In this document: positions 1-64,000 of the stretch, in pieces | Layout of the letters: every line of letters starts with the position of its first letter | Position numbering within the stretch: the first letter of the stretch is position 1 | Assembly (NCBI GenBank): GCA_017473615.1 | Contig: JAFUKL010000024.1 | Location: forward strand, 4,029-68,028 | Length of the DNA: 64,000 nucleotides | Direction of reading: 5' to 3' | From: Muribaculaceae bacterium | Lineage (GTDB): Bacteria > Bacteroidota > Bacteroidia > Bacteroidales > Muribaculaceae | Notes under the pieces: model-generated | Databases searched by the model: none | The model's input: only the letters and a program-made list of their open reading frames with translations | What the model was told of the DNA's origin: nothing | Position numbers and translations under genes: made by a program

Positions 1-1
1 C

Positions 2-1252
2 GGTGAAATGCGTGTGAGTGCTCCTGATGGTGATGGATGGCAGGATCCCGGAAATGATCCTGCCTGGGATGCTATTGTTGCTCGGAGTGAAAGCCTTAGG
101 CGTAAGCAGGAGATGGAAAATTACTACATGGATGAAGTGTTCGGTCTGAATGCCGATAATCGGCAGCTGCTTTATGACGAGAATGTGGAAGTGCTGAAGG
201 CTGTATATGCTCAGGAACTTGTGTGGGCAAAGGATAATGCTGAGGAAAGGTTACGGATAGAGGAGACTTTTTTTAAGGCTCTTAAAGATTTGCAGGAGAA
301 GTATAAACCGGGCAGGGTGGCTGCCGATACGCCTTTGCCGACGGAAAATCCATATATCGAACAGGTGAAAGAGTTTGGCGAGTGGCTTGAGAGTGATGGC
401 GGTCAGGCTTTGACACAAACTTTTGAGCTTGTAAACAATTCGTTGAGCGGACTTTTCGGTGCGATGTCCTCTATAGTGCAGGCAGAACTTGAAATCCAGA
501 CGGCGAGCATAGAGAAACGCTATGATAAGGAAATAGCGCGTGCGGAGGGCAATTCTTATAAAATTGCCAAACTTGAGGAGAAAAAGGAGAAGGAAATAGC
601 CAAGGCTAAGAGTGAGGCTTCGAAGAAACAATTTGCAATGCAGGTAATACAGACTATCGGTCAAACGGCTATTGCGGGGCTTAATGCTTACTCTTCTACA
701 CTGGCTATCCCGCTTGTGGGTCCTGCGCTTGCTCCTGCCGCTATGGCTCTTGCTATAGCTACGGGTATGCTTCAGGTGGTGGCTTTGAAGAAACAGCAGC
801 AGGCAGCTGCGGCACAGGGCTATGCTTCGGGTGGTTTCACTCCTGAAGGTGGAAAGTATGAGCCTGCCGGTATTGTGCATAAAGGCGAATGGGTGGCAAG
901 TCAGGAACTACTTGCGTCGCCTGTGGCTCGTCCTATGATTGAGGCTTTGGATTATGCACAAAGGACTAATACGATTGGCTCGCTGAGGGGTGATGATGTA
1001 TCTCGATCTGTTATGGCTTCAACGGTTATTGCTTCGTCGAGTGACGGAAATGCTTTGTCGGAATCTTTGACAGCTCAAGCTGTTGCTCTTGCTGGGTATG
1101 CGGCTGTTATAGGTCGCTTGAATGAACGTCTTGATGAGCCTTTTGTTACGGTGAATACTGTTACCGGTGATGCCGGGATAAAGAAGGCTCAAGATGATTA
1201 TGATAAATTGATAAGAAATAAAACTCCAAAATCGAAACGTAAAAACACTTGA
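2..1252 (+). CDS. Phage tail tape measure protein, C-terminal part (5' end cut by the window edge)
   Basis: The frame is open to the left edge. It has a coiled-coil stretch (KIAKLEEKKEKEIAKAKSEASKK), Ala/Gly-rich hydrophobic segments (AIAGLNAYSSTLAIPLVGPALAPAAMALAIATGMLQ) and a GYASGGFTPEG..AGIVHKGEWVASQ motif typical of tape-measure proteins. Confidence 0.75.
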   Translation, partial: GEMRVSAPDGDGWQDPGNDPAWDAIVARSESLRRKQEMENYYMDEVFGLNADNRQLLYDENVEVLKAVYAQELVWAKDNAEERLRIEETFFKALKDLQEKYKPGRVAADTPLPTENPYIEQVKEFGEWLESDGGQALTQTFELVNNSLSGLFGAMSSIVQAELEIQTASIEKRYDKEIARAEGNSYKIAKLEEKKEKEIAKAKSEASKKQFAMQVIQTIGQTAIAGLNAYSSTLAIPLVGPALAPAAMALAIATGMLQVVALKKQQQAAAAQGYASGGFTPEGGKYEPAGIVHKGEWVASQELLASPVARPMIEALDYAQRTNTIGSLRGDDVSRSVMASTVIASSSDGNALSESLTAQAVALAGYAAVIGRLNERLDEPFVTVNTVTGDAGIKKAQDDYDKLIRNKTPKSKRKNT

Positions 1253-1253
1253 T

Positions 1254-2996
1254 ATGCAGATACTTGTTAATGGTAAAATAGCAACTCTAAAAAAAGGAAC
1301 TTCCTTTGAATTTGTGTCAGAAAACAGGTCTTTCACTGATTCTGACAGCTATTCTTTCTCTATTTCATTTCCTCTTGCAGGTTGTCCCGGAAATATTGCT
1401 ATTTTCGGACATTTGAATCGAAAGGATGTGGATAACCCGGCTGTGACGTTTGACTGTGAAATACGCGACAGAAATTTCTATAAGAGTGGTGCGATAGCTA
1501 TTGTAGAACTTAATGAAACGGAGGTTAAGGCACAGTTTTTGGAGGGTCGCAGTGCGCAGAACTATGATGTTACGCTTGATGATGTGTACATAAATGAGCT
1601 TGATCTTGGGGAGCCTGCTTCTCTTGTTCCCCCGGAGAAGGCTTATACTGCTTGGCAGGGTTTACGTTACGGTCAGGAGTATGTGGCTTTGCCTTGGGTT
1701 AACTCTTCATCGGGAAATATGCAGAATGAGGTGGTCTATAAGGACGGAGCTTACCACTGGGCTGACAGTGTGGAAGGATTGTCTTATTTCCCTTATCTGA
1801 TAGTGATAGCTAAGCGTATATGTGAGGCTATGGAATATGAATATGATTTTTCGGAATGGGAAGATGACGAGGAAAAGAAGTATCTGATTATATGTAATGC
1901 GTTGCCTTATGCTTGGGATGTTCCTCAATTTGCAAGGGCATTGCCACATTGGAGCGTAGCTGAGTTCTTTGAGAAACTTGAACCATTCCTCGCCGGAGAG
2001 TTTGATTTTAATCATAAGGAAAAACGCGTGAGTTTTGCTTTTCGCCGCAGTGCTTTAGCCAGTGCTCATAGTGTGACACTTAATCGAGTGCTTGATGGAT
2101 TCTCGACAGAGCTTACACGTGAGGATGAATGCGAGTATAAGGAAACTGCAACATTGAAATATAAGGAGTGCGGGCATAATATGCAGAAGTATTATTCTTG
2201 CAGTTGGTTTATTAAGAGTTCGCTTTTTATGACATGGAATTCTTTATCCGACTTAGCCTATGCTGTAAGATACAAGCCTGCTGAATATGCTGGTGAATAT
2301 GCACTTTATCTTCGTCAAAAACATTATATCATTGATCTTGATATGTGTTGTATGTTACGGCTGGTTTCATATTATTTGGGTTTTACCACTGAATGGAGTA
2401 TTCTAATTCAGCCGTTGAATGTTTTTGGTGAGGATGTTGTAGAGGAGGGTAATGAAAATGTAATCGAGCTTGAATTTGTACCTGTATGTATTGATTACAC
2501 AGAAATGAATGTGGGGCTTTGTGTGTTTCTTGATTTACCGAATCTTGATGCGGGGTATGATGATGAACAGGCAACAGGCTTATTTTCGAATCCTGATTAT
2601 CGCCCCTTGCCGGAGTTGCAACTTGAAGCCGGAGCACAAAGTGAAGTGAGCGAGTATTTCAGTGTGATATATGTAGCATATTGTGACGGTGTTTATTCTA
2701 CCCAATATCAAATTCCTTACCCTGCCTTAGATAAAACTGATATTACTACAGCAAACACTGTCGTACATAATCATTTTTCTATGCGGTTAAAGGATTTGCG
2801 AGTTCCGGGGTATAAGATAGACGGGCGGAGAAAGTTTCAGTTCTCATTTTTGTGGGAGGATGGTATACCAGATGTTCGCGGTGTGTTTTATATAGACGGG
2901 AAGAAGTATCTGTGTGAAAAAATTACAGCTACGTTTACGGAAAACGGTATGAGTGAACTTAAAAAAGGAGTGTTTTATCGTGTGATGGATGAATAG
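1254..2996 (+). CDS. Phage tail / baseplate-associated protein (hypothetical, 580 aa)
   Basis: A long ORF starts 2 nt after the tape-measure stop on the same strand. I recognised no catalytic motif, so the call rests on position. Confidence 0.6.
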   Translation: MQILVNGKIATLKKGTSFEFVSENRSFTDSDSYSFSISFPLAGCPGNIAIFGHLNRKDVDNPAVTFDCEIRDRNFYKSGAIAIVELNETEVKAQFLEGRSAQNYDVTLDDVYINELDLGEPASLVPPEKAYTAWQGLRYGQEYVALPWVNSSSGNMQNEVVYKDGAYHWADSVEGLSYFPYLIVIAKRICEAMEYEYDFSEWEDDEEKKYLIICNALPYAWDVPQFARALPHWSVAEFFEKLEPFLAGEFDFNHKEKRVSFAFRRSALASAHSVTLNRVLDGFSTELTREDECEYKETATLKYKECGHNMQKYYSCSWFIKSSLFMTWNSLSDLAYAVRYKPAEYAGEYALYLRQKHYIIDLDMCCMLRLVSYYLGFTTEWSILIQPLNVFGEDVVEEGNENVIELEFVPVCIDYTEMNVGLCVFLDLPNLDAGYDDEQATGLFSNPDYRPLPELQLEAGAQSEVSEYFSVIYVAYCDGVYSTQYQIPYPALDKTDITTANTVVHNHFSMRLKDLRVPGYKIDGRRKFQFSFLWEDGIPDVRGVFYIDGKKYLCEKITATFTENGMSELKKGVFYRVMDE

Positions 2997-3071
2997 GAAA
3001 ATAGTTTTTTTTGTCTTTTTCTGTCTGATAAAATTGCACTCTCTTTGTGTTGAAAAAAATATGCAAAGATT

Positions 3072-3269
3072 ATGGGTGCAGTAAGAACCGGAACTATATA
3101 TAATGAGCCACACACCCATTTTTACAGGCGAGGAGTTGGCTATGTAAGCGGTACTCGTTGGGTTGGAGAGATTACGATTCATGGGAAAAGATACCGCAAG
3201 CGGAGTGCATATCGTGATGTAGTGGAGTTTTGGCTTGAAAATATGATAAACAGATTTAATGATGAATAA
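3072..3269 (+). CDS. Small AP2-like DNA-binding protein (65 aa), tentative
   Basis: RWVGEITIHGKRYRKRSAYRDVVEFW resembles the W-x-A-x-I..GK...LG.F beta-sheet/helix pattern of AP2/integrase-type DNA-binding domains. The ORF is short, so support is weak. Confidence 0.35.
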   Translation: MGAVRTGTIYNEPHTHFYRRGVGYVSGTRWVGEITIHGKRYRKRSAYRDVVEFWLENMINRFNDE

Positions 3270-3310
3270 GTCATAATCCGTAATTATTTCTTATAACCTT
3301 TTAAAATGTT

Positions 3311-4204
3311 ATGGAATACAATATCAAGAGTATCAGGGAGGATTTCAAGGCAAAGGGTGTGTTTTACACAGATACGGCACTCGCTGAGCGACTGAAAGCA
3401 CTTGTAGGCTCATGCCATGAAGTGTACGACCCTACTTGCGGAAGCGGAAACCTGCTTGCTGTATTCGATGATGATGTGAAAAAATACGGTCAGGAGTTAA
3501 ATCCCGAGCAGTTGCAAGTGTGCAGGGAACGGCTCAAAAACTTTGAGGGTGTATCAGGCGATACGCTTGTATCTCCTGCGTTTATGGAACATCGGTTTGA
3601 AGCTATTGTAGCCAATCCTCCTTTTTCGGTAAAGTGGAATCCGCAGCCTGATGAGCGGTTTATGGGTGCTCCGTGTTTACCCCCTCCGTCAAAAGCCGAT
3701 TATGCCTTTCTCTTGCATATTCTTTATTTGCTTGCCGATAACGGGCGTGCCGCAGTGTTGAATTTCCCGGGCGTGCTTTATCGCGGGCAGCGTGAGGGTT
3801 CAATCCGCCGGTGGTTTGTGGAGAAGAACGTGATCGAGCGTGTGGAATGTGTCCCCGGCGGGCATTTTGTGGATACTTCGATTGCAACGTGTATAATAGT
3901 GCTGAACAAAGCGAAATCCACTACGGATATTGTGATGTGTGATGTGGAGAAAGGCAAGGAGCGTACCGTTTCTATTGATGAAATCCGCAGTAATGATTAT
4001 AACCTCTCTGTCAACTCTTATATCGTAGAAGAAACTCCGGTAAAGGTTGTTGACCTTTGGGAACTGGAATGTAAGGCTCGAGCCGCTGCTGTAAAACGGA
4101 TAAAAGCGGAAATCGAATTTTCCATTATGGTGAGCCGTTTCGAGGGTTGGGATGTATCCCCTTTTCTTGACGAGCTGAAAGATGTGATTGACAGCTTTAG
4201 ATAA
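3311..4204 (+). CDS. N6-adenine DNA methyltransferase (gamma-class, HsdM/N6_Mtase-like), orphan
   Basis: SAM-binding motif I is VYDPTCGSGNLL and catalytic motif IV is IVANPPFS. No adjacent specificity or restriction gene is present. Confidence 0.85.
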   Translation: MEYNIKSIREDFKAKGVFYTDTALAERLKALVGSCHEVYDPTCGSGNLLAVFDDDVKKYGQELNPEQLQVCRERLKNFEGVSGDTLVSPAFMEHRFEAIVANPPFSVKWNPQPDERFMGAPCLPPPSKADYAFLLHILYLLADNGRAAVLNFPGVLYRGQREGSIRRWFVEKNVIERVECVPGGHFVDTSIATCIIVLNKAKSTTDIVMCDVEKGKERTVSIDEIRSNDYNLSVNSYIVEETPVKVVDLWELECKARAAAVKRIKAEIEFSIMVSRFEGWDVSPFLDELKDVIDSFR

Positions 4205-4258
4205 GAATACATATATGTGATTGGTTCCAAGCCCCCGTGTAATTACAAGAATTTGCTA

Positions 4259-4462
4259 TTACGGATTAATGTTGCAAATCTTGGCGTAAGCCATAATCGC
4301 ATTATTGATAAAATCGGTCTTGCTTGTGGTGATCTGTTGCAGAATTGCATCGGTTTCGGGGGTGGAGTTAAACCCGTAATATTTGCCGTGATTATTCTTC
4401 TTGCGTCCTGCTCCGGAGCGTTTGCCACCCCAATTTTGTTTTTTTTCTTCGTTTGTTTCCAT
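4259..4462 (-). CDS. Small basic DNA-binding-like protein (67 aa), possible excisionase or regulator
   Basis: It has an N-terminal WGGKRSGAGRKK basic motif and lies between the methyltransferase and the integrase. The overlapping antisense ORFs have poorer, low-complexity composition. Confidence 0.4.
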   Translation of the reverse strand: METNEEKKQNWGGKRSGAGRKKNNHGKYYGFNSTPETDAILQQITTSKTDFINNAIMAYAKICNINP

Positions 4463-4797
4463 TTTAATATGTATATTTGCAATATAAATAAAACCCCAAC
4501 CGTGGGGGCTTTCGCCCCCTTAGGCTTAGAAAGTAATTGTAACTCTTACTTTCGCTTTGCCAACCTTAAATGAAATCGTTACTCTCATATTTAAAACGGT
4601 TGGGGATTTCCTCTTCTTTTTTCGGCTTCGAGAAATATCGTTGTAATCTCCCATTGATTACATTACAAAGATAGTAATTTTATTTGAAATAAAAAAATGA
4701 AATCAAGATTAATTCATTTTAATGTTTTTGTCTTTTCCCTCATGTCGGCATTGAGACCTGTAAAGTTTTATCTCTTTGCAGTAAGAGCTTAAAAGGG

Positions 4798-6126
4798 CTA
4801 AAAAGAGCCTTCAAAATCGAGCATTTCCTTATTGGCTTTCGTAAGATGTCGGGTGTAGGTATCGGTAATCGCAAGAGAACTGTGTCTTGCTTGGTCTCGA
4901 ACGGCAAGGTTGCTTACTTTTTTGTTTAACATCTCTGTGATTCCTGTGTCTTTTAGCGAGTAAAAGGTGTAATCTTTGTCTAATCTTAGTGCTTTGCTCA
5001 TTTTTTGCCAATGTTCAGTGAGCCACCTTGCTGTTATCGGTCTGCTGCCAGGTTCTAAATTGTCTGAAAATAGATAATAATCGGGTGGATTGTTGAATAT
5101 GCGAATGTCTAATGCATATTCTATTACTTTTCTTGGAATTGTTATGGTTTGGGTTGTTCGGTTTTTTGAATCTTCTGCCGGAATTGTTAAGGTACTTTCT
5201 TTCAGATTAAAATAGTATAGCTTTAACCTTGTTTGCTCGATTGGTCGAATACAACAATAATACAATAGATAGCATGAAAATAAAAAATGACGGTCGTTTT
5301 TTAAAAGCCATTCTGCAATTTTTTTTATGGTGTCACTTGGTATCAATTTTCGCCGTTTTTGCATTAATTTTTTTGGAATAGGGGAGATTAGCTGTGCAGG
5401 ATTGGATTTGGTATATCCTTTCTCGATACACCAATTTAATAAGGTCTTTAAGAAAGTTAAGCACGCATTACGATATATGCCGGAAAGCCCCAAGTCTACA
5501 AATATGTAATCAAGGAAATCATTGCAGAAACGTAAATCCATTTGGTAGAGATATGTTATCGGAACAATACGATTTTCGTTATACTCAAGCAGCTTTTTTA
5601 TCCTATAATAATGATTCTGATGTGTAAGTTCTCTAAAAATACCTTCCTTAAACATTTTGTCATTATACCGGCTATACTTTTCCAATACGTCTTTAAATAA
5701 AATGATACTTTCAGTATCTTGCTCTATCCATGGATTCCAACCTGTTATTAATTGTTGTGTCAATCTTTGTATTATAGAATGGGCGTATTTTCGTCGTTCC
5801 TTGATTGATTTAATTCTGTTTATCTTGATTCTTTTGCGACGCATTTTTTTGAACAAAGGATCGTATGCGTAGAACTCTATGTACCACGCTTCTTTGTTTT
5901 CTCGCAGTTTTGGGAATGTGAATTGCTTGATTTCATCAAGCGAGGCGGTATGTGAATTGTTAATTCCAATCCGCGCGGAAGACTTCTTTTTAAGCATTTT
6001 TTTATTTAGCGAATTGTGGCAATCCGCTAAATCCCGAACAAAATTTGTCCCGATTTTGTCTCGGATGTTTTGAGAAAAGAAACGCAACAAGCTGATTTCA
6101 GGCTCGTTGCGTTCGCAGTTCTGCAT
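4798..6126 (-). CDS. Tyrosine site-specific recombinase / phage integrase
   Basis: The C-terminal catalytic region has ..RHSSLAITDTYTRH.. and YSLKDTGIT. The N-terminal arm-binding-type segment is TFPKLRENKEAWYIEFYAYDP. The true start may be the internal Met at 5997 (MLKKKSS), because the 6126 start sits 3 nt from the tRNA. Confidence 0.9.
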   Translation of the reverse strand: MQNCERNEPEISLLRFFSQNIRDKIGTNFVRDLADCHNSLNKKMLKKKSSARIGINNSHTASLDEIKQFTFPKLRENKEAWYIEFYAYDPLFKKMRRKRIKINRIKSIKERRKYAHSIIQRLTQQLITGWNPWIEQDTESIILFKDVLEKYSRYNDKMFKEGIFRELTHQNHYYRIKKLLEYNENRIVPITYLYQMDLRFCNDFLDYIFVDLGLSGIYRNACLTFLKTLLNWCIEKGYTKSNPAQLISPIPKKLMQKRRKLIPSDTIKKIAEWLLKNDRHFLFSCYLLYYCCIRPIEQTRLKLYYFNLKESTLTIPAEDSKNRTTQTITIPRKVIEYALDIRIFNNPPDYYLFSDNLEPGSRPITARWLTEHWQKMSKALRLDKDYTFYSLKDTGITEMLNKKVSNLAVRDQARHSSLAITDTYTRHLTKANKEMLDFEGSF

Positions 6127-6129
6127 TTG

Positions 6130-6203
6130 TAGCGGGAACGAGAATTGAACTCGTGACCTCCGGGTTATGAATCCGACGCTCTAACCAACTGAGCTATCCC
6201 GCC
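6130..6203 (-). tRNA. tRNA with CAT anticodon (tRNA-Met, or tRNA-Ile2 if modified with lysidine)
   Basis: The reverse complement reads GGCGGGATAGCTCAGTTGGTTAGAGCGTCGGATTCATAACCCGGAGGTCACGAGTTCAATTCTCGTTCCCGCTA. It shows the acceptor stem, D arm (GCTC/GAGC), anticodon loop TTCATAA and T arm (ACGAG TTCAATT CTCGT). CCA is not encoded. Confidence 0.9.
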
Positions 6204-6442
6204 ATCCTTGTTTTGCGAGTGCAAAGGTAAACAACTTTTTTGATATTTGCAATACCCTGCCGTGGTTAAAAACGAGAAATATTAAAATTTTCTGTTTAGG
6301 AAGTTTTGGGAAATGTAGTGTGGTGGAAAGAGAGGATTAATTAAATCTATTGAGTGATAGATTTATATTGTTGCGTATGTGAATGAACGAAATTAATTTT
6401 GTGTCGAGAAAATGATTGTTAAACAAATAAAATATGATGATT

Positions 6443-6607
6443 ATGAAAAAGTATATTTGTATTCCTTGCGGTTGGATTTATGATCCTGAAGTTGGTGATC
6501 CTGATGGAGGTATTGCTCCGGGTACTGCATTTGAAGATATTCCGGATGATTGGACTTGCCCTTTGTGCGGCGTGACTAAGGATGACTTTGAAGAATATGA
6601 AGAATAG
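6443..6607 (+). CDS. Rubredoxin (54 aa; alternative start at 6434)
   Basis: My own translation is [54 protein letters not shown]. It carries the CxxCG ... CPxCG iron-binding motifs. The ORF is below the track's length cut-off. Confidence 0.9.
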
Positions 6608-6635
6608 GATGCTGTTTCTTTTCATAGAAAGTGGA

Positions 6636-6675
6636 GATGCGCAGGCTAAATGTTATATAGCTTGCGCATTTTTTA
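6636..6675 (+). terminator. Intrinsic terminator after the first rubredoxin
   Basis: Hairpin gatgcgcaggct..gcttgcgcat followed by ttttt. Confidence 0.55.
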
Positions 6676-6961
6676 TGATTTAAAGAAGTTGTTTGAATTA
6701 TATTGAAAAATATTATTACAGTTTTACTTGTGTCATGTTTCGGATTTTTTAAGGCTCTTTGGGCTGTCATTTTCATCAAACAGCTTGGAAATAGCCCACT
6801 ATTACCTGTGCAATTTGACGAAAAATCCATTCCAAAATATTCCTTAAAATAATATCGAAATAAAATTAAAGCAACTTCTAAAAAAATAGTGTATGAGGAA
6901 GTGAAATTTTAAGTAGGTTTTGTTGTTGTATTTATGTATCTATTAAAATAAATGAATGTCT

Positions 6962-7126
6962 ATGAAAAAGTATGTATGTGTGCCTTGTGGCTGGGTCTAT
7001 GACCCTGAAATCGGTGATTCTGATGGTAATATTGCAGCCGGAACACCATTTGAAGATTTGCCGGATGACTGGGTTTGTCCTTTGTGCGGAGCCGGGAAAG
7101 ATGACTTTATTCAAGAGGAGTCTTAA
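6962..7126 (+). CDS. Rubredoxin (54 aa), second tandem paralog
   Basis: My own translation is [54 protein letters not shown], with the same CxxCG/CPxCG motifs. Confidence 0.9.
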
Positions 7127-7134
7127 AACAGAAA

Positions 7135-7160
7135 AAGAGCCGTTAACGGCTCTTTTTCAA
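7135..7160 (+). terminator. Intrinsic terminator after the second rubredoxin
   Basis: aaagagccgt taa cggctcttt hairpin followed by a T-run. Confidence 0.7.
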
Positions 7161-7344
7161 TAGGTACGGATTGTAATGTTATTGTTGTTGAGTTCTGTTA
7201 TCCAATTGCCCAACATCCAGTCATATATTTCTTTATAGCCAATATATTTTTCTATGTTGTTTATTTCAATGGCAAAGTTAGGCCTGTATTAAAGGCGGCA
7301 TGTCGCATTGACACACCGCCTTAGCTGTGAGATTCTATTGAAGT

Positions 7345-8547
7345 TTATAAGTTGCAGTTTTTGAGGATTTTAGCAGGAATAGCAGCTTTGTTTACCACGA
7401 TGTCTATGGTTTTGGCAAGGAAATATGCCTCAGATACATAGATGTAGCCGTCATAAATTTGGTTGGTATCCCATGAATTCTTTACCTTATAATATTTGTT
7501 CCCTTCTTGATCTATGGCAGAACCTACAATTACCATACCGTGGTCATCGGTAGTAGTGTGGTTGTCAAAAGTCTCTTGACGTGATTCCTGTGTAACGGTT
7601 ATTTCTTCGGTAGGTCCGTTAAATTCATATTTTTCTTTTTCTCTGTCTTTATCCGATAGCTTGGTCCATCGTGCAAGTTCAGTACCTTCAAGAGAATCTG
7701 CAGTCTTTTCTTTCGGCATTAGCGCCACACCTTTTTTCCATTGGAAACCGGGTTCACTCACATCGGCTGCCCATGCTACAGAATAACCGTTTTTAATGGC
7801 GTTGTCGACAATTTCTTTTAACTCTTCGATTTTTACGTTGTAGTATTCCCCCCATATCCAGTTATCGGCAACTTCAAGAGCGAAAGGCGCATTGAACGGA
7901 TGGTGAGTGAACGAGGTGAAAGGTATATAGTCATCAATGTTTATTCCGAGAGAAGCCGCATAGCTCTCAGGTGTATATTCCTTTCCTTCGTGAGTGAATT
8001 TTTCCGGAAGTTTCCCAAGGTAGGCATCCAAAATTCCTTTAAATCCGTTAAACCATGCTGTCGACAATTTGCGGTTGGGATTTTTGGCAATTCCATTGAT
8101 ATAACCTTTAAGTCCGGCAATCATTTCATAATGGTTATGTTTTGTATCACCATAATTAAGTCCTGTATATACTTCTTCAGGCACCATTCCGTACCGTTTC
8201 CACACATAAGGAACGTCAAGGGTACTGCCACCTTGTTCAAAGTTGATTTTTTGATCCATGCGAATGTGTTTCATAGCCTTGTCGGCATAGCAGTGATATA
8301 CAACGTACATTTCGCTCAAATCCACCTCTTTTCCGGTTTTTTTCAATATTTCATTCTCCAAAAAAGAATTGGTAGAGAAACACCAACATGTTCCGGTCTT
8401 GTTCTGGTCTTTAACCGATGTTTGCTTTACTATTTTTACATCGGTAAACGAGAATCCGGTACTATCTTGATTGGTAGTTTCTTGAGAATTGGCTGAAACT
8501 CCGGTTGATAGGAGAGCAATAATGCTCAATAATACATTTTTCTTCAT
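7345..8547 (-). CDS. pepC: Secreted C1B-family cysteine aminopeptidase (aminopeptidase C / bleomycin-hydrolase-like)
   Basis: It has a signal peptide (MKKNVLLSIIALLSTGVSA), the active-site Cys context QNKTGTCWCFS, and the length and C-terminal His region (DDHGMVIVG) typical of PepC. Confidence 0.85.
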   Translation of the reverse strand: MKKNVLLSIIALLSTGVSANSQETTNQDSTGFSFTDVKIVKQTSVKDQNKTGTCWCFSTNSFLENEILKKTGKEVDLSEMYVVYHCYADKAMKHIRMDQKINFEQGGSTLDVPYVWKRYGMVPEEVYTGLNYGDTKHNHYEMIAGLKGYINGIAKNPNRKLSTAWFNGFKGILDAYLGKLPEKFTHEGKEYTPESYAASLGINIDDYIPFTSFTHHPFNAPFALEVADNWIWGEYYNVKIEELKEIVDNAIKNGYSVAWAADVSEPGFQWKKGVALMPKEKTADSLEGTELARWTKLSDKDREKEKYEFNGPTEEITVTQESRQETFDNHTTTDDHGMVIVGSAIDQEGNKYYKVKNSWDTNQIYDGYIYVSEAYFLAKTIDIVVNKAAIPAKILKNCNL

Positions 8548-8709
8548 ATTTTATATATTTGATGTTTGTCTTCTACTGCAAAAGTAATAAAAAATAGTTT
8601 ATAAGTGTATAAAAGAGCCGTATTGCGGCGTGCAATAGAACAAAATAAATCAGAATTTTGTAATTTTGTAAAAACAATGATTTAAATAACGGATATAAAA
8701 ATTACTGAA

Positions 8710-9405
8710 ATGAAAAAGTTTTTGAGTGTTTCTTTGAGCCTTGCTTTGCTATTTGGAACAACAGGTTGTTCTGTTCAAAATGCGACTAATACGCAGAAGG
8801 GTGCAGTTATCGGTTCGGCAGGCGGTGCAGCGGTAGGTGCCAGCATCGGGGCTTTAATCGGAGGAGGAAAAGGTGCATTGATAGGCGGAGTATTAGGAAC
8901 TGCGGCAGGTACAACGGCAGGTATACTGATAGGTAAGAAAATGGATAAGCAAAAGGCTGAACTTGAAAAAATCGAGGGTGCGCAAGTAGAAACCGTTACT
9001 GATACTAATAATCTGCAAGCTATCAAGATTACATTTGACAGCGGTATATTGTTCGGATTCAATAAAAGCGATTTGAGTGCTAATGCCAAGCAGTCTTTAA
9101 GCGAATTTGCACAATCCTTGAAGAATAATCCTTCAACTGATGTTACCATTTACGGTTATACTGATAATGTGGGTAGCCTTGAGGCAAACAAGAAAGTCTC
9201 TAATCAACGTGCGTTGACTGTACAACAATATTTAATGGAGTCGGGTGTTCCCACCAATCGCATGACGGCTCAAGGTCTTGCATGGGAAAATCCTGTGGCA
9301 AGTAACGATTCTGAGGCAGGGCGTGCGCAGAATCGCCGTGTTGAAATCTATATCACTGCTAATCAGGAAATGGTGAATCAGGCAAATGCAGGTACATTAA
9401 GATAA
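8710..9405 (+). CDS. OmpA-family lipoprotein with an N-terminal glycine-zipper segment
   Basis: Lipobox LLFGTTGCS; glycine zipper GSAGGAAVGASIGALIGGGKGALIGGVLG; OmpA C-terminal domain motifs (GYTDNVGS..NQ.LS..RA, NRRVEIYI). Confidence 0.9.
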   Translation: MKKFLSVSLSLALLFGTTGCSVQNATNTQKGAVIGSAGGAAVGASIGALIGGGKGALIGGVLGTAAGTTAGILIGKKMDKQKAELEKIEGAQVETVTDTNNLQAIKITFDSGILFGFNKSDLSANAKQSLSEFAQSLKNNPSTDVTIYGYTDNVGSLEANKKVSNQRALTVQQYLMESGVPTNRMTAQGLAWENPVASNDSEAGRAQNRRVEIYITANQEMVNQANAGTLR

Positions 9406-9426
9406 CAAGGCTGTTCTTATAAACCT

Positions 9427-9472
9427 AAAGGAGCTGAGCCAAAAAACAATTTTGACGCAGCTCCTTTTTTAT
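9427..9472 (+). terminator. Intrinsic terminator of the OmpA-family gene (shares a 31-nt identical block with 43284-43314)
   Basis: aaaggagctg ... cagctccttt hairpin followed by tttttatt. Confidence 0.8.
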
Positions 9473-9493
9473 TGTCGGTGGTTAGACCGAAGA

Positions 9494-10051
9494 TTATTTA
9501 TTGTTACTTTCATTGATGTTCTTCATGAATAATTTTTCAAGAAGTTCCATGTCAATTGAAATATCTTTGTTGTTCTTTAATTCCTCATACAGAAGTTTCA
9601 AATAGTCGTTTCCCTTGATTTCAAGTACCATATAATTAGTGTATTGTCCCGTTTTTTCATCCTTAGTCCAACGGTCACACACGATAGTCGCATTGGTAAT
9701 AGTCTTGTTGACGGTTACTTTGGTTTTATCGTTAAGTAGTGACTTGGAAACGGCTGACAATTGTCCTTCAGATAGGGCAGTTGTATAGTCCTCTGTGGTT
9801 GCGTTGACGGTTCTGGAAAGTGTTGCTGCTAAATCGGCTGAAGCCGCAACTTGCGCCTTTTTGCGTGCTGAGGTTTCGCTATCCGATTTTCCTGATGCCC
9901 ACGCACGTATTACGCCTTCACCGCTTTTCAATTCGGAACAAGGCATTACGAATGTTTTTATAGGGCTTTTTTCTACTTTTTTTGAAGACCCGCAACTGCT
10001 TAAACATAGAGTTCCCAAAAGAACAGCTACGTATAAAAGATGAGATTTCAT
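9494..10051 (-). CDS. LPP20-like lipoprotein (185 aa), last gene of the nine-gene operon
   Basis: Lipobox LCLSSCGSS. The helical segment SARKKAQVAASADLAATLSRTV resembles the LPP20-family A..A...A...LA pattern. Confidence 0.7.
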   Translation of the reverse strand: MKSHLLYVAVLLGTLCLSSCGSSKKVEKSPIKTFVMPCSELKSGEGVIRAWASGKSDSETSARKKAQVAASADLAATLSRTVNATTEDYTTALSEGQLSAVSKSLLNDKTKVTVNKTITNATIVCDRWTKDEKTGQYTNYMVLEIKGNDYLKLLYEELKNNKDISIDMELLEKLFMKNINESNNK

Positions 10052-10061
10052 TTTGTTTTGT

Positions 10062-11405
10062 TTAATTTAAGTTTAACTTCTTTATTTGATTGGGTAAATT
10101 ACGGTTAACACGCTTCATAACTTCCCTTATGCACTGTGCAATTGTTTCATTTGCTTTCTTGTGTACGGGAGAGAGAACTTTAACTCTGTCAACCGAATAA
10201 TCCAGCAAGAGTTGCTCACTTTTATTGTTATAAATCTTAATAGTCAAAGTACAATAACAGGTGTTCAAATCGTAGCTGCCTCCTGTAACGGTATTACCGT
10301 TCTCTATTACGCTTGATATTTCAATGAAACATTGAGCAGCGTCGGGGGCTTCGGTTACAACGAAATGGTTATTGGTGAACAAACTCCTTAGTTGTCGCTC
10401 GATACCTTCCAAGTCGTTGTCGTCGCTGATGTGAATATAAGCTGTTACCGGACTGTTCTTTAATTGAATGGTAACTTTAGCCGATGGCATGGCTTGATTC
10501 TTGAGCAGTTGCTTATAGGCTTTTGGCAAGGAGTTCAAGAAAGAGTCATCAATGGAAATACGTACTTCCTGTACCTTGTCTTTGGATGTGATGTTTGTAA
10601 TGTAAAATTCGGCTGTTCCGGTATGGTCGGTCTCTATAGCATCAGATACAGCACCGCTGCCGGAAATAAATTCGGCTTTAAGTTTTACGTTAGGAATCAC
10701 ATTACCGTTTTTTGAAAGGCAACCGGCAATCGGTGTCGGGACAGCCTTAAATGACTCTCCCTCCACAAGAGTTACATTAGTTGTAATAGCCATGTTGCTG
10801 AAAACGTTGACATAAGCAGAGTAAAGTTCTGAAGGTATATTTATTTCATGACCGTTTTCTATGGTTGTCAAGTTCATAAATACCCAAGGCTCTACGGTCT
10901 CAAGTCCTTTCCCATACAATTGTACCGCTTGCGAAAGATTCATCGTATTTTCGGCATTCTGCCCTTTATGCAAATAGTCAAGTCCTGATTGTATTGCATG
11001 TTTTCTGCGGGATTCGGCATTACGAGCATAAGTGTCCTTGTCGAGAACGTAATATACATAGTATGTTTTATCGGTTTTGTATGTATCTTTCAGTTCTTGA
11101 CCTTCGAGCCATGCTGCAAGTGAACTCTTGATTTTGTCCTCAAACATGTCACGGGACTTTCCGTCTACGTCTATAAGATGCAAGAATGAGTTGTTCTCTA
11201 CCTTGACGGCAATTTGTGACGAAATATCAGCCAAGGCGTTCTGGGTAGCTTTCTTCATATAGTCGGCATCGGAAACGGATGCCATGCCTATACCTACGTA
11301 TTCCTTATCTGATATCGGGTGTGTTGTAACCCAATCAGGCACATTTGCTGCGATACCGAAACATACGCATACCGAAAGCAGAAAAGTTGATAAAATCTTT
11401 TGCAT
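10062..11405 (-). CDS. LPP20-domain secreted protein (447 aa)
   Basis: It has a signal peptide. PDWVTTHPISDKEYVGIGMASVSDADYMKKATQNALADISSQIAVKV matches the LPP20 lipoprotein domain signature. The C-terminal ~250 aa are unassigned. Confidence 0.75.
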   Translation of the reverse strand: MQKILSTFLLSVCVCFGIAANVPDWVTTHPISDKEYVGIGMASVSDADYMKKATQNALADISSQIAVKVENNSFLHLIDVDGKSRDMFEDKIKSSLAAWLEGQELKDTYKTDKTYYVYYVLDKDTYARNAESRRKHAIQSGLDYLHKGQNAENTMNLSQAVQLYGKGLETVEPWVFMNLTTIENGHEINIPSELYSAYVNVFSNMAITTNVTLVEGESFKAVPTPIAGCLSKNGNVIPNVKLKAEFISGSGAVSDAIETDHTGTAEFYITNITSKDKVQEVRISIDDSFLNSLPKAYKQLLKNQAMPSAKVTIQLKNSPVTAYIHISDDNDLEGIERQLRSLFTNNHFVVTEAPDAAQCFIEISSVIENGNTVTGGSYDLNTCYCTLTIKIYNNKSEQLLLDYSVDRVKVLSPVHKKANETIAQCIREVMKRVNRNLPNQIKKLNLN

Positions 11406-11423
11406 AACGTTCTGTATTAAAGT

Positions 11424-12683
11424 TTAGAATTTTGATACCGTTAAAATGATTGTTCCACCTTCAACACGAGAGTCGGCTTGAATACCTTCATCTCTTAAAT
11501 CTCTTTTAAGTTGAGATAAGAATTTAAACGGATTCATTTTTCTGCCTTTTTTATCGGCTTTAGGTATCATGATATAATCAAAAATCACTTGTTCGTCAAC
11601 GACACCTTGCATGTGATAATCACCATTGTGAGCGTTATCGTCAAGCCAGTACATGACGAAATCGGCAACGCTGTCGCCATTGGTGCATGCCGGGTCTTGC
11701 AGGCTCATCAATGTATTGCCCGCATCGTTAAGCAATGTGATCTGTAGAGATGTACGGGTAGGCTCGGAATAATACTTCAATATCTGTTCCAAGAAAGGCT
11801 TTATGTTGTCTTCTACGGCATATCGGCACAACGCATCCATAGGAGCAGTGCGGTAATACTGTTTTGAACCGCCCGTTTGTGAACCCCAATCGGCATTGGT
11901 GGCAACGTCATGAGCATGAAGAATCAATGATACTCGGCTACCTAAAGATGTGGTTTCTTTTTTCAAGTCTACAACTACGTAGACATCAGCATTGGAACTT
12001 GTGAGAAGAGTTCTGTCATTGGATTCCACTGCACCGGCATTCTCCTCATATTGTCCGCGTCGTTCTGCGCTTTGAATGTGTGACAATAGATCCATAGTGC
12101 GTATATCGCAATTGTTGAACCCTTTTTTAACTTCTTCCACAGCCGTGCGGCGGTCGAAGTCATTCTCCAAAATGGATTTATAGCTTTCTCCGTCTTTCTT
12201 GAAAGGAACTACAATTACCGTGGGTTTCGGCTGAGTCTGTTTTATAGTTTCTTGCTTTTCCCGGTAACCGGTATTCTTTCTTACGTCATTTATAAGTTGC
12301 GTAAGGCGTATGGTGATTCTATAAGTACCTTGGTGAACACCTCCCGATTTTTTTGGTTTAACATATTCCTCTGTTTCAACCAAGTAATGAACATATCGTT
12401 TGTTGAAATCGAAAAATGAATCGGTATATTTCTCATTAGCTTTAACGACAAGCGGTTTACCGTCATCCACCCCTTCTACACCCTGAAAAAACAGGGTGTA
12501 GAATAGAGATTGAATGGCATTTGCTTTACAACCGTCTTTACCGTCACCTACACCTGCCGATAAGAAGGTTCCTCTTACACCGCCGGTGGATTCCAAGCTT
12601 ACTATCGACAAATATTCTTCTGCTTTAACGGTGTTTATGCAGATGAATGACAGCAAACAAAGTATAGCAAATATTTTTTTCAT
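11424..12683 (-). CDS. Secreted protein (419 aa), an LPP20-like N-terminus plus an alpha/beta module; function unknown
   Basis: It has a signal peptide (MKKIFAILCLLSFICINTVKA). The gap to both neighbours is 10-18 nt. The central segment PTVIVVPFKK...AVEEVKKGFNNCDIRTMDL resembles LpoB/CsgG/TolB-N-type alpha/beta modules. Confidence 0.65.
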   Translation of the reverse strand: MKKIFAILCLLSFICINTVKAEEYLSIVSLESTGGVRGTFLSAGVGDGKDGCKANAIQSLFYTLFFQGVEGVDDGKPLVVKANEKYTDSFFDFNKRYVHYLVETEEYVKPKKSGGVHQGTYRITIRLTQLINDVRKNTGYREKQETIKQTQPKPTVIVVPFKKDGESYKSILENDFDRRTAVEEVKKGFNNCDIRTMDLLSHIQSAERRGQYEENAGAVESNDRTLLTSSNADVYVVVDLKKETTSLGSRVSLILHAHDVATNADWGSQTGGSKQYYRTAPMDALCRYAVEDNIKPFLEQILKYYSEPTRTSLQITLLNDAGNTLMSLQDPACTNGDSVADFVMYWLDDNAHNGDYHMQGVVDEQVIFDYIMIPKADKKGRKMNPFKFLSQLKRDLRDEGIQADSRVEGGTIILTVSKF

Positions 12684-12693
12684 ACGGTTTTAA

Positions 12694-13557
12694 TTAAAAA
12701 ATACCAAATGTCTTTTGCTCTTGAATTTGCTTGACTTTTAGAGGCTCTTTAGCTTGAGCTTCTTCGTCAAGGGCTGCATATTTTTCTATGATTACAAGAG
12801 CTTCTTTTTGTTTCTTTGTTACTTTACAATAAGATAAGGTTTCATCAACAACTTCTTCCACTTTAAGCTGAGCAACTTCTTTGTAAACAGTGCGTCCTGC
12901 TCTTGTGGTAGCATCCATGATTGCAAAATAATCGCCTTTCTTAACTCCGTGGCTTGAGCCTACATTAATGTAGCACTTTTGCAATTTTTTCTTTTTAGCT
13001 AAATAATCTGAAGGATTTACGGTTCCTTCGATAGGCAATATTTCTATTATTAATTCTTTTAAGTCAAGATCAATCATGTCGGCTGCTCCTGCGATGGCTT
13101 TTTCTTTAGTGTCATATAATTCAAGCGCATCCATTAAGCCGCCAAGACCTGAAGGAGAGTGGTCAAAAGCCTTAGTACCTACTGTGGTCTGTTCTTTTGC
13201 ATCGGTTACGGTAACGGTGTACTTAAGTACACAACCGTATTTGGTTTTTCCGTCTTTGACTTTTTGGTTGGTAGAAACGGTAAGTACATTGGCGTTCAAA
13301 ATGAAATCTGCCATTTCTTTTTGGCGTTTCTCAAGTTCCGGTTCAAGCCCGCTGATAGTAACAGCATCAATAAGTTCAAATCGTCCTGTTTTTGTCAATC
13401 CGTCAAGAATAGCTTGGCGAACCAATACTGCATTATCATTTGATACAGCATCGGCTTTATTGATTTTTTCAACAAAAATACGTGGTTTCTCACTTTGTGC
13501 TTGTGCAAAAACTGCGGCACATACCATCATTGTAATTAGGAAAATAACTTTTTTCAT
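12694..13557 (-). CDS. CsgG/LpoB-like periplasmic protein (287 aa)
   Basis: It has a signal peptide. RIFVEKINKADAVSNDNAVLVRQAILDGLTKTGRFELIDA resembles the CsgG/LpoB N-terminal pattern. The C-terminal beta-barrel-like motif is INVGSSHGVKKGDYFAIMD. Confidence 0.65.
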   Translation of the reverse strand: MKKVIFLITMMVCAAVFAQAQSEKPRIFVEKINKADAVSNDNAVLVRQAILDGLTKTGRFELIDAVTISGLEPELEKRQKEMADFILNANVLTVSTNQKVKDGKTKYGCVLKYTVTVTDAKEQTTVGTKAFDHSPSGLGGLMDALELYDTKEKAIAGAADMIDLDLKELIIEILPIEGTVNPSDYLAKKKKLQKCYINVGSSHGVKKGDYFAIMDATTRAGRTVYKEVAQLKVEEVVDETLSYCKVTKKQKEALVIIEKYAALDEEAQAKEPLKVKQIQEQKTFGIF

Positions 13558-13593
13558 AAAAATAAATTGTTAATTAGTTCGTAAATTCAAATA

Positions 13594-14754
13594 TTATAAT
13601 TTTGCTTGAGCTTCGGCACTGCCTAATTTGGCAGCCTTTTTGAAGTTCTTTCTTGCAAGCATATCGTTTATACCTACGTTGCCGCAACCGCTTTCATAGA
13701 TTATTCCCAGCATGTAGTAAGCTTTTGCACTTCCCGACTTGCTGAAATGACCTATAGCTTCAAGTCCTTCGCCGGCTTCGTATGCTTTCATCCCTGCTTC
13801 ATAATTTGCATCCGGCTTTTCTTCGGCAGCTTTGACCGTATTGTTCTTTTCACTTGCCGGTTCTTCGGTGTAAACGGTTTGGGGCTCTTCTTTAACAGTC
13901 GGAGCCGGTTCGCTTTGCGGAACTGACGCCTCTTGAGTCTCTTGGGCTGTCGGTTCCATATCGTTCTGTTTGTTTTCGTTACCTCCTGATAGGGCGAAGA
14001 ATCCGATAATTGCTGCTAATACAATAATAGCTATAAACCATTTCATGTTGCTGCCTCCTCCTGTCTGTTTGTGTTCAACTGATTTTGTGTTATCTACCGG
14101 TGTGAAGTCCTTTGCTCCGACCTGCGAAATTTTTGTGTTTGGTGTACGTGCCGAAAAGGCTGCAGCTGTTGCAATGGGTGTGACTTCGGGCTGTACGGCT
14201 TTGACAGCCGGTTTTAATTCGGCTGTGAGTTCTTTCTCGATTTTTTCAGTACAGTCTTCCAAGTCGAGCCGGTTAGCCAATGAATTCATGATTTGTCGCT
14301 CGGTAAATCTTATCTCACCGTTTGTAGCAAGGTATAGTTTCTGAAATTCTGTGCGGTATTCATTAATGGCTTTCTTTTCGCACTCGATACAGCGGTTTTT
14401 ACCTTTCACTTTACATTCAAGGCATATTTCCTTACCGCATTTTGGACAACGTGCATGTTTCTCTTCAAGAGCGTTACCGCACACTTCGCAATATTCGGCT
14501 TTCTTCTCGTTCATAACGTAAGTGGTGTTATGGTTTACGGTAGAAGAATTGTCGACATTGGAAGTGTTTACATTGTTATGGGTATTGGATGTCTTGTTGA
14601 CACCACCCATAATATTGGCGCGTGCTCCTGCTCCTATAATGGACGTTTCTTTATCCTCGCCCGATGTTGGAATTTCAGTGCCGCAGTTTTGGCAGAATCG
14701 TTCGTCAGATTCTATCTGTGTTCCGCATTCAGTGCAAAATTTTTCTTTGTTCAT
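13594..14754 (-). CDS. Bitopic membrane protein: N-terminal Zn-ribbons, one TM helix, C-terminal Sel1-type repeat
   Basis: CTECGTQI..FCQNCGTEI; CEVCGN..CPKCGKEICLECKVKGKNRCIEC; TM helix WFIAIIVLAAIIGFFAL; Sel1/TPR-like C-terminus AKAYYMLGIIYESGCGNVGINDMLARKNFKKAAKLGSAEAQ. Confidence 0.8.
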   Translation of the reverse strand: MNKEKFCTECGTQIESDERFCQNCGTEIPTSGEDKETSIIGAGARANIMGGVNKTSNTHNNVNTSNVDNSSTVNHNTTYVMNEKKAEYCEVCGNALEEKHARCPKCGKEICLECKVKGKNRCIECEKKAINEYRTEFQKLYLATNGEIRFTERQIMNSLANRLDLEDCTEKIEKELTAELKPAVKAVQPEVTPIATAAAFSARTPNTKISQVGAKDFTPVDNTKSVEHKQTGGGSNMKWFIAIIVLAAIIGFFALSGGNENKQNDMEPTAQETQEASVPQSEPAPTVKEEPQTVYTEEPASEKNNTVKAAEEKPDANYEAGMKAYEAGEGLEAIGHFSKSGSAKAYYMLGIIYESGCGNVGINDMLARKNFKKAAKLGSAEAQAKL

Positions 14755-14783
14755 CGCTCTTTGATGTGTTATTGATTGGTTTT

Positions 14784-15056
14784 TTACTTTTCTTTTTTCT
14801 GAATAATTGTTTCGGAAGGTTCATCCGAAGATATTGATGTTACACAAAAGTGTTCCGTTTGTTCTTCCACACTTCCCGTAACATATACTTTCTTACCGTG
14901 ATAGGGGGCAAAGAATGTATCATCGACCGGCATGCAGTTCGTTCTGTAAAGAGTGTATTCTTTACCGTCATTGCATTTCAAAAGAGCTGAGTGCCCCTCT
15001 GATTTGGTTCCGATATTCTGCATGCTATATTCAATTATTCCGAAAAGAGTTATCAT
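14784..15056 (-). CDS. Small cytoplasmic protein (90 aa), function unknown
   Basis: The ORF sits between two operon genes with 20-29 nt gaps. I recognised no motif. Confidence 0.55.
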   Translation of the reverse strand: MITLFGIIEYSMQNIGTKSEGHSALLKCNDGKEYTLYRTNCMPVDDTFFAPYHGKKVYVTGSVEEQTEHFCVTSISSDEPSETIIQKKEK

Positions 15057-15076
15057 TGCTGTCGTGTGATTAAAAA

Positions 15077-17416
15077 TTACTTAATGGAAGAACCGCAATT
15101 TTCGCAGAAAGCGGCATCGGTATCAACCTTTTCTCCGCATTCCGAGCATACTTTTGCCGATATGACTTTTTCTTCTGTGGGCTGTTGTTCCTCAGGTCTC
15201 GGATTGTTATTATCTGCACTTCTTTGTGGTTTTGGTTGTTTTGCGGTATTATCGCGAGTGGTATAATCCAAAGCGCGATCATAGGCGGTATCCATTCTGC
15301 TTTCTTGGCGGCGGATACGTTCGTCTTGTTCACGCAGTAATCTGTCTTTTTCGTCCAGTTTTTCCTGTGTGCGTTGGTTGTTGTCGGCACTTCTTTGAGC
15401 CTGCATACCGCTTGCCATGGACATCATGTTATTCATCATTTCAAACATGCGTGCTTTGGTGTCCTGCTGATCGGCATCACGTGCAGCTCGTTCGGCATCT
15501 ATGCGTGCGTCCAATTCACGTCTTTGAGCTTCCAAACGTTCTGATGTTTCACGCTCGCGGTCAGCATTGTACTTGTTTTGAGCGTATGCAACAGCACCGT
15601 CGCCGCCGTTCAATGCCCATACTTTTTCATCAGAAAGCGTCTGCGCATTTTCCCACTTCATGCGTTCTAATTCTTCAGCATTCTTCAGGCGATTCTGTTC
15701 CATTTCAGCCTCATGCTTGCGCTGGTTTTCCCGAGATTGTTCTTCTGCGGCTTGCATTGCAAGGAATTGACGGAATTGTGCATCATCGTCTTCACGTTTG
15801 AGGTCGTGCTGTCGTTTAACGTCATTATAGGCAATGTCACGCTTGCGTTGCTCTAAATCAAGTTTGGTATCTTCTATGGCGCGTTGTTGTTCCAATTTCT
15901 TATTGAAACGGCTGTCGGCATAATCGTCACGTAATCCTTGTATTTCAAGTTCCTTTTTGACGATTACTACTGCTTTTTCGGTTTCACCTTCAAGACGAAC
16001 CCTTTCAAATTCTATTCCATCGCGTAATTGCATCATTGCTAAGGATACGTTACGCTGATGAGAATTTGTCTTTACTTGATGAGCAAGAGTTTCAAGCTCG
16101 TCCTGTCTGATAAGACCTGTCTTGTATATTTCAGCCAATGCAGCTTGTGTCTCATTCTCGGTTTTCGCTTCACGTATCTTTCGCTCGTTAAGTAACAAAT
16201 GCTCGAATTTAAGCAATTCATCCTCGTTAAGCAGTTCTTCGTTGTGCTGATTCCTGTTTATGGCATTAAGTTTTTTTCTTAAATCAAGTTCAGTTTCAGC
16301 TTGGTGAATCTCTTGTGCATTGACTGCATCGGCAAGGCGATTTTTGAAATCATTTGTGCGGAGCAGGTAATCAAGTTCTTTCTCAGACAGGTATAATTCC
16401 TGACTTAATTGTGAAAAACGCTCCAAGTCTTCGCTTTTAGCCGAAATTTCAACGATACGAACCACAGAAAGCCCGAAGAACGTCTCTGCAGCAACTGCAT
16501 TTATACGGTCTTTTAATAGAGTATGCAGGTCGGTAGGAATGCGGTTTGATTCAAGTTCGGTATCGTATAGTGCATCTTGCAGAACTACGCGTATCGTATC
16601 AGCTATTTCATCAACAATTAACGCTGAATTAAGCTTTTGTTTGTCAGTCAGGTAATGTAGTATGAATCGTTCCGGATCGGAAATTTTGAAATAAGCGTTT
16701 ACACCTATACCCATTTTGATGTGGCGGGTTTGTATCTGCATCGGAACGAAGTTCTTATAATCATCAAGATTACTTTGCTTAGCTCCTATCATTAACGGAA
16801 ATGCCTTATCCAAGAGTATTATGACAGAAAAAGCCGCACCTTTTTCGGCGTTTTCCAAAATCACTTTCTGCTGATGCAAATATATTTCCTCTTCTGTCTT
16901 AACACCTGTGTTGTTCTTTTTTGTGCCGGAGAAGAGGTTTACTATCATTTGCCAACCTTTTTTCAACATTTTCCCTACAGAAAAGGATGAAGGCGAAGAG
17001 GTATTGGCCAAATCGTATGTTCCTCCGCTTATAGATGCTATGGTACGTCCGTTGGCTCTTATGTAGGCAGTTGTTCCTTCGGGAACTATTATACCTTGTA
17101 TTTTATTGTATGTCTCAAATTCAGATTCAGTTATTACGCGGGCTACTTGTCCCGGTTGAACGTTCCAGTAAATTCTGCCTTTTGCCGTATTCATGTCGTC
17201 CGGAACTTGAACGGGAGATGCTTTGGTCTCGGCTTGAGCGTTTACCTCAACCGTTGCTACGGTTAATTTATATCCGCATCGGGTGCAGAATTTTGCTCCC
17301 GGCTTCAATGGTGCATTGCATTGAGGACATAGGGATGAGGTCTCAATTTTTTGTCCGCATTGGGTGCAGAATTTTGCACCTTCGCGAAGTTCTGAATTAC
17401 ATTTCGGACAATTCAT
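15077..17416 (-). CDS. Zn-ribbon / SPFH (YdjI, COG4260-like) / long coiled-coil / Zn-ribbon protein (779 aa)
   Basis: Two N-terminal Zn ribbons (CPKCNS..CTQCGQKI; CPQCNA..CTRCGYKL). The segment GRIYWNVQPGQVARVITESEFETYNKIQGIIVPEGTTAYIRANGRTIASISGGTYDL is typical of YdjI/'virion core protein-like' SPFH proteins. About 350 aa are E/R/Q-rich coiled coil. The C-terminal Zn ribbon is CSECGEKVDTDAAFCENCG. Confidence 0.8.
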   Translation of the reverse strand: MNCPKCNSELREGAKFCTQCGQKIETSSLCPQCNAPLKPGAKFCTRCGYKLTVATVEVNAQAETKASPVQVPDDMNTAKGRIYWNVQPGQVARVITESEFETYNKIQGIIVPEGTTAYIRANGRTIASISGGTYDLANTSSPSSFSVGKMLKKGWQMIVNLFSGTKKNNTGVKTEEEIYLHQQKVILENAEKGAAFSVIILLDKAFPLMIGAKQSNLDDYKNFVPMQIQTRHIKMGIGVNAYFKISDPERFILHYLTDKQKLNSALIVDEIADTIRVVLQDALYDTELESNRIPTDLHTLLKDRINAVAAETFFGLSVVRIVEISAKSEDLERFSQLSQELYLSEKELDYLLRTNDFKNRLADAVNAQEIHQAETELDLRKKLNAINRNQHNEELLNEDELLKFEHLLLNERKIREAKTENETQAALAEIYKTGLIRQDELETLAHQVKTNSHQRNVSLAMMQLRDGIEFERVRLEGETEKAVVIVKKELEIQGLRDDYADSRFNKKLEQQRAIEDTKLDLEQRKRDIAYNDVKRQHDLKREDDDAQFRQFLAMQAAEEQSRENQRKHEAEMEQNRLKNAEELERMKWENAQTLSDEKVWALNGGDGAVAYAQNKYNADRERETSERLEAQRRELDARIDAERAARDADQQDTKARMFEMMNNMMSMASGMQAQRSADNNQRTQEKLDEKDRLLREQDERIRRQESRMDTAYDRALDYTTRDNTAKQPKPQRSADNNNPRPEEQQPTEEKVISAKVCSECGEKVDTDAAFCENCGSSIK

Positions 17417-17444
17417 AATATATAAGTTTTTGTGTTTGTTATCG

Positions 17445-19133
17445 TTATTTAGTCATTATTACTTCTTTTATTTTGCCGTTTTCTGTGGTTCTTACTATGT
17501 ATGTCATGGATATTTCAGAACCGGGCAGAACGTCATAATTAAATCTCAATTCTTTACTGCCATCGGCGTATTTTACCTTAAATACACTGTCGGGATTCCG
17601 CGGCTCTATTCCGTAATACTCGTAGAGATGGCTATTGATGCTGTTACGTATTTGTGAAATGTTCTTATCCACATTTTTACGAACCAAGTTAAGTATAGAA
17701 TTGCCGTTGCCGGATAAATCCAATTGTTCCATTTTGCAGTCGTATGCTTTTCCGCTCATTATGCCTTTGGACTTGTCCAACGTCTTTGGTCGGTCTTGGA
17801 ACATTTCGGGCGTGACTGCAAATAATGATGGGTCGCCGAAAAGGTTGAACTCCGTAACTGTTGATATTGTGTTAGGATTTATTTCGCAATCTCCTTCTTG
17901 GTTCAAAACCATATCTCGGGCAATTAATAAAGCTTGTCCTGCGCTGTATCCGCCTAATATTGAACTGATAAATCCCAATGCCATTGTATCGGCATATACA
18001 GGTAATACCGGAGTATATTCAGTGATAGAAACAGGATCTACGTTTCCCCATGCGATGCGTGACGAACCTAAAAACAACAGTGCTTGGGCATATAATGCCG
18101 AAAGTAACATGCTGTGCCGCTTGTCAAGACCTATGAATCTGGCACCGTAGCATGCTTCGCATACTATGATGTTTGGAACACGGCAGGAACTTATATGCTC
18201 GGGTAATAAAACGGGTATAGAGACTTTCTGCCCTTTATGTGCTCCGAACCATCCTCTTGCTTCAAGGGCGTTACATCCGTGCAGATTATAATAGTATAGA
18301 TGCGCCTTGTCATGAAAAACACGGTTTACATTTTCGGTAGTGATACCGGGTGACAGTATCAAGCGGCGGAAATAGCAATCGGCTGATATGTACCCGTCCA
18401 GATTCCTTAATTTATTGGCTGCAATCAAATCATCTATGACTGTAGCAGAAACATTTTTCCAATTAGGGTCACATTGACCGTAGGCTTCTGTAAGCGGGAT
18501 TCCTTCTGCACCTTTTACGGCTCTTTCCAAATAGTTACGGAAATCTTCCGATGTCGTATCTTCTCCTATCGGCAGACGTCCTACAAGAAAAGCCTGCTGA
18601 TACCTGAAAATCTGTGCATTTTGCAGCATAGGCATCATGTTTTTGCCGTAGGGGAATGCGTATAGTATATCGGTGTCTATCGTTTTGTCTTTTACATCGA
18701 TGCAATAGTGCGGAATACGAGGCATCGGAATGATGTCGTTACCACCTATTATAAACAGATAATTGATTTCCCGCTTGTCGGCTTGACGATTGTATGCATC
18801 GGTTAATACATCCATGTAGCCGGATATGCCGCTATCGGGATTGGGCGGTGTAACTATATTGTCGGATACATAGTTTCCTGTATCAACCAAGCTGTATGAA
18901 ACGCCGTAACTTTGTTTTACACCAATATAGTATTCCAGTAGTTTATGAACGGTATGTTCTTCTGTGCGCAATTTGGCGGCAAGACGCTTCACGTCGGTAA
19001 ATATGATACCGGATGCGTAAAAATTATTTTTGACCGCTGAATCCTGCGTATCCTCAGCTATCTTCGTTCCGCATTCAGGGCAAAATATCGCATCCTGTTC
19101 ATTTATCTTATAACCGCATTCCGGACAGTACAT
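17445..19133 (-). CDS. Zn-ribbon fused to a clan-CD (gingipain C25 / legumain / caspase-like) cysteine peptidase domain, cytoplasmic (562 aa)
   Basis: The N-terminus is CPECGYKI..FCPECGTKI. NYLFIIGGNDIIPMP resembles the C25 YLLLVGD..IP strand. Candidate His-Cys dyad: YYNLHGCN, then 43 aa later NIIVCEACYG (compare legumain EACESG and caspase QACRG). There is no signal peptide. Confidence 0.7.
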   Translation of the reverse strand: MYCPECGYKINEQDAIFCPECGTKIAEDTQDSAVKNNFYASGIIFTDVKRLAAKLRTEEHTVHKLLEYYIGVKQSYGVSYSLVDTGNYVSDNIVTPPNPDSGISGYMDVLTDAYNRQADKREINYLFIIGGNDIIPMPRIPHYCIDVKDKTIDTDILYAFPYGKNMMPMLQNAQIFRYQQAFLVGRLPIGEDTTSEDFRNYLERAVKGAEGIPLTEAYGQCDPNWKNVSATVIDDLIAANKLRNLDGYISADCYFRRLILSPGITTENVNRVFHDKAHLYYYNLHGCNALEARGWFGAHKGQKVSIPVLLPEHISSCRVPNIIVCEACYGARFIGLDKRHSMLLSALYAQALLFLGSSRIAWGNVDPVSITEYTPVLPVYADTMALGFISSILGGYSAGQALLIARDMVLNQEGDCEINPNTISTVTEFNLFGDPSLFAVTPEMFQDRPKTLDKSKGIMSGKAYDCKMEQLDLSGNGNSILNLVRKNVDKNISQIRNSINSHLYEYYGIEPRNPDSVFKVKYADGSKELRFNYDVLPGSEISMTYIVRTTENGKIKEVIMTK

Positions 19134-19162
19134 GATTTTTCCTTGGTTGTGTAAAACAATTG

Positions 19163-20539
19163 TTATTTCTTCATGTATTTTTCTCTCTTTTCTGTCACTT
19201 TCTTGACATAATTCCGCGTCTCTTGAGCCGGAAGATTGACAATCAAGTGGTTGTATAGTTGAGAGTACTCATACTTGTTGATTAGCGCAAATATCTTTTT
19301 GCTCAGATTCCTTGTGTTGTCGAATGCTCGGCACACATTGCCCGGACCGGTATTGTATCCGGCAATCACGCATAACCGTTGACAGTGCGTATCGTTTACA
19401 TCTGAGAATGTATTCATAAGTATCCTTAAATAAGCCGTACCCAACTCAATATTGTTGCGAGGGTTGTATAGATAGGCAGGTTCAGGTATCCATGATTTCT
19501 TGTACACATATTGATATGCCGTAGCACCTCCATATTTTGGGACTAATTGCATCAATCCGTATGCGTTAGCCCAACTTTTGGCTTCAGGATTGAACGCCGA
19601 TTCCACTTCCATAACGGCAAAAATCAAAGGTTGTTCCACTTGGAATTTTTTAGAAAATTCCGCTACAATGTCTTTATATTTATATGCGTTTTTTGAAAGG
19701 TTGTCGGCAACGAGGCTCATTTGTACTTGTACTACTTTACGGCTTTTTCCGTCATTCCCGATTATTGATGATGTTTTCTTGTTGATTTGTTGCGCAATCT
19801 TTTGAGCCAAAGAAGACTTGTTATTCTTGTCTTTAAGCGCATTTGCTCTTTCCTCGGCTTTCTTACGAGCATTATCCCGCTTTTCGGCTAAAGAACTTTT
19901 TGAAACGTCGGAACTCTTTTTATCCTTAGCGTTGTTGACAGATGTACCGTTGGAATTACCCTGTGATTGGTTTACAGCCAACGGCTTGCCTTTTACTGTG
20001 GGTTTAGGTGGAGCCGGACGGTTATTGACTGCAACTGCAACCGTGTCCAAATCAAACATTGAGAAATCTACAATATTATCAAGAATCGGAGCTTTGGTTA
20101 GCGGTTCTGATTGGTTAGCTGCCTTGAATGGATTTGATGAGCCTCGGCTGTTTAGTAATCGTTCGATTGTTTTTGCCAAACGACTGTTTATGGCTGAAAT
20201 ATCGGAATTTTCGTCTTCATCTATTGCCACCTCAATCAGAATATCTCCTTTCTCGAAATTGACTATGGAGCGCGAGTGGAAATCGGTATCATATTCGACC
20301 CATTCTTTGGGTGTGTCGTTTATGATTGTGTCGCCACCCCAAATATTAGTAATGGATTTTACGAATTGTTCATAGTCGGCAAGAGCTTGTGCTTCGTATG
20401 CTGCGAAATCCGAACGTTGTTTTGCCGCATCTTGCTCAAAACTCATTTTCATCGAATCCAGTGGGGTAGATGACGTTTGGCTGAATGCGCTTAACATACT
20501 TGCCAAGAATACTATTATGATGAGTATATATTTTCGCAT
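19163..20539 (-). CDS. MltC-like membrane-bound lytic murein transglycosylase (458 aa), first gene of the operon
   Basis: It has a signal peptide. The SLT domain carries the catalytic Glu context VMEVESAFNPEAKSWANAYGLMQL and AGYNTGPGN. The central linker is low-complexity and K/S/N-rich. Confidence 0.85.
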   Translation of the reverse strand: MRKYILIIIVFLASMLSAFSQTSSTPLDSMKMSFEQDAAKQRSDFAAYEAQALADYEQFVKSITNIWGGDTIINDTPKEWVEYDTDFHSRSIVNFEKGDILIEVAIDEDENSDISAINSRLAKTIERLLNSRGSSNPFKAANQSEPLTKAPILDNIVDFSMFDLDTVAVAVNNRPAPPKPTVKGKPLAVNQSQGNSNGTSVNNAKDKKSSDVSKSSLAEKRDNARKKAEERANALKDKNNKSSLAQKIAQQINKKTSSIIGNDGKSRKVVQVQMSLVADNLSKNAYKYKDIVAEFSKKFQVEQPLIFAVMEVESAFNPEAKSWANAYGLMQLVPKYGGATAYQYVYKKSWIPEPAYLYNPRNNIELGTAYLRILMNTFSDVNDTHCQRLCVIAGYNTGPGNVCRAFDNTRNLSKKIFALINKYEYSQLYNHLIVNLPAQETRNYVKKVTEKREKYMKK

Positions 20540-20681
20540 ATTGTCAACGTTGTATTTTTAAAGGTTTTATATCCTTATAATTCCCAAATATTCTTTAGTT
20601 TCATGCAGTTTTAAGTATTCCTTGCACTTGTTTTTCTATTTTTTCTATGTAAAAATGTCGTATTTTATAATTACTTTTTCG

Positions 20682-20689
20682 CAAATTTA
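20682..20689 (-). promoter_or_regulatory. Candidate Bacteroidetes -7 promoter box (TAAATTTG on the minus strand) for the nine-gene operon
   Basis: It matches the TAnnTTTG consensus. It lies ~140 nt upstream of the 20539 start and 20 nt downstream (in the direction of transcription) of a 9-nt G-run. Confidence 0.4.
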
Positions 20690-20709
20690 AACAATTAATT
20701 GTGGTTTTA

Positions 20710-20718
20710 CCCCCCCCC
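20710..20718. repeat. Homopolymeric C9 tract (G9 on the minus strand) in the divergent intergenic region
   Basis: Read directly: ttttac ccccccccc aatt. It is embedded in a ~55-nt motif shared with 39805-39855, where the run is C7. Confidence 0.95.
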
Positions 20719-20841
20719 AATTACTAAAATATGTTAATGTGACCAATTTTGTCACTATTCAGTAGTTGTTTTGATTTTAGTTGGCATAAGAAATGACTTG
20801 AGAAATAGGGGTGGTGTCTTGTGGAATATTGTTAAAAATAT

Positions 20842-20849
20842 TACTTTTG
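20842..20849 (+). promoter_or_regulatory. Candidate -7 promoter box TACTTTTG for the acyltransferase gene
   Basis: It matches TAnnTTTG and lies 30 nt upstream of the ATG at 20879. Confidence 0.5.
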
Positions 20850-20878
20850 TGTGACACAAAATTAAGCGTAAATCAGAG

Positions 20879-21949
20879 ATGGAACAGAACAAAAGTATCC
20901 GTTTGCATTATTTTGACATGTTAAAAGGGGTTGCCATTTTTATGGTGGTTATAGGGCATGTTCTTACTATGTGCATACGTGAGATAGACAATGCAGTTCT
21001 TTTTAAATTTGTAGAGAAGATTCACATGCCTGTGTTTTTCTTTATAAGCGGCTATTTTACGTATAAAGTGATTAAAGACGGGAAACTTGCTATACCGGAT
21101 GTTAAGGCGAGAGCAAAACAATTGCTTATCCCGTTTTTTGCCGTGAGTACATTATGGATTTATTATTTTCCGCATAGTGGTTTGCAGAGTCCATTTGATT
21201 CTACATGGGAAGGGTTGTATTTCAGTACAGGGAAAAACGGCTATTGGTTTACATTATGTCTCTTTGAGATAATATTGTTGTATTGTGCTTTGATTTCGGT
21301 GCTTGAACGTTGTAAGAGTGTTGCCGCTAAATTTGCCGTGGTGGTCGCTGTATGGATTGTATTAGGTTTGTTGACGAAATTTGTGTTTACGGAGAAAATA
21401 AATTCGTTGATAGGAGTTCCGTTGCTGTTTGAATTCTTTCCGGTGTTTATGTTTGGCATTATGGCTCGTTCGGTGAAAGAAACCTTTGACAATGTAACGT
21501 CTGATTCAAAGTGGATAACGATTGCGATTGTAGCAGGTAGTTTTTTGATGTACTATGTGTGTTGGTCGTGGGAATTTTCGCTGCCGGTAGAGTGTGTTGA
21601 CATAGCGAGACAATTGTTGTATGTATGTGTGGTAATAGTCTCGATAAGTGTAGCTAAGTCATGGAGTTTTAGGGCTTTCGGAACAGAAAATCCACGTGGT
21701 TCAATTTCGGGGCGTGTGTGTGAATATATAGGCAGGCAGAGCCTTGCTGTGTATTTGCTCCATTATTTCTTTTTATTTCCCTTGACGGTGTTAAGAGAAC
21801 CGTTGATAGAAATGAATCTTGGTTTTGTGCCTACTTTGATATTCGCATCATTTTTTGCTTCGATAATTATCGCTGTTACGTTGGGCGCAAATTATATAAT
21901 ATGTCACAGCAAGCCATTGGCTTTGCTTTTGACAGGAAAAGAAAAATAA
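20879..21949 (+). CDS. Integral-membrane acyltransferase (acyltransferase family 3 type)
   Basis: About 10 predicted TM helices. The N-terminal pattern FDMLKGVAIFMVVIGHV is typical of Acyl_transf_3 O-acyltransferases. Confidence 0.8.
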   Translation: MEQNKSIRLHYFDMLKGVAIFMVVIGHVLTMCIREIDNAVLFKFVEKIHMPVFFFISGYFTYKVIKDGKLAIPDVKARAKQLLIPFFAVSTLWIYYFPHSGLQSPFDSTWEGLYFSTGKNGYWFTLCLFEIILLYCALISVLERCKSVAAKFAVVVAVWIVLGLLTKFVFTEKINSLIGVPLLFEFFPVFMFGIMARSVKETFDNVTSDSKWITIAIVAGSFLMYYVCWSWEFSLPVECVDIARQLLYVCVVIVSISVAKSWSFRAFGTENPRGSISGRVCEYIGRQSLAVYLLHYFFLFPLTVLREPLIEMNLGFVPTLIFASFFASIIIAVTLGANYIICHSKPLALLLTGKEK

Positions 21950-21956
21950 CATTATA

Positions 21957-23093
21957 ATGTCTTATATTATGAAACTTAAAACTATTAAAAACTTGCTGTT
22001 GCTATTGGCTTTGGTAAGTGTGGCTTTTGCTTTGAGAGCCGAAGAGAAAAAAGAACTCAAGTACGTTAATGCTCTTGAATTTCGAATGATAAACAAGGGA
22101 TTTGATAACACCATGTCCCCTTATCATCGTCTTCCTGCTTATTTGAAAGATAGTATTATGAAAGATACAAAACGAGAGGCATTGTGGGATCGTGCAAGAA
22201 ACAGTGCAGGACTGGCTATACGTTTTTCTTCAAATTCAAGCCGTATAGGTATACGATACAATCTTACATGGAATTTTCACATGGCGCACATGGCCGATAC
22301 CGGAATAAAGGGAACAGATCTGTATATTCTTAATGATGACGGCAAATGGGAATATGTAAACACTAATCGTCCGTATAAAAAAGATTCGATACAGACTAAA
22401 ATTTATGCCGATGACCTTCCAAGCAAGGAAATGCGCGAGTATATGATATATTTACCGTTGTATGACGGGGTGAATTGGATGGAAATAGGTGTTGATAGTG
22501 CGGCTGTAATCCAAAAGCCTATGCTGAATAATCCGCGTAAAGAGAAAAAGGTGGTATTCTATGGAACAAGTATTATGCAAGGAGGATGTGCTACACGCAC
22601 CGGTATGGTAGCTACCAACATGATACAGCGCGACTTGAATGTGGAATGTGTAAATCTTGGTTTCAGTGGCGAGGGTAAGATGGATAACTATATGGCACTT
22701 GCCATGGCGGAAATACCTGATGTGGTTGCTTATGTGCTTGACCCGATACCAAATTGTACGAAAGATATGTGCAAGAATTTGACTTATGGATTTGTGAATA
22801 CGTTAAGAAAACTGCGTCCAAACGTACCTATAATTATGGTTGAAGGTCCTATGTACAGCTATACCAAATATGATAAATTTACAAAGAATTATCTTGCCGA
22901 GAAGAATGAAGAGTGGCGTAAGAACTATGAAAAATTGAAAGCAGACAATCCCGATAACTTATATTATGTGACTTGTGAGGGATTAAGCGGATATGATAAT
23001 GAAGGAACCGTTGACGGAATTCATTTTACCGATATTGGTTTCCGTGCATACGCCGACAAACTTATTCCTGTCTTGAAAGATATCGTAAAATAA
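21957..23093 (+). CDS. SGNH/GDSL-family hydrolase (acetylesterase-like) with an N-terminal beta-sandwich domain
   Basis: It has a signal peptide. Block I is VVFYGTSIMQGG (Ser nucleophile) and block V is DGIHFTD (Asp-x-x-His). Confidence 0.8.
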   Translation: MSYIMKLKTIKNLLLLLALVSVAFALRAEEKKELKYVNALEFRMINKGFDNTMSPYHRLPAYLKDSIMKDTKREALWDRARNSAGLAIRFSSNSSRIGIRYNLTWNFHMAHMADTGIKGTDLYILNDDGKWEYVNTNRPYKKDSIQTKIYADDLPSKEMREYMIYLPLYDGVNWMEIGVDSAAVIQKPMLNNPRKEKKVVFYGTSIMQGGCATRTGMVATNMIQRDLNVECVNLGFSGEGKMDNYMALAMAEIPDVVAYVLDPIPNCTKDMCKNLTYGFVNTLRKLRPNVPIIMVEGPMYSYTKYDKFTKNYLAEKNEEWRKNYEKLKADNPDNLYYVTCEGLSGYDNEGTVDGIHFTDIGFRAYADKLIPVLKDIVK

Positions 23094-23345
23094 GAAATTG
23101 TTTAGAAACTGTTTGAATTTTATTTCGAGATTATTTTAAGGAATATTTTGTAATGGTTTTTTTGACTGAATTTGGTGGCATGTTTTGATTAAGGCGTGCC
23201 GCCATTCGTTTTGTGGTTAGTTAAAATTTAACAGCTTTTTAGGGTAAACGCTTTCTTATTCGCTTTATATAAAACTATATCGGTAGCTTTATTAATCTTT
23301 GTAAGATGATTAATTCCATAAAATTACAAACCTAAAACAATTATA

Positions 23346-25268
23346 ATGAAAAAAACATTAATTCTAATCATTGCGTTATTTATTTCGCTTAATATTCAAG
23401 CTCATAACATTTATTCTATTTATCCTGTTCCTCAGGAGCAGTATGAGGTTGACGGTAAAGCCGCATTTTCTCAGCAAGTAAATGTTGTGGCAGAGGTTGG
23501 TGTAGACACTATCACCGTGAATCGGGCTAAACAGATCCTTTCCGAATCGGGCTTGGATGTGATTGTCTCAAATTCAGTGCAAAAGGGAAAAACCAATCTT
23601 TTGCTTGGCATAAACAATTCCAAAGGAGTGGCGGACAAACGAATATCGGCATTGAAATTAGACAGAACAGTTTTTACTCTGCCTAAATATGACAGGCATA
23701 TATTAAGCCTTGTTGCAGATAAGAAAGGGGTAGCTCAAATAACCATTGTAGGTGAAAATACAGATGCGGTGTTCTGCGGTCTTGCCTCATTGGAACAAAT
23801 TCTTGATTGCGGCAAATCTGAGTTGAAATGTGTGACAATATATGATTTTGCCGACATTAAGAATCGTGGTATCATAGAAGGGTATTATGGTGTACCATAT
23901 ACAGCTGAGGTCACCAAAGATTTATTCCGTTTTATGGCTCGTTATAAAATGAATACATATATGTATGGAGCAAAATCCGATTCTTACCATTCGCTATACT
24001 GGAGTGAACCTTATCCTACATCTATTACAGAGGAGCAGTTACGCATCGGTTACCTGTCACAAGATATGATGAAGGATATTACTGCTACAGCACAAATGAC
24101 TAAGATTAATTTTATTTGGGCGATTCACCCGGGTAAGGCTTTTGCCGATCCTGAGAACAAGGAGGTTCTCGATAAGATAATGACGAAATTTGACAGCATG
24201 CATGGTTTGGGTGTAAGACAGTTTGGTGTATTTGTCGATGATGTGGGTGTCCCATCGGAAACCGAAATCATGAATTTGTGTGCAAATAATGTTACCGAAT
24301 TGCAGCATCGTATCGACGATCGATGGAATAAGGGTAATGCCGCACCTGCCGATACCGTAAAACCATTGCATTATGTACCGCAATTATACGCTTATTCATG
24401 GGCAACACCTGAAAAGACTCGTATATTCTTTGAATCACTGAAGTCGACACCCGAAAAGACACATATTTATATTACCGGACGAAATGTGTGGTCAGTTCCA
24501 AATAATGAGGATATTGCAGTAATAAAAACGCATTTGGGAAGAGACATAAGTTGGTGGTGGAATTATCCTTGTAATGATGAGGACCATACAAAACTATTCA
24601 TAATGGATACCTATACTAATTTTATAGACGAGTCGCATATCGATAATTTGGCACGGCTTGAAACCAATATAGCAGGGGCTAATTCTATTATTGTAAATCC
24701 TATGCAACAGGGAGCGTTGTCTAAAATCGCATTGTTCAGCGTTGCCGACTACACTTGGAATAACGCTGCGTTTAACAACCAGCGAAGTTGGGAAAATGCG
24801 TTATTTGCTGCTGTTGGCGAGAAATATGCTCCGGCTCTGCGCATTGCCGCTCCATTCTTGAGATATTATGATACTGACGCATTGGATTACTTGATTATGC
24901 GTTATAAGTTGTCGATTAAACGAGGAAAGCCTAATCATGAGGCTCTTTTGAATAAATTAAAAGAAGTGAATGCTGCATGCGGAACACTTAAACAGATGAA
25001 AGTTTCCGATAACGCAAGTGATACTCTATTCTATAACGATATAAGCCCGTGGCTGCTTAAACTTGACGCAATGACTGCTGAAGCTATAGCCTTATTTGAA
25101 GGAAAGAATCCTCCGGTTATAGATTATGAGAATAATACCGATTTCCAATTCAATATCTTAGGTGGAATGGGTAAGCATATTTCCCTTAAAGTGAAAAAGG
25201 CAGAGCCATCGGCTGAGTGCTTGCCCGAATTTATAAAATGGTTGAGAGAACAGGATACGATACCATAA
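23346..25268 (+). CDS. GH84-family beta-N-acetylglucosaminidase (O-GlcNAcase-like)
   Basis: It has a signal peptide. NRGIIEGYYGVPYT and the catalytic Asp-Asp context FGVFVDDVG match the GH84 signatures (compare GVVEGFYG..W and FDDI). Confidence 0.8.
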   Translation: MKKTLILIIALFISLNIQAHNIYSIYPVPQEQYEVDGKAAFSQQVNVVAEVGVDTITVNRAKQILSESGLDVIVSNSVQKGKTNLLLGINNSKGVADKRISALKLDRTVFTLPKYDRHILSLVADKKGVAQITIVGENTDAVFCGLASLEQILDCGKSELKCVTIYDFADIKNRGIIEGYYGVPYTAEVTKDLFRFMARYKMNTYMYGAKSDSYHSLYWSEPYPTSITEEQLRIGYLSQDMMKDITATAQMTKINFIWAIHPGKAFADPENKEVLDKIMTKFDSMHGLGVRQFGVFVDDVGVPSETEIMNLCANNVTELQHRIDDRWNKGNAAPADTVKPLHYVPQLYAYSWATPEKTRIFFESLKSTPEKTHIYITGRNVWSVPNNEDIAVIKTHLGRDISWWWNYPCNDEDHTKLFIMDTYTNFIDESHIDNLARLETNIAGANSIIVNPMQQGALSKIALFSVADYTWNNAAFNNQRSWENALFAAVGEKYAPALRIAAPFLRYYDTDALDYLIMRYKLSIKRGKPNHEALLNKLKEVNAACGTLKQMKVSDNASDTLFYNDISPWLLKLDAMTAEAIALFEGKNPPVIDYENNTDFQFNILGGMGKHISLKVKKAEPSAECLPEFIKWLREQDTIP

Positions 25269-25308
25269 TTTTGTTAGAAAGAAAAATACCTAAAAATAGT
25301 GATAGAAG

Positions 25309-25352
25309 TATCGGCAATTCCCAATTAATGGGGATTGCCGATACTTTTTTGA
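25309..25352 (+). terminator. Intrinsic terminator after the GH84 gene
   Basis: gtatcggcaattccc..ggggattgccgatac followed by tttttt. Confidence 0.8.
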
Positions 25353-25414
25353 GAAAGTAATTTTGCTATCGAAAAAAGTAAATAATTATTTAAGAATATA
25401 AACATAATAAAACG

Positions 25415-26257
25415 ATGAAAATTAAATTTTACATGCTCATGATGGCATTGTTTGCTTTGAGCGCAGTATCTTGCAGTGATGAAAAGGATGAGCCGGCTGA
25501 AAAACCGGCTGAAAAAGTTGCCGGAATCTATGATGGCTATACACTGGCTTCGTGTAATTACTTTTCAAATTCTGTGACAGCAAAAGAACAAGTGAAAATA
25601 GCAGCCACAGGTGACGCTACCGTAAATATTACTTTTACTTCTGACACGTGGGGAACTTTTACTATTTCCGATGCAACTGTAACAATTGACGCCGATTCTT
25701 ATTCTATAAAAGGTGATGGCATAACTAAAATGGGACATCAGGGAGTAGAAAAGGAATATGATTGTTCTTTTGAGGGTGTTGTCCAAGTATCGTCATCTTC
25801 TGCTGTGTTTACTTTCAGCGTTCCATCGGTTATGGGCGGACTTACAATTGAATTTATTAAAGGCGAAATACCTGCCGATCTTGTAGTTGCAGGCACTTAT
25901 TCTGGGTATTCTAAGGCGGTAGCTCAATATTTCCCTGACGGAATGTACACAGATGATCAAGTCATAGCAGTAGAATCAAACGGAGACGGAACATATAAGG
26001 TGGATTACGTATCTGATACATGGGGAACTTTCACTATAGCTAAAGCATCATTGGTAGTGGAAAATGATTTGTATACTTTGACCGGAGTAGGTGTAACCAA
26101 GATGGGGATGAACGGAACGACCAATGACTATGAATGTGAATTGACGGCTGTGATAGATATTTTTAAAGAAGACCCTAAGTTCACGTTCTCAGTACCTGCC
26201 GTTATGGGAGGATTGACAATAGAATTCTCAACGGGAGATATGCCTGTAACAGAATAA
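25415..26257 (+). CDS. Lipoprotein with two tandem calycin/lipocalin-like beta-barrel repeats, associated with the hmu locus
   Basis: Lipobox ALSAVSCSD. The internal duplication is clear: DTWGTFTISDATVTIDADSYSIKGDGITKMG..FTFSVPSVMGGLTIEF versus DTWGTFTIAKASLVVENDLYTLTGVGVTKMG..FTFSVPAVMGGLTIEF. Confidence 0.7.
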   Translation: MKIKFYMLMMALFALSAVSCSDEKDEPAEKPAEKVAGIYDGYTLASCNYFSNSVTAKEQVKIAATGDATVNITFTSDTWGTFTISDATVTIDADSYSIKGDGITKMGHQGVEKEYDCSFEGVVQVSSSSAVFTFSVPSVMGGLTIEFIKGEIPADLVVAGTYSGYSKAVAQYFPDGMYTDDQVIAVESNGDGTYKVDYVSDTWGTFTIAKASLVVENDLYTLTGVGVTKMGMNGTTNDYECELTAVIDIFKEDPKFTFSVPAVMGGLTIEFSTGDMPVTE

Positions 26258-26270
26258 TTCAGTATATAAG

Positions 26271-26942
26271 ATGAAATCATTGAAAACAATGAAGTCGTTA
26301 ATGCCGGGAGTGATATTAATCTTATCACTCTCTGCTTGTAATGGCATAATGGGCGGTATGTATGACGAGCCTGCAGCGGAAACGGAAAATGACTATGGGT
26401 TTATTAAAGTGGATGAATCTGCCAATTCCGGTGTTGTCTATATCAACGCTTCAGAATACACTAACTGGAATTTCATAGATTTTCATAAAAAAAAGATTGA
26501 AACAGTAGAAATAGGTGAGGGAATGCAAGAGCCGGTCAATTGGGATATAGCAGTGCATAGATACGATACGAAAACTAATAATGGTGTAGTTTTAGAAACC
26601 GAATTTACCGATTTCGGCGCATTAAAGGCTTTAGGCTCGATACCTGATGGTGCATTTGTGGCAGATATTTGGACAACCGACCGAATTGCCGTGGATATGT
26701 CGGGGATGATGGATGGTGTTATACTATATACGGAATCCTATTATAATCCTGAACTGTCCAAGTGGCTTAATGTGGATACAAGCACAATGCCGCCTATTTA
26801 CACCATGTCAAAAAAAGTGTATTTGGTGAGGTTGAAAGACGGAACGTATGCCGCATTGAGACTCTCTAATTTTATGAATGAAGCTTCAGTAAAAGGATAT
26901 ATGACAATAGAATACATGTATCCGTTTGAATTTGAGAATTGA
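26271..26942 (+). CDS. hmuY: HmuY-family haem-binding lipoprotein
   Basis: Lipobox LSLSACNG. It has the NWDIAVHRYDTKTNNG motif, and both size and position ahead of the TonB-dependent receptor match the P. gingivalis hmuYRSTUV operon. Confidence 0.8.
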   Translation: MKSLKTMKSLMPGVILILSLSACNGIMGGMYDEPAAETENDYGFIKVDESANSGVVYINASEYTNWNFIDFHKKKIETVEIGEGMQEPVNWDIAVHRYDTKTNNGVVLETEFTDFGALKALGSIPDGAFVADIWTTDRIAVDMSGMMDGVILYTESYYNPELSKWLNVDTSTMPPIYTMSKKVYLVRLKDGTYAALRLSNFMNEASVKGYMTIEYMYPFEFEN

Positions 26943-29071
26943 AGATGATGAAATGTTTTAAGTATTTGTGTTTGATGTTGTGCATGTTATCTGTGGTTGA
27001 GACGTATGCACAACGCATTGTTTCCGGTACTGTTGCTGATACCGGAAATAACCCGTTGGCAGGGGCAGTGGTTACGGTCAAGGAATTGCCTGCTATAGGT
27101 GTGTCAGCCGACGGTGACGGGATATACAGTATTACACTTCCTGATAATAAAAAATATACACTTCAGGTTTCATATATAGGCTACATACCCCAAATAAAAG
27201 TTTTGGAGGGAAAACATTCAGAGCCTGTTGATTTTTTTATGGTGCAGGATGCCCTGAATCTTAATACTGTAGTGGTTACAGGAACGAGAACTCCCAAATT
27301 GCTGAAGGATGCTCCGATTGTAACACGTGTTCTCACACAGAATGATATTAAAAAAGCCGATGCTACACATATAGGAGATTTGTTGCAGTCAGAATTACCC
27401 GGTATTGAGTTCTCTTACTCCATGAATCAGCAGACTTCGCTTAATATGCAGGGGTTTGGCGGAAATTCGGTGTTGTTTCTTGTTGATGGGGAGCGGCTTG
27501 CAGGGGAGACTTTGGATAATATTGACTATAGCCGCCTTAACATGGATAACGTTGGGCGTGTGGAAATTGTGAAGGGTGCAGCATCTTCGTTGTATGGCTC
27601 AAATGCTGTGGGTGGAGTAGTGAATGTCATCAGCCGGGATGCCAAAGAACCGTGGTCGGTGAATCTGAATACGCGTTTTGGCGCGAATAACAGCCGTCGC
27701 TACGGTGTGTCGGTCGGAGTGAATCAAGGTATTGTACAGAGTATGACTAATGTGCAACATACTGCGGTTGATGCCGTGAATTTGCAAGGCGATGGCGACT
27801 ACAGCAAAATATACGGCAGCAAGACTTGGAGCGTCAAGGAAAGATTTGTTATCACACCTCTTGAAAAACTTAAAATAACTGCTCGTGCAGGTTATTTTTT
27901 TCGTGAGCGTAATTCATCGGAAGTGAGCAAGGAACGTTATCGTGATTTCAATGGTGGATTAAAAGGTAATTATAAATTTGGTGCAAATGACTTGGAATTG
28001 TCTTATTCGTTTGACCAATATGATAAAAGTGATTATCAACCCTTATCCAGAACTGATGTCAGGGATTACAGTAATGTGCAACATACGGTAAGGGGAATTT
28101 ATAACCATGAGATAGGTGATAATATTCTTACAGTGGGTGGAGACTTTATGCGTGATTATCTGATGTCTTATCAGTTTACCGATGGAGGAAGTTACACACA
28201 ATATACAACAGATGCTTTTGCGCAGTTTGATTGGAATCCTACGAAGCGGTTCAATATTATTACGGGGTTGCGTTTCGATCATTTTTCGGAGGCTGACGTA
28301 AAGCATTTTTCGCCAAAACTGGGGATAATGTATAAGTTCAACAATTGTTCGTTGAGAGGCTCTTATGCAGGCGGTTTTCGTGCGCCTACGTTGAAAGAAA
28401 TGTATATGAATTTTGACATGGCAAGTATTTTCATGATTTACGGCAATAAAAATCTGAAAGCCGAGTCCAGTCATAACTTTTCTCTTTCGGCAGAATATAT
28501 CAAGGGTAGATATAACCTGACTGTTACGGGATTTTATAATATCGTGGATAACAGAATCACTACAGCGTGGAATGATGACTTGAAAGGCATGGTATATACG
28601 AATATGGCTAACCTTAAAGTGTATGGAGTTGACGCCAATGCAGTTGCTAAATTCCCATGTGGTATATCGGCTCGCCTTTCATACGCTTATACGCATGAGC
28701 ATATCAAGAAAGGAGAACCGTTAACATCGTCTACGCGTCCTCATACTGCCACAGCACGTGTGGAGTATGGCAAGAACTGGAAAGATTACGGCTTTAATTT
28801 GTCGTTGAATGGGCGATTCTTATCTCGGGTTACTACCGATGTATATACTTCGACTACATCTTATGAAGAAACCGAAAGACAGACATATCCGGCATATACA
28901 ATATGGAAATTAAGCTTGTCTAATCGTATATGGAAAGGTATAAATCTCACATTGACAGTGGACAATCTGTTCAACTACGTGCCTTCATATTATTATAGCA
29001 ATTCGCCGAGTACAACGGGAACAACGTTTATGGCGGGATTGTCGGTAAACATAGAAGATTTTTTTAAGTGA
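26939..29071 (+). CDS. hmuR: TonB-dependent outer-membrane haem receptor
   Basis: CarboxypepD_reg-like N-terminus (VSGTVADTGNNPLAGAVVTV), plug domain (VVVTGTRTP..; GAASSLYGSNAVGGVVNVI) and a C-terminal beta-barrel ending in an aromatic residue. Confidence 0.85.
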   Translation: MKMMKCFKYLCLMLCMLSVVETYAQRIVSGTVADTGNNPLAGAVVTVKELPAIGVSADGDGIYSITLPDNKKYTLQVSYIGYIPQIKVLEGKHSEPVDFFMVQDALNLNTVVVTGTRTPKLLKDAPIVTRVLTQNDIKKADATHIGDLLQSELPGIEFSYSMNQQTSLNMQGFGGNSVLFLVDGERLAGETLDNIDYSRLNMDNVGRVEIVKGAASSLYGSNAVGGVVNVISRDAKEPWSVNLNTRFGANNSRRYGVSVGVNQGIVQSMTNVQHTAVDAVNLQGDGDYSKIYGSKTWSVKERFVITPLEKLKITARAGYFFRERNSSEVSKERYRDFNGGLKGNYKFGANDLELSYSFDQYDKSDYQPLSRTDVRDYSNVQHTVRGIYNHEIGDNILTVGGDFMRDYLMSYQFTDGGSYTQYTTDAFAQFDWNPTKRFNIITGLRFDHFSEADVKHFSPKLGIMYKFNNCSLRGSYAGGFRAPTLKEMYMNFDMASIFMIYGNKNLKAESSHNFSLSAEYIKGRYNLTVTGFYNIVDNRITTAWNDDLKGMVYTNMANLKVYGVDANAVAKFPCGISARLSYAYTHEHIKKGEPLTSSTRPHTATARVEYGKNWKDYGFNLSLNGRFLSRVTTDVYTSTTSYEETERQTYPAYTIWKLSLSNRIWKGINLTLTVDNLFNYVPSYYYSNSPSTTGTTFMAGLSVNIEDFFK

Positions 29072-29089
29072 AAATAAAAGATTGCGGAA

Positions 29090-32000
29090 ATGAAGAAAAA
29101 AAGGTTAATTATAGGAAGTGGAGCTTTGTTGTCGGTAATTTTATGTGTGGTGGCATGGAACGTATGGTTTGGTGTTACCAATGTGGCATTTATAAATTAT
29201 CAGGTTATTAATTTAGGGCAGATTTCCAAAGCTAATGATAATTCTTTTATAAAAATAACAGCACTTGAAACGGATGATATAGATAATATAACATCTTATG
29301 ACATGGTGTTCATGAACGCTATGGGACTTCGCATAACGGAAGAACAACGAGCGGTGATAGAAGATGCTGCATATAACGGAATCCCTATATTGACGACTGC
29401 GGCAACCAATCCGGCTAATAATATAACATCATTGGATTCGGTGCAAGTTGAGGATTTGCGTAAATATCTTACAAATGGAGGGCGGCGTAATTATAGAAGC
29501 ATGTTGAATTATGTGCGTAAGTATATAGATGGTAAAATTATATCGGTGAAAGAGCCGGAACCGGCAACATTGCGTTCCAATGACATGTTTTATCATGCTG
29601 ATCCTAAAAAACCGGATGAAGAGGAACTTGGATTTAATACAATAAAGGATTACAATGCGTTCTTGGCTGATAACGGATTATATCTGTTGAATGCCCCATG
29701 CGTGGTTGTAACAGGTCAAATGGGTGAGCCAACTGAACTCATTAAGAAATTAGAGGAAACCGGCAATAATGTGTATCCGGTGCGTAATATGCGTGCGTTT
29801 ATCGGTTCGGGAATGGCAGATAGCGTGAATGTGTCGGCTGTAATAAATATGGCTCATGGTCGTATGGGTGACTATATTGTCGATTATTTGAAAGAAAAAA
29901 ATATTCCGTTATTCGCTCCATTAAATGTTAATCGTTTGGTTGAAGAGTGGGAAAACGACAAATTGGGAATGAGCGGGGGCTTTATGTCCCAGAGTATTGT
30001 AACTCCGGAGATAGATGGGGCGATACGTCCTTATGCCTTATTCGGACATTATAAGGACGAAGAAGGATTGCAACACGCTTATGCTATCCCTGAACGCCTT
30101 GAAACTTTTGTGGAGACTGTAAACAATTATATCGGTCTGAAAAATAAGCCTAATGCAGAAAAACGAGTGGCAATTTATTATTATAAAGGACCGGGGCAAA
30201 ACGCTATGACCGCCGGAGGAATGGAAGTATGTTCTTCTCTTTATAATTTACTGAAACGTATGAAACAAGAGGGATATAGCGTTAATCTGCCTGCGTCAGT
30301 CGACGAATTAAGCCGATTGATACAGGCACAGGGCTCGGTGTTCGGCAACTATGCTGAAGGAGCGTATTCGGATTTCATGAAAAACGGTAATCCTGTACTT
30401 GTTACAAAAGAACAATATGAAGAATGGGTAAATAAAGCATTGAGACCGGAAAAGTATGCTGAAGCTGTGGCTGTAAATGGTGAATTTCCGGGAGATTATA
30501 TGGTAAGCGATGACGGGCGTTTAGGCGTGGCACGTGTAGACTTGGGTAATGTAGTCCTTTTGCCACAGAATGCTGCGGGAAATGGTGATAACTCATTTAA
30601 GGTGGTGCATGGTACTGATGCTGCTCCTCCACACGCTTATATAGCATCTTATTTGTGGACACAATACGGATTCTGTGCCGATGTGTTGATTCACTTCGGT
30701 ACGCATGGAAGTTTGGAATTCACACCGAGAAAACAGGTGGCATTAAGCAATAATGATTGGTCGGACAGACTTGTAGGGGCTATGCCTCACTTGTATGTAT
30801 ACTCTATAGGAAATGTGGGTGAAGGTGTAATTGCTAAACGCCGTTCGTATGCCGGCTTGCAATCCTATCTTACGCCTCCGTTTATGGAAAGCAATGTGAG
30901 AGGAATATACAAAGAACTTAATAAAGCCATAAAAGCTTATAATAACAGTCTTGGTGACGGAGAGGCTTTAACCGATGCTCAAAAAGCGGTGTTGGAGCGA
31001 AATTCGTTAGCGGTTAAGAAAGCGGCTGTAAAAATGGGTATTCACCGCGAATTGAGCCTTGACAGTGTGATGTCAATACCATATACAGAAGAGGAAATCA
31101 TGCGTATCGAAACTTTTGCCGAGGAATTGGCAAATGAAAAAGTTACAGGTCAATTATACACAATGGGTGTTCCTTATAGCAGTGAGCGAATAAAAAGCAG
31201 CGTGTATGCCATGACTGTAGAACCTGTTGCTTACAGTTTGCTTGCTCTTGATAAACAGCGCAATAAAGTGAAAGGTGACGTTGAAAAACATAAGTCTGTT
31301 TTCACGGCACGTTATTTGAATCCTGCACGAGATTTGGTGACAAGGTTACTGGTTGATTCTGATGCTGCAAGTGATGAACTGATTTGTCATATTGCGGGGA
31401 TTACTGCCGGAGAATTGGCTAAGGCACGTGAAATAGATGCGTCAAGAAAAGCTCCGCAAGGAATGATGGCTATGATGATGGCTATGTCGGGCGCAAATTC
31501 ATCACCTCATGCTGCGGCTGTGTCACCGAAAAAATCAAAGAAAACAAGTGCTGCGCTTGAAATGGCTAAGAGTTTTGGGGCAAGTGAAGAACAATTAAAG
31601 AAGATGGAGGCTTCTATGATGAAAAAAGAGCAGAAAGGTAAATCTTCTACAGAGACTAAGCCGAAGTCTGCGCATGCTTCAGGTAAAATGGCAGAGATGA
31701 TAAAAAACTCTATTCAGAAAAAGGAATATTCTAAGGAGGAAATCAATTTTTCTGTTGCTGTTATGGAGGTTGAACGTACGATAAAAAATGTGCATAATTA
31801 TAAGAAGGCTTTACAGGAAAGTCCGGAACGTGAACTGGAGTCTTTGATAAATGCCATGAACGGAGGTTATACTGCACCATCAGCCGGAGGAGATCCGGTG
31901 GCTAATCCAAACACCTTGCCTACAGGCAGGAACTTGTATGCGATTAATGCCGAGGCCACACCGAGCGAGAGCGCATGGGAGAAAGGTGTGCAATTGGCAA

Positions 32001-33421
32001 ACAATACCATCGAAATGTATAAGAAACGTCATAATGACAGTATTCCTCATAAGGTGAGCTACACTCTCTGGAGCGGAGAGTTTATAGAGACCGAAGGTGC
32101 TACGATAGCGCAAGTACTCTATATGCTTGGGGTAGAGCCTATACGTGATGCTTTCGGGCGTGTGACTGATTTACGGTTGATTCCTTCAAAAGAATTGGGT
32201 CGTCCACGTATAGACGTGGTGGTTCAAACCAGCGGTCAGTTGCGGGACATTGCGGCTTCCCGGTTGTTTCTTATAAATAGAGCTGTGGAAATGGCTGCTG
32301 CCGCCAAGGATGACGAGTATGAAAATCAAGTGGCGGCAAGTGCCGTAGAAGCTGAACGAAGATTGATAGAAAAAGGGTTGTCGCCAAAAGAAGCGCGTGA
32401 AATATCCACATTCCGTGTGTTTGGCGGAGTGAACGGAAACTACGGTACTGGGATACAAGGAATGGTGCAAAGTGGAGACCGTTGGGAGAATGAATCGGAA
32501 ATAGCCGATGTTTATTTGAATAACATGGGTGCGTTCTATGGAAGTGAGAAGAATTGGGAAGCGGTGCGCCAATATGCTTTTGAGGCAGCTTTGTCCAATA
32601 CCGATGCTGTAATACAGCCTCGGCAGAGCAATACATGGGGCGCATTGAGTCTTGACCACGTGTATGAGTTTATGGGTGGAATGAATTTGGCGGTACGCAG
32701 TGTTACCGGTAAAGATCCTGACGCATACTTGAGCGATTACCGTAATCGTAATAAGGCTCGCATGCAAGAGGTGAAAGAGGCGATAGGCGTAGAAAGCCGT
32801 ACCACGATATTCAATCCTGAATATATAAAGGAAAAGATGAAAGGAGAAGCAGGTTCTGCCAATACGTTTGCCGAGATTATTCAGAATACTTATGGCTGGA
32901 ATGTTATGAAACCCAAGGCTGTGGATAATGAAATGTGGGATGAAATATATAATGTATATGTAAAAGATAAGTTCGGTCTTGGTGTTAAGAATTATTTCGA
33001 GACCGGCAATCCTGCGGCTCTTGAAGAAATGACTGCCGTGATGATGGAGACCGCCCGTAAAGGTATGTGGAAAGCCACTGATGAGCAGTTGGCTGATATT
33101 GCCAAGCTGCATACTGAACTTGTAAACAAATACAAGCCCTCATGCTCAGGTTTTGTGTGTGATAATGCCAAATTGCGTGACTTTATAGCGTCAAAGGCTG
33201 ATGAAAATGCTGCCGATGAATATAAACAGAATATAAAAGAGATAAGGGAATCTTCCATAAGTGGAGAGAAAAAAGGAATGGTGATGAAAAAAGAGGAGTT
33301 GGTTCAGGATGACAAGGTAACTACGGTACTGAATAATGTTATCGTAGGAGCGATTGTCGTAGGAGCGATCGTAATATTGATTCTTCTTGTGCGTCATCGC
33401 CGTAAAAAGATGCAGGAATAA
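29090..33421 (+). CDS. hmuS: CobN/Mg-chelatase-family protein (HmuS), C-terminally membrane-anchored
   Basis: It is 1443 aa with CobN-type blocks (HFGTHGSLEFTPRK, TGRNLYAINAEATPS, VVQTSGQLRD). The C-terminal TM helix is VIVGAIVVGAIVILILLV. Confidence 0.85.
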   Translation: MKKKRLIIGSGALLSVILCVVAWNVWFGVTNVAFINYQVINLGQISKANDNSFIKITALETDDIDNITSYDMVFMNAMGLRITEEQRAVIEDAAYNGIPILTTAATNPANNITSLDSVQVEDLRKYLTNGGRRNYRSMLNYVRKYIDGKIISVKEPEPATLRSNDMFYHADPKKPDEEELGFNTIKDYNAFLADNGLYLLNAPCVVVTGQMGEPTELIKKLEETGNNVYPVRNMRAFIGSGMADSVNVSAVINMAHGRMGDYIVDYLKEKNIPLFAPLNVNRLVEEWENDKLGMSGGFMSQSIVTPEIDGAIRPYALFGHYKDEEGLQHAYAIPERLETFVETVNNYIGLKNKPNAEKRVAIYYYKGPGQNAMTAGGMEVCSSLYNLLKRMKQEGYSVNLPASVDELSRLIQAQGSVFGNYAEGAYSDFMKNGNPVLVTKEQYEEWVNKALRPEKYAEAVAVNGEFPGDYMVSDDGRLGVARVDLGNVVLLPQNAAGNGDNSFKVVHGTDAAPPHAYIASYLWTQYGFCADVLIHFGTHGSLEFTPRKQVALSNNDWSDRLVGAMPHLYVYSIGNVGEGVIAKRRSYAGLQSYLTPPFMESNVRGIYKELNKAIKAYNNSLGDGEALTDAQKAVLERNSLAVKKAAVKMGIHRELSLDSVMSIPYTEEEIMRIETFAEELANEKVTGQLYTMGVPYSSERIKSSVYAMTVEPVAYSLLALDKQRNKVKGDVEKHKSVFTARYLNPARDLVTRLLVDSDAASDELICHIAGITAGELAKAREIDASRKAPQGMMAMMMAMSGANSSPHAAAVSPKKSKKTSAALEMAKSFGASEEQLKKMEASMMKKEQKGKSSTETKPKSAHASGKMAEMIKNSIQKKEYSKEEINFSVAVMEVERTIKNVHNYKKALQESPERELESLINAMNGGYTAPSAGGDPVANPNTLPTGRNLYAINAEATPSESAWEKGVQLANNTIEMYKKRHNDSIPHKVSYTLWSGEFIETEGATIAQVLYMLGVEPIRDAFGRVTDLRLIPSKELGRPRIDVVVQTSGQLRDIAASRLFLINRAVEMAAAAKDDEYENQVAASAVEAERRLIEKGLSPKEAREISTFRVFGGVNGNYGTGIQGMVQSGDRWENESEIADVYLNNMGAFYGSEKNWEAVRQYAFEAALSNTDAVIQPRQSNTWGALSLDHVYEFMGGMNLAVRSVTGKDPDAYLSDYRNRNKARMQEVKEAIGVESRTTIFNPEYIKEKMKGEAGSANTFAEIIQNTYGWNVMKPKAVDNEMWDEIYNVYVKDKFGLGVKNYFETGNPAALEEMTAVMMETARKGMWKATDEQLADIAKLHTELVNKYKPSCSGFVCDNAKLRDFIASKADENAADEYKQNIKEIRESSISGEKKGMVMKKEELVQDDKVTTVLNNVIVGAIVVGAIVILILLVRHRRKKMQE

Positions 33422-34110
33422 TGGAAACGGTTGTTTTTATATTGATGATATTGGTCTGTTTTAATTTTATTTTGAAACAGACCTACCGGAAGGTTTATTC
33501 TGTAGCCGGCATCTCGCTTATATGTGCATTGTTTGTCGGGTTTGCCTATCCTTATGCAATAGAACAGTCTAAATCTCAAATCTCTGATTGGCTCGCCAAT
33601 ACGCAGCTGATGCTCGATATCTCTGTGGTACTTACTGTGGAAGTTGTTATTCAGATGTCGTTCTGCATGTTGGCAGCATATATGCAAACTGCCGGAGAAG
33701 TGAAAAAGAGAACGCTGTGGGCATATCGTGCTTTACGTTGGTTTCCGGGGATACTTATATTCCCTGTGTTGTTCAGTTGTCTTGTGGCTGTTATTTTTTC
33801 ATTCCCGGGAGTATCTTTTTCGTTAATTTCATGGAGTCTTGCTGCCGTTGTGGTGCTTGTGATACCATTGGGTAGCCTGTTCATGAAGTGGCTTATACCA
33901 GAAAAGGAGTTGCGTTTGGAACTGCTATTCCTGTGTAATGCGTTGATAGGAATTCTCGGCGTGATAGCCACGGTGAACGGCACTACTGCGGTAAAGGGAA
34001 TAAGTGAAGTGGATTGGGCTGCGTTGGCAGGATTGATTGCATTGGTTATAGCCGGAGCTGCGGCAGGCTTGGTCTTTAGATACGTAAAAATAAAAAAACA
34101 ATTTAAATAA
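33421..34110 (+). CDS. hmuT: HmuT-like polytopic membrane protein
   Basis: About 6 TM helices, with an ATG overlapping the hmuS stop. The call rests on position in the hmu operon. Confidence 0.7.
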   Translation: METVVFILMILVCFNFILKQTYRKVYSVAGISLICALFVGFAYPYAIEQSKSQISDWLANTQLMLDISVVLTVEVVIQMSFCMLAAYMQTAGEVKKRTLWAYRALRWFPGILIFPVLFSCLVAVIFSFPGVSFSLISWSLAAVVVLVIPLGSLFMKWLIPEKELRLELLFLCNALIGILGVIATVNGTTAVKGISEVDWAALAGLIALVIAGAAAGLVFRYVKIKKQFK

Positions 34111-34119
34111 CATATAATT

Positions 34120-34722
34120 ATGAATTACATTTCTGATATTCTTTATTGGATTTCAACAGGCTTATTAGTACCTGTGATTGTGTTGCTGATACTGATGTTT
34201 ATACGCTCATTACTGCTTATAGGCAGCTTTTTCGGGCAGTATCTGTCTATGAGGAGAACCGGAGCTTTGTTGAAGGGAGAGTTTGATAAATTAGATGCTT
34301 CTAATATTCAAGATTTGGAGGAACGGTTGCCTAAGAAGAATACCTCATTAGTAGTGACGTATATAGGCAGGATTTTGAAAGTTAAGGACAGTGAGGCTCA
34401 TGTAGAGCGATTACTTGGAGAGTATGAGGTAGAGGCAGATAAAGATTTGTCTACATCGAAAACATTGACAAAAATGGGGCCTATGCTTGGACTGATGGGT
34501 ACATTGATTCCTATGGGACCGGCATTGGTGGGTCTTGCAGCCGGTGATATAGCATCAATGGCATATAATATGCAGGTGGCATTTGCTACTACAGTCGTGG
34601 GCTTGTTTGCTGCCGGTATCGGATTCGTTACTCAGCAGGTTAAACAGCGTTGGTATCGTCAAGATATGACAAACTTGGAATTTCTTGCCGAATTGTTGAA
34701 TGAAAGCAGGCGAAAAGCATGA
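34120..34722 (+). CDS. hmuU: MotA/TolQ/ExbB-family proton channel protein (HmuU)
   Basis: The topology and GPMLGLMGTLIPMGPAL motif are characteristic of ExbB/TolQ-type proteins. Confidence 0.8.
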   Translation: MNYISDILYWISTGLLVPVIVLLILMFIRSLLLIGSFFGQYLSMRRTGALLKGEFDKLDASNIQDLEERLPKKNTSLVVTYIGRILKVKDSEAHVERLLGEYEVEADKDLSTSKTLTKMGPMLGLMGTLIPMGPALVGLAAGDIASMAYNMQVAFATTVVGLFAAGIGFVTQQVKQRWYRQDMTNLEFLAELLNESRRKA

Positions 34723-35054
34723 GAAGACATAGGGGATTACTATTGGGCGCAGATGAAGATAACGACCCTATGAGCGTTGTCAGCAATCTGTTTGATGTGG
34801 CTATGGTGTTTGCCGTTGCGCTGATGGTAGCATTGGTTACACGGTATAATATGACAGAAATGTTCAGTCAGGAGGATTTCACCGTTGTGAAAAACCCTGG
34901 AAAGGAAAATATGGAGATAATAACCAAGGAAGGGCAGAAGATTAACAGGTATACCCCCTCGGAAGACCAAGAGAATAAAAGCGGTAAAAAAGGTAAAAAG
35001 GTGGGTGTTGCTTATGAACTTGAGAATGGTGAGATTATCTATGTACCTGAATAG
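34719..35054 (+). CDS. hmuV: HmuV-like small membrane protein (DUF2149-type)
   Basis: A 4-nt overlap with hmuU, a single TM helix (VAMVFAVALMVALV), and the terminal position in the hmu operon. Confidence 0.65.
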   Translation: MRRHRGLLLGADEDNDPMSVVSNLFDVAMVFAVALMVALVTRYNMTEMFSQEDFTVVKNPGKENMEIITKEGQKINRYTPSEDQENKSGKKGKKVGVAYELENGEIIYVPE

Positions 35055-35112
35055 GTTGGCAGTTTAATGTTCTTATAAGATAGGTTCTAAACTGTTTCTA
35101 ACCGATATATTA

Positions 35113-35155
35113 AGCGAATCGCTCTTTGTATTGCAGGGTGATTCGCTTTTTTGGG
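35113..35155 (+). terminator. Intrinsic terminator of the hmu operon
   Basis: agcgaatcgctc...gattcgct followed by tttttt. Confidence 0.75.
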
Positions 35156-35374
35156 ATGTTTGGTGTGACAAATATGTTTCAGTAGTGTTGTAGATGTTGA
35201 TTTGTGCTGACTTTTATTATTTAAATTTCGTATAAATAAGCATAATTAATATTTTGATATATAATGTTGTAGAAAATAAATAAAAGATTTTAGTAACTAA
35301 AATGTAACACAAGTGAAATAAAATGTATATATTTGTAACAGAAAAATGTAAATAATTTAAAATAGGAGGTTGTT

Positions 35375-35881
35375 ATGAATACTGTTACAATGGAAAAAGA
35401 ATTATTGTCAATCAGACCGGGGCTTTATGATTATGCACGTCAGTTAACCCTTTGTGTGGAAGATGCTGAGGATTTAGTTCAAGAGACTATGTACAAGGTG
35501 CTGAAAAATGCGAAAATGTTTGTCTCCGAAAATAATTTTAAGGGATGGGCATATACCATACTGAAAAACATATTTATAAATGATTACAGAAAAAACGCAA
35601 AACGTAGACAGATTAATGACGTAACGCCGAATGACTATTTTTTGAATCTTACCAATGTTTATACTCAAGAAACGCCGGATATGGTATTGTCGGTAAAAGA
35701 AATTGATAGTGTAATAGCTCAATTTTCCGATGAATTGCGTGTGCCGTTCAAGTATTATTTAAATGGATACCCTTATCAGGAAATCGCCGATAAACTTTCT
35801 ATTCCGCTTGGAACAGTAAAAAGCCGCATCTTTTTTGCTCGTAAGAAATTACAGAAACTATTGAAAGACTATCGTGAATGA
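35375..35881 (+). CDS. ECF-type RNA polymerase sigma-70 family factor
   Basis: Region 2 (EDLVQETMYKVLKN.., FKGWAYTILKNIFINDYRK) and region 4 HTH (GYPYQEIADKLSIPLGTVKSRIFFARKKL). Confidence 0.9.
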   Translation: MNTVTMEKELLSIRPGLYDYARQLTLCVEDAEDLVQETMYKVLKNAKMFVSENNFKGWAYTILKNIFINDYRKNAKRRQINDVTPNDYFLNLTNVYTQETPDMVLSVKEIDSVIAQFSDELRVPFKYYLNGYPYQEIADKLSIPLGTVKSRIFFARKKLQKLLKDYRE

Positions 35882-35949
35882 TGACGATAGTCTTAGGAAA
35901 CTGTTTTTTATTTTTTGTAAAAAAATAAAACGACTTCTAAGGTGAAATC

Positions 35950-36189
35950 CTAATAATTTTCGCTGTCCGGTTTGTGGCTGTTCTGCTCGTTTTCTCGTTT
36001 TTGTTGCAGTTGTTCTCGTTTTTTCAGTACGAAATGCAGAAGGATTATGATAAGGAGGGTTATCCCGATGATGCCAAAGTAGTATAGATACCTGCCCGCA
36101 TGGAAATAGGATAATCCGAGTATTGACATTATGGCGAGATAAGCCAAAAGAGTTAGCGGTATGATTGTGGATTTTTTAATGCGTTTCAT
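35950..36189 (-). CDS. Small two-TM membrane protein (79 aa)
   Basis: Two hydrophobic helices. It overlaps the upstream exonuclease gene by 14 nt (translational coupling). Confidence 0.55.
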   Translation of the reverse strand: MKRIKKSTIIPLTLLAYLAIMSILGLSYFHAGRYLYYFGIIGITLLIIILLHFVLKKREQLQQKRENEQNSHKPDSENY

Positions 36190-36829
36190 CTTCTTCCGAT
36201 ATTATAGGTTGTTCAACGATTTCTTTTAGATATTTTGATGTATCTCGGTTGAATTTGCCATTTTTCAGGTGGTGATAAATTCTCAGGCAAGCCCATGCAT
36301 CGATTGCTGCATATTGTTTCTGTGCATCGCTCAATTCCGGAATTTCCCAGTTTGAAAGCCTTTGACCTTTGGAAATCTTCTTATCGAATAGTATCGCATA
36401 TATCTTTTGAAGGCTGATGTCGCTTATACCATAGTTTTTCACCATAGTCTGCAGCTCGATGAATCCTTCAGGTGATGCCTTATCGGTGGAACGTCTCAAT
36501 ACGCCGAAGTCGTCTTTGAGCGATAACCCTATTTTAAGTATGCTGTTGTCCTCAAGAAAATCCTTCAAACTGTCGGTAATGCCTATTTTATTGATTCTAA
36601 ATAAAAAACATTCCTCAAATGTCGATAGTTGCATTAATGCCATAGGGCGAAACACACCTTTTTTGAAAGACGGGCGTGTCTCTGTATCGAAACCTATGCA
36701 GTCCTGTTTACGCAGAAACGCAATGGCTTTGCGGGCTTGAGCAGCTGATTCTATTATATGGATACGTCCCGGAAAAGTTTCAACTTCAAGTTCAGCTATT
36801 TCGTCTTTATTTATTGTAATTTGAAACAT
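36176..36829 (-). CDS. 3'-5' exonuclease domain protein (DnaQ/RNase D-like)
   Basis: Exo I is IGFDTETRP. Exo III is YAAIDAWACLRIYHHL. Confidence 0.85.
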   Translation of the reverse strand: MFQITINKDEIAELEVETFPGRIHIIESAAQARKAIAFLRKQDCIGFDTETRPSFKKGVFRPMALMQLSTFEECFLFRINKIGITDSLKDFLEDNSILKIGLSLKDDFGVLRRSTDKASPEGFIELQTMVKNYGISDISLQKIYAILFDKKISKGQRLSNWEIPELSDAQKQYAAIDAWACLRIYHHLKNGKFNRDTSKYLKEIVEQPIISEEDETH

Positions 36830-37088
36830 TTTGATTCAATATATTTCCGGTAACAAATTTAGATAAAATCTGCGAGATATTACACCGGCAGGATAATGAA
36901 AATGTTTTTTTCTTCAGAGGAAAGGTAATGAAAGGAGAGCGAAGAAAAAAACAAGTTCGCACGTTTTTTGTTGGAAATCTCACCCGCTCGCAATCGACAA
37001 TGTAGATTACGGAAGTGGCTATGCCAAAAAAATGACATAGCCACAGATGTGTTTGATTAATACCAAGCGAGGGTAATGTTTGTGTTAC

Positions 37089-38909
37089 TTAAAAGTGTAC
37101 TTTCGTGGTTTTACCTCCTTGTCGCTTGATGTAAACACCCTTTTCTGGGTTGTCTACCCGTACACCTTGCAAGTTGTAATACTCCACTGGTGTGGCTGAA
37201 CTATCAATAAATGTATTTTCTACAGTAGAAAATTTTTTCTCTGTAATAGTCCAGAAATCGCTCCATACATTAGCAGTGGAATAAATATCCTTGCAGTCTG
37301 TAGGAACTATAAGTTCTGCGTTGTCATAAACAGATTGTTCAAAGACATTTTTGTTTTCTAATAATGGAGGAGTTGGACTTTTTGAGATAATTTCTTTTAT
37401 ACTGCTGTTGTTAATAAAAGCTCCGGATTTAATCTTTTTTATCTTTGAGCCTAATGTTAATGTTTCTAATTTGCAATTGGAAAAAGCATATTCTCCTATG
37501 TTTACAACAGAATTAGGTATGGCTAATGATTTTAAGTTGCAGCCGGCGAATGATTTATCACCAATGCTTGTAACCGAATTAGGTATAGTAACGTAGGATA
37601 AATTAGAACAGTCCAAAAAAGCACCATTTTCTATTGTTTGTACTGTATTTGGGATGGTGTATTCTGATATGTTTTTTGTTGCTGGACAGCAAATTAATTT
37701 TGTTTTATCAAAAGAGTATAAAATTCCGTTTAATACTATTAATGCATTATTATTTCTATCTACTGAAATATCTTGTAATTTATTGCATCCTATTAAGAAA
37801 TTTCCAGTGTAATTTTTAAGTCCGGAACCAATTTGTATACTTTCCAATTTACTACAACGAGCAAAAGCATTGAAACCGATAGTTGTAACCGAATTAGGTA
37901 TTATTAAATCTGTAAAATTACAATAAGAAAAGGCGCTATCGCCGATAGTTATAACAGAATTAGGTATGATTAAATCTGTAAAATTACAATTATAAAAGGC
38001 GTTATCACCGATAGTTGTAACAGAATTAGGTATGATTAAATCTGTAAAATTACAATTATAAAAGGCGTTATCACCGATGGTCGTAACGGAATTTGGGATG
38101 TTTAAAGATTTTAAGTTACAATAAGAGAATGCATTGTTACCAATGGTTGTGACTGTACTTGGGATTTCATAAGTTGTTCTACTTGAGTTATTTGGATAAG
38201 CGATGAGTTTTGTCCTATCAAAGCTGAAAAGGACACCGTCTTTTGCACGAAATTGTCGATTTTCACTATCGGTAGCAAAATAATCTATAAAAGATAAGTC
38301 AAAGGCATGATTTTCAATCTCTCTTACGTTGCCCCCTAATGTCAATGTGTTGATTTCCGATCCTATAAATGCATAATCACGAATTGTGAACACTGAATTT
38401 GGAATAATATAATCTTCATTTGAAATCACGATATGATAAAATAAACAGGTTTTATCGTAATTAAATAATGTACCGCCTTCAAAACAAAAATGTTTATTAT
38501 TTGAATCGATTTGAATTGATTTTAAGTTTGGACAATCACAGAACTGACGCCCCTCAATCTCTTGTAACCCATCACCGATTTCAATGGATGTTAACCAATA
38601 GCATTGATTAAAAGCATCGTTTTTTATTATAATTACTGAATTTGGAATATTCACATACTCGGTGTAGTCGTCCCAAAATGCATGAGTGCCAATAGAAATA
38701 ACATTGTATGTTAAATTTTTATATGTTATATTTGAAGGAATAATAACATTTACCAGGTCTAAATCAGTTCCTACAACTTCAGCAGTTTTTTCTGTTTCTG
38801 AAAGAATGTTGTAATAAATACCATCAATTTCGAAATCATGAGAGAATGATTGAAAACTAACAAAAAGAGATAAGGATAACATCAGTTTCTTAAAAATAGT
38901 ATGTTTCAT
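37089..38909 (-). CDS. BspA-like leucine-rich-repeat surface protein with a T9SS C-terminal sorting domain
   Basis: It has a signal peptide, ~22-23-aa IPNSVTxIGxxAFxxCxxL repeats throughout, and a C-terminal YNLQGVRVDNPEKGVYIKRQGGKTTKVHF sorting-domain pattern. Confidence 0.9.
   Translation of the reverse strand: MKHTIFKKLMLSLSLFVSFQSFSHDFEIDGIYYNILSETEKTAEVVGTDLDLVNVIIPSNITYKNLTYNVISIGTHAFWDDYTEYVNIPNSVIIIKNDAFNQCYWLTSIEIGDGLQEIEGRQFCDCPNLKSIQIDSNNKHFCFEGGTLFNYDKTCLFYHIVISNEDYIIPNSVFTIRDYAFIGSEINTLTLGGNVREIENHAFDLSFIDYFATDSENRQFRAKDGVLFSFDRTKLIAYPNNSSRTTYEIPSTVTTIGNNAFSYCNLKSLNIPNSVTTIGDNAFYNCNFTDLIIPNSVTTIGDNAFYNCNFTDLIIPNSVITIGDSAFSYCNFTDLIIPNSVTTIGFNAFARCSKLESIQIGSGLKNYTGNFLIGCNKLQDISVDRNNNALIVLNGILYSFDKTKLICCPATKNISEYTIPNTVQTIENGAFLDCSNLSYVTIPNSVTSIGDKSFAGCNLKSLAIPNSVVNIGEYAFSNCKLETLTLGSKIKKIKSGAFINNSSIKEIISKSPTPPLLENKNVFEQSVYDNAELIVPTDCKDIYSTANVWSDFWTITEKKFSTVENTFIDSSATPVEYYNLQGVRVDNPEKGVYIKRQGGKTTKVHF
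37902..38099. repeat. Three near-identical tandem 66-bp units inside the LRR gene
   Basis: Units start at 37902, 37968 and 38034. They encode IPNSVTTIGDNAFYNCNFTDLI repeated nearly verbatim. Confidence 0.9.
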
Positions 38910-38959
38910 AAATAAAGAATATTTATGCCAACTAAGTCCCGAGATGGCGATTTATATAA

Positions 38960-39185
38960 AAAAATAAGGTGTGGGACTATATTTGCTTTATCCTATTAAC
39001 AGGCTTCTCGCATTGCCTACGGTATGGATAAAACAACAGCCCACACCAATTTGACAATATCATGACCCTTATAAGGAGATATATCAAACGGTGTGGTGCT
39101 ATTGCCACCATCTTCATACCGTTTCAAATTTTGCGAGAATTTGTCAATAGAAGATAATTTCAATAACACCTTTCTGATAATATGT
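38960..39185 (-). ncRNA. Conserved ~225-nt candidate structured 5' leader RNA (copy 1), upstream of the LRR gene
   Basis: It aligns block by block with 53845-54083. Nested helices are 39005-39012/39132-39139, 39019-39026/39115-39122 and 39034-39040/39098-39104. The middle helix differs in sequence but stays complementary in copy 2. Confidence 0.5.
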
Positions 39186-39216
39186 CTGCTCGCACATGTT
39201 ATGTGTGTGAACGATA

Positions 39217-39224
39217 CAAAGGTA
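39217..39224 (-). promoter_or_regulatory. Candidate -7 box TACCTTTG (minus strand) upstream of leader copy 1
   Basis: It matches TAnnTTTG ~30 nt upstream of the conserved element. Confidence 0.4.
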
Positions 39225-39370
39225 TAAAATAATTAGGAATTAGGAGTCAGGTGATAAAAGTTTTTTGCATATACTGGTCATTAATCGACAATGTAGAAAT
39301 TATGTAAGGGGCTGTACTGAAATTGAAGTACAGCCCCTACTTATCTGATTTTTAGGATAGTTGAATTTGC

Positions 39371-39769
39371 TTAACTTACAGTGCAGCCTTTTTCTGTAAT
39401 GTTAAGAGTAGCTTTTTTAACAGTTTTACCCTTGGTCGTTTTTAGATATAAAGTCATTTTAAGAGTTCCTTTAAGACCTGATACACCACCGGAAAATTCA
39501 GATTTAAATTCATCAACGATCACGTTGAATAAATACAAAGCTTCATCCTTGGTTAAAGCGTTCCATGATTCAGATGCAAGTTCAGAATTCATTTCAGATT
39601 CCAATTCGACTAATTGCTGAGCAGTGAATCCGCCACCGGATAGATCTAATTCAACGAAATAATCTTGAATACCCAATTCTTCATCTTCATCATCATCACT
39701 ACAGCTCACCATTGGTAAGCATAATGCCATCAAAAGCAGCACATAAGAAAAGTACTTTAATTTTTTCAT
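39371..39769 (-). CDS. Small acidic lipoprotein (132 aa), function unknown
   Basis: Lipobox LPMVSCSDDDEDEE. It is preceded by a promoter motif shared with the nine-gene operon. Confidence 0.65.
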   Translation of the reverse strand: MKKLKYFSYVLLLMALCLPMVSCSDDDEDEELGIQDYFVELDLSGGGFTAQQLVELESEMNSELASESWNALTKDEALYLFNVIVDEFKSEFSGGVSGLKGTLKMTLYLKTTKGKTVKKATLNITEKGCTVS

Positions 39770-39804
39770 TTTTATTTAATTTTATTGATTAGTGTTTTAC
39801 GTGG

Positions 39805-39812
39805 CAAAATTA
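39805..39812 (-). promoter_or_regulatory. Candidate -7 box TAATTTTG (minus strand) for the 132-aa lipoprotein gene
   Basis: It matches TAnnTTTG ~35 nt upstream of the ATG at 39769. A G7 run (39832-39838) lies 19 nt further upstream. Confidence 0.45.
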
Positions 39813-39993
39813 AACAAAAGTTTACGTTTTACCCCCCCAATTGTTAAAAATGTATAATAAGATAAAGTTGCAGATTATTTGGTATTTTTTTGTTTGTCGT
39901 TGAAGTGAAATGTTGTGGTAGATTGGGGTTTTGTTTTCATGTGTAGAAAAAATACGCTATTTTTGTATATTGGTTTGATACAGGTAATATGGA

Positions 39994-40938
39994 ATGAAGA
40001 TTTTTTGTGCAAAATATATAATTTCGTTGTTATTGCTGCAGTGTGTTACTTCGTGTTTTACAGGGATTGAAAATACAAAGAAGATAACAGAAAAGGACGT
40101 GGCTAAGGTAGTGCAGGAAAGAGCCGGAATGACCGAACAAGAGACTGCATACAATAGCATCGTTGCCGATTCCTTTCCGACTTGGGAAAGAGGCAAGCGG
40201 TTTCATGTGGTAGATAATGGTATAAAACGTATTTTTTCACCTTCTTCGCAGTATGATGCCGATACATTGAATATCGCCGGGAAAATATTGGAGTATACCG
40301 GATATACTGAGGGGAGTATATTGGATAATGAGCCTAAGATTAATTTATGCTTTTCTGATGGGGTGAATGAGTATGTTTATTCCACCAATAAAACCTTAGA
40401 AGAAATAGAACGTCAGCAGATAATGTTGCAAGTACCTTTCTTGGTAGATGCCGCTCTCGTCGAGAAATATGATGAATTGCTCGAAAGAAAGGTGTTTTAT
40501 ATACGCACGTCTATATGGTATAATGAGAAAGGTGAGATGATTCCGGGTAAGAAATTCATAAGGGTGAAAATAATCGATGTTCTTCCCGGTGACAAGGTGT
40601 TTCCGTTACGGGTTATGTTTGAGACTGAAGACGGTGCAAAAGCCTGTTTGTTTATGTCTACTAAACAATCTTCTGTGCAAAATCGTCTCTTTGACAATTT
40701 GTTTTCGGAAAAAGATATAAGGCTTAATTATCCGCTGATTACCGAAACCACTTGGAAACATATAGTTAACGGTACTGTTGCAATAGATATGACGAAAGAT
40801 GAGTGCCGACTGTCACTTGGAACACCGGGAAGTATTCAGGAACGTCCCACTTATGACGGACTTCAAGAATACTGGTTCTATGGAGATGGAATGTATTTGA
40901 TATTTTTTGACGGCAGGCTGAAGCAATTTAGACGATGA
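39994..40938 (+). CDS. Lipoprotein (314 aa), possible BamE/SmpA_OmlA-like C-terminal module
   Basis: Lipobox-like LLLLQCVTSCF. The C-terminal DMTKDECRLSLGTPGSIQER pattern resembles SmpA/OmlA domains, but this is weak. Confidence 0.6.
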   Translation: MKIFCAKYIISLLLLQCVTSCFTGIENTKKITEKDVAKVVQERAGMTEQETAYNSIVADSFPTWERGKRFHVVDNGIKRIFSPSSQYDADTLNIAGKILEYTGYTEGSILDNEPKINLCFSDGVNEYVYSTNKTLEEIERQQIMLQVPFLVDAALVEKYDELLERKVFYIRTSIWYNEKGEMIPGKKFIRVKIIDVLPGDKVFPLRVMFETEDGAKACLFMSTKQSSVQNRLFDNLFSEKDIRLNYPLITETTWKHIVNGTVAIDMTKDECRLSLGTPGSIQERPTYDGLQEYWFYGDGMYLIFFDGRLKQFRR

Positions 40939-41708
40939 ATACACATGGAGAAATAGAGTTCTTGGGTACAGGTACATCTACAGGGATACCTGTAATAGGC
41001 TGTGACTGTGAAGTGTGCCGCTCATGCGACAGTAAAGACAAGCGTTTGAGAACATCTGCCATAGTGCGTATTGCAGGGAAAAGTATATTGATAGATTGTG
41101 GCCCTGACTTCAGGGAACAGATGCTTAGAGCTACGTCGAGTGTTCTTGATATGGTGTTGCTCACTCACAGCCATTACGACCATGTAGGCGGTATCGATGA
41201 CTTGCGCCCGTATTGTTATCCCGATCATTTTCCGGTTTTTGCGCAGTGTAATGTCTTGGAAGACCTGCGGGAAAGAGTGCCATATTGTTTCACTGAAAAT
41301 CCATACCCCGGTGTACCACAATTTAAATTAAATGTAGCCGATGCCGACCATTCGATAGATTTTGAGGGGTTGCATATAGAAGTGCTGCCTATATGGCATT
41401 ATAAACTGTTGATAAACGGATTCAGGATAGGTGAGCATCTTGCCTATATCACTGATGCCAAGGCTATTGATGATGCAGTGGTGAAAATATTGAAAGGTGT
41501 GGACTTATTGGTGATAAATTCATTGCGCAAAGCGCCGCACATGTCGCACATGTCACTTGAGGAAACTCTTGATGCCATAAAGAGAATAAGCCCTAAAAAC
41601 GCCTATCTTATTCACATGAGCCATGATATGGGTAGGCATGAGGATGTTTCAAAGGAACTTCCGGACGGAGTGCATTTTGCCTATGATGGGATGATTGTAC
41701 GATTTTAA
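40935..41708 (+). CDS. MBL-fold metallo-hydrolase (PhnP/GPR-like)
   Basis: LTHSHYDHVGG metal-binding motif. The N-terminus is FLGTGTSTGIP. Confidence 0.85.
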   Translation: MNTHGEIEFLGTGTSTGIPVIGCDCEVCRSCDSKDKRLRTSAIVRIAGKSILIDCGPDFREQMLRATSSVLDMVLLTHSHYDHVGGIDDLRPYCYPDHFPVFAQCNVLEDLRERVPYCFTENPYPGVPQFKLNVADADHSIDFEGLHIEVLPIWHYKLLINGFRIGEHLAYITDAKAIDDAVVKILKGVDLLVINSLRKAPHMSHMSLEETLDAIKRISPKNAYLIHMSHDMGRHEDVSKELPDGVHFAYDGMIVRF

Positions 41709-41900
41709 TTTTGTGTAAAAAACAGAAAATGTGGCAAATTGCTACTTTGTGTTGATTGATGGATGGAATTTTAGGCATTTTTTAACAAAAAAAATCTTGA
41801 ATGACGAAAAAATCCTATATATTTGTATCGGATTATTTAAACAACCTTTAAGCAGGTTCTAATAACGAGAAGAACAATAACAACCTAAATATAAATTATC

Positions 41901-43238
41901 ATGAAGGTAGAAGATATTTTAAGTAACTTGGAGGCAAAACATCCGGGTGAAAAAGAGTATTTGCAAGCAGTAAAAGAAGTTTTACTATCGGTAAAGGATG
42001 TTTACAACCTGCATCCTGAGTTTGAAAAAGCAAAAATTATCGAAAGAATGGTTGAACCCGACCGCATTTTTACATTCCGTGTTACATGGCTCGACGATAA
42101 GGGTGAGGTACAGACCAACCTCGGCTACCGTGTGCAGTTTAATAATGCGATAGGTCCGTATAAAGGCGGTATTCGTTTCCATGCTTCGGTAAATTTGTCT
42201 ATTTTGAAATTCTTAGGCTTTGAGCAGACATTCAAGAATGCCCTTACTACATTGCCAATGGGTGGAGGTAAAGGCGGTTCTGACTTCAGCCCGAGAGGCA
42301 AGAGTGATAAGGAAATCATGCGTTTCTGTCAAGCGTTCATTCTCGAATTATGGAGAAATCTTGGTCCCGACCGCGATGTTCCTGCAGGCGATATAGGCGT
42401 AGGCGGTCGCGAAGTGGGATATATGTATGGAATGTACAAGAAGTTGGCTCAAGAACATACTGGAACATTCACCGGTAAGGGGCTTGATTTCGGTGGTTCA
42501 AAGATTCGTCCTGAGGCTACCGGTTTCGGAGCATGCTATTTTGTTCAGGATATGCTTGCTACCAAAGGTGAGACGTTTGCGGGCAAGACCGTGGCTATTT
42601 CCGGTTTTGGTAATGTGGCATGGGGTGCAGCAACCAAGGCTACCGAATTAGGCGCGAAAGTGGTTACGATTTCAGGACCTGACGGATATGTCTATGACCC
42701 TGATGGAATTTCTGGTGACAAGATCGATTATATGCTTGAATTACGTTCTTCAGGTGAGGATATTGTTGCTCCATACGCTGAAAAATATCCTAATGCTCAA
42801 TTCTTTGCCGGAAAGAAACCTTGGGAAGTTAAGGTGGATATTGCAATGCCTTGTGCTACCCAAAACGAGCTTGGTAAAGAGGATGCCGATAATTTGGTTA
42901 AGAATGGCGTACAGATTGTGGGTGAAGTTTCTAACATGGGATGTACACCTGAGGCTATCGATACGTTTATCGAGAATAAGGTACTATACGGACCTGGTAA
43001 GGCAGTTAATGCCGGAGGTGTTGCCACTTCAGGCTTGGAAATGAGTCAGAATGCAATGCACTTGTCATGGAGTGAGGCTGAAGTTGATGAAAAACTTCAT
43101 GGTATAATGCGTGATATTCACACTCAATGCGTGAAGTATGGAACCGAAGATGACGGTTACATTAATTATATGAAGGGTGCCAATATTGCGGGATTTATGA
43201 AGGTTGCCAATGCAATGATGGGACAAGGTGTGATATAG
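41901..43238 (+). CDS. gdhA: NADP-specific glutamate dehydrogenase
   Basis: GPYKGGIRFH and LPMGGGKGGSDF catalytic motifs. GFGNVAW Rossmann motif. 445 aa. Confidence 0.95.
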   Translation: MKVEDILSNLEAKHPGEKEYLQAVKEVLLSVKDVYNLHPEFEKAKIIERMVEPDRIFTFRVTWLDDKGEVQTNLGYRVQFNNAIGPYKGGIRFHASVNLSILKFLGFEQTFKNALTTLPMGGGKGGSDFSPRGKSDKEIMRFCQAFILELWRNLGPDRDVPAGDIGVGGREVGYMYGMYKKLAQEHTGTFTGKGLDFGGSKIRPEATGFGACYFVQDMLATKGETFAGKTVAISGFGNVAWGAATKATELGAKVVTISGPDGYVYDPDGISGDKIDYMLELRSSGEDIVAPYAEKYPNAQFFAGKKPWEVKVDIAMPCATQNELGKEDADNLVKNGVQIVGEVSNMGCTPEAIDTFIENKVLYGPGKAVNAGGVATSGLEMSQNAMHLSWSEAEVDEKLHGIMRDIHTQCVKYGTEDDGYINYMKGANIAGFMKVANAMMGQGVI

Positions 43239-43294
43239 TATACTCCTATTGAGCTAAATCTTAATGCCTTGCATTTTGTAATTCTTATAAACCT

Positions 43295-43331
43295 AAAGGA
43301 GCTGAGCCAAAAAATGACACAGCTCCTTTTT
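43295..43331 (+). terminator. Intrinsic terminator of gdhA (shares a 31-nt block with the terminator at 9416-9446)
   Basis: aaaggagctg..cagctccttt followed by ttt. Confidence 0.8.
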
Positions 43332-43351
43332 GTGTATCTGTTTTTTGTGAT

Positions 43352-44413
43352 TTATGCTTTGTTGATATAATCCACAATCCATGCTCCAATATTGGAAGTT
43401 CCGTATTTGGCACCCCCTTCTACTTGGATTTCAGGAGTACGCACGTTTGCATCAAGCGACGCATCTACTGCTTTTCGTATTAATGTTCCTTCTTCTTTTA
43501 AGTCAAAGTATTCAAACAGCATTGCTACCGATAGGATTTGAGCCAATGGATTGGCGATATTCAACCCCTTTGCTTGAGGCCAAGAACCATGAATAGGTTC
43601 AAATACCGGTGTACTTTCGCCTGTTGATGCTGATGGCAACAAACCCATTGAACCGCTGATTACCGAACCTTCGTCGGTGAGAATATCACCGAAAGTGTTT
43701 TCAGTAACCATCACATCAAAGAATTTAGGGTCTTGAATCATACGCATAGCGGCATTATCAACATACATATAGTCTGTGTTAACTTCAGGATACTGTGGTG
43801 CCATTTCCTGTGCAATTTGTCTCCATAGTCGGCTTGACGCAAGAACGTTGGCTTTGTCTACTACTGTCAGATGTTTGTTGCGTTTCATTGCATACTCAAA
43901 TCCCACTTTCAGTATGCGTTCGATTTCAGGACGAGTATAGTAGTTGGTATCGTATGCCTTATCGTTGTCTTGATATTTCTCACCAAAGTACATACCACCC
44001 GTAAGTTCGCGTATACAGATGAAATCGGCACCTTCTACCAATTCTGTGCGAAGAGGAGATTTGTGTAGCAGGCATTTGAACGTTTGTACAGGACGAATAT
44101 TTGCAAAAAGTCCTAATTTTTTACGCATTGCAAGCAAGCCTTGTTCGGGACGAACTTTTGCCGTAGGGTCATTGTCAAATTTAGGATCACCCACAGCCGA
44201 GAAGAGAACAGCATCGGCATTTTTGCACACATTGTATGTTTCCTCAGGGAACGGGTCGCCTACTTTATCTATGGCATCGGCACCACATATTGCATATTCA
44301 TAAGAAACCTCATGACCGAACTTGTTGCATACTGCAGTCATTACATCTACACCCTGTTTTGATATTTCCGGTCCTATACCGTCGCCCGGAAGAACAGCTA
44401 TTTTCAATTCCAT
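43352..44413 (-). CDS. leuB: 3-isopropylmalate dehydrogenase
   Basis: [13 protein letters not shown] at the N-terminus and the [25 protein letters not shown] signature. Confidence 0.95.
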
Positions 44414-44426
44414 ATTGTGTATATAT

Positions 44427-45944
44427 TTATAAGTTTTCTATAATGTTAAGCATTTTCACTGTAGCTTGAATTGCCGCTTCTATCTGGTCGGCATCAAGCC
44501 CTCGTGTTTTGATGGAATGCCCTTCGTATTCCCAACTGATATTGGTTTGAACCAAGGCATCGGTTCTACCGCCGGGTGGAATTGTTACAGAGTAGTTGGT
44601 AAGCAGAGGGAATTTACGGTTAAGATTGTCTTTGTATATGCGTTTTACGGCCTTTACAAAAGCATCGTATTGACCATCACCCACGGCGCTCTGCTGGTAT
44701 TCTGTCCCTTCTATGTCAAGTTTTACCGTAGCGGTAGGGCGCAGTCCTTGAGATAGGCTTAGGGCATAATTAACTACCCTTACATGATTGTGTTGAATGC
44801 TGTGTTTCAATGTGTCGGCAACGATATAAGGGAGATCGGATTGTGTTACAATCTCTTTTTTGTCTCCAAGTTCGATGATACGTTGCGTAACTTTCTTTAT
44901 ATCCTCTTCATTTAGTTCTATGCCGAGTGCTTCAAGATTCTTTTTGATGTTGGCTTTTCCTGAAGTTTTGCCAAGAGCATACTCACGCTCTCTGCCGAAA
45001 CGTTCAGGTAACAAATCATTAAAATACAGATTGTTCTTTGAATCTCCATCGGCGTGTACTCCGGCACATTGAGTAAAGACGTTGTCTCCGATGATTGGTT
45101 TATTTGAAGGAACGATAACACCTGATAAAGCCTCAACGATATGGCTGATTTTGTTGATTTTTGATTCATCAATACCTGTTGCCATTTTCAGCATGTCATG
45201 AACAACAGCCACAACGCTTGACATAGGAGCGTTGCCGGCACGTTCGCCAAGTCCGTTGATAGTGCAATGTAATCCCTTTATGCCCACAAGACCTGCTGCA
45301 AAAGAATTGGATGTAGCCAAGTCGTAATCGTTATGTGCATGAAAATCGAAATGAAGTTGGGGAAAACGCGTAACCATGCGTTTGCAGTATTCAAACACTT
45401 GATTAGGGTTCATGATGCCAAGTGTATCGGGCAGCATGAATCTTTCAATGGGCAAGTCCTTGAGGTTATCCACCATATCGTAAACGTATTGTGGAGACTT
45501 GATTATACCGTTAGACCAGTCCTCAAGATATATGTTTATGCTCAGACCTTGAGATTTAGCCATTTCCACTTCTCGGCGAATGTCTGCCCAATGTTCTTCC
45601 GGTGTTTTTTTAAGTTGCAGTCGGCAATGTCTCTCCGAGCCTTTCGCCAAAAGGTTTATAACTTTTCCGCCTACGTCTTTCACCCATTTAATGGAAACAC
45701 CATTGTCGATGAAGCCAAGAATCTCGATGCGTTCGAGGTTGCCTGTACGCTTAGCCCATGAGCAGATTTTGGTTACGGACTCAAACTCGCCCGATGATAC
45801 ACGTGCCGAAGCTATTTCGATGCGCGGCACGTGCAGTTCGGTAAGTAAGAGTTTGGTTATCGACAGCTTTTCCGATGGAGAGAAACTCACACCAGAAGTC
45901 TGTTCACCGTCTCGTAGAGTAGTATCGAGTAATTCAATTTGCAT
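44427..45944 (-). CDS. cimA: Citramalate synthase / 2-isopropylmalate synthase paralog
   Basis: The [15 protein letters not shown]-like N-terminus, the HAHND motif and a C-terminal LeuA-dimer-type domain. It is a second paralog in the same operon as leuA. The cimA assignment is inferred. Confidence 0.75.
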
Positions 45945-45970
45945 TTGTAGATTATGCTGAATGAATATGT

Positions 45971-46561
45971 TTATTTATGATTGTTTTCCCATGCTGTAAT
46001 GTCATCTTTCTTACTCAGAAGAAAATCAATGTCGTCATATCCTTGAAGAAGACAATTTTTCTTGTAAGGATTAATGTCGAATGACTCTTGCTCTCCGGTA
46101 GCTTCGTTTGTGATGGTTTGTTCCTCTAAATTGACCGTTACCAATGCTTTGGGATTTGCCTTTATAGAAGAAAATAGAGATGCGAGAAACTTTTCACTTA
46201 CGACAACGGGAAGTACGCAGTTGTTAAGTGCATTGTTCTTGAATATATCGGCAAAGAAACTGGAAACGACAACCTTGAATCCATAGCCGGCTACTGCCCA
46301 TGCTGCATGTTCGCGACTGGAGCCGGAACCGAAGTTTTTCCCTGCTACAAGAATTGTTCCGCTGTAAGTAGGGTCGTTAAGTACGAATGACTTTATCGGG
46401 TTGCCGTCTTTGTCGTATCGCCAATCACGGAACAAGTTGTCGCCGAAACCTTGACGGGACGTAGCTTTAAGGAAACGTGCCGGAATTATCTGGTCGGTAT
46501 CTACGTTCTCCATAGGTAATGGAATGCAAGTAGACGAGAATGTTACAAATTTATCTTTCAT
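45971..46561 (-). CDS. leuD: 3-isopropylmalate dehydratase small subunit
   Basis: [13 protein letters not shown] motif. 196 aa. Adjacent to leuC. Confidence 0.95.
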
Positions 46562-46584
46562 AATTTGAGAATTAGTGTGAATAG

Positions 46585-47976
46585 TTAGACGTTAGCAGGA
46601 TTGGTTATCTTGCCGGTGATTGCAGCAGCTGCTGCTACCAGCGGACCGGCTAATATAGTGCGTGAACCCGGACCTTGGCGACCTTCAAAATTACGGTTGG
46701 ATGTAGATACTGCATATTTCCCTGCAGGAATCTTGTCTTCGTTCATTGCAAGGCATGCCGAACAACCCGGTTGGCGCAATTCAAACCCGGCTGCGTTAAG
46801 AATCTTGTCTAATCCCTCTTCACGTATTTGCTTGTCTACACCCCAAGACCCGGGAACAAGCCAAGCAGTAACGTTGTCGGCTTTTTTCTTACCTTTGACA
46901 AAATTGGCGAATGCGCGAAAATCTTCAATGCGTCCGTTGGTGCATGAGCCAAGAAAAACATAATCGATAGGATGACCTTCAAGTTTCTGTCCTGCCTTGA
47001 ATCCCATATAATCAAGTGACTTTTGGAAAGAAATTTTACCTGCTTCATCTATACGGTCGATAGTGGGGATGGTGTCTTCGATACCCATGCCCATACCCGG
47101 ATTAGTACCGTATGTGATACGTGGATTGATGTCGGCTGCATCAAAGTTTATCTCTTTGTCGAATACAGCATCTTCGTCGCTCTTCAAGGTTCTCCAGTAG
47201 CTGACAGCTTTGTCCCATGCCTCACCTTTTGGGGCAAATTCGCGTCCTTTCACGTATTCAAATGTCGTTTCATCGGGAGCTATCATGCCGCCGCGTGCGC
47301 CCATTTCGATGCTTAGGTTGCACACGGTCATACGCTCTTCCATAGACAAATTGCGTATAGCTTCACCTGCATACTCGACGAAATATCCGGTGGCACCGCC
47401 TGTAGTCATCTTGCTGATGATGTACAATGCAATATCCTTGGCAGTAACAAAAGGTTTCAACTTACCGTTTACGTTGATACGCATTGTTTTGGGTTTGGGC
47501 TGAAGTATGCATTGTGATGCCAGCACCATTTCCACTTCGCTTGTTCCTATTCCGAAAGCTACAGCTCCGAAAGCACCATGAGTGGAAGTGTGGCTGTCTC
47601 CGCACACTATAGTATATCCCGGCAGTGTAAGTCCGTTTTCAGGACCGATTACGTGAATGATGCCGTTTTTAGGGTGTCCGAGACCATATAATGTTACGCC
47701 GAATTCATTGGCATTCTTGGTGAGTGTTTCCACTTGATTGCGTGAGACGGGGTCTTGTATGGGTTTATCCTGATTGAGTGTTGGAATGTTGTGGTCGGGA
47801 GAGCAGAATGTCTTTTCCGGACGGAAAACCTTGATTCCGCGTTCTCTCAATCCGGCAAATGCTTGAGGGCTTGTAACCTCATGACAGTAGTGACGATCGA
47901 TGTAAAGTTGTGAAGGTCCTCCGGGAATCAAGTTAACCACATGTGCATCCCATATTTTGTCAAATAGAGTGTTCAT
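46585..47976 (-). CDS. leuC: 3-isopropylmalate dehydratase large subunit
   Basis: Aconitase-family motifs [21 protein letters not shown] and NRNFEGRQG. Confidence 0.95.
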
Positions 47977-48010
47977 AATGAAAAATGTGAGTTTTATTGA
48001 ATGTTATTAA

Positions 48011-49510
48011 TTAATGAACAAATTTGTTTATTGCGTCGATAAACGCTTCGGTTGAGGCTGCCACAATGTCGGTATTGGCAGAGAATCCGTAATAGTGGTT
48101 GCCCTCATATTCTACCGTCATGTGCACTTTACCTACATCATTGCTTCCGCGTGTGATAGCTTGGATTAAGAACTCTTGTACTACCATGTGCCGGTGAATG
48201 ATTTGCTTTATTGCTGTAATAGCTGCGTCTACCGGTCCGTTTCCGGTGGCACACGCTTCAAATTTTTCACCTGCAATACTCAAGCCTACACTGGCTACTG
48301 AGCGTACACCAACACCTGAAGTTACCTGCAGATATTCTAACTTGATGCGAGCATCTTTGTCGCGGTGTTTGCCGGCAAGTACCAAAATGTCATCATCGGT
48401 GATGTTTTTCTTGCGATCGGCAAGTTTCAGAAATTCTTGGTAGGCTATGTCAAGTTCTTCTTTAGTCATTTCTATGCCAAGGACTTGCAGACGGTGTTTA
48501 AGTGCTGCATGTCCGCTGCGTGCTGTAAGCACGATTGAATTAGGATCCTCTATGCCCACATCTTTAGGGTCGATGATTTCGTAGCTTTCACGATTTTTTA
48601 ATACGCCGTCTTGATGTATGCCCGATGAGTGCGCAAATGCATTGCGTCCCACAATAGCTTTGTTGGGCTGTATTGGCATATTCATAAGGCTTGATACCAT
48701 ACGGCTGGTTTTATATATCTTTGTCGTATTGATATTCGTTGTGATATCAAGATCCTTATGGCTCTTGAATATCATTGCCACTTCTTCAAGTGATGTGTTA
48801 CCGGCTCGTTCACCGATACCGTTTATGGTGACTTCTGCTTGTCGTGCACCGTTAAGGATACCTGATATGGTATTGGCGGTAGCCATGCCCAAATCGTTGT
48901 GGCAGTGTGTGGCAATCGTAACCTTATCTATTCCGTCGACATGGTCGATGAGGTATTTGATTTTTGCTCCAAATTCAGCAGGAAGGCAATATCCTGTGGT
49001 GTCAGGTATGTTTATTACGGTTGCGCCGGCTTTTATTACAGCCTCTACCACCTGTGCCAGATATTCATTGTCGGTGCGTCCTGCGTCTTCGGCATAGAAT
49101 TGTACATCTTCAACATGTTTCTTGGCGTACTTCACACAAGCGATGGCACGCTCGAGGATTTCTTCACGTGTGCTGTTGAATTTGTATTTGATATGGTAAT
49201 CGGAAGTCCCAATACCTGTGTGTATGCGTTTACGTTTTGCATAACGCAAAGCTTCGGCAGCCACATAGATGTCTTTTTCTACGGCTCTGGTAAGAGCGCA
49301 GATGCTGGGCCATGTCACGGCTTTGGAAATTTCAATGACCGAATTATAGTCACCGGGACTTGATACAGGAAAACCGGCTTCGATGACATCTACACCAAGA
49401 CTTTCCAGTGCTTTTGCCACTTGTATTTTTTCTACGGTATTAAGTTGGCATCCCGGAACTTGCTCTCCGTCTCTAAGTGTTGTGTCAAAAATGAATAGTC
49501 TGTTGCTCAT
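48011..49510 (-). CDS. leuA: 2-isopropylmalate synthase
   Basis: [23 protein letters not shown] and a C-terminal LeuA allosteric domain. Confidence 0.95.
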
Positions 49511-49534
49511 ATTTATGTCGATTGTAGTTATTCT

Positions 49535-49570
49535 AAAATAAAAAACCTTTCTCGTTTTTCAAGAAAGGTC
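49535..49570 (-). terminator. Hairpin plus U-run between the leader ORF and leuA (candidate attenuator terminator)
   Basis: The minus strand reads acctttcttgaaaaacgagaaaggtttttttatttt. The stem is 49546-49552/49562-49568. It lies 25 nt upstream of the leuA ATG. Confidence 0.65.
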
Positions 49571-49626
49571 GTATATAAAGCGTCTTTGTTTATCATTAAA
49601 AAAGTCAACCAGATATATAACCTTAA

Positions 49627-49695
49627 TCATTGCTTGATAATAATACCCAGCAGCAGAAGAATGGAAATAAGTATGTTTGACAAATTGTAGTTCAT
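49627..49695 (-). CDS. Candidate leu-operon leader peptide (22 aa): MNYNLSNILISILLLLGIIIKQ
   Basis: My own translation of the minus strand. It has four consecutive Leu codons (ctt ctg ctg ctg) and three consecutive Ile codons, ~55 nt upstream of a terminator hairpin and ~115 nt upstream of leuA. Confidence 0.5.
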   Translation of the reverse strand: MNYNLSNILISILLLLGIIIKQ

Positions 49696-49866
49696 ATTAT
49701 GAGTTCACTTTAATTGTCGCAAATTTAGTTATTAAATTGAGTATATACAAATAAATGACGTGTTTTTATAGGTAAATGTGATAAAATATTACTTTTGTGG
49801 TGTGTTTTTCTTTCATTTTAATACAAAAAGTTCTATTTTGTGCAACGATTATCAATTTGCGAAGGG

Positions 49867-49910
49867 AATAAAAAAGCGTCCAATCGGGATGGATTGAACG
49901 CTTAGCAATT
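49867..49910 (-). terminator. Intrinsic terminator (minus strand) after the 342-aa gene. The 44-nt block is identical to 54266-54309.
   Basis: The minus strand reads aattgctaagcgttcaatccatcccgattggacgcttttttatt. Confidence 0.7.
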
Positions 49911-50014
49911 ATATATTGTTGTTAAGATTTTAGTAGTAAGTCTGCTATTGCCTTAAATTTAGATGAAATACTCATTGTTTAATGCTTACCCGATATTATT
50001 CAAGTTGTAAAAGT

Positions 50015-51043
50015 TTATTGTATTATTTGCTTCTGTGTTTTCTTATCTAATTTGTAAAGTTTACCATCAGACCATAGAAAAGCAGTGCTGTTAGAACTGA
50101 CTCTTGTTACAAATAAAATTTGGGAGAAATCCGAAGTATAGTATGCCACAGTTTCGGTTTTTGGATTCTCTGTTTCAAAAACACATTTATCTTCAAATCG
50201 AGAGGTTATGACAGCTTTATCCTTTGTTTTGATTTGTAGTGATAAGTTCTCAAATATTCCATTTTTACTTTCATCGGCATATTTATGAACGTCTATGATG
50301 GTGTTAGAGTCAACAGTCTCAGCTAATCCTGCTACGTCGGCTGACGCTACAGAAGAAAGAGCCTTGCCAAAATTAAATTTCTTTTTTGTTGCAAGACCTA
50401 TTTGTCCGGAGGATAGTAAATTTTCAAAAACAGATTTGGTCTTATATTCGGGTGTTGCTTTATATTTGATTTCGGCTTGGCGCTTTTCTTCTTCAGCGGC
50501 AGCTTTTTCCGCAGCTTCTTTTTCTTTTTCTGCTTTTCGTTCCAGAACATCATATATTTCGCTGTTGCACAATGTGATTCCAAATTCTTTCGTAATTTCA
50601 GAACCCTCTTTTGACATAATTATATTTCCCAAGACATCGACAAAAGCTTCAGGGTATTTGTATTCATGTTTAAGAATGTCGTAAAATTCATGTGTTTCGT
50701 CTAGCTCAAAAGCTTTTATAGTTCCATCCATGGTTGTATTTGCTGAGTGAATAGCTTGACCAGAAAAATCCATAAGGCTCTTTGATGTTAATTTAAATTT
50801 TATTTTATTGTCTTCAACCCATGCCTTGCCTTTTAATCTGAGTCCAATACCACTATCGGTGACCTCTCCTTTAAGTTCACACTCATTACCGGCAACAGAA
50901 ACTATGTTTAACCTAAAAGCAAAAGGTCTAAGTGCTGACCATACAGCGTCTTTGCTCGCAAATCTGTTCCATGTGTCATTTTGTGCGAAAGAGCATAGTG
51001 TAAACAGCATAATAAAAGCTGTTGTGATAGTTATTTTTCTCAT
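50015..51043 (-). CDS. Secreted protein with a central charged coiled-coil (342 aa), function unknown
   Basis: It has a signal peptide (ITTAFIMLFTLCSFA) and the segment ERKAEKEKEAAEKAAAEEEKRQAEIK. Confidence 0.65.
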   Translation of the reverse strand: MRKITITTAFIMLFTLCSFAQNDTWNRFASKDAVWSALRPFAFRLNIVSVAGNECELKGEVTDSGIGLRLKGKAWVEDNKIKFKLTSKSLMDFSGQAIHSANTTMDGTIKAFELDETHEFYDILKHEYKYPEAFVDVLGNIIMSKEGSEITKEFGITLCNSEIYDVLERKAEKEKEAAEKAAAEEEKRQAEIKYKATPEYKTKSVFENLLSSGQIGLATKKKFNFGKALSSVASADVAGLAETVDSNTIIDVHKYADESKNGIFENLSLQIKTKDKAVITSRFEDKCVFETENPKTETVAYYTSDFSQILFVTRVSSNSTAFLWSDGKLYKLDKKTQKQIIQ

Positions 51044-51107
51044 ATTGATAATTATTAGATTAGTATAAATATTTTTTGTAATGAAATTTGTAGCTAAAAA
51101 AATGCGT

Positions 51108-53009
51108 TTATAGGATTACTTTGAAATATTTGTTGTTTACTTTCACTATGTACAAGCCTTTTACTGTAACCGGTATTGTTGTAGCATTACCGCAATATAC
51201 GCATTGACCGTTCATGTTGTAAACTTCCACATTTACATTATCAGCAGTGCCATTTATTATGATATTTCCATTTTCAACAGAAACCGCCACATCATTATCT
51301 GCAAGAGTTGATTCAACTCCCGACATATCCATTTCCTGTATTGTTAAGAAATTGTTCCAAGGAGCTGTTATCTGGTATAGATATAATGAACCTGTTGGAA
51401 TATATAGTGTGGCATTGTTGTAAACAGTGTCGGAGAATATGTTACCGTAAGCATAAGCCGGTTTTTCCTTACGCGATACGATACTATTTAGAGCGGTGCA
51501 ACCATAGAACGCCTGTTCGCTAAATGTCATAATCTTACTACCAAGAGTTAAGTTGGTCAGTCCGCTACATTCACGAAACGCACCACCTCCTATTTCAGTT
51601 ACACTATCAGGAATTGTCAGTTCTGTTAGTCCTGCACAACCATAAAATGCTCTGTCTCCGATATACGTTACATTACTGGGTATCGTTAGCTCAGTCAGTC
51701 CGCTACAACCTTCAAATGCACCACCTCCTATTTCATTTACGTTATTGCCAATTGTCAATTCTGTTAGTCTGCTACAATCTTTAAACGCACCATCTCCTAT
51801 TTCGGTTACGTTATCAGGAATTGTTAGTTCAGTGAGTCCTGTACATTGAGAAAACGCATAATCAGGTATTGTTTTCACGTTATCTCCTATTGTAAGTTTT
51901 GACAATGAAGGACTATCACTAAAACAATTATATGCCATAGTACAACTTTCAGCGTTATAAACAACTTCAGTCAGTCCGCTGCAACCTGAAAACGCTCCGA
52001 GTCCTATTTCGGTTACGCTATTACCAATTGTTATACTCGTCAGTCCGGAACAACCCATAAACGCTGATTCTCCAATAGAAGTTACGCTGTTAGGAATTCT
52101 TACTTCTGTCAGCCCAGTGCAGCCATAAAACGCATACTCAGGTATTATTTTTACATTATCTCCTATTGTAAGTTTTGACAATAATTTACAATCATCAAAA
52201 ACATAAAAAAGAAGACTACCCATAGTTTTACAAATATTTGCGTTAAAAAACACTTCAGTAAGCTTGGTACAATTACCAAACGCCCAGTTACCAATATAAG
52301 TCACACTATTGGGGATTGTCAGTTCTGTCAGTCCTGTGCAACCGTAAAATGCGCTACCTCCGATAGATGTCACACTATTTGGAATTGTCAGTTCAGTGAG
52401 TCCGGTACAATCGCTAAACGCAACTCCTGCAATTAATCGGGTATCATCGTTAAGTACCAAAGTCCCTGAAGGTTTATCACCTTTATATCCTAAGCAACAA
52501 TCATCTAAGTATAATATTCCATTAGGTTGATTGTTATACCAGCCTGAATCTTCGAAAGCATTTTGTCCAATGCTGGTAACGGAATTTGGTATTGTTATTT
52601 CAGTCAGTCCGCTGCAACCTGAAAACGCTCCGTCTCCTATTTCGGTTACACTATCAGGAATTAACAGTTCTGTCAGTCCTGCACAACCATAAAATGCTCT
52701 GTCTCCGATAGACGTTACACTATTGGGTATCGTTATTTCAGTCAGTCCTGTGCAGTTCCTAAACGCATTTGTACCAATAGATGTCACCCTATAAGTTTTA
52801 TCTTGATAGGTAACGTTATTGGGAATGACGACATCGTTTGTATATTCATATTCATAGTATGAATAATATGTAACCTCACAAGTTATGTCCGTTGTTGAAG
52901 TAATGTTATAATAGATGCTATCTACTTCAAAGTCGTATGCTGATAAAGTTCCGCTTGATGTAACCAATGCGACTATCGCAAGGATTGTTCTTAATATTGA
53001 TTTTTTCAT
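51108..53009 (-). CDS. BspA-like leucine-rich-repeat surface protein with a T9SS C-terminal sorting domain (paralog of 37089-38909)
   Basis: It has a signal peptide, many IPNSVTSIGxxAFxGCxGLTE repeats, and the C-terminal VYNMNGQCVY...GLYIVKVNNKYFKVIL sorting-domain pattern. Confidence 0.9.
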   Translation of the reverse strand: MKKSILRTILAIVALVTSSGTLSAYDFEVDSIYYNITSTTDITCEVTYYSYYEYEYTNDVVIPNNVTYQDKTYRVTSIGTNAFRNCTGLTEITIPNSVTSIGDRAFYGCAGLTELLIPDSVTEIGDGAFSGCSGLTEITIPNSVTSIGQNAFEDSGWYNNQPNGILYLDDCCLGYKGDKPSGTLVLNDDTRLIAGVAFSDCTGLTELTIPNSVTSIGGSAFYGCTGLTELTIPNSVTYIGNWAFGNCTKLTEVFFNANICKTMGSLLFYVFDDCKLLSKLTIGDNVKIIPEYAFYGCTGLTEVRIPNSVTSIGESAFMGCSGLTSITIGNSVTEIGLGAFSGCSGLTEVVYNAESCTMAYNCFSDSPSLSKLTIGDNVKTIPDYAFSQCTGLTELTIPDNVTEIGDGAFKDCSRLTELTIGNNVNEIGGGAFEGCSGLTELTIPSNVTYIGDRAFYGCAGLTELTIPDSVTEIGGGAFRECSGLTNLTLGSKIMTFSEQAFYGCTALNSIVSRKEKPAYAYGNIFSDTVYNNATLYIPTGSLYLYQITAPWNNFLTIQEMDMSGVESTLADNDVAVSVENGNIIINGTADNVNVEVYNMNGQCVYCGNATTIPVTVKGLYIVKVNNKYFKVIL

Positions 53010-53018
53010 AAGTGGGAA

Positions 53019-53738
53019 TTATTTTAGGGATTTACATTTAAAAGGAATGGGAAAAGATGCTGTAAGAGTTTCTGATGTCACGCAATGAGCCTTTATATAT
53101 TCCACCAACTCTTCCGGACAGCGACTATAGCAAAAATCGCGTGGCAATGACGGGTGAATCTCACTTGGTATATCTACGTAATTTCCTTTAGGGAAATAAT
53201 AGAATTCTTCGCATACAAGCACGGCATCTGCTTTCAAATCGCTCTCCGTCCAACCCTGATGATTTTTTCCGGCTCTTTGTCGATAACCCTTGTCGGCACT
53301 TTCACACGGTTCGTAAATGTTGTCTCCACATTTGCGGTAGCAGTCGTTATCCTCATCGGATACGGTCGCTGAACCGCAACACGGTTTCGTGGTTTTCTTG
53401 GGATTGGAAACTGTTGCTCCGCTGCAAGATGATGGTTCGCTCGCAACGGATTGTTCGATTGGTCGTTTCTCCGGGAAAAGTTGCCAGTACTCGGCAAATG
53501 TGAGTTTTCCTGTGATTTTTGCAAGATAGACAAGTTTTTCTTCACCTATTTTCTGTTTAGGATTCAATGGCTTTCCTGTAAAGCCTGCAATCCAATCACC
53601 GGGTTTGGCAACTCGACGAATGTTAGGCTTGCAGGTGGCAAGGGTGAGTACACCGTAGAATGGATTTGGTGCAAAACCTGTGTCACACGTCATTTTGTAG
53701 CAAAAGACTTTCATAAACACTGTTTTTGTGTTTCTCAA
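53019..53738 (-). CDS. Cys-rich cytoplasmic protein (239 aa), possibly Nmad2-like; function unknown
   Basis: The N-terminal pattern YKMTCDTGFAPNPFYGVLTLATCKPNIRRVAKPGDWIAGF resembles, from memory, the nucleotide-modification-associated domain 2 family. The likely start is the internal MKVFCYKM. The gap to the LRR gene is 9 nt. Confidence 0.6.
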   Translation of the reverse strand: MRNTKTVFMKVFCYKMTCDTGFAPNPFYGVLTLATCKPNIRRVAKPGDWIAGFTGKPLNPKQKIGEEKLVYLAKITGKLTFAEYWQLFPEKRPIEQSVASEPSSCSGATVSNPKKTTKPCCGSATVSDEDNDCYRKCGDNIYEPCESADKGYRQRAGKNHQGWTESDLKADAVLVCEEFYYFPKGNYVDIPSEIHPSLPRDFCYSRCPEELVEYIKAHCVTSETLTASFPIPFKCKSLK

Positions 53739-53844
53739 TCTCCCAATGAAACAGGTTAATATTCATTTTCCTATTGTGTCGTGTTTGTGAGGTCATTTTT
53801 TTGTAGCACCTTTCAAGTGCGAGAGAGGGACTTGCAAGCGGACA

Positions 53845-54083
53845 CAAAAAAGGTGTGGAGATTGTACTTCTGTTTTATCTCAAATTCAGGCTCTCGCATT
53901 GCCTTTGCAGTAGATAAAACAATAGCTCCCACACCGATATTGCTATATGATACCACACAACAGTGGCATAGATATAGGCAACCGACGCAGGTGCTATTGC
54001 CAATCTTATCTTCACTGCATTATCAAACTTGCGAGATTTGAATTTGGAAGACAAAATTTCAATAACACCTTTCGTTAATATGT
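53845..54083 (-). ncRNA. Conserved candidate structured 5' leader RNA (copy 2)
   Basis: It is homologous to 38960-39185. Helices are 53892-53898/54030-54036, 53906-53911/54014-54019 (compensatory relative to copy 1) and 53920-53926/53993-53999. Confidence 0.5.
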
Positions 54084-54124
54084 AAAGACACTTCTGCCAA
54101 CTCTTTGACTTAATGTCTTCGTTA

Positions 54125-54132
54125 CAAAATTA
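54125..54132 (-). promoter_or_regulatory. Candidate -7 box TAATTTTG (minus strand) upstream of leader copy 2
   Basis: It matches TAnnTTTG ~40 nt upstream of the conserved element. Confidence 0.4.
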
Positions 54133-54265
54133 ATGAAAAAATGTTGTGGTGAGAGCTTAATCCACGAAAATATTTAATAAAAAGTTTTTTCGTGGTAAAA
54201 ATATCGATAGATATTATACCTTTTCAAGTGCTGTAGAGAAAGAGATTAGTGCTCCCGTCATTTGA

Positions 54266-54309
54266 AATAAAAAAGCGTCCAATCGGGATGGATTGAACGC
54301 TTAGCAATT
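54266..54309 (-). terminator. Intrinsic terminator of rpoD (44-nt block identical to 49867-49910)
   Basis: It has the same hairpin plus T-run and lies 14 nt downstream of the rpoD stop. Confidence 0.75.
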
Positions 54310-54322
54310 CTTCTATGGAGAA

Positions 54323-55183
54323 TCAGTCTCCTAAATATGTCTTTAATAGCCGGCTCTTTTGTCCTTTAAGCCTGCGGATAGCCTTTTCCTTGATTTGGCG
54401 TACACGCTCGCGAGTGAGGTCGAATTTAGCACCGATTTCTTCAAGTGTCATTTCTTGGCAACCGATACCGAAGAACATCTTCAGTATGTCGCGTTCGCGT
54501 TCGTGTAGTTGGTTAAGCGCACGATCTACTTCCTTTGACAAGGATTCCTGATTCAGTGAAGAGTCTGCCATAGGGGAGTCGTCATTGGTAAGTACGTCGA
54601 GCAGGCTGTTGTCTTCGCCTTCTACAAACGGTGCATCTACTGAGATGTGACGACCGGAAACTTTCAGTGTGTCAGAAATCTTATCTACCGGAATTTCCAA
54701 TTGTTCTGCCAATTCTTCGGCAGATGGACGACGCTCATTCTCTTGCTCAAATTTTGAAAGGGCTTTACCAATCTTGTTTAGCGAACCTACTTGATTTAGC
54801 GGAAGTCGTACAATGCGAGATTGCTCAGCCAAAGCCTGCAAAATAGATTGACGAATCCACCACACTGCGTAAGAGATAAACTTGAAACCGCGTGTTTCGT
54901 CGAATTTCTGAGCTGCCTTAATCAAGCCGAGATTACCTTCATTAATTAAGTCGGGCAGACTTAATCCTTGGTTCTGGTATTGTTTTGCTACGGAAACAAC
55001 GAAACGGAGATTGGCACGCGTCAATTTCTCCAATGCTGCGTGGTCGCCTTTCTTGATCGCTTGCGCCAACTCAACTTCTTCTTCAACGGTGATAAGTTCT
55101 TCACGACCTATCTCTTGAAGGTATTTGTCAAGCGATGCGCTTTCACGATTGGTAATTGATTTTGTAATCTTTAATTGTCTCAT
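54323..55183 (-). CDS. rpoD: Primary RNA polymerase sigma factor (Bacteroidetes-type short RpoD)
   Basis: Region 2 ([12 protein letters not shown], [21 protein letters not shown] [28 protein letters not shown]), region 3 and region 4 ([23 protein letters not shown]). Confidence 0.95.
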
Positions 55184-55445
55184 TTTTTACACTAAGAGAA
55201 TTTAAAATCATGCAAAGATAGGAGATTTTTTTGAGAAATGCTAATCTTTGGCTTAAAAACTCCCAATCCTATTATTTATAGATAAATCCTGTAGTATAAC
55301 ACCGATGGAATAATGTTTATTGTGCGCTTGGCAAACTTTAACAAAAAACAGAATCAGATTCCTTAACTTCATTAATTTTGTGCAAAAAATAAGAGTACAA
55401 CCAAGATAAGTTGCACTCTTACAATATAGTATAATTCTATTTTTA

Positions 55446-56939
55446 TCAATCGGTAAGTTTCACGGCATATACATCTTCAGTACCGTTGGGATGATAGCCT
55501 ATTACAATCATAACTTTGCGCTTATTAGGGTTGCTCATTATGGAATTGTATATGCTTTCCACATCGTCGCGACTGTTTACCGGGGTACTGTTGATTTCTG
55601 TGATTACGAACCCTTCTTTGATACCGGCATTGCGGAATTTGCCGGCTTTCAGGCTTACGACTTCCACACCATTGTTGATTTGCAGCTCTTTCTTCTTTTC
55701 ATCATCGATGGTAAGGAATCCGCACCCTAATGATGACACTGAAGAAGATTTTGTCAACTTGGTGTTGCCTTGGTCGTTGCGAAGGGTGGCTGTAGTCGTA
55801 TGTGTCTTATTGTCGCGGATATAGGTGATTTCCACGTTGTCACCCGGGCGCAACTTGTTCATCTGCTCCAAAAGTTGTCCGCTGTTCTTTACACTTGTAC
55901 CGTTCATCTTTATAATCACATCACCTTCTTGAAGTCCTGCCTGCATGGCTGCACTGCGTTCGTTCACGCTCGCAATGTATAGACCTTCGGAGGTGGCTGT
56001 AATACCTTTTTCTTTAGCCAATTCGGCTGTGAGCGGCTGATAAGTTACGCCGAGAACCGCTCTTTGTACACTGCCGTATTCTTTAAGGTCTTTCACTACC
56101 TTGCTGACGGTGGAAGATGGAATTGCGAAGGAGTAGCCGGCATAATTGCCGGTTTGTGAATATATGGCAGTGTTTATTCCTACCAATTCGCCGTTTATAT
56201 TCACGAGTGCGCCGCCGCTATTGCCTTGGTTTACAGCAGCATCGGTCTGTATGAAAGAGTCAATGGAATTGGCTCTTCTTGAAGTTACTTCACCGATATT
56301 ACGAGCTTTTGCGCTCACGATGCCGGCTGTTACAGTGGAGGTGAACCCAAACGGATTACCTACGGCAAGAACCCATTCTCCAACTTTTAGTGCGTCGGAA
56401 TCGCCGAAAGTGATGGCACTCAAATCATTAGCGTCCACTTTAAGTAGAGCCAAGTCGGTATCGGCATCGGAACCAATTACTTTTGCCACATATTTTTCAT
56501 TATTATTGAGGGTAACTTCAAGTTTCTCGGCACCCTTGATTACGTGGTTGTTGGTGACGATATATCCGTCAGAGGAAATGATAACACCCGAACCAAGTCC
56601 AAGCGGTTGCAGTTTTTCCTCTTGCTGGGGCTGTTGCTGTTGTTGGCGTGGCGTACTGCCTCCAAAACCGGGACCGAAGAAAAATTCAAACGGGTCGAAA
56701 TAGCGGTTTCCTTGATACTGCCGGTGTGCGCTTGCATAGGATTTGATACTAACCACACAGTTTATGGTATTTTCGGCAGCTACCGTAAAATCGGTATTGC
56801 TCGATGGAATACGGTTACTTGTACGTATGAAATTTTTGTCTTCTTTCCTGACGTAATAATTGTCGGCAACAACAGTAAGGGTTGAACCTAAAACGGCTGC
56901 TGCTAATAGAGCTAAAAATAATTTACCTGTTGTTTTCAT
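55446..56939 (-). CDS. htrA: HtrA/DegP-family periplasmic serine protease with two PDZ domains
   Basis: Catalytic triad contexts TNNHV, DLALLKV and GNSGGALVN. Two PDZ-like C-terminal regions. Confidence 0.95.
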   Translation of the reverse strand: MKTTGKLFLALLAAAVLGSTLTVVADNYYVRKEDKNFIRTSNRIPSSNTDFTVAAENTINCVVSIKSYASAHRQYQGNRYFDPFEFFFGPGFGGSTPRQQQQQPQQEEKLQPLGLGSGVIISSDGYIVTNNHVIKGAEKLEVTLNNNEKYVAKVIGSDADTDLALLKVDANDLSAITFGDSDALKVGEWVLAVGNPFGFTSTVTAGIVSAKARNIGEVTSRRANSIDSFIQTDAAVNQGNSGGALVNINGELVGINTAIYSQTGNYAGYSFAIPSSTVSKVVKDLKEYGSVQRAVLGVTYQPLTAELAKEKGITATSEGLYIASVNERSAAMQAGLQEGDVIIKMNGTSVKNSGQLLEQMNKLRPGDNVEITYIRDNKTHTTTATLRNDQGNTKLTKSSSVSSLGCGFLTIDDEKKKELQINNGVEVVSLKAGKFRNAGIKEGFVITEINSTPVNSRDDVESIYNSIMSNPNKRKVMIVIGYHPNGTEDVYAVKLTD

Positions 56940-57129
56940 AATCTTGTATTGTTAAAATGATATAGTTTTTAAAATTTCAATAGTTAAAAATTAACTTTTT
57001 AATTCATGACGTAAAAGTATATGATTATTTCAAAATAACGATATGTTTTGTGTGTTATTTAAGCTATTTTAATAGTGAAAAAAGGTGTTTTAAGCAATAT
57101 TTGTAATAAAAGTAGTACCTTTGCGTCAC

Positions 57130-57491
57130 GATAGTATGGCGGCTTGTCGCTCACCGGCATGTACGGTGTGAGGAAAGTCCGGGCAACGCAGAGCATCATA
57201 TTTCTTAACGGGAAGCTATCGGTGACGGTAGAGCAGCGTGACAGAAAATAACCGCCTTCTTTGCGGGAGGTAAGGGTGAAAATGTGAGGTAAGAGCTCAC
57301 GGGTCGCTATGGCGACATAGTGGCGGCACGTCTTATGAGTTGCAAGGTCAAGTATATCGGCATTTAAGGGTTGCTCGCCCATTGCCGAGGGGTAGACTGC
57401 TAAAGCGTAATGGCAACATTGCGTTCAGATAAATGACAGGCAGGTATTCGTTTGAGAATACTTACATAACCCGGCTTATAGCTGTACTATC
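57130..57491 (+). ncRNA. rnpB: RNase P RNA, bacterial type A
   Basis: Universally conserved GAGGAAAGTCCGGGC, ACAGAAAATAACCGCC, GGTAAGGGTGAAA, GTAAGAGCTCAC and ACATAACCCGGCTTA. P1 pairing is gatagta (57130) / tactatc (57485-57491). Confidence 0.92.
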
Positions 57492-57497
57492 AAGTAT

Positions 57498-57536
57498 AAC
57501 GAAAGCGATGTTTTACATCGCTTTCGTTGTTTTTAT
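57498..57536 (+). terminator. Intrinsic terminator after rnpB
   Basis: aacgaaagcgatg tttta catcgctttcgtt followed by gttttta. Confidence 0.8.
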
Positions 57537-58834
57537 TATGCCTTGATTTGTCTGTGTTGCGGGAAACGAAAAATAATAGATAGTACGACCATAAGAGCCA
57601 ATGCCCATGCATAGTAAAGGTGTGGGAAAAATTCAGCCGGAGATACTTTTGCAAGGCTTGCCGCAAGAAGCACCTGTGCCCCATACGGAATCAAACACTG
57701 CATTATACAGGAGCAAGTATCCAATATACTTGCGACTTTTTTCGGGTCAAGATGATACTGCTCTGAAATTTTACGGCTCAGTTCACCTACGGTTATAATG
57801 GCTATGGTGTTATTAGCCGTGCACAGATTAACGATGCTCACCAGCATAGCTATGGTTGCTTGCGCCCCGCGTGTACCGCTGATATGCTTTGTGAGCCATT
57901 TTATAAGAAAATCGATACCTCCGTTATGTTTTATAATTGCCAACATGCCTGCTGCAAGCAGAGTAACTACAATCAAGTCGCCCATTCCGGAAATGCCGGA
58001 ACCCATGAAACCACACATGTCGAGCAAATGAATGTCGGTGAGGCAGAATGCCGCTATAACTGATATGAGGATACCTGTTGTAAGCACAACAAGTACATTA
58101 ACGCCTGCCACGGCAAGACCAATAACAGCCAAATAGGGCAGTACCAGCCATGGTGAAGCCGAAGTGCTTATGTGAGCAGTATATGTATCGGTTTGTCCTA
58201 TAATAATATATGCTATAAGTACTATTACAGAAGCCGGCAGGGCTATCCATAAGTTGGCTTTGAACTTATCGTTCATGTTACACCCTTGGCTGCGTGTGGC
58301 TGCTATGGTAGTATCTGAAATAAAAGACAGATTATCTCCGAAAAACGAGCCTCCGATGACAACAGCCACAAAGAACGGTACACCCTGACCGGTGGTCTCG
58401 GCAAGTTGGAGTGCAAACGGTGTGAGCGACACAATTGTACCAACAGATGTGCCTATCGACAATGAAATGAAACATGATGCAAGGAATATGCCCGGAATAA
58501 GAAATTGCGGCGGCAAAATACTCAATGTAAGGTTGACGGTGGCATCTATTGCTCCGATGTCCTTGGCGAGTGACGCAAAAGCTCCAGCAAGGATGAAAAT
58601 CCATATCATGTAAAGTATGTCGGGGTTGGCCGCACCGCAAGAAAAGATGTTAAACCTTTCTTTCATTGCAGTTGCCTGCGGTGTGGTGATTACAGCCCAA
58701 ACCGACGAAATGATAAATGCCACGGATATAGGCATTTTATAGAAGTCGTTTACTGCTATTGATACGGCGAGATAAAATATGAGAAAAACCGCTATTGGTG
58801 ATATCGCCAAAAGTCCTTTTCGGGTAGAAATCAT
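57536..58834 (-). CDS. nhaC: NhaC-family Na+/H+ antiporter
   Basis: A polytopic membrane protein of 432 aa whose overall pattern resembles NhaC family transporters. The family call rests on composition and topology only. Confidence 0.7.
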   Translation of the reverse strand: MISTRKGLLAISPIAVFLIFYLAVSIAVNDFYKMPISVAFIISSVWAVITTPQATAMKERFNIFSCGAANPDILYMIWIFILAGAFASLAKDIGAIDATVNLTLSILPPQFLIPGIFLASCFISLSIGTSVGTIVSLTPFALQLAETTGQGVPFFVAVVIGGSFFGDNLSFISDTTIAATRSQGCNMNDKFKANLWIALPASVIVLIAYIIIGQTDTYTAHISTSASPWLVLPYLAVIGLAVAGVNVLVVLTTGILISVIAAFCLTDIHLLDMCGFMGSGISGMGDLIVVTLLAAGMLAIIKHNGGIDFLIKWLTKHISGTRGAQATIAMLVSIVNLCTANNTIAIITVGELSRKISEQYHLDPKKVASILDTCSCIMQCLIPYGAQVLLAASLAKVSPAEFFPHLYYAWALALMVVLSIIFRFPQHRQIKA

Positions 58835-58882
58835 TGTCGAAAATTTTATTTTGTTGCAAAAATAGCGAAATTTTTCGGTCTG

Positions 58883-60166
58883 TTATGGAAAAGTGAGAGT
58901 GAATGTGGTAGTGAATTTGCATTCTGGTGTAGATGATACCGATAAGTCGCCTCCCGAAAGAATCATAATGCGTCGAGATACAGAAAGACCTATGCCGCAT
59001 CCCTGTTCTTTGGTGGTGAAGAAAGGCAGGAATATTTCATTAATCTCATCTTGCGGAATAGGTTGTCCGTTATTGGCTATTTCGATTTTCACCGTTTCAT
59101 TTTCTTGGCTGTAGGCTTTGATTCTTATTTCGCCGTTCGCCCGATTGTCGAAAGCTTCGATGGCATTTTTGACAATATTGGTGATTACCCGTAAAATAAG
59201 AGATTCATCGGCATAAATAATCAGGTTTTCAGGTTCAATATGTGCGGTGATATTTACATTGCCATATAGATTCTTAACCTGTGAAACAAGTTCCTTAACA
59301 CTTACAAGAACGGGTGACGGTGTGGGAATGCGGGTGAATCGTCTATAGGATTCAACGAAATCAATAAGGCTGTGCGATGATGCGCTTATAGCATCAAGTC
59401 CATCTCGGATGTGTGCAGGCAGTTCCTTGTCATTTCTTAAACTTTCGCTTATGGAGCTTATAGGTGCTATTCCGTTCATGATTTCATGAGTGAGAATGCG
59501 AGTCAGCTTAACCCATGCGTCAAACTCATTACGGTCTATTTCGGTGTGAATATCGTTCAGTGTGAAAATGCGCATATTACTGCCTTTCAGTGTTATCAGG
59601 TCGAGACGAACTGAAATGTTCAACTCTTTACGGACTGTTTTTATCAGTATATGTCGTTTCTCCTTTGGTGACAATTCAGAAAGAACCTTGTCGAATCTGT
59701 CCCATGATGCAAGTTGTGATATATGGGTGAGGGCATTGCGATTGAAGAGCCTTAAAGTTTCTTCATTACACTTGATAATGTTATAGTTGTCATCGGTTAC
59801 TATTACACCTATGCTCATGCTGTTTATGATTAGTTCATAGAACTTCTCTTGTTCAACAGCCGACAACTTTTCTTTCTGCAACAAATCGGCAAATTCATTA
59901 AAAGCCGTGTTAAGTGAATCGCTGCTTTGGGGCAGGCGGAATGAATAATCATTGTTGCGCAGAGCCTCGATGATTATATTCAGAGTTCTTAAATTTTTGT
60001 TTTCTTTTACAATTAATGCGGAAATACCGAATATTACGCAGATAATACCGGCAAGCATGTATGGAATTGAGACTACGGCTGTTCCATAACCTGTAAATGC
60101 TGCTCCGGCAAGTGCTGTTAGCAGGTAAAGGATATAAGATATGCAGAGTCGGTTACTATAATCCAT
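58883..60166 (-). CDS. Sensor histidine kinase (two TM helices, PAS-like, HisKA, HATPase_c)
   Basis: H-box LTHEIMNGIAPI, N-box NIVKNAIEA, G-boxes FTTKEQGCGIGLSVS. Confidence 0.9.
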   Translation of the reverse strand: MDYSNRLCISYILYLLTALAGAAFTGYGTAVVSIPYMLAGIICVIFGISALIVKENKNLRTLNIIIEALRNNDYSFRLPQSSDSLNTAFNEFADLLQKEKLSAVEQEKFYELIINSMSIGVIVTDDNYNIIKCNEETLRLFNRNALTHISQLASWDRFDKVLSELSPKEKRHILIKTVRKELNISVRLDLITLKGSNMRIFTLNDIHTEIDRNEFDAWVKLTRILTHEIMNGIAPISSISESLRNDKELPAHIRDGLDAISASSHSLIDFVESYRRFTRIPTPSPVLVSVKELVSQVKNLYGNVNITAHIEPENLIIYADESLILRVITNIVKNAIEAFDNRANGEIRIKAYSQENETVKIEIANNGQPIPQDEINEIFLPFFTTKEQGCGIGLSVSRRIMILSGGDLSVSSTPECKFTTTFTLTFP

Positions 60167-61496
60167 ATCGTCTCATTTTATTATAAAGAGTTTGACGTGT
60201 AATGCCGAGTTTTGATGCTATCAAAGAAAGGTTGCTACCGTATTTTGCCATAGCTTTTTCTATCATGATGCGTTCCATTCCCTCGATGGTTTCGTCATTG
60301 CCTGATGCAACTGTACATCTCCTGATAGGATTAAGTTGTAAGGATTCCATGCTTATTTTGTCACCGTCGGAGAGAATTACAGCTTTCTCAATAACATGTT
60401 GAAGCTCACGAATGTTTCCGTTCCATTGATAGGATTCGAGAGCCGTTACGGCTTTGTCGTCGATACCGGTTATATGGTTTCTGTTATAGATGACTTTATA
60501 CCGTTCGACGAACATTAGAGCCAATTGGTAAATGTCACAGCTGCGTTCGTTTAATGACGGCAGGTGAATATGGATTGTATTGAGACGATAAAGCAAATCT
60601 TCTCGGAAAGAGCCTTCGGCAACCATGTCTTCTATGTTTTTATTGGTTGCACAGATGAGCCTTATGTCAATATCTATGGGCTTATTTGAACCTACTTTTA
60701 CTATCTGTCGCTGTTGCAGTGTAGTGAGTAGTTTTGCTTGTTGTGCCAATGTTATATTACCTATTTCATCGAGAAACAAGGTACTCTTATCGGCTTCCTG
60801 CATACGTCCTATGCGGTCGCTTTTTGCATCGGTGAAAGACCCTTTTACATGACCGAACATTTCGCTTTCAAACAACGTGTCGCTGATAGAGCCTACATCG
60901 ACTGTTATCATTTCTTGGCTATGACGCTGTGACAACCTGTGTATTTCACGAGCAAGGACTTCCTTTCCTGTGCCATTCTCTCCGGTAATGAGTATGTTGG
61001 CATCGGTGCAAGCTGTCTTTTCCACTATTGCTTTTATACTTTGCATTATTTTGCTTTTGCCCCAGAACATAGGTTGTGCATGGCTTAGGGGTTCTCTCTT
61101 TGTGGCAGATAAGCTATGTTTCAAAGCATTGGTCAGTGTTTCGATAAGTTTTGTATTGTCCCAAGGCTTAACTATAAAATCAAAAGCCCCTTGTTTTATA
61201 CCGTTAACTGCAAGTTGAATATCGGCGTATGCAGTAAACAATACGACCTCAATCTTGGGTTTTAGGCTTTTTATGATACCGAGCCAATACAATCCCTCAT
61301 TGCCGGAATTGATTCCTGCCGAGAAATTCATATCGAGTAGAACAACATCTATGCGTTCGGCTGTTATGGTCGATTGGATAGCTTGAGGCGTGGACAAAGC
61401 TATTATCCTTTCGAAGTGGTTTGCCAGAACCAATCGCAAAGAAGTCAGTACATTCTTGTTGTCATCGACTATTAATAATGTTCCTTGCTGTTTCAT
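60156..61496 (-). CDS. Sigma-54-dependent response regulator (NtrC family)
   Basis: Receiver domain (LIVDDN.., DVVLLDMNF, GAFDFIVKPW). AAA+ domain (GENGTGKE, GSFTDA variant of GAFTGA, FLDEIG). Fis-type HTH at the C-terminus. Confidence 0.92.
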   Translation of the reverse strand: MKQQGTLLIVDDNKNVLTSLRLVLANHFERIIALSTPQAIQSTITAERIDVVLLDMNFSAGINSGNEGLYWLGIIKSLKPKIEVVLFTAYADIQLAVNGIKQGAFDFIVKPWDNTKLIETLTNALKHSLSATKREPLSHAQPMFWGKSKIMQSIKAIVEKTACTDANILITGENGTGKEVLAREIHRLSQRHSQEMITVDVGSISDTLFESEMFGHVKGSFTDAKSDRIGRMQEADKSTLFLDEIGNITLAQQAKLLTTLQQRQIVKVGSNKPIDIDIRLICATNKNIEDMVAEGSFREDLLYRLNTIHIHLPSLNERSCDIYQLALMFVERYKVIYNRNHITGIDDKAVTALESYQWNGNIRELQHVIEKAVILSDGDKISMESLQLNPIRRCTVASGNDETIEGMERIMIEKAMAKYGSNLSLIASKLGITRQTLYNKMRRYGL

Positions 61497-61651
61497 ATTT
61501 CAAAGATATGACAAAAAACGGAAATAATGCCGAATGAAACAAAAATGAATGTTGCATCAGTGTAAAAATAATTTACATGAGTGTCTAATTTTTTTACACA
61601 GTGGAAATAAGTGCGTTTTGTAACGTTCGGAAAAACAATGCTTTATGAAAT

Positions 61652-61667
61652 TGGCACGCCGTTGGCA
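61652..61667 (+). promoter_or_regulatory. Sigma-54 (-24/-12) promoter TGGCACGCCGTTGGCA
   Basis: It matches TGGCACG-N4-TTGCW at 15 of 16 defined positions. It lies 45 nt upstream of the ATG at 61712 and is divergent from the NtrC-family regulator. Confidence 0.7.
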
Positions 61668-61711
61668 CATTATAATGCAGAATTAAGTAACTTCTTAAAA
61701 ATTTTAGAAAC

Positions 61712-62755
61712 ATGAAAAAGAAAATGATTGTGGCTGCTTATATTGCGGTCTTTATGATTTTAGGTACTTTGGCTATTTCTGCTGCAAATGCCGGTGTTTT
61801 TTATCGAACGAGTACTAACACAGATAATGTGTTAAAGGCAAGCAAAGAATTTATTTCGATAAAGAAAAATTTGCCGATGTTTAAGAATATCAGGCTTTCC
61901 GGAATATGCCGGGTTGAAATAAAGTATGGTGAGTATTGTCGAATTGAAGTGTCCGGACCGGAAAATTATGTGAATAATATGTCATATAAAGTCAAAGATT
62001 ATACTTTGAATGTGTCTATGGATGATAACTATGCTTATAGCGTAGATGACAAGAGTAAAGAATTTCCGCATATAGTTATATACATTCCCGAGTTGATAAA
62101 GATTGTAAAATGTAATCTTGGTGATGTAAGTGTTTCATCTGATGTAGAAATAGAAAATTTATGGGTAATAAATGACTCGATGAGCAATTTGGCTTTGGGT
62201 AACATAGATTGTAACTCAGTCGTAATGGATTTAAAAAGCGGTGGAAGTATTAATGCAGGAGATATTAAGGTGAATACAAGTTTTACTTGTAAAAATTCTT
62301 CAATGGGGAATTTGATATTGGGAACTGTTTATGCTAACAAATTTTATATGAGTTTGTCAAGTGGTGGCAATATGCAGGTGAAAGACATTGAGGTCAAACA
62401 ATCGGTAGAATGCAAGAATTCATCAATGGGCAAAATAAAAATGAATAATGTAACATGTTCTAACCTTGAAATGGAGTTGTCGAGCGGTGGTGATATAGTG
62501 GCAAATGATATTGTGTGTCGAGAGAATGTTCGTTGTGAAAACAGCTCTATGGGGGAAATAAAGACTAACTCTATAAGATGTGATAATGAATGTGATATAT
62601 ATCTTTCAAGCGGTGGTGATTTTACAGCGTATCAAGTGGTTGCGAACAGACTTAGCTGTACATCCTCTTCTATAGGGGAGATAAAAATTAAAAATGCCGA
62701 TGTCAAGAAATATTCGCAGAATGCAAAGAATGGAAACGTAAGTATAAACTATTAA
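61712..62755 (+). CDS. Secreted repeat protein with GIN-domain-like (DUF2807, putative adhesin head) repeats
   Basis: An N-terminal hydrophobic anchor. Repeating ~40-aa units are each built around SSGG(D/N/S)I...D/NI and a C.NSSMG(E/K/N)I motif. Confidence 0.7.
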   Translation: MKKKMIVAAYIAVFMILGTLAISAANAGVFYRTSTNTDNVLKASKEFISIKKNLPMFKNIRLSGICRVEIKYGEYCRIEVSGPENYVNNMSYKVKDYTLNVSMDDNYAYSVDDKSKEFPHIVIYIPELIKIVKCNLGDVSVSSDVEIENLWVINDSMSNLALGNIDCNSVVMDLKSGGSINAGDIKVNTSFTCKNSSMGNLILGTVYANKFYMSLSSGGNMQVKDIEVKQSVECKNSSMGKIKMNNVTCSNLEMELSSGGDIVANDIVCRENVRCENSSMGEIKTNSIRCDNECDIYLSSGGDFTAYQVVANRLSCTSSSIGEIKIKNADVKKYSQNAKNGNVSINY

Positions 62756-62787
62756 AATTTTATTAACTTCTTAAATAACTTAAAGAT

Positions 62788-64000
62788 ATGAAACTCAGAA
62801 ATTTATTATTGATTATGGCAATATTTTTGCCTATGGTATTGAGTGCCGATGTAGTGTTGAAAGGTAAGGTGGTTGCCGATGATGAACCTAAAGTAGTTTT
62901 TACATTTACCGTAACTCAGGCTGATTCGGTAAAGAAAGTGATAGCCGGGACTGTGGAAGGCGAATTGGCAGTGAATGTGCCTTTTCACGGTACTGCCGAT
63001 GTGAAAATCACATCACTCGGTTATGATCCTTATTCTGCAAGAGTGAATTTGACTGAAGGCACTGAGTGTGATTTGGGAACAGTAAGGTTAGTCAAGAACT
63101 CGGTGATGTTAGGGGAAGTGGTTGCCACCGGAAAGAAAGTAAATGTCAGATATGACGGACCTGATTATACGATATCCAATATTCAGGGTACGCATTTGGG
63201 GAATGCCGGTTCTCTTATGGATATGCTCACATGGACACCGGGTGTTGTTGTCAATCAGATAGATAAAAGCGTGAATGTTGTGGGAGCAGGCTCTCCGATA
63301 ATTTATATCAACAACAGAAAAATAATGAATAAGTCGGAACTGGATGTGCTACAATCAACAATGGTAAGCCGAATAGAAATTATTCGTGCGCCGGGTGCCG
63401 AATACAATTCTTCTACTGCTGCAGTGATAAAGATATACACATTTAAGCCATTGAAAGATTATCTTGGAGTAACATTGACTAATACCTCGATGGTAGGACG
63501 CAGATACAGTAACATCGCGTGGCTGAATGTAAACACTAAAGCCGGTATTATGTCGGGTAATTTCTCGGTTTCTTATAATGATGGAAGAGACAAGTCTTAT
63601 GATTGGGAAAAGACGGAAATCAGTCAACAGGATGGTGCTATATTCAAGGCAGATGACAGTGATGTGAAGTTGAATAATTCACAGTCATGGAATGTTTTTG
63701 CAGGAATGAATTTCGATTTGGGCAAGAATAGTGTATTAGGTGTGCAATATTCGGGTAATTACGCAGAACGTAAGTCCGACGTATTCGGATTGAAAACCTA
63801 TAATGAAGGGAATGAATTTATCAATAAAGAAATCCTTGCCAATAGCAGCGGTGACTCAAAAAATCATGTAGCAAGTATAAGCTATGTATGGAATCGCAGT
63901 AAAAACTCGGTATTGACAATGGTTGCAGACTATTCAAATAATCCTACCAAGACATTTAAGCGTTCAGAGGAGCTGAACCTTACCGAAGGAGGCGCTTATG
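62788..64000 (+). CDS. Outer-membrane beta-barrel / TonB-dependent-receptor-like protein (3' end runs off the window)
   Basis: My own translation is MKLRNLLLIMAIFLPMVLSADVVLKGKVVADDEP... It shows a CarboxypepD_reg-like N-terminus and a plug-like segment (PGVVVNQIDKSVNVVGAGSPIIYINNRKI...IEIIRAPGAEYNSS). No stop codon occurs before 64000, so it is absent from the ORF track. Confidence 0.8.
   Translation, partial: MKLRNLLLIMAIFLPMVLSADVVLKGKVVADDEPKVVFTFTVTQADSVKKVIAGTVEGELAVNVPFHGTADVKITSLGYDPYSARVNLTEGTECDLGTVRLVKNSVMLGEVVATGKKVNVRYDGPDYTISNIQGTHLGNAGSLMDMLTWTPGVVVNQIDKSVNVVGAGSPIIYINNRKIMNKSELDVLQSTMVSRIEIIRAPGAEYNSSTAAVIKIYTFKPLKDYLGVTLTNTSMVGRRYSNIAWLNVNTKAGIMSGNFSVSYNDGRDKSYDWEKTEISQQDGAIFKADDSDVKLNNSQSWNVFAGMNFDLGKNSVLGVQYSGNYAERKSDVFGLKTYNEGNEFINKEILANSSGDSKNHVASISYVWNRSKNSVLTMVADYSNNPTKTFKRSEELNLTEGGAY

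Follow-up and report, generated by a model that had tools for sequence, protein, structure and literature searches.

Nine genes (G1 to G9) of a Muribaculaceae bacterium lie together in the window, i.e., the whole stretch of 64,000 nucleotides that was analysed, and by the predicted compartments of their products this putative operon, which is conserved in gut Bacteroidales, spans the cell envelope. For the function of the cluster we infer a trans-envelope complex, which would link regulated proteolysis at the inner membrane with an assembly attached to the outer membrane; we give this reading a probability of about 0.4. Gene linkage, domain and fold identities, the predicted compartments and the conservation of catalytic residues were observed, whereas a physical connection across the envelope is what these products may form. 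The component families are known, while the combined system is apparently undescribed, as we found no description of it. This supports the sequence-only reading, in which the cluster was regarded as a candidate uncharacterised trans-envelope system.

Gene layout and transcription signals

The ORF check placed all nine genes on the minus strand at positions 9494-20539. The features are:

G1, 19163-20539, minus strand, 458 aa, predicted exported lytic transglycosylase
G2, 17445-19133, minus strand, 562 aa, predicted cytoplasmic clan-CD cysteine protease, family C25
G3, 15077-17416, minus strand, 779 aa, putative SPFH-like scaffold with Zn ribbons
G4, 14784-15056, minus strand, 90 aa, predicted cytoplasmic protein with a conserved domain of ~75 aa
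G5, 13594-14754, minus strand, 386 aa, putative bitopic inner-membrane tether
G6, 12694-13557, minus strand, 287 aa, predicted exported, weakly FlgT-like protein
G7, 11424-12683, minus strand, 419 aa, predicted exported DUF6175 protein
G8, 10062-11405, minus strand, 447 aa, predicted exported protein with N-terminal LPP20 domain
G9, 9494-10051, minus strand, 185 aa, predicted lipoprotein with LPP20-like domain
Candidate promoter TAAATTTG, 20682..20689, minus strand, match to the Bacteroides-type -7 motif TAnnTTTG
Hairpin, 9427-9467, between the convergent G9 and OmpA-family genes, from RNA folding

From G1 to G9 the coordinates give gaps of 29, 28, 20, 29, 36, 10, 18, and 10 nt, in agreement with the 10-36 nt read from the sequence before, and these leave no room for intergenic promoters. 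The Bacteroides-type -7 promoter consensus is TAnnTTTG, and TAAATTTG precedes the G1 start by ~143 nt, near a homopolymer tract of nine G residues at 20710-20718. As the motif scan gave 72 occurrences in the window where 73 are expected, and thus no enrichment, the site is a candidate only. Downstream of G9 the 87 nt from 9410 to 9496 fold at -30 kcal/mol (z = -5.5), which is matched by 0 of 200 shuffles, and this long hairpin is likely the transcript end. Within the block the terminator scan detected a single weak terminator-like site on the minus strand (13029-13010, in G6). With 11 terminator-like sites found overall and 12.4 expected in shuffles there is no internal signal above chance, and the claim that the block lacks internal terminators holds.

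Predicted proteins and their compartments

For G2, G3, and G4 neither a signal peptide nor a TM segment is predicted, which agrees with the description of two large Zn-ribbon proteins (562 and 779 aa) without signal peptide. An N-terminal signal peptide is predicted for G1, G6, G7, and G8, and among the exported proteins a canonical lipobox (LSSC, lipid-site Cys20) is seen in G9 alone. The proposal of four LPP20/CsgG-like lipoproteins is therefore retained for export, as G6 to G9 all have a signal peptide or lipobox, but for the lipobox only in G9. Seven CxxC...CxxC units were counted (one in G2, three in G3, three in G5), matching the at least seven Zn-ribbon units noted earlier.

The protease G2 consists of an N-terminal Zn ribbon, a C25 domain and a conserved C-terminal domain. 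Pfam Peptidase_C25 matches residues 66-437 (4e-10, 39.9 bits with a cutoff of 23), and H285-G286, C328 and the four Zn-ribbon cysteines are invariant in 78/78 orthologues. Judged by these residues, G2 is a catalytically intact protease of the gingipain/caspase type, and the earlier guess of a clan-CD protease is borne out by both the Pfam match and the invariant His-Cys dyad.

In G3 two N-terminal Zn ribbons are followed by an SPFH-like alpha/beta domain (~80-340), helices and a C-terminal Zn ribbon; the Zn ribbons are Pfam matches. A helical segment at ~315-420 is highly conserved, and two very long helices cover 457-590 and 607-720. The AF2 model has a mean pLDDT of 68, with ~80-88 within the SPFH-like domain. 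The top 12 Foldseek PDB matches of this medium-confidence model all belong to stomatin, HflK/C, flotillin or prohibitin (probability 0.72-1.0, E about 4e-4). Neither Pfam Band_7 nor Band_7_1 matches G3 of the window; Band_7 is weakly present in 2 of 29 orthologues, and Pfam scans of nine relatives gave Zn-ribbon-type matches only, with Band_7 in none. The family is small, with 259 relatives among 1.84 billion representatives. An SPFH-like G3 is thus supported by the predicted model at the level of the fold only, and of the earlier SPFH claim the structural part stands but not a Pfam sequence match. The small protein G4 has a conserved domain of ~75 aa with the motifs GSKSEG and LYR, for which Pfam, NCBIfam and PDB searches gave no match.

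The putative tether G5 is built of an N-terminal Zn ribbon, a VDNS motif, a single TM helix (~234-260), a linker rich in Pro, Ala, Thr, and Gln and a C-terminal Sel1-type repeat. Besides the N-terminal Zn ribbon, two extra ones are found in the subfamily of the window protein. In the alignment C7/C10/C21/C24, D68, S70 and the VDNS motif are invariant and the C-terminal repeat is conserved. Sel1 remains below the Pfam threshold in the window protein (21.9 vs. 30.7 bits) and exceeds it in the equivalents from two variant loci, L077 (47.7 bits) and L042 (44.5 bits). The 386-aa protein was thus rightly described as single-pass with Zn ribbons and Sel1.

Among the exported proteins, G1 was correctly recognized as an MltC-like lytic transglycosylase encoded by the first gene, since SLT (4.7e-27) and Mltc_N (2.9e-09) both exceed the Pfam thresholds; with the NCBIfam MltC model it reaches 186 bits, under the cutoff of 375. 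Its motifs E313-S314, GLMQ and YNxG are invariant in 50/50 orthologues, and its signal peptide contains no Cys. G6 seems to resemble weakly FlgT, the flagellar H-ring protein of Vibrio: its orthologue profile finds the FlgT entries 9ydo, 9yec, 8z5n, and 3w1e in the PDB (E = 0.008-0.035), and Pfam FlgT_C scores 1.9e-4, under the cutoff. G7 contains DUF6175 (2.8e-44, above the Pfam threshold). The best Foldseek match of its AF2 model (pLDDT 81.6) is a chain of the Vibrio LP-H-T ring 8z5n (E 2e-6), followed by CsgG, PelC, GNA1162, LpoB, and TolB with a probability of about 1.0. The model shows the alpha/beta fold that is typical of lipoproteins forming rings at the outer membrane (FlgT/CsgG/PelC). 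Pfam CsgG matches neither G6 nor G7, so that the suggested CsgG-like module is found in the fold of the G7 model but not as a Pfam match.

The guess of LPP20 modules proved right, as LPP20 passes the Pfam threshold in G8 (3.9e-11, 43.7 bits with a cutoff of 25.9), which has further domains as well, and G9 aligns with this LPP20 region in a comparison with the G8 profile (hhalign probability 90.5%, E 1.3e-6). The orthologue profile of G8 also matches the LPP20-family structure 4kzs (E 0.013). The public gene call of G9 is shorter (150 aa vs. 185 aa). The FlgP family is related to LPP20, and FlgP and FlgT build outer-membrane-associated rings (PMC12222027). However, ring formation among LPP20 relatives correlates with a specific insertion (PMC12222027), and therefore LPP20-family membership alone does not imply rings.

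Distribution, proposed mechanism and alternatives

The conservation of the cluster was analyzed in 80 Bacteroidales loci, which were retrieved through G2 alone. The complete set of nine, in unchanged order, is present in 36 loci, where the gaps have medians of 11-47 nt, and this agrees with the co-occurrence across Bacteroidota genomes on which the sequence-only reading depended. Eight of the nine genes were found in seven loci. In another 24 loci G2-G3 stand beside one or more of G6-G9 in changed order, with at least three kinds of rearrangement (6789-235-1, 67(9)-2345, and 234(5)...7), and in 13 loci, 8 of them on short contigs, tblastn with the window proteins detected G2-G3(-G4-G5) alone. 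G2-G3 are present, and adjacent, in 80/80 loci and G4-G5 in most, with G4 in 62/80 and always preceded by G3. Flanking genes differ from genome to genome and show no conservation. As dozens of genomes from several Bacteroidales families share this arrangement, it is not due to chance. A motif scan of 185,579 species representatives gave 147 matches, which are patchy within Bacteroidales, and G2 similarity does not follow taxonomy (identity to the window protein 46% in Butyricimonas and ~37% in named Bacteroides species).

The exported set differs between lineages. The divergent L077 has a Sel1 protein, a DUF6175 protein (4e-95) and secreted proteins, and L042, which is tblastn-negative, has a Sel1 protein and four small tandem secreted paralogues. 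In several variant loci G1 is missing or lies on the other strand. Such a variable exported module fits a sensor with exchangeable inputs, and other designs fit equally well.

In the proposed mechanism G6, G7, G8, and G9 would form an assembly at the outer membrane, on its periplasmic side, and G1 would make this assembly reachable by opening the peptidoglycan locally. The Sel1 repeat of G5, at the end of its long flexible linker, would bind this assembly, whereas the Zn ribbon of G5 would dock G3 at the cytoplasmic side of the inner membrane. G3, which has no membrane anchor of its own, might hold or gate the Zn-ribbon-tagged protease G2 together with G4. Ring- or cage-shaped oligomers are known from other SPFH proteins. 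Inner-membrane proteolysis would through this chain be coupled to the condition of the outer envelope, as in envelope surveillance or quality control; the protein-protein contacts, the formation of rings, the way in which information flows and the protease substrate are proposals of this model. A surveillance complex is supported because G2-G3 stay linked to G6-G9-type genes despite rearrangement and changing flanks, because an invariant core is combined with a variable exported set, and because the catalytic motifs of G1 and G2 are conserved (50/50 and 78/78). The predicted compartments, the fold matches of G3 and G6-G9, the tether-like build of G5 and the precedents of YdjI, HflK/C-FtsH and the FlgP and FlgT rings point the same way.

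The same architecture, i.e., the long linker and Sel1 repeat of G5, the lipoprotein-type folds and the long-helix scaffold, could also serve as a purely structural tether between outer and inner membrane for envelope spacing, outer-membrane attachment or vesicle release, in which G2 acts only in complex maturation or turnover. The operon has no obvious signalling output, and no transcription factor, ATPase or identifiable substrate was found in it. However, the strictly conserved protease residues and the conserved G4 fit poorly with an incidental role of proteolysis, and the patchy distribution argues against a basic architectural role, which makes this tether rather doubtful. An apparatus that secretes or assembles a polymer or fibre of the cell surface, with G7 and G6 as CsgG/PelC-like conduit or funnel, G1 clearing peptidoglycan and the cytoplasmic proteins preparing or gating cargo, would fit the resemblance of the G7 model to the outer-membrane export components CsgG and PelC. 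Dedicated lytic transglycosylases commonly accompany trans-envelope machines, and G1 weakly resembles the NCBIfam flagellar assembly lytic transglycosylase model (77.5 bits, far under the cutoff of 234). We consider such an apparatus unlikely, since Pfam and NCBIfam detected no inner-membrane translocase, ATPase, glycosyltransferase, polymerase or cargo family in the nine proteins or in the variant-locus proteins scanned, Pfam CsgG matches neither of G6 and G7, and the exchange of the exported module for four small paralogues in L042 is unlike a fixed conduit.

Caspase-like proteases are effectors in conflict systems, and the sequence-only reading had included abortive-infection defence, in which the exported module would detect a breach of the envelope or the adsorption of phage and the protease, once released, would kill or arrest the cell. 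The patchy distribution, the G2 similarity that does not track taxonomy and the variable sensor-side module would be in line with this. However, PADLOC gave nothing credible for the nine proteins (one match below 0.01, PD-T4-6, covers linkers and TM helix of G5, residues 168-309), viral contigs yielded no relative beyond a Zn-ribbon match and plasmids a single distant match, which is partial (38% of G2, 28% identity). In the window the cluster is flanked by genes for housekeeping or glycan utilisation, flanks elsewhere are mutually unrelated, the adjacent integrase/tRNA-Met element runs away from the operon, and nine genes with five exported structural proteins plus transglycosylase are unlike known defence systems. 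The defence idea has thus found no positive support and is quite improbable. That G1, G2-G5, and G6-G9 are two or three unrelated adjacent units is very improbable: the 13 loci with G2-G3(-G4-G5) alone and the variable position of G1 would speak for it, but the cytoplasmic-exported linkage survives several independent rearrangements with wholly changed flanks, L077 and the one tblastn-negative locus inspected (L042) still have exported proteins immediately downstream, and the short gaps leave no promoter room.

Comparison with known systems

The earlier statement that no described system combines these parts is consistent with all searches: no NCBIfam equivalog scored above cutoff for the nine proteins, no PDB entry from the sequence search describes the gene set, PADLOC had no credible match and literature searches returned no description of this gene combination. 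Single components can be compared. Gingipains and PorU share with G2 the Peptidase_C25 match across the catalytic domain and the His-Gly...Ala-Cys dyad. They carry signal peptides and T9SS C-terminal domains and are secreted or displayed on the surface, whereas G2 has no signal peptide and begins with a Zn ribbon. CsgG (curli) and PelC (Pel polysaccharide), which assemble beneath the outer membrane into rings of 9 or 12 subunits, share the alpha/beta fold of the G7 model (probability about 1.0). However, G7 has neither a Pfam CsgG match nor a canonical lipobox, and the partners CsgA/B/E/F and PelA/B/D-G are absent from the cluster. The Vibrio FlgT H-ring and the Campylobacter FlgP basal disk are similar to the cluster in the FlgT-like G6 and G7, the LPP20 proteins G8 and G9 and a lytic transglycosylase encoded alongside. 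In difference to these rings, no flagellar gene lies in or beside the cluster, the sequence matches are weak and Bacteroidales are not known to be flagellate.

B. subtilis YdjI is a soluble SPFH protein with a C-terminal Zn finger, which needs YdjG and YdjH for membrane access (PMC8581546; bioRxiv 10.64898/2026.02.06.704340). PspA-YdjGHI (SamGHI) and the cluster with G3 and G5 have in common an anchorless soluble SPFH-type protein with terminal Zn finger, encoded beside membrane proteins. The resemblance to YdjI proposed before holds as an analogy but not as membership, as neither Band_7_1 nor Band_7 matches the sequence of G3 and no PspA/ESCRT-III gene is located in or near the cluster. The host of the cluster is Gram-negative, and the protease, G4, periplasmic Sel1 tether, four exported proteins of lipoprotein type and transglycosylase of the cluster are all missing from YdjGHI. 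HflK/C-FtsH, stomatin-NfeD/STOPP and prohibitin-m-AAA resemble the cluster in that an SPFH oligomer is paired, genetically or physically, with a protease and controls substrate access. They provide the best structural matches of the G3 model, including HflK/C-FtsH assembly entries in the PDB. In these pairs the protease is AAA+ or serine, whereas G2 is a predicted cytoplasmic C25 cysteine protease, the scaffold G3 is predicted to be cytoplasmic without TM segment, and the G2-G3 pair would be wired to exported proteins.

The nine-gene block and its surroundings

Nine consecutive ORFs on the minus strand form the block studied here, with G1 as the first gene. G1 encodes a lytic transglycosylase, G2 a C25 protease, G3 a putative SPFH-like scaffold, G4 a small protein, G5 a Zn-ribbon/TM/Sel1 tether and G6 to G9 the exported set. 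The block and the features around it are the following.

9494-20539, minus strand: the nine ORFs G1 to G9
9427-9467: hairpin directly after G9
20682-20689: TAAATTTG, a -7-like motif upstream of G1, from the motif scan
20710-20718, minus strand: nine-base G homopolymer tract, directly after ATTG and about 21 nt upstream of TAAATTTG
6129-6203, minus strand: tRNA-Met
4798-6126, minus strand: 442-aa ORF of the phage integrase family, abutting the tRNA-Met
about 6443-6607 and about 6962-7126, plus strand: two 54-aa rubredoxin genes (coordinates converted from the genome locus L082)
about 6576-6830, minus strand: 84-aa ORF, overlapping and flanked by the two rubredoxin genes

The gaps from G1 to G9, calculated from the ORF coordinates, are 29, 28, 20, 29, 36, 10, 18 and 10 nt. 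All nine ORFs were found on the minus strand with the lengths and coordinates proposed in the sequence-only reading, and an independent public gene call of the same sequence agrees for every gene except G9 (150 aa there). Terminator-like sites between 8500 and 21500 are not above chance (11 versus 12.4 expected from shuffled sequences), and the scan gave one weak minus-strand site, which lies inside G6. At the hairpin after G9 an 87-nt stretch folds at -30 kcal/mol (z = -5.5).

Upstream of G1 lies a 339-nt region shared with a divergently transcribed acyltransferase gene. Promoter scans were uninformative, with counts of sigma-70 and TAnnTTTG motifs at chance level. As TAAATTTG is no commoner in the window than expected by chance, it is regarded as a candidate promoter element only. 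A changed length of the nine-G tract could alter promoter spacing. However, the length is identical in three independent assemblies, which gave no evidence of slippage, and phase variation at this tract was therefore rejected.

The tRNA-Met and the integrase gene lie 3.3 kb beyond G9 and probably mark the border of an integrated element that runs to lower coordinates, away from the operon, because the integrase sits on the far side of the tRNA. The rubredoxin genes and the 84-aa ORF are located between this pair and a C1-family peptidase gene.

Conservation and variant loci

Relatives were collected by a motif-plus-tblastn scan with the G2 alignment in one genome per GTDB species. This gave 147 relatives, and the best 80 loci were searched by tblastn with all nine window proteins. 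The best 80 are all labelled Bacteroidales, save one MAG labelled Enterobacteriaceae (L048), and include Butyricimonas, Odoribacter, Phocaeicola, Mediterranea, Alloprevotella, Bacteroides, Alistipes, Rikenellaceae and Paludibacteraceae. Most titles of these loci that name a sample source refer to gut, faeces or rumen.

Gene content of the best 80 loci
All nine genes in window order: 36/80
Eight of the nine in window order: 7/80
G2-G3 beside at least one of G6-G9 in another order (e.g., 6-7-8-9-2-3-5-1 or 6-7-9-2-3-4-5): 24/80
Cytoplasmic genes alone detected: 13/80, 8 of these on short contigs

Across the 36 canonical loci the median gaps are 11-47 nt. The genes that flank the block in the window were found in 0/80 loci, and flanks are common only to close relatives. 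G2-G3 is present in 80/80 loci, which were retrieved via G2, and G4 and the tether G5 in most of them. The exported module is present in every inspected locus, but its composition varies.

Two divergent loci keep the same logic as the canonical cluster. In L077, from an uncultured Bacteroidales MAG, G2 is accompanied by a shorter G3, G4, a Zn-ribbon/Sel1 protein, a DUF6175 protein (4e-95) and four further signal-peptide proteins, with no SLT gene; the gene order of Paludibacteraceae loci is similar. In L042, from Bacteroides hominis, the core consists of G2, G3, a G4-sized protein with a KSEG motif and a Sel1 protein. Directly after it come four secreted paralogues of about 146 aa in tandem (15455-17292), which have no Pfam match and replace G6-G9. 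The exported module thus seems to be exchangeable.

The first gene of L077 (7794-9434) lies in the slot of G1 and encodes a 546-aa exported protein with a signal peptide and a weak match to the transglutaminase core (E 0.013). Possibly it is another type of enzyme, acting on the cell wall or modifying proteins. As its similarity to G1 was not significant in a one-to-one comparison (E 0.03), a domain swap is unproven.

Domains and folds of the nine proteins

At its N-terminus G2 (562 aa) carries a CPEC...CPEC Zn ribbon; a signal peptide and an N-terminal hydrophobic segment are absent. Residues 66-437 match Peptidase_C25 (PF01364) with 39.9 bits (cutoff 23) over profile positions 13-372 of 374, and the same family is precomputed for most G2 homologues. 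The catalytic dyad lies in the context N-L-H285-G286 and E-A-C328-Y-G, as in the His-Gly and Ala-Cys motifs of clan CD. H285, G286 and C328 are invariant in 78/78 full-length orthologues, as are the four ribbon cysteines. The alignment with the gingipain R structure is weak (E 0.59), and single-sequence searches of the PDB with G2, G3 and G7 gave nothing useful. Gingipain and PorU are secreted C25 peptidases. In contrast, G2 is predicted to be cytoplasmic, carries a Zn ribbon at its N-terminus and has no Pfam match to the T9SS C-terminal domain (CTD) families.

An unannotated stretch of the Sinorhizobium meliloti megaplasmid NZ_CP088115.1 (130772-131371), the sole plasmid match, shows 28% identity to residues 276-486 of G2 (38% of the protein), the region around the catalytic Cys. 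This suggests that distant C25-like relatives exist outside Bacteroidota.

G3 (779 aa) carries two N-terminal and one C-terminal Zn ribbon in Pfam and no TM segment. Neither Band_7 nor Band_7_1 matches the window protein in Pfam, and Band_7 matches weakly (E 0.003) in 2/29 orthologues. An AlphaFold2 model built from an alignment of 32 database homologues reached medium confidence (mean pLDDT 68; about 80-88 across residues 180-340) and shows an alpha/beta domain followed by helices, two of them longer than 110 residues (457-590 and 607-720). In Foldseek the top 12 PDB matches of the model are stomatin, HflK/C, flotillin and prohibitin, with probabilities of 0.72-1.0 and a best E of about 4e-4. 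However, phmmer with residues 75-450 found only 259 relatives among 1.84 billion representatives. Since the Foldseek matches are SPFH proteins but the sequence is isolated, we call G3 SPFH-like by fold only and not a family member at sequence level. Nine long relatives (942-1279 aa) gave Zn-ribbon-type matches and no Band_7 in a Pfam scan, with one weak Cas12f1-like TNB match among them. A Rosetta-stone fusion was rejected, as none of the nine contains a fused protease.

G4 (90 aa) always follows G3, and its conserved core, about 75 aa long, contains the motifs GSKSEG and LYR. No match was found in Pfam, in NCBIfam or, with a profile search, in the PDB, and hhalign detected no similarity to G2 or G3. 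G5 (386 aa) has a single TM segment (about 234-260) besides three Zn ribbons, and ends in a Sel1-type repeat. The Sel1 match is sub-threshold in the window protein and exceeds the threshold in its counterparts from L077 and L042. Among orthologues, conservation covers the first ribbon and a VDNS motif, the TM helix, a linker rich in Pro, Ala, Thr and Gln, and the C-terminal repeat. The earlier count of seven Zn ribbons in three consecutive proteins was correct (one in G2, three each in G3 and G5). The VDNS motif (residues 66-70) lies between a Zn ribbon and the TM helix, its Asp and Ser being invariant within a low-complexity Asn/Ser/Thr-rich cytoplasmic linker. Speculatively, it is a candidate site of protease cleavage, docking or contact.

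G1 (458 aa) has a signal peptide and exceeds the Pfam cutoffs for SLT (94.3 bits) and Mltc_N (37.3 bits), and all 50 orthologues keep the Glu-Ser, GLMQ and YNxG motifs unchanged. It stays below the MltC equivalog level (NCBIfam PRK11671, 186.5 bits versus a cutoff of 375), and its signal peptide has no Cys, which does not support lipoprotein anchoring.

The exported proteins G6, G7 and G8 all carry a signal peptide. G6 (287 aa) resembles Vibrio FlgT weakly but concordantly, with E 0.008-0.035 for the orthologue profile against PDB FlgT and a sub-cutoff Pfam FlgT_C match (1.9e-4). G7 (419 aa) belongs to DUF6175 (2.8e-44). The best Foldseek match of its model (pLDDT 81.6) is a 352-residue chain of the Vibrio LP-H-T ring entry 8z5n, which we take to be FlgT, followed by CsgG, PelC, GNA1162, LpoB and TolB with probabilities of about 1.0; all these proteins have a common alpha/beta fold. 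A PDB search with the G7 orthologue profile was empty. CsgG and PelC assemble into rings beneath the outer membrane. G8 (447 aa) matches LPP20 (PF02169) with 43.7 bits (cutoff 25.9). G9 (185 aa) is the only one of the nine proteins with a canonical lipobox. It lacks a direct Pfam LPP20 match and aligns with the LPP20 region of G8 in hhalign (probability 90.5%, E 1.3e-6). In the same type of comparison G7 and G8 are weakly similar (probability 21%), and G6 shares nothing with G7 or G8 except the signal peptides.

For G9 (9494-10051 in the window) the public call (17471-17923 in L082) begins at an internal ATG. As this shorter call loses the signal peptide and the lipobox that are conserved in orthologues, the 185-aa version is the better gene model.

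A proposed envelope-spanning complex and its relation to known systems

The observations comprise the linkage of the genes, the identity of domains and folds, the predicted topology and the conservation of the catalytic residues. G2, G3 and G4 are predicted to be cytoplasmic and G1 and G6-G8 periplasmic. G5 is predicted to span the inner membrane, its conserved Sel1 repeat lying in the periplasm on a long flexible linker, and G9 to be a lipoprotein, presumably on the outer membrane. SPFH scaffolds are classically paired with proteases, e.g., HflK/C with FtsH. In the structures matched by the G3 model SPFH proteins are membrane-attached rings or cages, and G3, unlike most of them, has no membrane anchor. 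The same situation is found in Bacillus subtilis YdjI, a soluble SPFH protein with a C-terminal Zn finger that needs YdjG and YdjH to reach the membrane (PMC8581546; bioRxiv 10.64898/2026.02.06.704340). The folds of G6-G9 are those of the outer-membrane-attached assembly proteins FlgT, FlgP/LPP20, CsgG and PelC (PMC12222027).

Because of these folds, the anchorless SPFH-like G3, the YdjI precedent and the pairing of SPFH proteins with proteases, we propose, with a probability of roughly 0.4, that G1-G9 form an envelope-spanning complex which couples an outer-membrane-attached assembly to proteolysis at the inner membrane. G6-G9 would build this assembly and G1 would open the peptidoglycan around it, while G5 would join it to a scaffold of G3 at the cytoplasmic side of the inner membrane. 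There, G3 would position or gate the active protease G2, together with G4. The N-terminal Zn ribbons common to G2, G3 and G5 are, speculatively, candidate docking modules. We infer all contacts, the formation of rings, the signalling direction and the substrate. More tentatively, the cluster might be an undescribed trans-envelope signalling machine of gut Bacteroidales in which an outer-membrane-attached assembly of homologues of flagellar-ring, curli and Pel lipoproteins, the Sel1-TM-Zn-ribbon tether and a cytoplasmic SPFH-type cage gating a gingipain/caspase-like protease turn outer-envelope damage or breach into an intracellular proteolytic switch, with an exported sensor module that is exchangeable between lineages.

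A purely structural tether would fit the architecture as well, but leaves unexplained why a protease with a strictly conserved active site is included and why the distribution is patchy, and we consider it unlikely. A secretion or assembly apparatus is in agreement with the CsgG/PelC-like fold and the transglycosylase; as neither a translocase nor an energy source or cargo gene is present, we give this explanation quite a small chance. That unrelated units are merely juxtaposed is highly improbable, since the linkage outlives several rearrangements.

Defence was the least supported of the roles suggested by the sequence-only reading. An abortive-infection system would fit a caspase-like effector, an exported module that varies and a patchy distribution that does not follow taxonomy. 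Neither PADLOC nor the gene neighbourhoods nor any association with mobile elements lends it positive support, and we regard it as very unlikely. None of the nine proteins has a credible match to a defence model in PADLOC-DB 2.0: the PD-T4-6 match (E 5e-5, 21 bits) covers the linkers and TM helix of G5 (residues 168-309), and the rest is at chance level. An origin from mobile elements was rejected, as viral contigs gave a Zn-ribbon match only and plasmids the one distant Sinorhizobium match.

If the proposed complex exists, bacteria that are abundant in gut and rumen (Muribaculaceae, Butyricimonas, Odoribacter, Bacteroides, Alistipes and Paludibacteraceae) would possess an envelope-spanning apparatus of a new type. 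G2 would then be a gingipain-family protein that is cytoplasmic and associated with a scaffold, of which we know no other case. Control of a protease by an SPFH cage would be extended to cysteine proteases, and lipoproteins of the FlgT/CsgG/LPP20 type would have a use apart from flagella and curli. Through the cluster one could also approach the functions of DUF6175, of the small G3 family (about 260 representative clusters) and of the orphan domain of G4. Cultured carriers include Butyricimonas spp., Odoribacter sp. AF15-53, Mediterranea massiliensis and some Bacteroides spp., and the hypotheses are therefore directly testable.

For every domain of G1-G9 there is a known family to which it belongs or which it resembles. 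In full-text searches no paper turned up that mentions DUF6175 or describes this gene combination. Since the comparisons at system level with Psp/YdjGHI, flagellar rings, curli/Pel, secreted gingipains and PADLOC systems were negative and no description was found, we rate the cluster as new as a system, whose function and physical unity we infer from comparative genomics and predicted structures. This agrees with the earlier proposal of an uncharacterised trans-envelope system. The flagellar H-ring and basal disk (FlgT, FlgP, FlgO) differ in that the cluster has no flagellum genes: flagellar families are absent from the nine proteins and from genes within 10 kb. The suggested resemblance to CsgG and LPP20 proteins holds for LPP20 in G8 and G9 and for the fold of G7, but not at sequence level for CsgG, whose Pfam family has no match. 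Curli and Pel partners (CsgA/B/E/F, PelA/B/D-G) are absent nearby, as are T9SS partners in or beside the cluster. Likewise, the likeness to YdjI noted earlier stands as an analogy and as a fold-level relation, whereas the cluster differs from Psp/YdjGHI by lacking Band_7_1 and pspA, with no PspA among the nine proteins or in genes within 10 kb. The cluster shares with YdjI/SamI-type systems a soluble SPFH-like protein with terminal Zn ribbons, G3, and a membrane partner, the bitopic Zn-ribbon protein G5 encoded two genes downstream.

Follow-up and report, generated by a model that had tools for sequence, protein, structure and literature searches.

A zinc ribbon-flanked protein with a predicted SPFH-fold core is encoded in a conserved four-gene module of Bacteroidota

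SPFH proteins, among them stomatin, prohibitin, flotillin as well as HflK/C, are universal membrane scaffolds. The architecture of SPFH cages was solved recently, their purpose is debated, and the clearest cases are paired with a protease. In HflK/C and flotillin, the SPFH domain is normally followed by a helical extension. YdjI/SamI of Bacillus subtilis has no membrane anchor (PMC8581546). It is cytosolic and carries a C-terminal zinc finger, and its localisation to the membrane requires SamG, a protein consisting of zinc ribbon and TM helix, together with SamH (PMC8581546, PMC13713150). The C-terminal zinc ribbon is part of the standard YdjI layout (PMC8581546, PMC11237479) and is also carried by the YdjI-type proteins compared here. 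Genetic data from B. subtilis show that SamH is restrained by SamI (PMC13713150).

The gene described here, g3, is located in a window of 64,000 nucleotides, the whole stretch of DNA that was analysed, from a contig of a Muribaculaceae bacterium. A sequence-only reading of the window had proposed a protein of 779 aa at 15077-17416 with zinc ribbons at both ends, a YdjI-like SPFH domain and a long coiled coil. Translation of the ORF confirmed its length and position and placed it on the minus strand (Table 1). The three predicted ribbons of the CxxC...CxxC type, two N-terminal and one C-terminal, are indeed present, with CxxC pairs at residues 3/17, 30/44 and 757/771, and are recognized by Pfam (Zn_Ribbon_1, E=4.7e-21; DZR, E=1.4e-16). 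Between them lie a folded core of residues ~80-340 and a charged helix of ~380 aa. In an alignment of 40 sequences, the cysteines of zinc ribbon 1 are retained in at least 90% of the relatives, and the linker of residues 53-79 is not conserved. No TM-like segment was detected in g3 by hydropathy. The core motifs GRIYWNVQPGQV...GGTYDL are found in the translation, as are two SADNN motifs at residues 676 and 733, the second within the linker of residues 724-753. According to the alignment consensus, the SADNN motifs are not conserved across the relatives of g3.

Table 1. Features of g3 and neighbouring genes. Positions refer to the window; residues are those of the g3 protein unless another gene is named.
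Feature	Position	Strand	Basis
g3 (P0001), 779-aa ZnR-ZnR-SPFH-helical-ZnR protein	15077..17416	(-)	ORF list and translation
Zinc ribbon 1, residues 1-25 (C3, C6, C17, C20)	17342..17416	(-)	Pfam Zn_Ribbon_1/DZR
Zinc ribbon 2, residues 28-52 (C30, C33, C44, C47)	17261..17335	(-)	Pfam DZR over residues 3-48
Disordered linker, residues 53-79	17180..17260	(-)	pLDDT <50 at residues 52-79
SPFH-fold core (predicted), residues 80-340	16397..17179	(-)	AF2 models, Foldseek, hhalign
Proximal conserved helices, residues 341-450	16067..16396	(-)	Conservation and AF2 models
Long helix 1, residues 455-591	15644..16054	(-)	DSSP of AF2 model
Break between long helices, residues 592-605	15602..15643	(-)	pLDDT <50 at residues 590-612
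Long helix 2, residues 606-723	15248..15601	(-)	DSSP of AF2 model
Met-rich patch within long helix 2, residues 657-672	15401..15448	(-)	Sequence and conservation
Pro/Gln/Asn-rich disordered linker, residues 724-753	15158..15247	(-)	pLDDT <50 at residues 721-753; composition
Zinc ribbon 3, residues 754-779 (C757, C760, C771, C774)	15080..15157	(-)	Pfam Zn_ribbon_3, DUF7575
g1, MltC-like lytic transglycosylase with signal peptide, first operon gene	19163..20539	(-)	Pfam SLT E=4.7e-27, Mltc_N; NCBIfam MltC
g2, 562-aa partner, N-terminal zinc ribbon and Peptidase_C25-like (clan CD) domain	17445..19133	(-)	Pfam
g4, conserved small cytoplasmic protein (~80-aa core)	14784..15056	(-)	Synteny, motif
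g5, bitopic, cytoplasmic zinc ribbons, TM helix (~238-258 of g5), periplasmic Sel1 repeat	13594..14754	(-)	Pfam, hydropathy
g6-g9, four exported/lipoprotein genes	9494..13557	(-)	Pfam; signal peptides or lipobox

Searches with standard models did not identify the core as an SPFH domain. The Pfam models Band_7 and Band_7_1 matched neither the whole of g3 nor the core at E<=10 nor any of 62 diverse relatives (20-63% identity), and NCBIfam yielded no SPFH match either. Profile searches of the PDB with phmmer and hmmsearch yielded no SPFH match. When 5.8 billion proteins were searched with a core profile, only the family itself was obtained, no hit having an E value in the range from 3e-16 to 1, and annotated Band_7 proteins were sought in the tail of this search but not found. 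The YdjI-type proteins serving as positive controls, SPFH proteins of the COG4260 type with a C-terminal zinc ribbon, were detected by the same models, ten of them matching Band_7_1 (PF13421) at E=1e-61 to 1e-94; matches of YdjI-type proteins to Band_7 (PF01145) were in the range of 1e-12 to 1e-18.

Profiles were also compared with each other. Aligned by hhalign to E. coli HflK, HflC, QmcA and YqiK, a comparator profile of four sequences only, the g3 core reached a probability of no more than 2%, which is not significant. Alignment of the core of the g3 family to verified Band_7_1 proteins yielded a probability of 87.7% (E=3.4e-6, 199 columns), and a repeat with 62 versus 17 sequences, from which ribbons and long helix had been removed, yielded 89.0% (E=2.3e-6). 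Reversed controls remained at 0.1-0.2%. YdjI-type proteins in turn align to the four E. coli proteins at 90-93%. At the profile level, the homology of g3 to SPFH proteins is therefore transitive, leading from the core to Band_7_1 and from there to the E. coli proteins. The evidence in these values of 88-89% is strong but not overwhelming, and since the Pfam models Band_7 and Band_7_1 are not matched, the homology is remote. Similarity to YdjI-type proteins extends to the ribbons, zinc ribbon 1 of g3 aligning to their C-terminal ribbon at 96.7%.

Structure predictions were in agreement with these alignments. In a full-length AF2 model, the core was obtained with pLDDT values of 70-90 (pTM of the whole model, 0.44), and a core-only model from a separate alignment reached a pLDDT of 81.8 and a pTM of 0.74. 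Foldseek comparisons, which the sequence-only reading had suggested, returned only SPFH proteins as top matches of these two independent models. For the full-length model, the top 22 matches in the PDB were all SPFH proteins, HflK/C being the best (E=3e-5), followed by stomatin, prohibitin, flotillin, erlin and QmcA, and the top 13 matches in BFVD were all SPFH/Band 7 proteins. For the core-only model, all of the top 35 PDB matches had the SPFH fold, with FliL coming next. Foldseek probabilities of the SPFH-fold PDB matches were 0.97-1.00 for both models. The isolated SPFH domain of stomatin superimposed on the g3 models with TM values of 0.56-0.68 and an rmsd of 3.7-5 A, the full-length model giving 0.68 at about 4 A. 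As far as the models show, the g3 core thus has the SPFH fold. With the Foldseek matches and the hhalign values of 87.7-89.0% to Band_7_1 over ~200 columns, the description as a YdjI-like SPFH domain was right, despite the negative HMM searches. The g3 family is a divergent, unannotated offshoot of the YdjI/SamI (Band_7_1) branch in Bacteroidota.

YdjI/SamI proteins are the nearest sequence relatives of g3, the alignment covering their whole SPFH domain. Both lack an anchor, and in both a segment with methionines comes before a 'GAKFCxxCG' zinc ribbon at the C terminus; in YdjI-type proteins, the consensus GAGMxMGxxMAxxM stands ahead of the ribbons at the same relative position as the Met-rich patch of g3. 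In both cases the gene adjoins one for a membrane protein with cytoplasmic ribbon, SamG there and g5 here (PMC8581546, PMC13713150). Unlike YdjI/SamI, g3 is without Pfam match to Band_7_1 or Band_7 and, with 779 versus ~355 aa, twice as long. The family carries one to three additional ribbons at the N terminus and, in place of a short Gly/Met-rich linker, a helical region of 330-600 aa. Compared with YdjI-type proteins, the core is longer by an insertion of ~55 aa at about residues 136-195, which appears as an unaligned block in hhalign. Partners differ as well: a clan-CD protease, a small protein and a Sel1 protein for g3, PspA and the TPM protein SamH for SamI. The sequence-only reading had regarded the addition of an extended coiled coil and terminal zinc ribbons as non-standard. 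This does not apply to the C-terminal ribbon, which is usual for YdjI, nor to a helix following the SPFH domain, which is usual for HflK/C and flotillin. Three other features are non-standard: the long helical region, the SPFH insertion and the N-terminal ribbons replacing the anchor. In canonical SPFH proteins, the place of the N-terminal ribbon or ribbons of g3 is taken by a membrane anchor.

More distant systems share other parts of this arrangement. HflK/HflC-FtsH, stomatin/QmcA-NfeD and prohibitin-m-AAA resemble g3 in fold, in long helices after the SPFH domain and in an adjacent protease gene, and the SPFH-protease pairs HflK/C-FtsH and QmcA-YbbJ are represented among the Foldseek matches of g3. 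In contrast to HflK/C, stomatin/QmcA and prohibitin, g3 has no TM anchor and no detectable sequence similarity to them (hhalign at most 2%, comparator profile of four sequences), its neighbouring protease is a soluble clan CD cysteine protease instead of FtsH or an NfeD serine protease, and the NfeD partner of SPFH-NfeD pairs is absent beside g3. Flotillins (FloT/YqiK, eukaryotic flotillin-1/2) likewise have a very long helical region behind their SPFH domain, and flotillin complexes are top Foldseek matches of the full-length g3 model with alignments of up to 518 columns. They differ from g3, which has no hairpin or TM anchor, no Pfam match to Band_7 or flotillin families, zinc ribbons at both ends, and charge-rich helices without clear heptads. 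The major vault protein is a soluble cytoplasmic protein with an SPFH-like shoulder followed by a long helix, and the vault builds a closed cage. It occupies Foldseek ranks 18 and 23 for the g3 core, weak matches with E about 1e-3, and differs from g3 by its vault repeat domains and the lack of sequence similarity; the vault is a eukaryotic particle.

Residues 341-725 of g3 are predicted to be almost wholly helical and consist of D/E/K/R to 40%, or to 54% if Q/N are included. The proximal helices at the beginning of this region start right after the last SPFH strand in both AF2 models and correspond in position to CC1, the first wall helix of SPFH cages. They contain the family signature SEKELDYLxRTNDFKNRLA, in which E347 and N359 do not vary even among relatives at 20-35% identity, R353 and R360 being nearly invariant. 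Long helix 1 is 44% charged. The break is located in a conserved stretch, LSDEKVWALNGGDGAVAYAQNKY, in or around which S595, E597, V599, W600, A601, G604, G605, A608 and Y611 are identical in all of 40 relatives, and long helix 2 ends in the conserved MDTAYDRALDYTTR. A Met-rich patch had been noticed, and MFEMMNNMMSMASGMQ is found starting at residue 657; M657, M660, M661 and M664 are retained in at least 90% of 40 relatives, and at least five Met within 20 aa occur in 40 of the 62 diverse members.

The same region had been called a charged coiled coil of ~350 aa with RxxLExxR-type heptads. A long charged helical region is predicted there, but the coiled coil was not supported. Hydrophobic periodicity of 3.5 residues was not significant in the single sequence (p about 0.4), nor was heptad periodicity in a profile averaged over 40 sequences (p = 0.06-0.8), and the literal pattern R..LE..R does not occur in g3. 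With the heptad signal absent from the single sequence as well as from the alignment-averaged hydropathy, a canonical coiled coil was set aside; 'coiled coil' is unproven, and 'long charged alpha-helical region' is the safe wording. In view of the link between SamI and PspA, the possibility was considered that the C-terminal helical half represents a fused module of the PspA/ESCRT-III-like kind. PspA_IM30 and Snf7 did not match residues 361-744 at E<=10, no PspA or Vipp1 structure was obtained in the profile search of the PDB with g3, and this candidate was not supported.

The charge pattern bears on the function of the helices. In helix 2, 19 opposite-charge pairs at i/i+4 were observed compared to 10.4 +/- 2.6 in shuffled sequences, a pattern that looks ER/K-like. 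Judged from this resemblance to an ER/K single helix, a spacer fits as well as a cage wall. The protein could then serve as a rigid spacer, or ruler, within a trans-envelope machine, in which the SPFH domain would be the attachment point and ER/K helices would set the distance of the C-terminal ribbon from the membrane-proximal part. The lack of heptad periodicity is compatible with such a ruler, as are a helical region varying from ~200 to 600 aa across the family, short form included, with both ends conserved, and an operon in which a lytic transglycosylase is encoded together with four exported lipoproteins, as is the case for wall-crossing machines. Nevertheless, it appears quite improbable: opposite-charge pairs show only weak enrichment in helix 1 (18 versus 13.2 +/- 2.9), SPFH domains are oligomerisation and membrane-microdomain modules in every solved example, and helix positions such as D497, Y499, D501, Q547, F548, H568 and W600 are invariant in 40 relatives, which argues for specific packing and not for a generic spacer.

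The family comprises 392 close homologues of g3 of 740-825 aa. At 50% clustering there are 246 representatives, across which the layout is conserved, and one 90% cluster of homologues holds 347 member sequences. The proposed extensions should recur in orthologues, and both the helical region and the ribbons do. In the 62 diverse members, 326-601 aa follow the core without exception, an N-terminal ribbon is present in 48 (one ribbon in 34, two in 12, three in 2, none in the remaining 14) and a C-terminal ribbon in 49; a TM-like segment is absent in 60 and present in two. Sizes range from a form of 535 aa to forms of ~780 to >1000 aa. The short form (~535 aa) is without zinc ribbon 2, the first part of helix 1 (~438-505) and the break region, and the proximal helices are kept. 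According to a genome scan with a pattern derived from a 21-member alignment, the family is restricted to Bacteroidota, Bacteroides cellulolyticus being among the species listed. It is common in gut Bacteroidales of humans and animals, and its name at NCBI is only 'zinc-ribbon domain-containing protein'. A search for evidence of transcription retrieved the gene from DNA metagenome runs only.

Inspection of the gene neighbourhood showed that g3 is fixed in a module of four genes, encoding a zinc ribbon-clan-CD protease (g2), g3 itself, a protein of ~80 aa (g4) and a zinc ribbon-TM-Sel1 protein (g5). The module is syntenic across Bacteroidia and Flavobacterium and lies, in the Muribaculaceae contig, within a predicted envelope operon of nine genes (g1-g9). 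In almost all loci g2 adjoins g3, and the linkage persists in distant members: Sel1 and C25-like neighbours are still present at 27-31% identity, with rearranged gene order, and also accompany the short form. Products of g6-g9 were assigned as FlgT_C/LpoB-like, DUF6175, LPP20 and a 185-aa lipoprotein; these genes also accompany the module in Odoribacter, Butyricimonas, Bacteroides and Mediterranea, and in Alistipes they are displaced to an upstream position. The small protein g4 is syntenic in 26 of 32 loci and characterized by the motif GSKSEG...LYR...D.FF.PY.G. It matched nothing in Pfam, including NfeD at E<=10, and as a hidden NfeD partner it was rejected, since an alignment of 25 sequences reached only 0.1-0.2% with E. 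coli YbbJ and YqiJ in hhalign. In g5, which is also syntenic, the cysteines of the N-terminal ribbon and the Sel1 part are conserved. The position of g3 beside a caspase-like protease and a Sel1 membrane protein points to a scaffold-plus-protease module at the cell envelope.

The C25 domain of g2 was detected with E=4e-10 and 39.9 bits, the cut-off being 23. H285-G286 and C328 are retained across 31 orthologues, and the His/Cys dyad is intact, judging by the residues; neither a TM segment nor an export signal was found. Clan-CD proteases of the caspase/gingipain type and zinc ribbons are recurrent in prokaryotic conflict systems (PMC7159879), and an intracellular protease with intact dyad would suit an anti-phage or conflict system, in which g2 would be an abortive-infection effector and the ribbons of g3 a sensor or inhibitor. 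This is very unlikely. PADLOC gave no match for g1-g4 or g6-g9, and for g5 one weak match (PD-T4-6, E=5e-5) on a low-complexity stretch. The core domain of g3 was absent from 50,697 phage and 72,556 plasmid records, and the module is chromosomal and syntenic across families and classes of Bacteroidota, where it resides among envelope genes and not in a defence island.

A role as in SamI has to be considered as well. Here, g3 would mainly restrain or tune g5 as a signalling partner and report envelope stress, and g2 would be a downstream effector or be regulated independently. The closeness to the YdjI/SamI branch, the anchorless layout with C-terminal ribbon, the SamG-like combination of cytoplasmic ribbons and TM helix in g5, and the restraint of SamH by SamI in B. 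subtilis (PMC13713150) are in its favour. Pfam searches of the nine operon proteins, however, revealed no match to TPM_phosphatase or PspA_IM30, hence no gene resembling samH or pspA, and it is the protease gene that accompanies g3 most constantly, directly adjoining it in nearly all loci. Outside Bacteroidota, YdjI-type loci lack C25 and Sel1 partners and any other consistent partner. Their contexts are heterogeneous and uninformative with regard to a SamG-like partner in other phyla, so that the parallel between g5 and SamG is architectural only (zinc ribbon plus TM). On balance, a SamI-like regulator is unlikely.

The reading towards which we lean, with modest confidence, is that g3 is an anchorless cytoplasmic SPFH scaffold which is docked by the bitopic g5 and controls the protease g2. 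By analogy to other SPFH proteins, its SPFH domains and proximal helices would self-assemble into a ring or cage on the inner membrane's cytoplasmic face. The scaffold would be held there by g5, as SamI is by SamG and SamH, possibly via ribbon-ribbon contacts, and might confine or gate g2 in the way known from HflK/C with FtsH and stomatin with the NfeD protease. Through its periplasmic Sel1 end, g5 may couple g3 and g2 to the lytic transglycosylase and the exported lipoproteins that the operon encodes, in which case intracellular proteolysis would respond to the state of the envelope. A bolder version is possible but doubtful: a partner-docked, soluble-born cage of g3 would enclose the caspase-like protease and be wired via g5 to lipoproteins of the outer envelope and a dedicated peptidoglycan lyase, forming a trans-envelope device for regulated proteolysis specific to Bacteroidota, with ribbons in place of TM anchors and an ER/K hairpin of variable length setting the size of the cage.

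The g3 family, invisible to the SPFH models of Pfam despite its frequency in gut Bacteroidales, extends the SPFH-protease theme to an intracellular enzyme of the caspase/gingipain type. It also extends this theme to an anchorless scaffold that needs recruitment by partners, comparable to the poorly understood YdjI/SamI system. The natural variation in length among its members provides a tractable system for relating helix length to the size of SPFH assemblies. The gene at the centre of a conserved envelope operon of nine genes is now assigned a fold and a hypothesis.

The open reading frame of g3 was borne out on the minus strand with 779 codons, and the opposite strand is stop-rich there. The encoded protein, P0001, contains zinc ribbons at both ends, three in total and of the CxxC...CxxC type (residues 3/17, 30/44, and 757/771; Pfam Zn_Ribbon_1, E=4.7e-21; DZR, E=1.4e-16). 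A Met-rich patch (MFEMMNNMMSMASGMQ) starting at residue 657, two SADNN motifs at 676 and 733, and a highly charged region, 40% D, E, K, or R between residues 341 and 725, were likewise present as described in the sequence-only reading. The literal pattern RxxLExxR, also described there, does not occur in P0001.

From profile searches, an SPFH-type core (residues about 80-340) was not apparent. Pfam matches to Band_7 or Band_7_1 were absent from whole P0001, from the isolated core even at E<=10, and from all relatives analyzed (0/62), and no SPFH structure in the PDB was matched by phmmer or hmmsearch. A core-profile search retrieved no annotated Band_7 protein; all matches (51/51) were members of the own family, followed by a gap from E=3e-16 to E=1. 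Comparison of the g3 family with an alignment of E. coli HflK, HflC, QmcA, and YqiK by hhalign yielded 2% at most. The proposed SPFH core was recovered by Foldseek with two AlphaFold models, for both of which the top ranks were occupied by SPFH proteins only. With the full-length model (mean pLDDT 68.6, core 70-90), these were the first 22 places in the PDB, HflK/C at E=3e-5 being followed by stomatin, prohibitin, flotillin, erlin, and QmcA, and the first 13 in a viral library. The isolated stomatin SPFH domain compared to this model with a TM of 0.68 and an rmsd of about 4 A. The second model covered only the core and was predicted from another alignment of greater diversity (pLDDT 81.8, pTM 0.74); it matched SPFH-fold proteins in the first 35 places, and next FliL, which is itself SPFH-like. 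Judged by these predicted structures, the g3 core has the SPFH fold.

To place the core, YdjI-type comparators were taken from non-Bacteroidota loci matching only the zinc ribbon in the genome scan. Screening of their ORFs recovered proteins of about 355 aa with double GAKFCxxCG ribbons at the end. Ten of them are Band_7_1 (E=1e-61 to 1e-94) and Band_7 (1e-12 to 1e-18) proteins by Pfam, and therefore serve as positive control for the negative results with the g3 family. The claim of a YdjI-like domain was upheld by hhalign, which gave 87.7% for the family core against YdjI-type proteins (E=3.4e-6, 199 columns) and 89.0% for 62 cores against 17 YdjI SPFH parts with ribbons and long helix removed (E=2.3e-6, 201 columns), compared to 0.1-0.2% for reversed-sequence controls. 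The alignment extends from the N-terminal strands (IVPEGTTAYIRANGRTIASISGGTYDL vs LIVRESQAAVFVYEGQIADQFPPGRYTI) through the last strand. Since YdjI-type proteins in turn match the E. coli SPFH set (90-93%, E=2.7e-7 and 1.8e-6, 169-170 columns), the family joins canonical SPFH proteins via the YdjI branch, and we regard this identity of g3 as very likely.

YdjI/SamI (Band_7_1) is the closest known family and alike in layout. The zinc ribbons are of the same type (96.7% by hhalign), and a Gly/Met-rich segment just N-terminal of the YdjI-type ribbons corresponds in relative place to the Met patch of P0001. In contrast to YdjI-type proteins, P0001 contains about 55 inserted residues (about 136-195), modeled as a pair of helices whose loops are predicted poorly. 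Because g3 fails the Band_7_1 model and lacks the YdjI/SamI partners, we place it in a sister family of its own inside the SPFH superfamily rather than in Band_7_1. The only such architecture in a published comparative-genomics survey of Psp partners is that of YdjI, in which band-7 is joined to a C-terminal zinc ribbon (PMC11237479). YdjI-type loci of other phyla showed no C25 or Sel1 neighbour. Directly upstream of two YdjI-type genes, from Ardenticatenales and Bacillota, related ORFs of 167-211 aa were found (L036, 2785-3420; L074, 8531-9034), beginning ...(L/K)(A/M)(H/R)(N/K)IPG(Y/F)(S/E)GYKNKE..., which may specify a conserved YdjI partner unmentioned in the B. subtilis literature searched; in L036, a 148-aa ORF with zinc ribbon and transmembrane segment precedes it.

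In the AlphaFold prediction, the core is followed by shorter helices up to about residue 450 and then by two very long ones, 455-591 and 606-723. The proposed coiled coil could not be established, because a 3.5-residue periodicity was not significant in the single sequence (p about 0.4) or in hydropathy averaged over 40 relatives (p=0.06-0.8), and opposite charges at i/i+4 are enriched (18 vs 13.2 +/- 2.9 expected in helix 1, 19 vs 10.4 +/- 2.6 in helix 2). The long helices could form a cage wall, as those of flotillin do, or stand as single helices of the ER/K type. No feature of the family varies more than helix length. Sequence conservation nevertheless extends beyond the core, numerous residues of the long helices and of the break separating them being invariant in 40 close relatives; that g3 is simply a spacer or ruler appears improbable.

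A word-indexed search of 5.8 billion proteins detected 392 relatives. Among the 120 matches listed, nearly all have 740-825 aa, all contain zinc ribbons and no other domain by Pfam, and the sole source name is "zinc-ribbon domain-containing protein", in Butyricimonas. An exhaustive phmmer search of 1.84 billion cluster representatives with core residues 60-360 matched 246 proteins, the majority of 600-1000 aa. When one genome per prokaryotic species was scanned, full-length relatives were confined to Bacteroidota (Odoribacter, Bacteroides, Mediterranea, Alistipes, Rikenellaceae, Paludibacteraceae, Prevotella, Muribaculaceae, and Flavobacterium). Across 62 aligned members (20-63% identity), ribbons and helical extensions are retained: 48 carry N-terminal ribbons (one in 34, two in 12, three in 2), 49 a C-terminal ribbon, 40 a Met-rich window, and all 326-601 aa C-terminal of the core (median 435), while 60 are devoid of a transmembrane-like segment. 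The strongest signature, SEKELDYLxRTNDFKNRLA, directly follows the core. A shorter form, about 535-540 aa in length, is abundant (P0303, P0306, P0318, and others; clusters of 182 and 205 sequences); it lacks the second N-terminal ribbon, residues about 438-505, the inter-helix break, and the distal end of helix 2, the rest being kept. Two of the 62 aligned members contain a GYF_2 domain (best E=1e-6). A number of representatives reach 975-1279 aa, with putative extra N-terminal domains and a core beginning at residue 370-620.

The gene g3 is the third of nine co-directional, tightly spaced genes (gaps of 10-36 nt), annotated by Pfam/NCBIfam matches and hydropathy.

Features of the g3 operon and its surroundings in the window
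Feature	Position	Strand	Annotation	Topology
Operon g1-g9	20539 to 9494	-	nine genes
g1			MltC-like lytic transglycosylase	signal peptide
g2			N-terminal zinc ribbon, Peptidase_C25-like domain	no TM
g3	15077-17416	-	ribbon-SPFH-helical-ribbon protein P0001	no TM
g4	14784-15056	-	90-aa protein	no TM
g5			cytoplasmic zinc ribbons, periplasmic Sel1 repeat	one TM helix
g6			FlgT_C/LpoB-like	signal peptide
g7			DUF6175	signal peptide
g8			LPP20	signal peptide
g9			185-aa lipoprotein	lipobox
Nine-G run	20710-20718	-	upstream of g1
-7 box	20682-20689	-	Bacteroidetes type, TAAATTTG
Methylase gene	3311-4204	+	N6 DNA methylase
Integrase gene	4798-6126	-	tyrosine integrase

The -7 box lies about 20 nt downstream of the G run on the transcribed strand, and the run could allow phase variation of the entire operon by slipped-strand mispairing. 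The methylase and integrase genes, a few kb from the operon 3' end, may represent an integrated element or restriction-modification remnant.

By tblastn with the nine proteins, g2-g3-g4-g5 were found adjacent and in the same order in almost all of 32 loci, including Alistipes, Rikenellaceae, and Flavobacterium. The lipoprotein genes and g1 lie beside this module in Odoribacteraceae and Bacteroidaceae, and upstream in Alistipes. Sel1 and C25-like genes, in changed order, also neighbour two remote members (975 and 1117 aa, 27-31% identity), and a short-form locus (L091, 9001-10608) has the same module. L091 has no adjoining lipoprotein or transglycosylase gene, and radical-SAM genes downstream. 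In a Butyricimonas-like metagenome contig (L002, 1-8221), a mobile-element block (resolvase, SSB, HU-like, small ORFs) replaces the 5' part of g1, leaving a 148-aa SLT remnant and g2-g9 intact; apparently, the module can persist without its own transglycosylase gene. At the most distant member examined (P0272 in L088, core 23% identical), no C25 or Sel1 neighbour was recognisable in a co-directional row of unannotated genes including an AAA ATPase; the scaffold may have another set of partners there.

In g2, His285-Gly286 and Cys328 are kept in 31 orthologues and constitute the clan-CD catalytic signature of caspase/gingipain-type proteases; by its sequence, g2 is probably an active cytoplasmic cysteine protease. 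For g4, no family match was found; its conserved core of about 75 aa (G.L......GSKSEG..A.L....G.E.Y.LYR....P..D.FF.PY.G..V.V.G.) is followed in some genomes by a variable Lys-rich tail (...RLPRKLKKKLKK). PADLOC reported nothing relevant for the operon proteins, and the g3 core was unmatched in phage and plasmid collections; a conflict system is a highly improbable reading of the module.

A functional model was built on the SPFH fold, YdjI-branch homology, lack of an anchor, ribbons at both ends, family-wide layout, and an obligate module joining g3 to a cysteine protease, cytoplasmic and probably active, and to a bitopic ribbon-Sel1 protein, by analogy with solved SPFH assemblies and SamI (PMC8581546, PMC13713150). 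Accordingly modeled, g3 would be brought to the underside of the inner membrane by g5, perhaps through contacts between their ribbons, would oligomerise there via SPFH domains and proximal helices, and would confine or gate g2. The periplasmic Sel1 part of g5 would connect this assembly with the proteins that the operon exports. Such a g5-docked oligomer controlling g2 has, in our estimate, an even chance of being correct; identity and function taken together stand slightly better than even. That g3 acts instead as a SamI-like regulator of g5 seems unlikely. SPFH proteins paired with proteases are a known theme (HflK/C-FtsH, stomatin-NfeD), and the combination in g3 was not described in the literature searched. 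It comprises an anchorless scaffold with N-terminal ribbons and a helical region of 330-600 aa, a clan-CD protease, and a Sel1 coupler in an envelope operon.

Follow-up and report, generated by a model that had tools for sequence, protein, structure and literature searches.

The locus described here raises the question of what a peptidase of the gingipain type might be doing inside a bacterial cell. To our knowledge, all of the characterised C25 peptidases (the gingipains and PorU) are secreted virulence or sorting enzymes. The gene of interest, g2, lies in a window (the whole stretch of Muribaculaceae DNA that was analysed, 64,000 nucleotides in length) that is ordinary chromosome and carries an RNase P RNA and a tRNA. 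The open reading frame from which the original prediction had set out is real and as described: it occupies 17445..19133 on the minus strand (stop codon at 17445-17447), starts with ATG and encodes 562 aa, and is supported by the reading frame itself, by Pfam and by homologues. It cannot be extended upstream, so no signal peptide lies hidden there. Its product begins with a Cys4 zinc ribbon, continues with a Peptidase_C25 domain and ends in a C-terminal domain of approximately 100 aa, for which no family assignment was obtained.

The family assignment was made with Pfam. Peptidase_C25 (PF01364) matched the g2 protein with an E value of 4e-10 and 39.9 bits, as compared with a cut-off of 23, and the match extends over aa 66-437 and over profile positions 13-372 of 374; as a comparison of sequences, this is far beyond chance. 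When 18 diverse members of the family were checked, all 18 matched Peptidase_C25 (best E=9.9e-14) and no other family, there being no match to Pfam CHAT or C14 in any of them. The family is a large one: 657 homologues were retrieved from the 90 % database, and in the 50 % library it has 872 cluster representatives.

The ribbon, YCPECGYKINEQDAIFCPECGTK, occupies aa 2-24 (19062..19130, minus strand; Pfam Zn_Ribbon_1, E=1.8e-6), and the CPECG...CPECG motif quoted earlier was found within it at aa 3-22. Its four cysteines are at least 90 % conserved in an alignment of 28 sequences (A1), and a CxxC...CxxC motif is present in 118 of 150 family representatives. The Peptidase_C25 region was assigned to aa 40-445 (17799..19016, minus strand) from the Pfam match, the secondary structure of an AF2 model and the published layout of RgpB (PMC4357240). 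In the model, an N-terminal subdomain with four strands (40-46, 78-84, 124-129 and 182-187) precedes a caspase-like C-terminal subdomain with strands at 217-221, 279-283, 321-328, 351-357 and 429-433. The N-terminal subdomain includes an invariant D-x-x-Y...vGRLP motif; the C25-like strand pointed out previously, YLFIIGGNDIIPMP, was located at aa 125-138. The C-terminal domain (aa 466-562; 17448..17738, minus strand) is modelled as one long helix and four strands, with L481, R485 and Y533 conserved. A relationship between this domain and the protein encoded by g4 was considered and rejected (hhalign probability 0.07).

The AF2 model of the complete protein has a pLDDT of 82.7 and a pTM of 0.86, and its strand order is compatible with the 4+5/6 layout described for RgpB (PMC4357240). 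A Foldseek search of the PDB returned Csx29 (7y9x) and SAVED-CHAT (8tl0) as the top neighbours, both with E=1.5e-3 and probabilities of 0.94-0.97; most of the other entries in the top 50 were caspases (caspase-3, -6, -7 and -9), and no gingipain was among those 50. These neighbours agree with the clan CD (caspase-haemoglobinase) fold that had been proposed. All of the matches are weak, with TM-scores of 0.39-0.50 by target length, and support for the fold is moderate because every E value is at or above 1.5e-3. Searches of PDB sequences with a full-length profile gave zinc-ribbon matches and a marginal match to RgpB (E=0.42); that match was lost with a profile of the catalytic domain built from the 18 diverse members, and a single-sequence search returned nothing relevant.

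A His/Cys dyad had been proposed within the segments YYNLHGCN and NIIVCEACYG. The 43-residue spacing and the placement of both residues at strand ends hold: the predicted catalytic His285 (codon 18279..18281, minus strand) directly follows strand 279-283, and the predicted nucleophile lies at the end of strand 321-328. The choice of nucleophile needed refinement, the candidate being Cys328 (codon 18150..18152, minus strand), whereas Cys325 is variable. The order, His and then Cys, is typical of clan CD (PMC4357240). Both residues are invariant in 28/28 sequences of alignment A1. The peptidase assignment had been made to depend beforehand on conservation of the pair, and each was kept in 146 of the 147 diverse representatives that could be aligned. 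Together with Gly286 and Gly330, they are retained in 144-147 of the 147, down to 27 % identity.

Two acidic positions bear on the specificity of the enzyme. Asp222 (in QCDPNW; codon 18468..18470, minus strand) stands at the start of the helix that follows strand 1 of the caspase-like subdomain; judged from topology, rather than from a superposition, it would occupy the place of RgpB Asp163, the residue that binds the P1 arginine (PMC4357240). Glu326 (codon 18156..18158, minus strand), two residues before Cys328, is at the position of caspase-7 Gln184, which helps to set P1 specificity (PMC4357240). Both are invariant in A1. Among the 147 aligned representatives, Glu is found at position 326 in 98, and Asp222 is missing in about half of those that are distant; the two occur together in 62 (Fisher p=8e-7, with no correction for phylogeny). 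Given these acidic residues, the g2 protease probably cleaves after Arg or Lys. In view of the distant representatives without Asp222, such a basic P1 specificity may hold for the g2 subfamily only.

With regard to cellular location, a hydropathy scan of the g2 protein found no hydrophobic 19-mer, in agreement with the earlier view of a cytoplasmic protein that has neither a signal peptide nor a transmembrane (TM) segment. Such a stretch was present in only two of the 150 family representatives, in each case as a single one, internal or C-terminal, and an N-terminal signal was found in none of the 150. No Por_Secre_tail/T9SS tail or other NCBIfam match was found on the protein. A Cys4 zinc ribbon placed at the very start of the chain, as here, is characteristic of cytoplasmic proteins. 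Judged by its sequence, from which export signals are missing, the g2 protease is intracellular.

The gene g3 (15077..17416, minus strand) encodes a protein of 779 aa that had been described as an adjacent SPFH protein. Pfam detected zinc ribbons in it, two at the N-terminus (17264-17416) and one at the C-terminus (15086-15154), and nothing else; the Band_7/SPFH models gave no match. The SPFH domain, at about 16433-17194, was recognized from the AF2 model, for which Foldseek returned 30 matches at E<1e-3, nearly all of them to SPFH proteins. HflK/C was at the top (E=2e-6), and the matches, with E values of 2e-6 to 1e-3, included stomatin, PHB (prohibitin), erlin, flotillin and QmcA-YbbJ; the last of the 30 was the major vault protein. 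These matches bear out the description, and hhalign aligned g3 with a Band_7_1 protein at a probability of 95.8 %. In the model, the helix at 329-371 runs on into a long, charged coiled coil. No TM helix was found by hydropathy, and the protein is accordingly taken to be soluble. Because g3 is missed by Pfam, current annotation hides the link between protease and SPFH protein.

It is apparent that this link is a close one. In 81 of 83 Bacteroidales loci, the g3 gene comes directly after that for the C25 protein, L018 being a locus with no SPFH gene, and in a reciprocal look-up from two SPFH homologues the C25 gene was directly upstream in both. Even two distant C25-like variants (P0229 and P0377) have a g3-type SPFH gene nearby (hmmsearch E values of about 1e-98 and 1e-102), and one of the pair is fused to an AAA+ ATPase. 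Gene linkage of this strength and conservation favours the earlier suggestion that the SPFH protein, or the small ORF of 90 aa (g4), is the partner of the protease. The architectures of the family vary, with an AAA+ fusion and an LRR neighbour having been observed. Members are common in Bacteroidales of the human and animal gut (among them Butyricimonas, Odoribacter, Alistipes, Bacteroides and Phocaeicola); a pattern-limited search gave 148 matches in 185,579 species genomes, with an apparently patchy spread across the Bacteroidales, which would suit an accessory function, or one in conflict, as well. No description of a C25, zinc ribbon and SPFH family, or of the operon that contains it, was found in the literature.

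That operon comprises nine genes (g1-g9, all on the minus strand), spaced 10-36 nt apart, in an order that is conserved across families of the Bacteroidales. The first, g1 (19163..20539), encodes a lytic transglycosylase that resembles MltC and carries a signal peptide (Pfam SLT, E=4.7e-27, and MltC_N; NCBIfam MltC, E=7.5e-55, which is below the cut-off of that model) and is present in 53 of the 83 loci. Downstream of g2 and g3, g4 (14784..15056; alignment A3; 66/83 loci) encodes a small, strand-rich cytoplasmic protein of a family with lengths of about 80-90 aa and a G-[ST]-K-S-E-G motif. Many of its orthologues carry a variable basic tail (RLPRKLKKQLKK); g4 of the window and its orthologues in many other lineages have none. 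The family weakly resembles DUF5818 (10 of 26 members match, best E=3.6e-4), and a homologue adjoins a distant C25-like gene in Sinorhizobium. A reading of g4 as the NfeD OB-fold, NfeD being the classical partner of SPFH proteins, was unsupported: the protein has no NfeD or PDB match, and its DUF5818 similarity is weak. The product of g5 (13594..14754; 386 aa; 67/83 loci) has, in order, N-terminal zinc ribbons, a linker, a single TM helix (aa 234-260; 13975-14055, from hydropathy) and a periplasmic region with a Sel1 repeat at its end; Sel1 proteins hold the same position in loci L045, L086 and L087.

The remaining genes, g6-g9 (9494..13557; 56-69 of 83 loci), encode four exported proteins, as identified by Pfam and signal peptides, which brings the exported products of the operon to five. 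They are an FlgT/LpoB-like protein (g6, 12694-13557; its profile weakly matches FlgT chains, E=0.036), a DUF6175 protein (g7, 11424-12683; its profile has no match in the PDB), a protein of the LPP20/FlgP family (g8, 10062-11405) and a lipoprotein of 185 aa (g9, 9494-10051). In Alistipes, Paludibacteraceae and B. hominis, the transglycosylase gene and those for the periplasmic proteins are lacking or lie elsewhere, so coupling to the envelope is not universal. The flanking OmpA, C1-peptidase and acyltransferase genes were considered as parts of the system and rejected, being unconserved in the 83 related loci. PspA/ESCRT-III was searched for with the PspA/IM30 Pfam model, which matched none of the nine operon proteins. 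A scan of the operon for promoters and terminators, with Bacteroidales promoters outside its scope, gave counts equal to those in shuffled sequence.

On balance, these data lead us to favour, with moderate confidence, the view that g2 encodes an intracellular C25 cysteine endopeptidase, predicted to be active, that is most likely a protease dedicated to a cytoplasmic SPFH scaffold. In such an enzyme, the zinc ribbon would stand where the secreted gingipains have a signal peptide and a prodomain. The scaffold would be g3, a soluble SPFH protein of the YdjI type that has a long coiled coil and bears ribbons at its N- and C-termini; such SPFH proteins form membrane rings or cages. The bitopic g5 is the probable inner-membrane anchor. 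A ribbon of the PF13240 type is common to the protease, g3 and g5, and is proposed to gather the three. At the scaffold, the protease would cleave after Arg or Lys in scaffold components, in the small g4 protein or in client membrane proteins, by analogy with FtsH and NfeD, which act together with HflK/C and with scaffolds of the stomatin type. Through g5, the protease-SPFH pair may be coupled to a periplasmic module consisting of the lytic transglycosylase and the FlgT-like, LPP20 and DUF6175 proteins, and because of that proposed coupling the most likely function of the system is in assembling the envelope or in homeostasis under envelope stress.

Other explanations need to be weighed against this one. 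Instead of serving in quality control, the enzyme might mature or assemble the products of its own operon, either by processing g3, g5 or g4 a single time and so licensing assembly, or as a transpeptidase that ligates them, in the manner of PorU (itself of family C25) and of further transamidases in clan CD. The archaeal stomatin partner protease cleaves stomatin itself. The tight and ancient linkage to g3, g4 and g5 is consistent with a function of this kind, limited proteolysis is common among clan CD enzymes (PMC4357240), and the basic tail of many g4 orthologues would suit an Arg/Lys-specific enzyme, but that tail is lacking from the window, as it is from many further lineages, a search for a conserved cleavage motif identified none, and the AAA+-fused variant points to degradation coupled to unfolding and not to a single cut. 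Such a role is rather unlikely. That the protein is instead a catalytically dead pseudo-peptidase, with a purely structural or adaptor function in the SPFH complex, might be thought from the weakness of all its structural matches; the retention of His285, Gly286, Cys328 and Gly330 described above would be unexpected in a pseudo-enzyme, and makes this very improbable. Hardly more credible is non-classical export of the protease, which would then act, like a secreted gingipain, beyond the inner membrane, on periplasmic targets such as the lipoproteins encoded in the operon or proteins associated with peptidoglycan. All of the characterised C25 enzymes are extracytoplasmic and five products of this operon are exported, but g2 itself carries neither a signal peptide nor a TM helix nor a C-terminal domain of the T9SS type, its extreme N-terminus bears a ribbon of the cytoplasmic type, its partner g3 is likewise soluble and ribbon-bearing, and the 150 representatives are uniformly devoid of N-terminal signals.

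The original prediction leaned towards a role in conflict or stress. With respect to conflict, g2 would be the latent effector of an anti-phage or similar system, switched on by infection or membrane damage, and once active would kill the cell or arrest its growth by cleaving essential or pore-forming proteins. CHAT proteases act in this way in Craspase, CBASS SAVED-CHAT and gasdermin systems, and the two best structural neighbours of g2, Csx29 and SAVED-CHAT, are defence proteases of that kind; the patchy species distribution and the variable architectures, with their AAA+ fusion and LRR neighbour, point in the same direction. Against this, PADLOC gave no meaningful match for six of the operon proteins (the C25 protein, g1, g3, g4, g5 and g6), the sole match at E<1e-3 being that of g5 to PD-T4-6 (E=5.1e-5) over a low-complexity linker/TM stretch. 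No homologues were found in 50,697 phage records or in the IMG/VR viral contigs, and the one plasmid match was distant, in Sinorhizobium, and in an unrelated context. The operon includes no sensing or signalling module (SAVED, Cas, cyclase, STAND NTPase or gasdermin); the neighbours of g2 in it are envelope lipoproteins and a lytic transglycosylase, in an order conserved across Bacteroidales families, and its surroundings are ordinary chromosome with RNase P RNA and tRNA. The conflict role is therefore quite unlikely, whereas, of the original suggestion, a function in stress stays plausible.

Comparison with known systems places the dedicated SPFH protease favoured here in context. The gingipains RgpB and Kgp and the sorting enzyme PorU of P. 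gingivalis (MEROPS C25) share PF01364 with g2 over nearly the whole profile. Gingipains likewise have a His-then-Cys dyad at the ends of two adjacent strands, as predicted in g2, and a four-strand N-terminal subdomain followed by a caspase-like one, as in the g2 model, in which Asp222 would fall at the place of RgpB Asp163. They differ in carrying a signal peptide, a prodomain of about 200 aa, an Ig-like domain and a T9SS C-terminal domain, none of which is present in g2; the latter is intracellular, with a cytoplasmic zinc ribbon, a different C-terminal domain and a wholly different genomic context, and its sequence similarity to RgpB is marginal, as noted above. The CHAT proteases (Csx29/Craspase and CBASS SAVED-CHAT) and bacterial caspase homologues are intracellular clan CD enzymes, as well as the best Foldseek neighbours of g2, and they are regulated by partner proteins. 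The g2 protein, by contrast, belongs to C25 and has no CHAT/C14 Pfam match, sensor domain or defence context.

SPFH scaffolds are thought to organise membrane proteolysis via FtsH or NfeD. In HflK/C-FtsH, stomatin/QmcA-NfeD (YbbJ, STOPP) and prohibitin-m-AAA, as in g2-g3, a protease is genetically coupled to an SPFH coiled-coil protein; the structural neighbours of g3 include the SPFH-protease complexes 9cz2, 7wi3 and 8z5g, and the AAA+ fusion in a distant g2 variant recalls FtsH within HflK/C. The g2 protein is nevertheless a clan CD cysteine peptidase and not a zinc metalloprotease such as FtsH or a ClpP-like serine protease such as NfeD. Moreover, unlike HflK/C-FtsH and stomatin-NfeD, g2 and its proposed partner g3 have zinc ribbons, no TM helices and a predicted location on the cytoplasmic face. 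A further parallel is offered by PspA-YdjG-YdjH-YdjI of B. subtilis, in which the soluble SPFH protein YdjI has a zinc finger at its C-terminus and relies on partners in the membrane, and YdjG begins with a CPxC ribbon (PMC8581546). The likeness is one of architecture only: g3 resembles YdjI as a soluble SPFH protein with a zinc finger, a Band_7_1-type protein aligns with it in hhalign, and YdjG and g5 have the same layout of ribbon and then TM helix. Both systems are linked to cell-wall functions. The B. subtilis system has a PspA/ESCRT-III gene, which the g2 operon lacks, and YdjI systems have no clan CD protease; in addition, g3 has two extra N-terminal ribbons and escapes the Pfam Band_7 models.

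A wider and less probable reading is that the nine genes encode an unrecognised trans-envelope apparatus of the Bacteroidales. Its cytoplasmic part would be an SPFH cage with its own caspase/gingipain-like protease, every component being recruited through the shared zinc-ribbon module; the bitopic Sel1 protein (g5) would cross the membrane; and in the periplasm the FlgT-like, LPP20 (FlgP-family) and DUF6175 lipoproteins would form a ring or disk, inserted through the peptidoglycan by the dedicated MltC-like transglycosylase. If this is true, the state of the outer envelope would gate intracellular proteolysis, or the reverse, and the wider clade (872 representatives, some of them fused to AAA+) would be a new class of SPFH-coupled intracellular clan CD peptidases.

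Taken as a whole, g2-g3 looks like a new kind of scaffold-plus-protease pair in an envelope operon of gut Bacteroidales. The g2 family would constitute a large intracellular branch of C25, with its 872 representatives at 50 % clustering. If g2 does partner an SPFH protein, it would represent a third and mechanistically different class of protease beside FtsH and NfeD, and g2-g3 would offer a tractable bacterial model of SPFH control over a caspase-like enzyme. In turn, the association with a lytic transglycosylase and with lipoproteins like FlgT and FlgP suggests that this phylum, which is without flagella, may have an envelope machine of a kind not yet characterised.

The zinc-ribbon C25 protease gene, g2 (17445–19133, − strand), is the second of nine closely packed genes, with intergenic gaps of only 10–36 nt, which form one conserved operon on the − strand (9494–20539). 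It is preceded by a gene for an MltC-like lytic transglycosylase (g1; 19163–20539) and followed by genes for a 779-aa zinc-ribbon protein (g3; 15077–17416; Pfam), a 90-aa protein (g4; 14784–15056), a protein with zinc ribbons, one TM helix and a Sel1 repeat (g5; 13594–14754; Pfam and hydropathy), an FlgT/LpoB-like exported protein (g6; 12694–13557), a DUF6175 protein (g7; 11424–12683), an LPP20 (FlgP-family) protein (g8; 10062–11405) and a 185-aa lipoprotein (g9; 9494–10051). N-terminal signal peptides were found in g1 and g6–g9 and none in g2–g4; the single TM helix of g5 lies at aa 234–260. Related loci do not share the genes on either side (OmpA-like, C1 peptidase and acyltransferase), which sets the limits of the operon. 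A bacterial class A RNase P RNA (57131–57494, + strand; 225.9 bits) and a tRNA gene (6130–6203, − strand) indicate an ordinary chromosomal context.

The C1-family (aminopeptidase C/papain-like) cysteine peptidase gene just downstream of the operon (7345–8547, − strand) is not conserved with it; its product has a signal-like sequence at the N-terminus. The operon itself mixes three cytoplasmic proteins (the protease, the SPFH protein and the small protein) with one bitopic protein carrying Sel1, four exported proteins and an MltC-like lytic transglycosylase. The exported set recalls the protein families whose members form periplasmic rings around the flagellar motors of Vibrio; to our knowledge, the bacteria carrying this operon have no flagella. 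A PF13240-type ribbon (CxxCG...FCxxCG) occurs in five or six copies on three operon proteins, all encoded on the − strand: once in g2 (19062–19130), three times in g3 (17264–17416 and 15086–15154) and at least once in g5 (about 14670–14740), as counted with Pfam.

The ORF listing gives g2 as a 562-aa ORF with an ATG start. All of the motifs quoted in the original prediction were found in it, namely CPECG...CPECG (aa 3–22), YLFIIGGNDIIPMP (aa 125–138), YYNLHGCN (His285) and NIIVCEACYG (Cys328), and the His285 and Cys328 codons were checked against the window coordinates. The peptidase domain proposed there is borne out by Pfam: Peptidase_C25 was matched in one stretch covering profile positions 13–372 of 374 (E=4e-10; score 39.9 bits, curated cut-off 23 bits), with Zn_Ribbon_1 at aa 2–24, and 18 of 18 diverse family members tested matched Peptidase_C25 and no other Pfam peptidase family. 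Homologues numbered 657 in a 90%-clustered database, and a 50%-clustered library yielded 872 cluster representatives (E≤1e-3). The g2 gene is real and conserved. Several homologues carry the NCBI names 'C25 family cysteine peptidase' or 'zinc-ribbon domain-containing protein'; the C25 call on the orthologues is already known, since public annotation labels them C25 family peptidases.

The nearest C25 orthologue among species-representative genomes was no closer than 48% identity, both search peptides being present in g2, and a 96%-identical protein was present only in one read-archive assembly; the source lineage seems to be absent from the species-representative set. In a metagenomic relative (L088, 5195–6978) a 59-aa ORF of its own encodes the zinc ribbon, immediately before a ribbon-less C25 gene; this reflects a frameshift or else a split gene. 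Relatives of 790–870 aa (P0216, P0218, P0225, P0230, P0232, P0234, P0236, P0248, P0251, P0254, P0257 and P0260) form one subfamily, with a highly charged coiled-coil start (e.g. MDFNERMEQMRRDME...) in place of the ribbon.

The His/Cys dyad, whose loss among homologues had been set as the refuting test, proved to be conserved. His285 and Cys328 were invariant in a 28-sequence alignment (44–64% identity), and each was kept in 146 of 147 sequences in an alignment with 150 representatives reaching down to 27% identity, where the flanking Gly286 (144/147) and Gly330 (147/147) were also retained. Cys325 is variable, leaving Cys328 as the candidate nucleophile. In a confident AlphaFold2 model built on the alignment (pLDDT 82.7, pTM 0.86), four N-terminal strands (40–46, 78–84, 124–129 and 182–187) are followed by strands 217–221, 279–283, 321–328, 351–357 and 429–433, an order that appears compatible with the N-terminal and caspase-like subdomains of RgpB. 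His285 directly follows strand 279–283 and Cys328 ends strand 321–328, as in the clan CD arrangement, in which His and Cys are placed at strand ends (PMC4357240).

A Foldseek search of this model against the PDB gave nothing under E=1e-3. The best matches were Csx29 (TPR-CHAT) and SAVED-CHAT, both at 1.5e-3, followed by dozens of caspase-3, -6, -7 and -9 entries (TM-score 0.43–0.50 by target length); the list, though weak, is coherent. No gingipain was among the best 50 matches, and RgpB matched the sequence profile marginally (E=0.42), so that the C25 assignment rests on the Pfam model. An invariant D-x-x-Y...vGRLP motif in the N-terminal subdomain of the family (Asp155, 145/146; Arg186, 145/145) adds to this support.

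Three elements set P1 specificity in clan CD: a residue that follows strand 1 of the caspase-like subdomain, the one at catalytic Cys-2, and a loop after strand 5. In RgpB, Asp163, which opens the first helix, binds P1-Arg (PMC4357240). In the g2 model, Asp222 (QCDPNW) starts helix 223–232, after strand 217–221, and Glu326 occupies the Cys-2 position. Both are invariant in the 28-sequence alignment of the close family; they occur together in 62 representatives and neither occurs in 37 (Fisher p=8e-7, with the representatives' kinship ignored). The co-occurrence of these residues at specificity positions suggests that the g2 subfamily would cleave after Arg or Lys, and a different P1 specificity is predicted for distant subfamilies of the clade.

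The protein had been proposed to be cytoplasmic, and this view was upheld: a hydropathy scan detected no hydrophobic 19-mer in g2, and the ORF uses the earliest start codon that follows the preceding stop, which leaves no upstream room for a hidden signal peptide. Neither a T9SS tail nor any other NCBIfam match was found. Among 150 family representatives, none has an N-terminal signal and only 2 have any hydrophobic stretch, which argues that the whole clade is intracellular, unlike every characterised C25 enzyme; CxxC...CxxC is present in 118 of them.

The identification of the adjacent protein, g3, as an SPFH protein also held. Pfam sees only zinc ribbons in it, the Band_7 models missing the fold completely, and its homologues are publicly annotated only as 'zinc-ribbon domain-containing protein'. 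An AlphaFold2 model of its first 372 residues (pLDDT 80) had matches to 30 chains in the PDB (E<1e-3), almost all of them SPFH-fold and the last being major vault protein; they include HflK/C complexed with FtsH (9cz2, E=2e-6, the best), human stomatin, prohibitin, erlin, flotillin and QmcA–YbbJ. The SPFH fold is clear by structure prediction. With hhalign, the g3 family aligned (probability 95.8%) to a protein of the YdjI type, which carries zinc ribbons at its C-terminus in addition to Pfam Band_7_1. In B. subtilis, YdjI is soluble, combines SPFH with a zinc finger at the C-terminus and reaches the membrane only with the membrane proteins YdjG and YdjH; loss of these partners disturbs cell-wall synthesis under stress (PMC8581546). 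Like YdjI, g3 lacks a TM helix; its two N-terminal ribbons, at the site of the membrane anchor in canonical SPFH proteins, are followed by the SPFH domain, a long coiled coil and a third ribbon.

Gene linkage was assessed in 83 loci with a g2-type protease gene from Bacteroidales genomes, including Bacteroides, Phocaeicola, Butyricimonas, Odoribacter, Alistipes, Rikenellaceae, Paludibacteraceae, Alloprevotella and Mediterranea. It is apparent that g3 lies directly after the protease gene in 81 of them. The exceptions are a locus on a truncated contig and L018 (10001–12133), where the C25 gene is followed by the small g4 gene and the SPFH gene is truly absent, the sole such case among loci with enough flank. 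Reciprocally, a C25 gene lay directly upstream of both g3 homologues looked up. The other genes are rarer (g4 in 66, g5 in 67, g6–g9 in 56–69 and g1 in 53). Alistipes-like genomes have the lipoprotein genes upstream, not downstream, and B. hominis retains only the protease, SPFH, small and TM/Sel1 proteins; this rearrangement and this reduced set mark g2–g5 as the core of the system.

A g3-type SPFH gene also lies within a few genes of two very distant C25-like variants, P0229 and P0377 (hmmsearch E about 1e-98 and 1e-102). P0377 has a ribbon and a 250-aa insert; P0229 (1114 aa; L085, 379–10645) carries an N-terminal SpoVK/CbxX-like AAA+ ATPase fused to the C25-like domain, in a cluster that also holds an LRR protein. 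On the Sinorhizobium meliloti megaplasmid pRRI128_2 (L084, 6338–8130), a small g4-like ORF (E=1.5e-9) comes after a distant C25-like ORF of 515 aa that carries no annotation in the plasmid table; no SPFH gene was detected near this pair. Conservation of linkage across these loci argues that protease, SPFH protein and small protein have an ancient association, which survives rearrangement. Many g4 orthologues (e.g. L012, 14055–14441; L022, 14145–14561) end in a basic tail (RLPRKLKKQLKK), which the copy in the window lacks, as do many others.

On membranes, SPFH proteins assemble into rings or cages, and pairing with a protease is a recurrent theme, as in HflK/C–FtsH, QmcA–YbbJ/NfeD, stomatin and its partner protease, and prohibitin–m-AAA; several such scaffolds (HflK/C–FtsH, QmcA–YbbJ, stomatin and prohibitin) are among the structural neighbours of g3. 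Other roles for g2 were considered. Its CHAT neighbours in Foldseek and its patchy distribution would suit a defence effector, but searches with PADLOC and of phage records and viral contigs lend no support, and neither a sensor module nor a mobile-element context is present. A self-maturation or transpeptidase enzyme, comparable to PorU, is another reading, which would look the same in these data as quality-control proteolysis; a pseudo-enzyme is contradicted by the conserved dyad, and export by the complete absence of export signals.

We rate g2–g3 as an SPFH–protease pair with a new class of protease. In the library searched, no paper turned up on the g2 family, on DUF6175 or on any connection of SPFH proteins to clan CD proteases. 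Three points appear to be new: the family makes up a large branch of C25 that is intracellular, the neighbour obligately paired with it is a cryptic SPFH protein, and the two are part of a conserved envelope operon. Our inference about complex formation by g2 and g3, ribbon function, substrates and physiology is as follows. The protease would serve a cytoplasmic YdjI-type scaffold formed by g3 and anchored by g5, with the shared PF13240-type ribbon of the three proteins as a common assembly or targeting module. Its logic may be degradative and FtsH-like, which the AAA+-fused relative P0229 supports. Through g5, the pair would be coupled to the exported module, a coupling that points to a possible role in envelope assembly or envelope-stress homeostasis.
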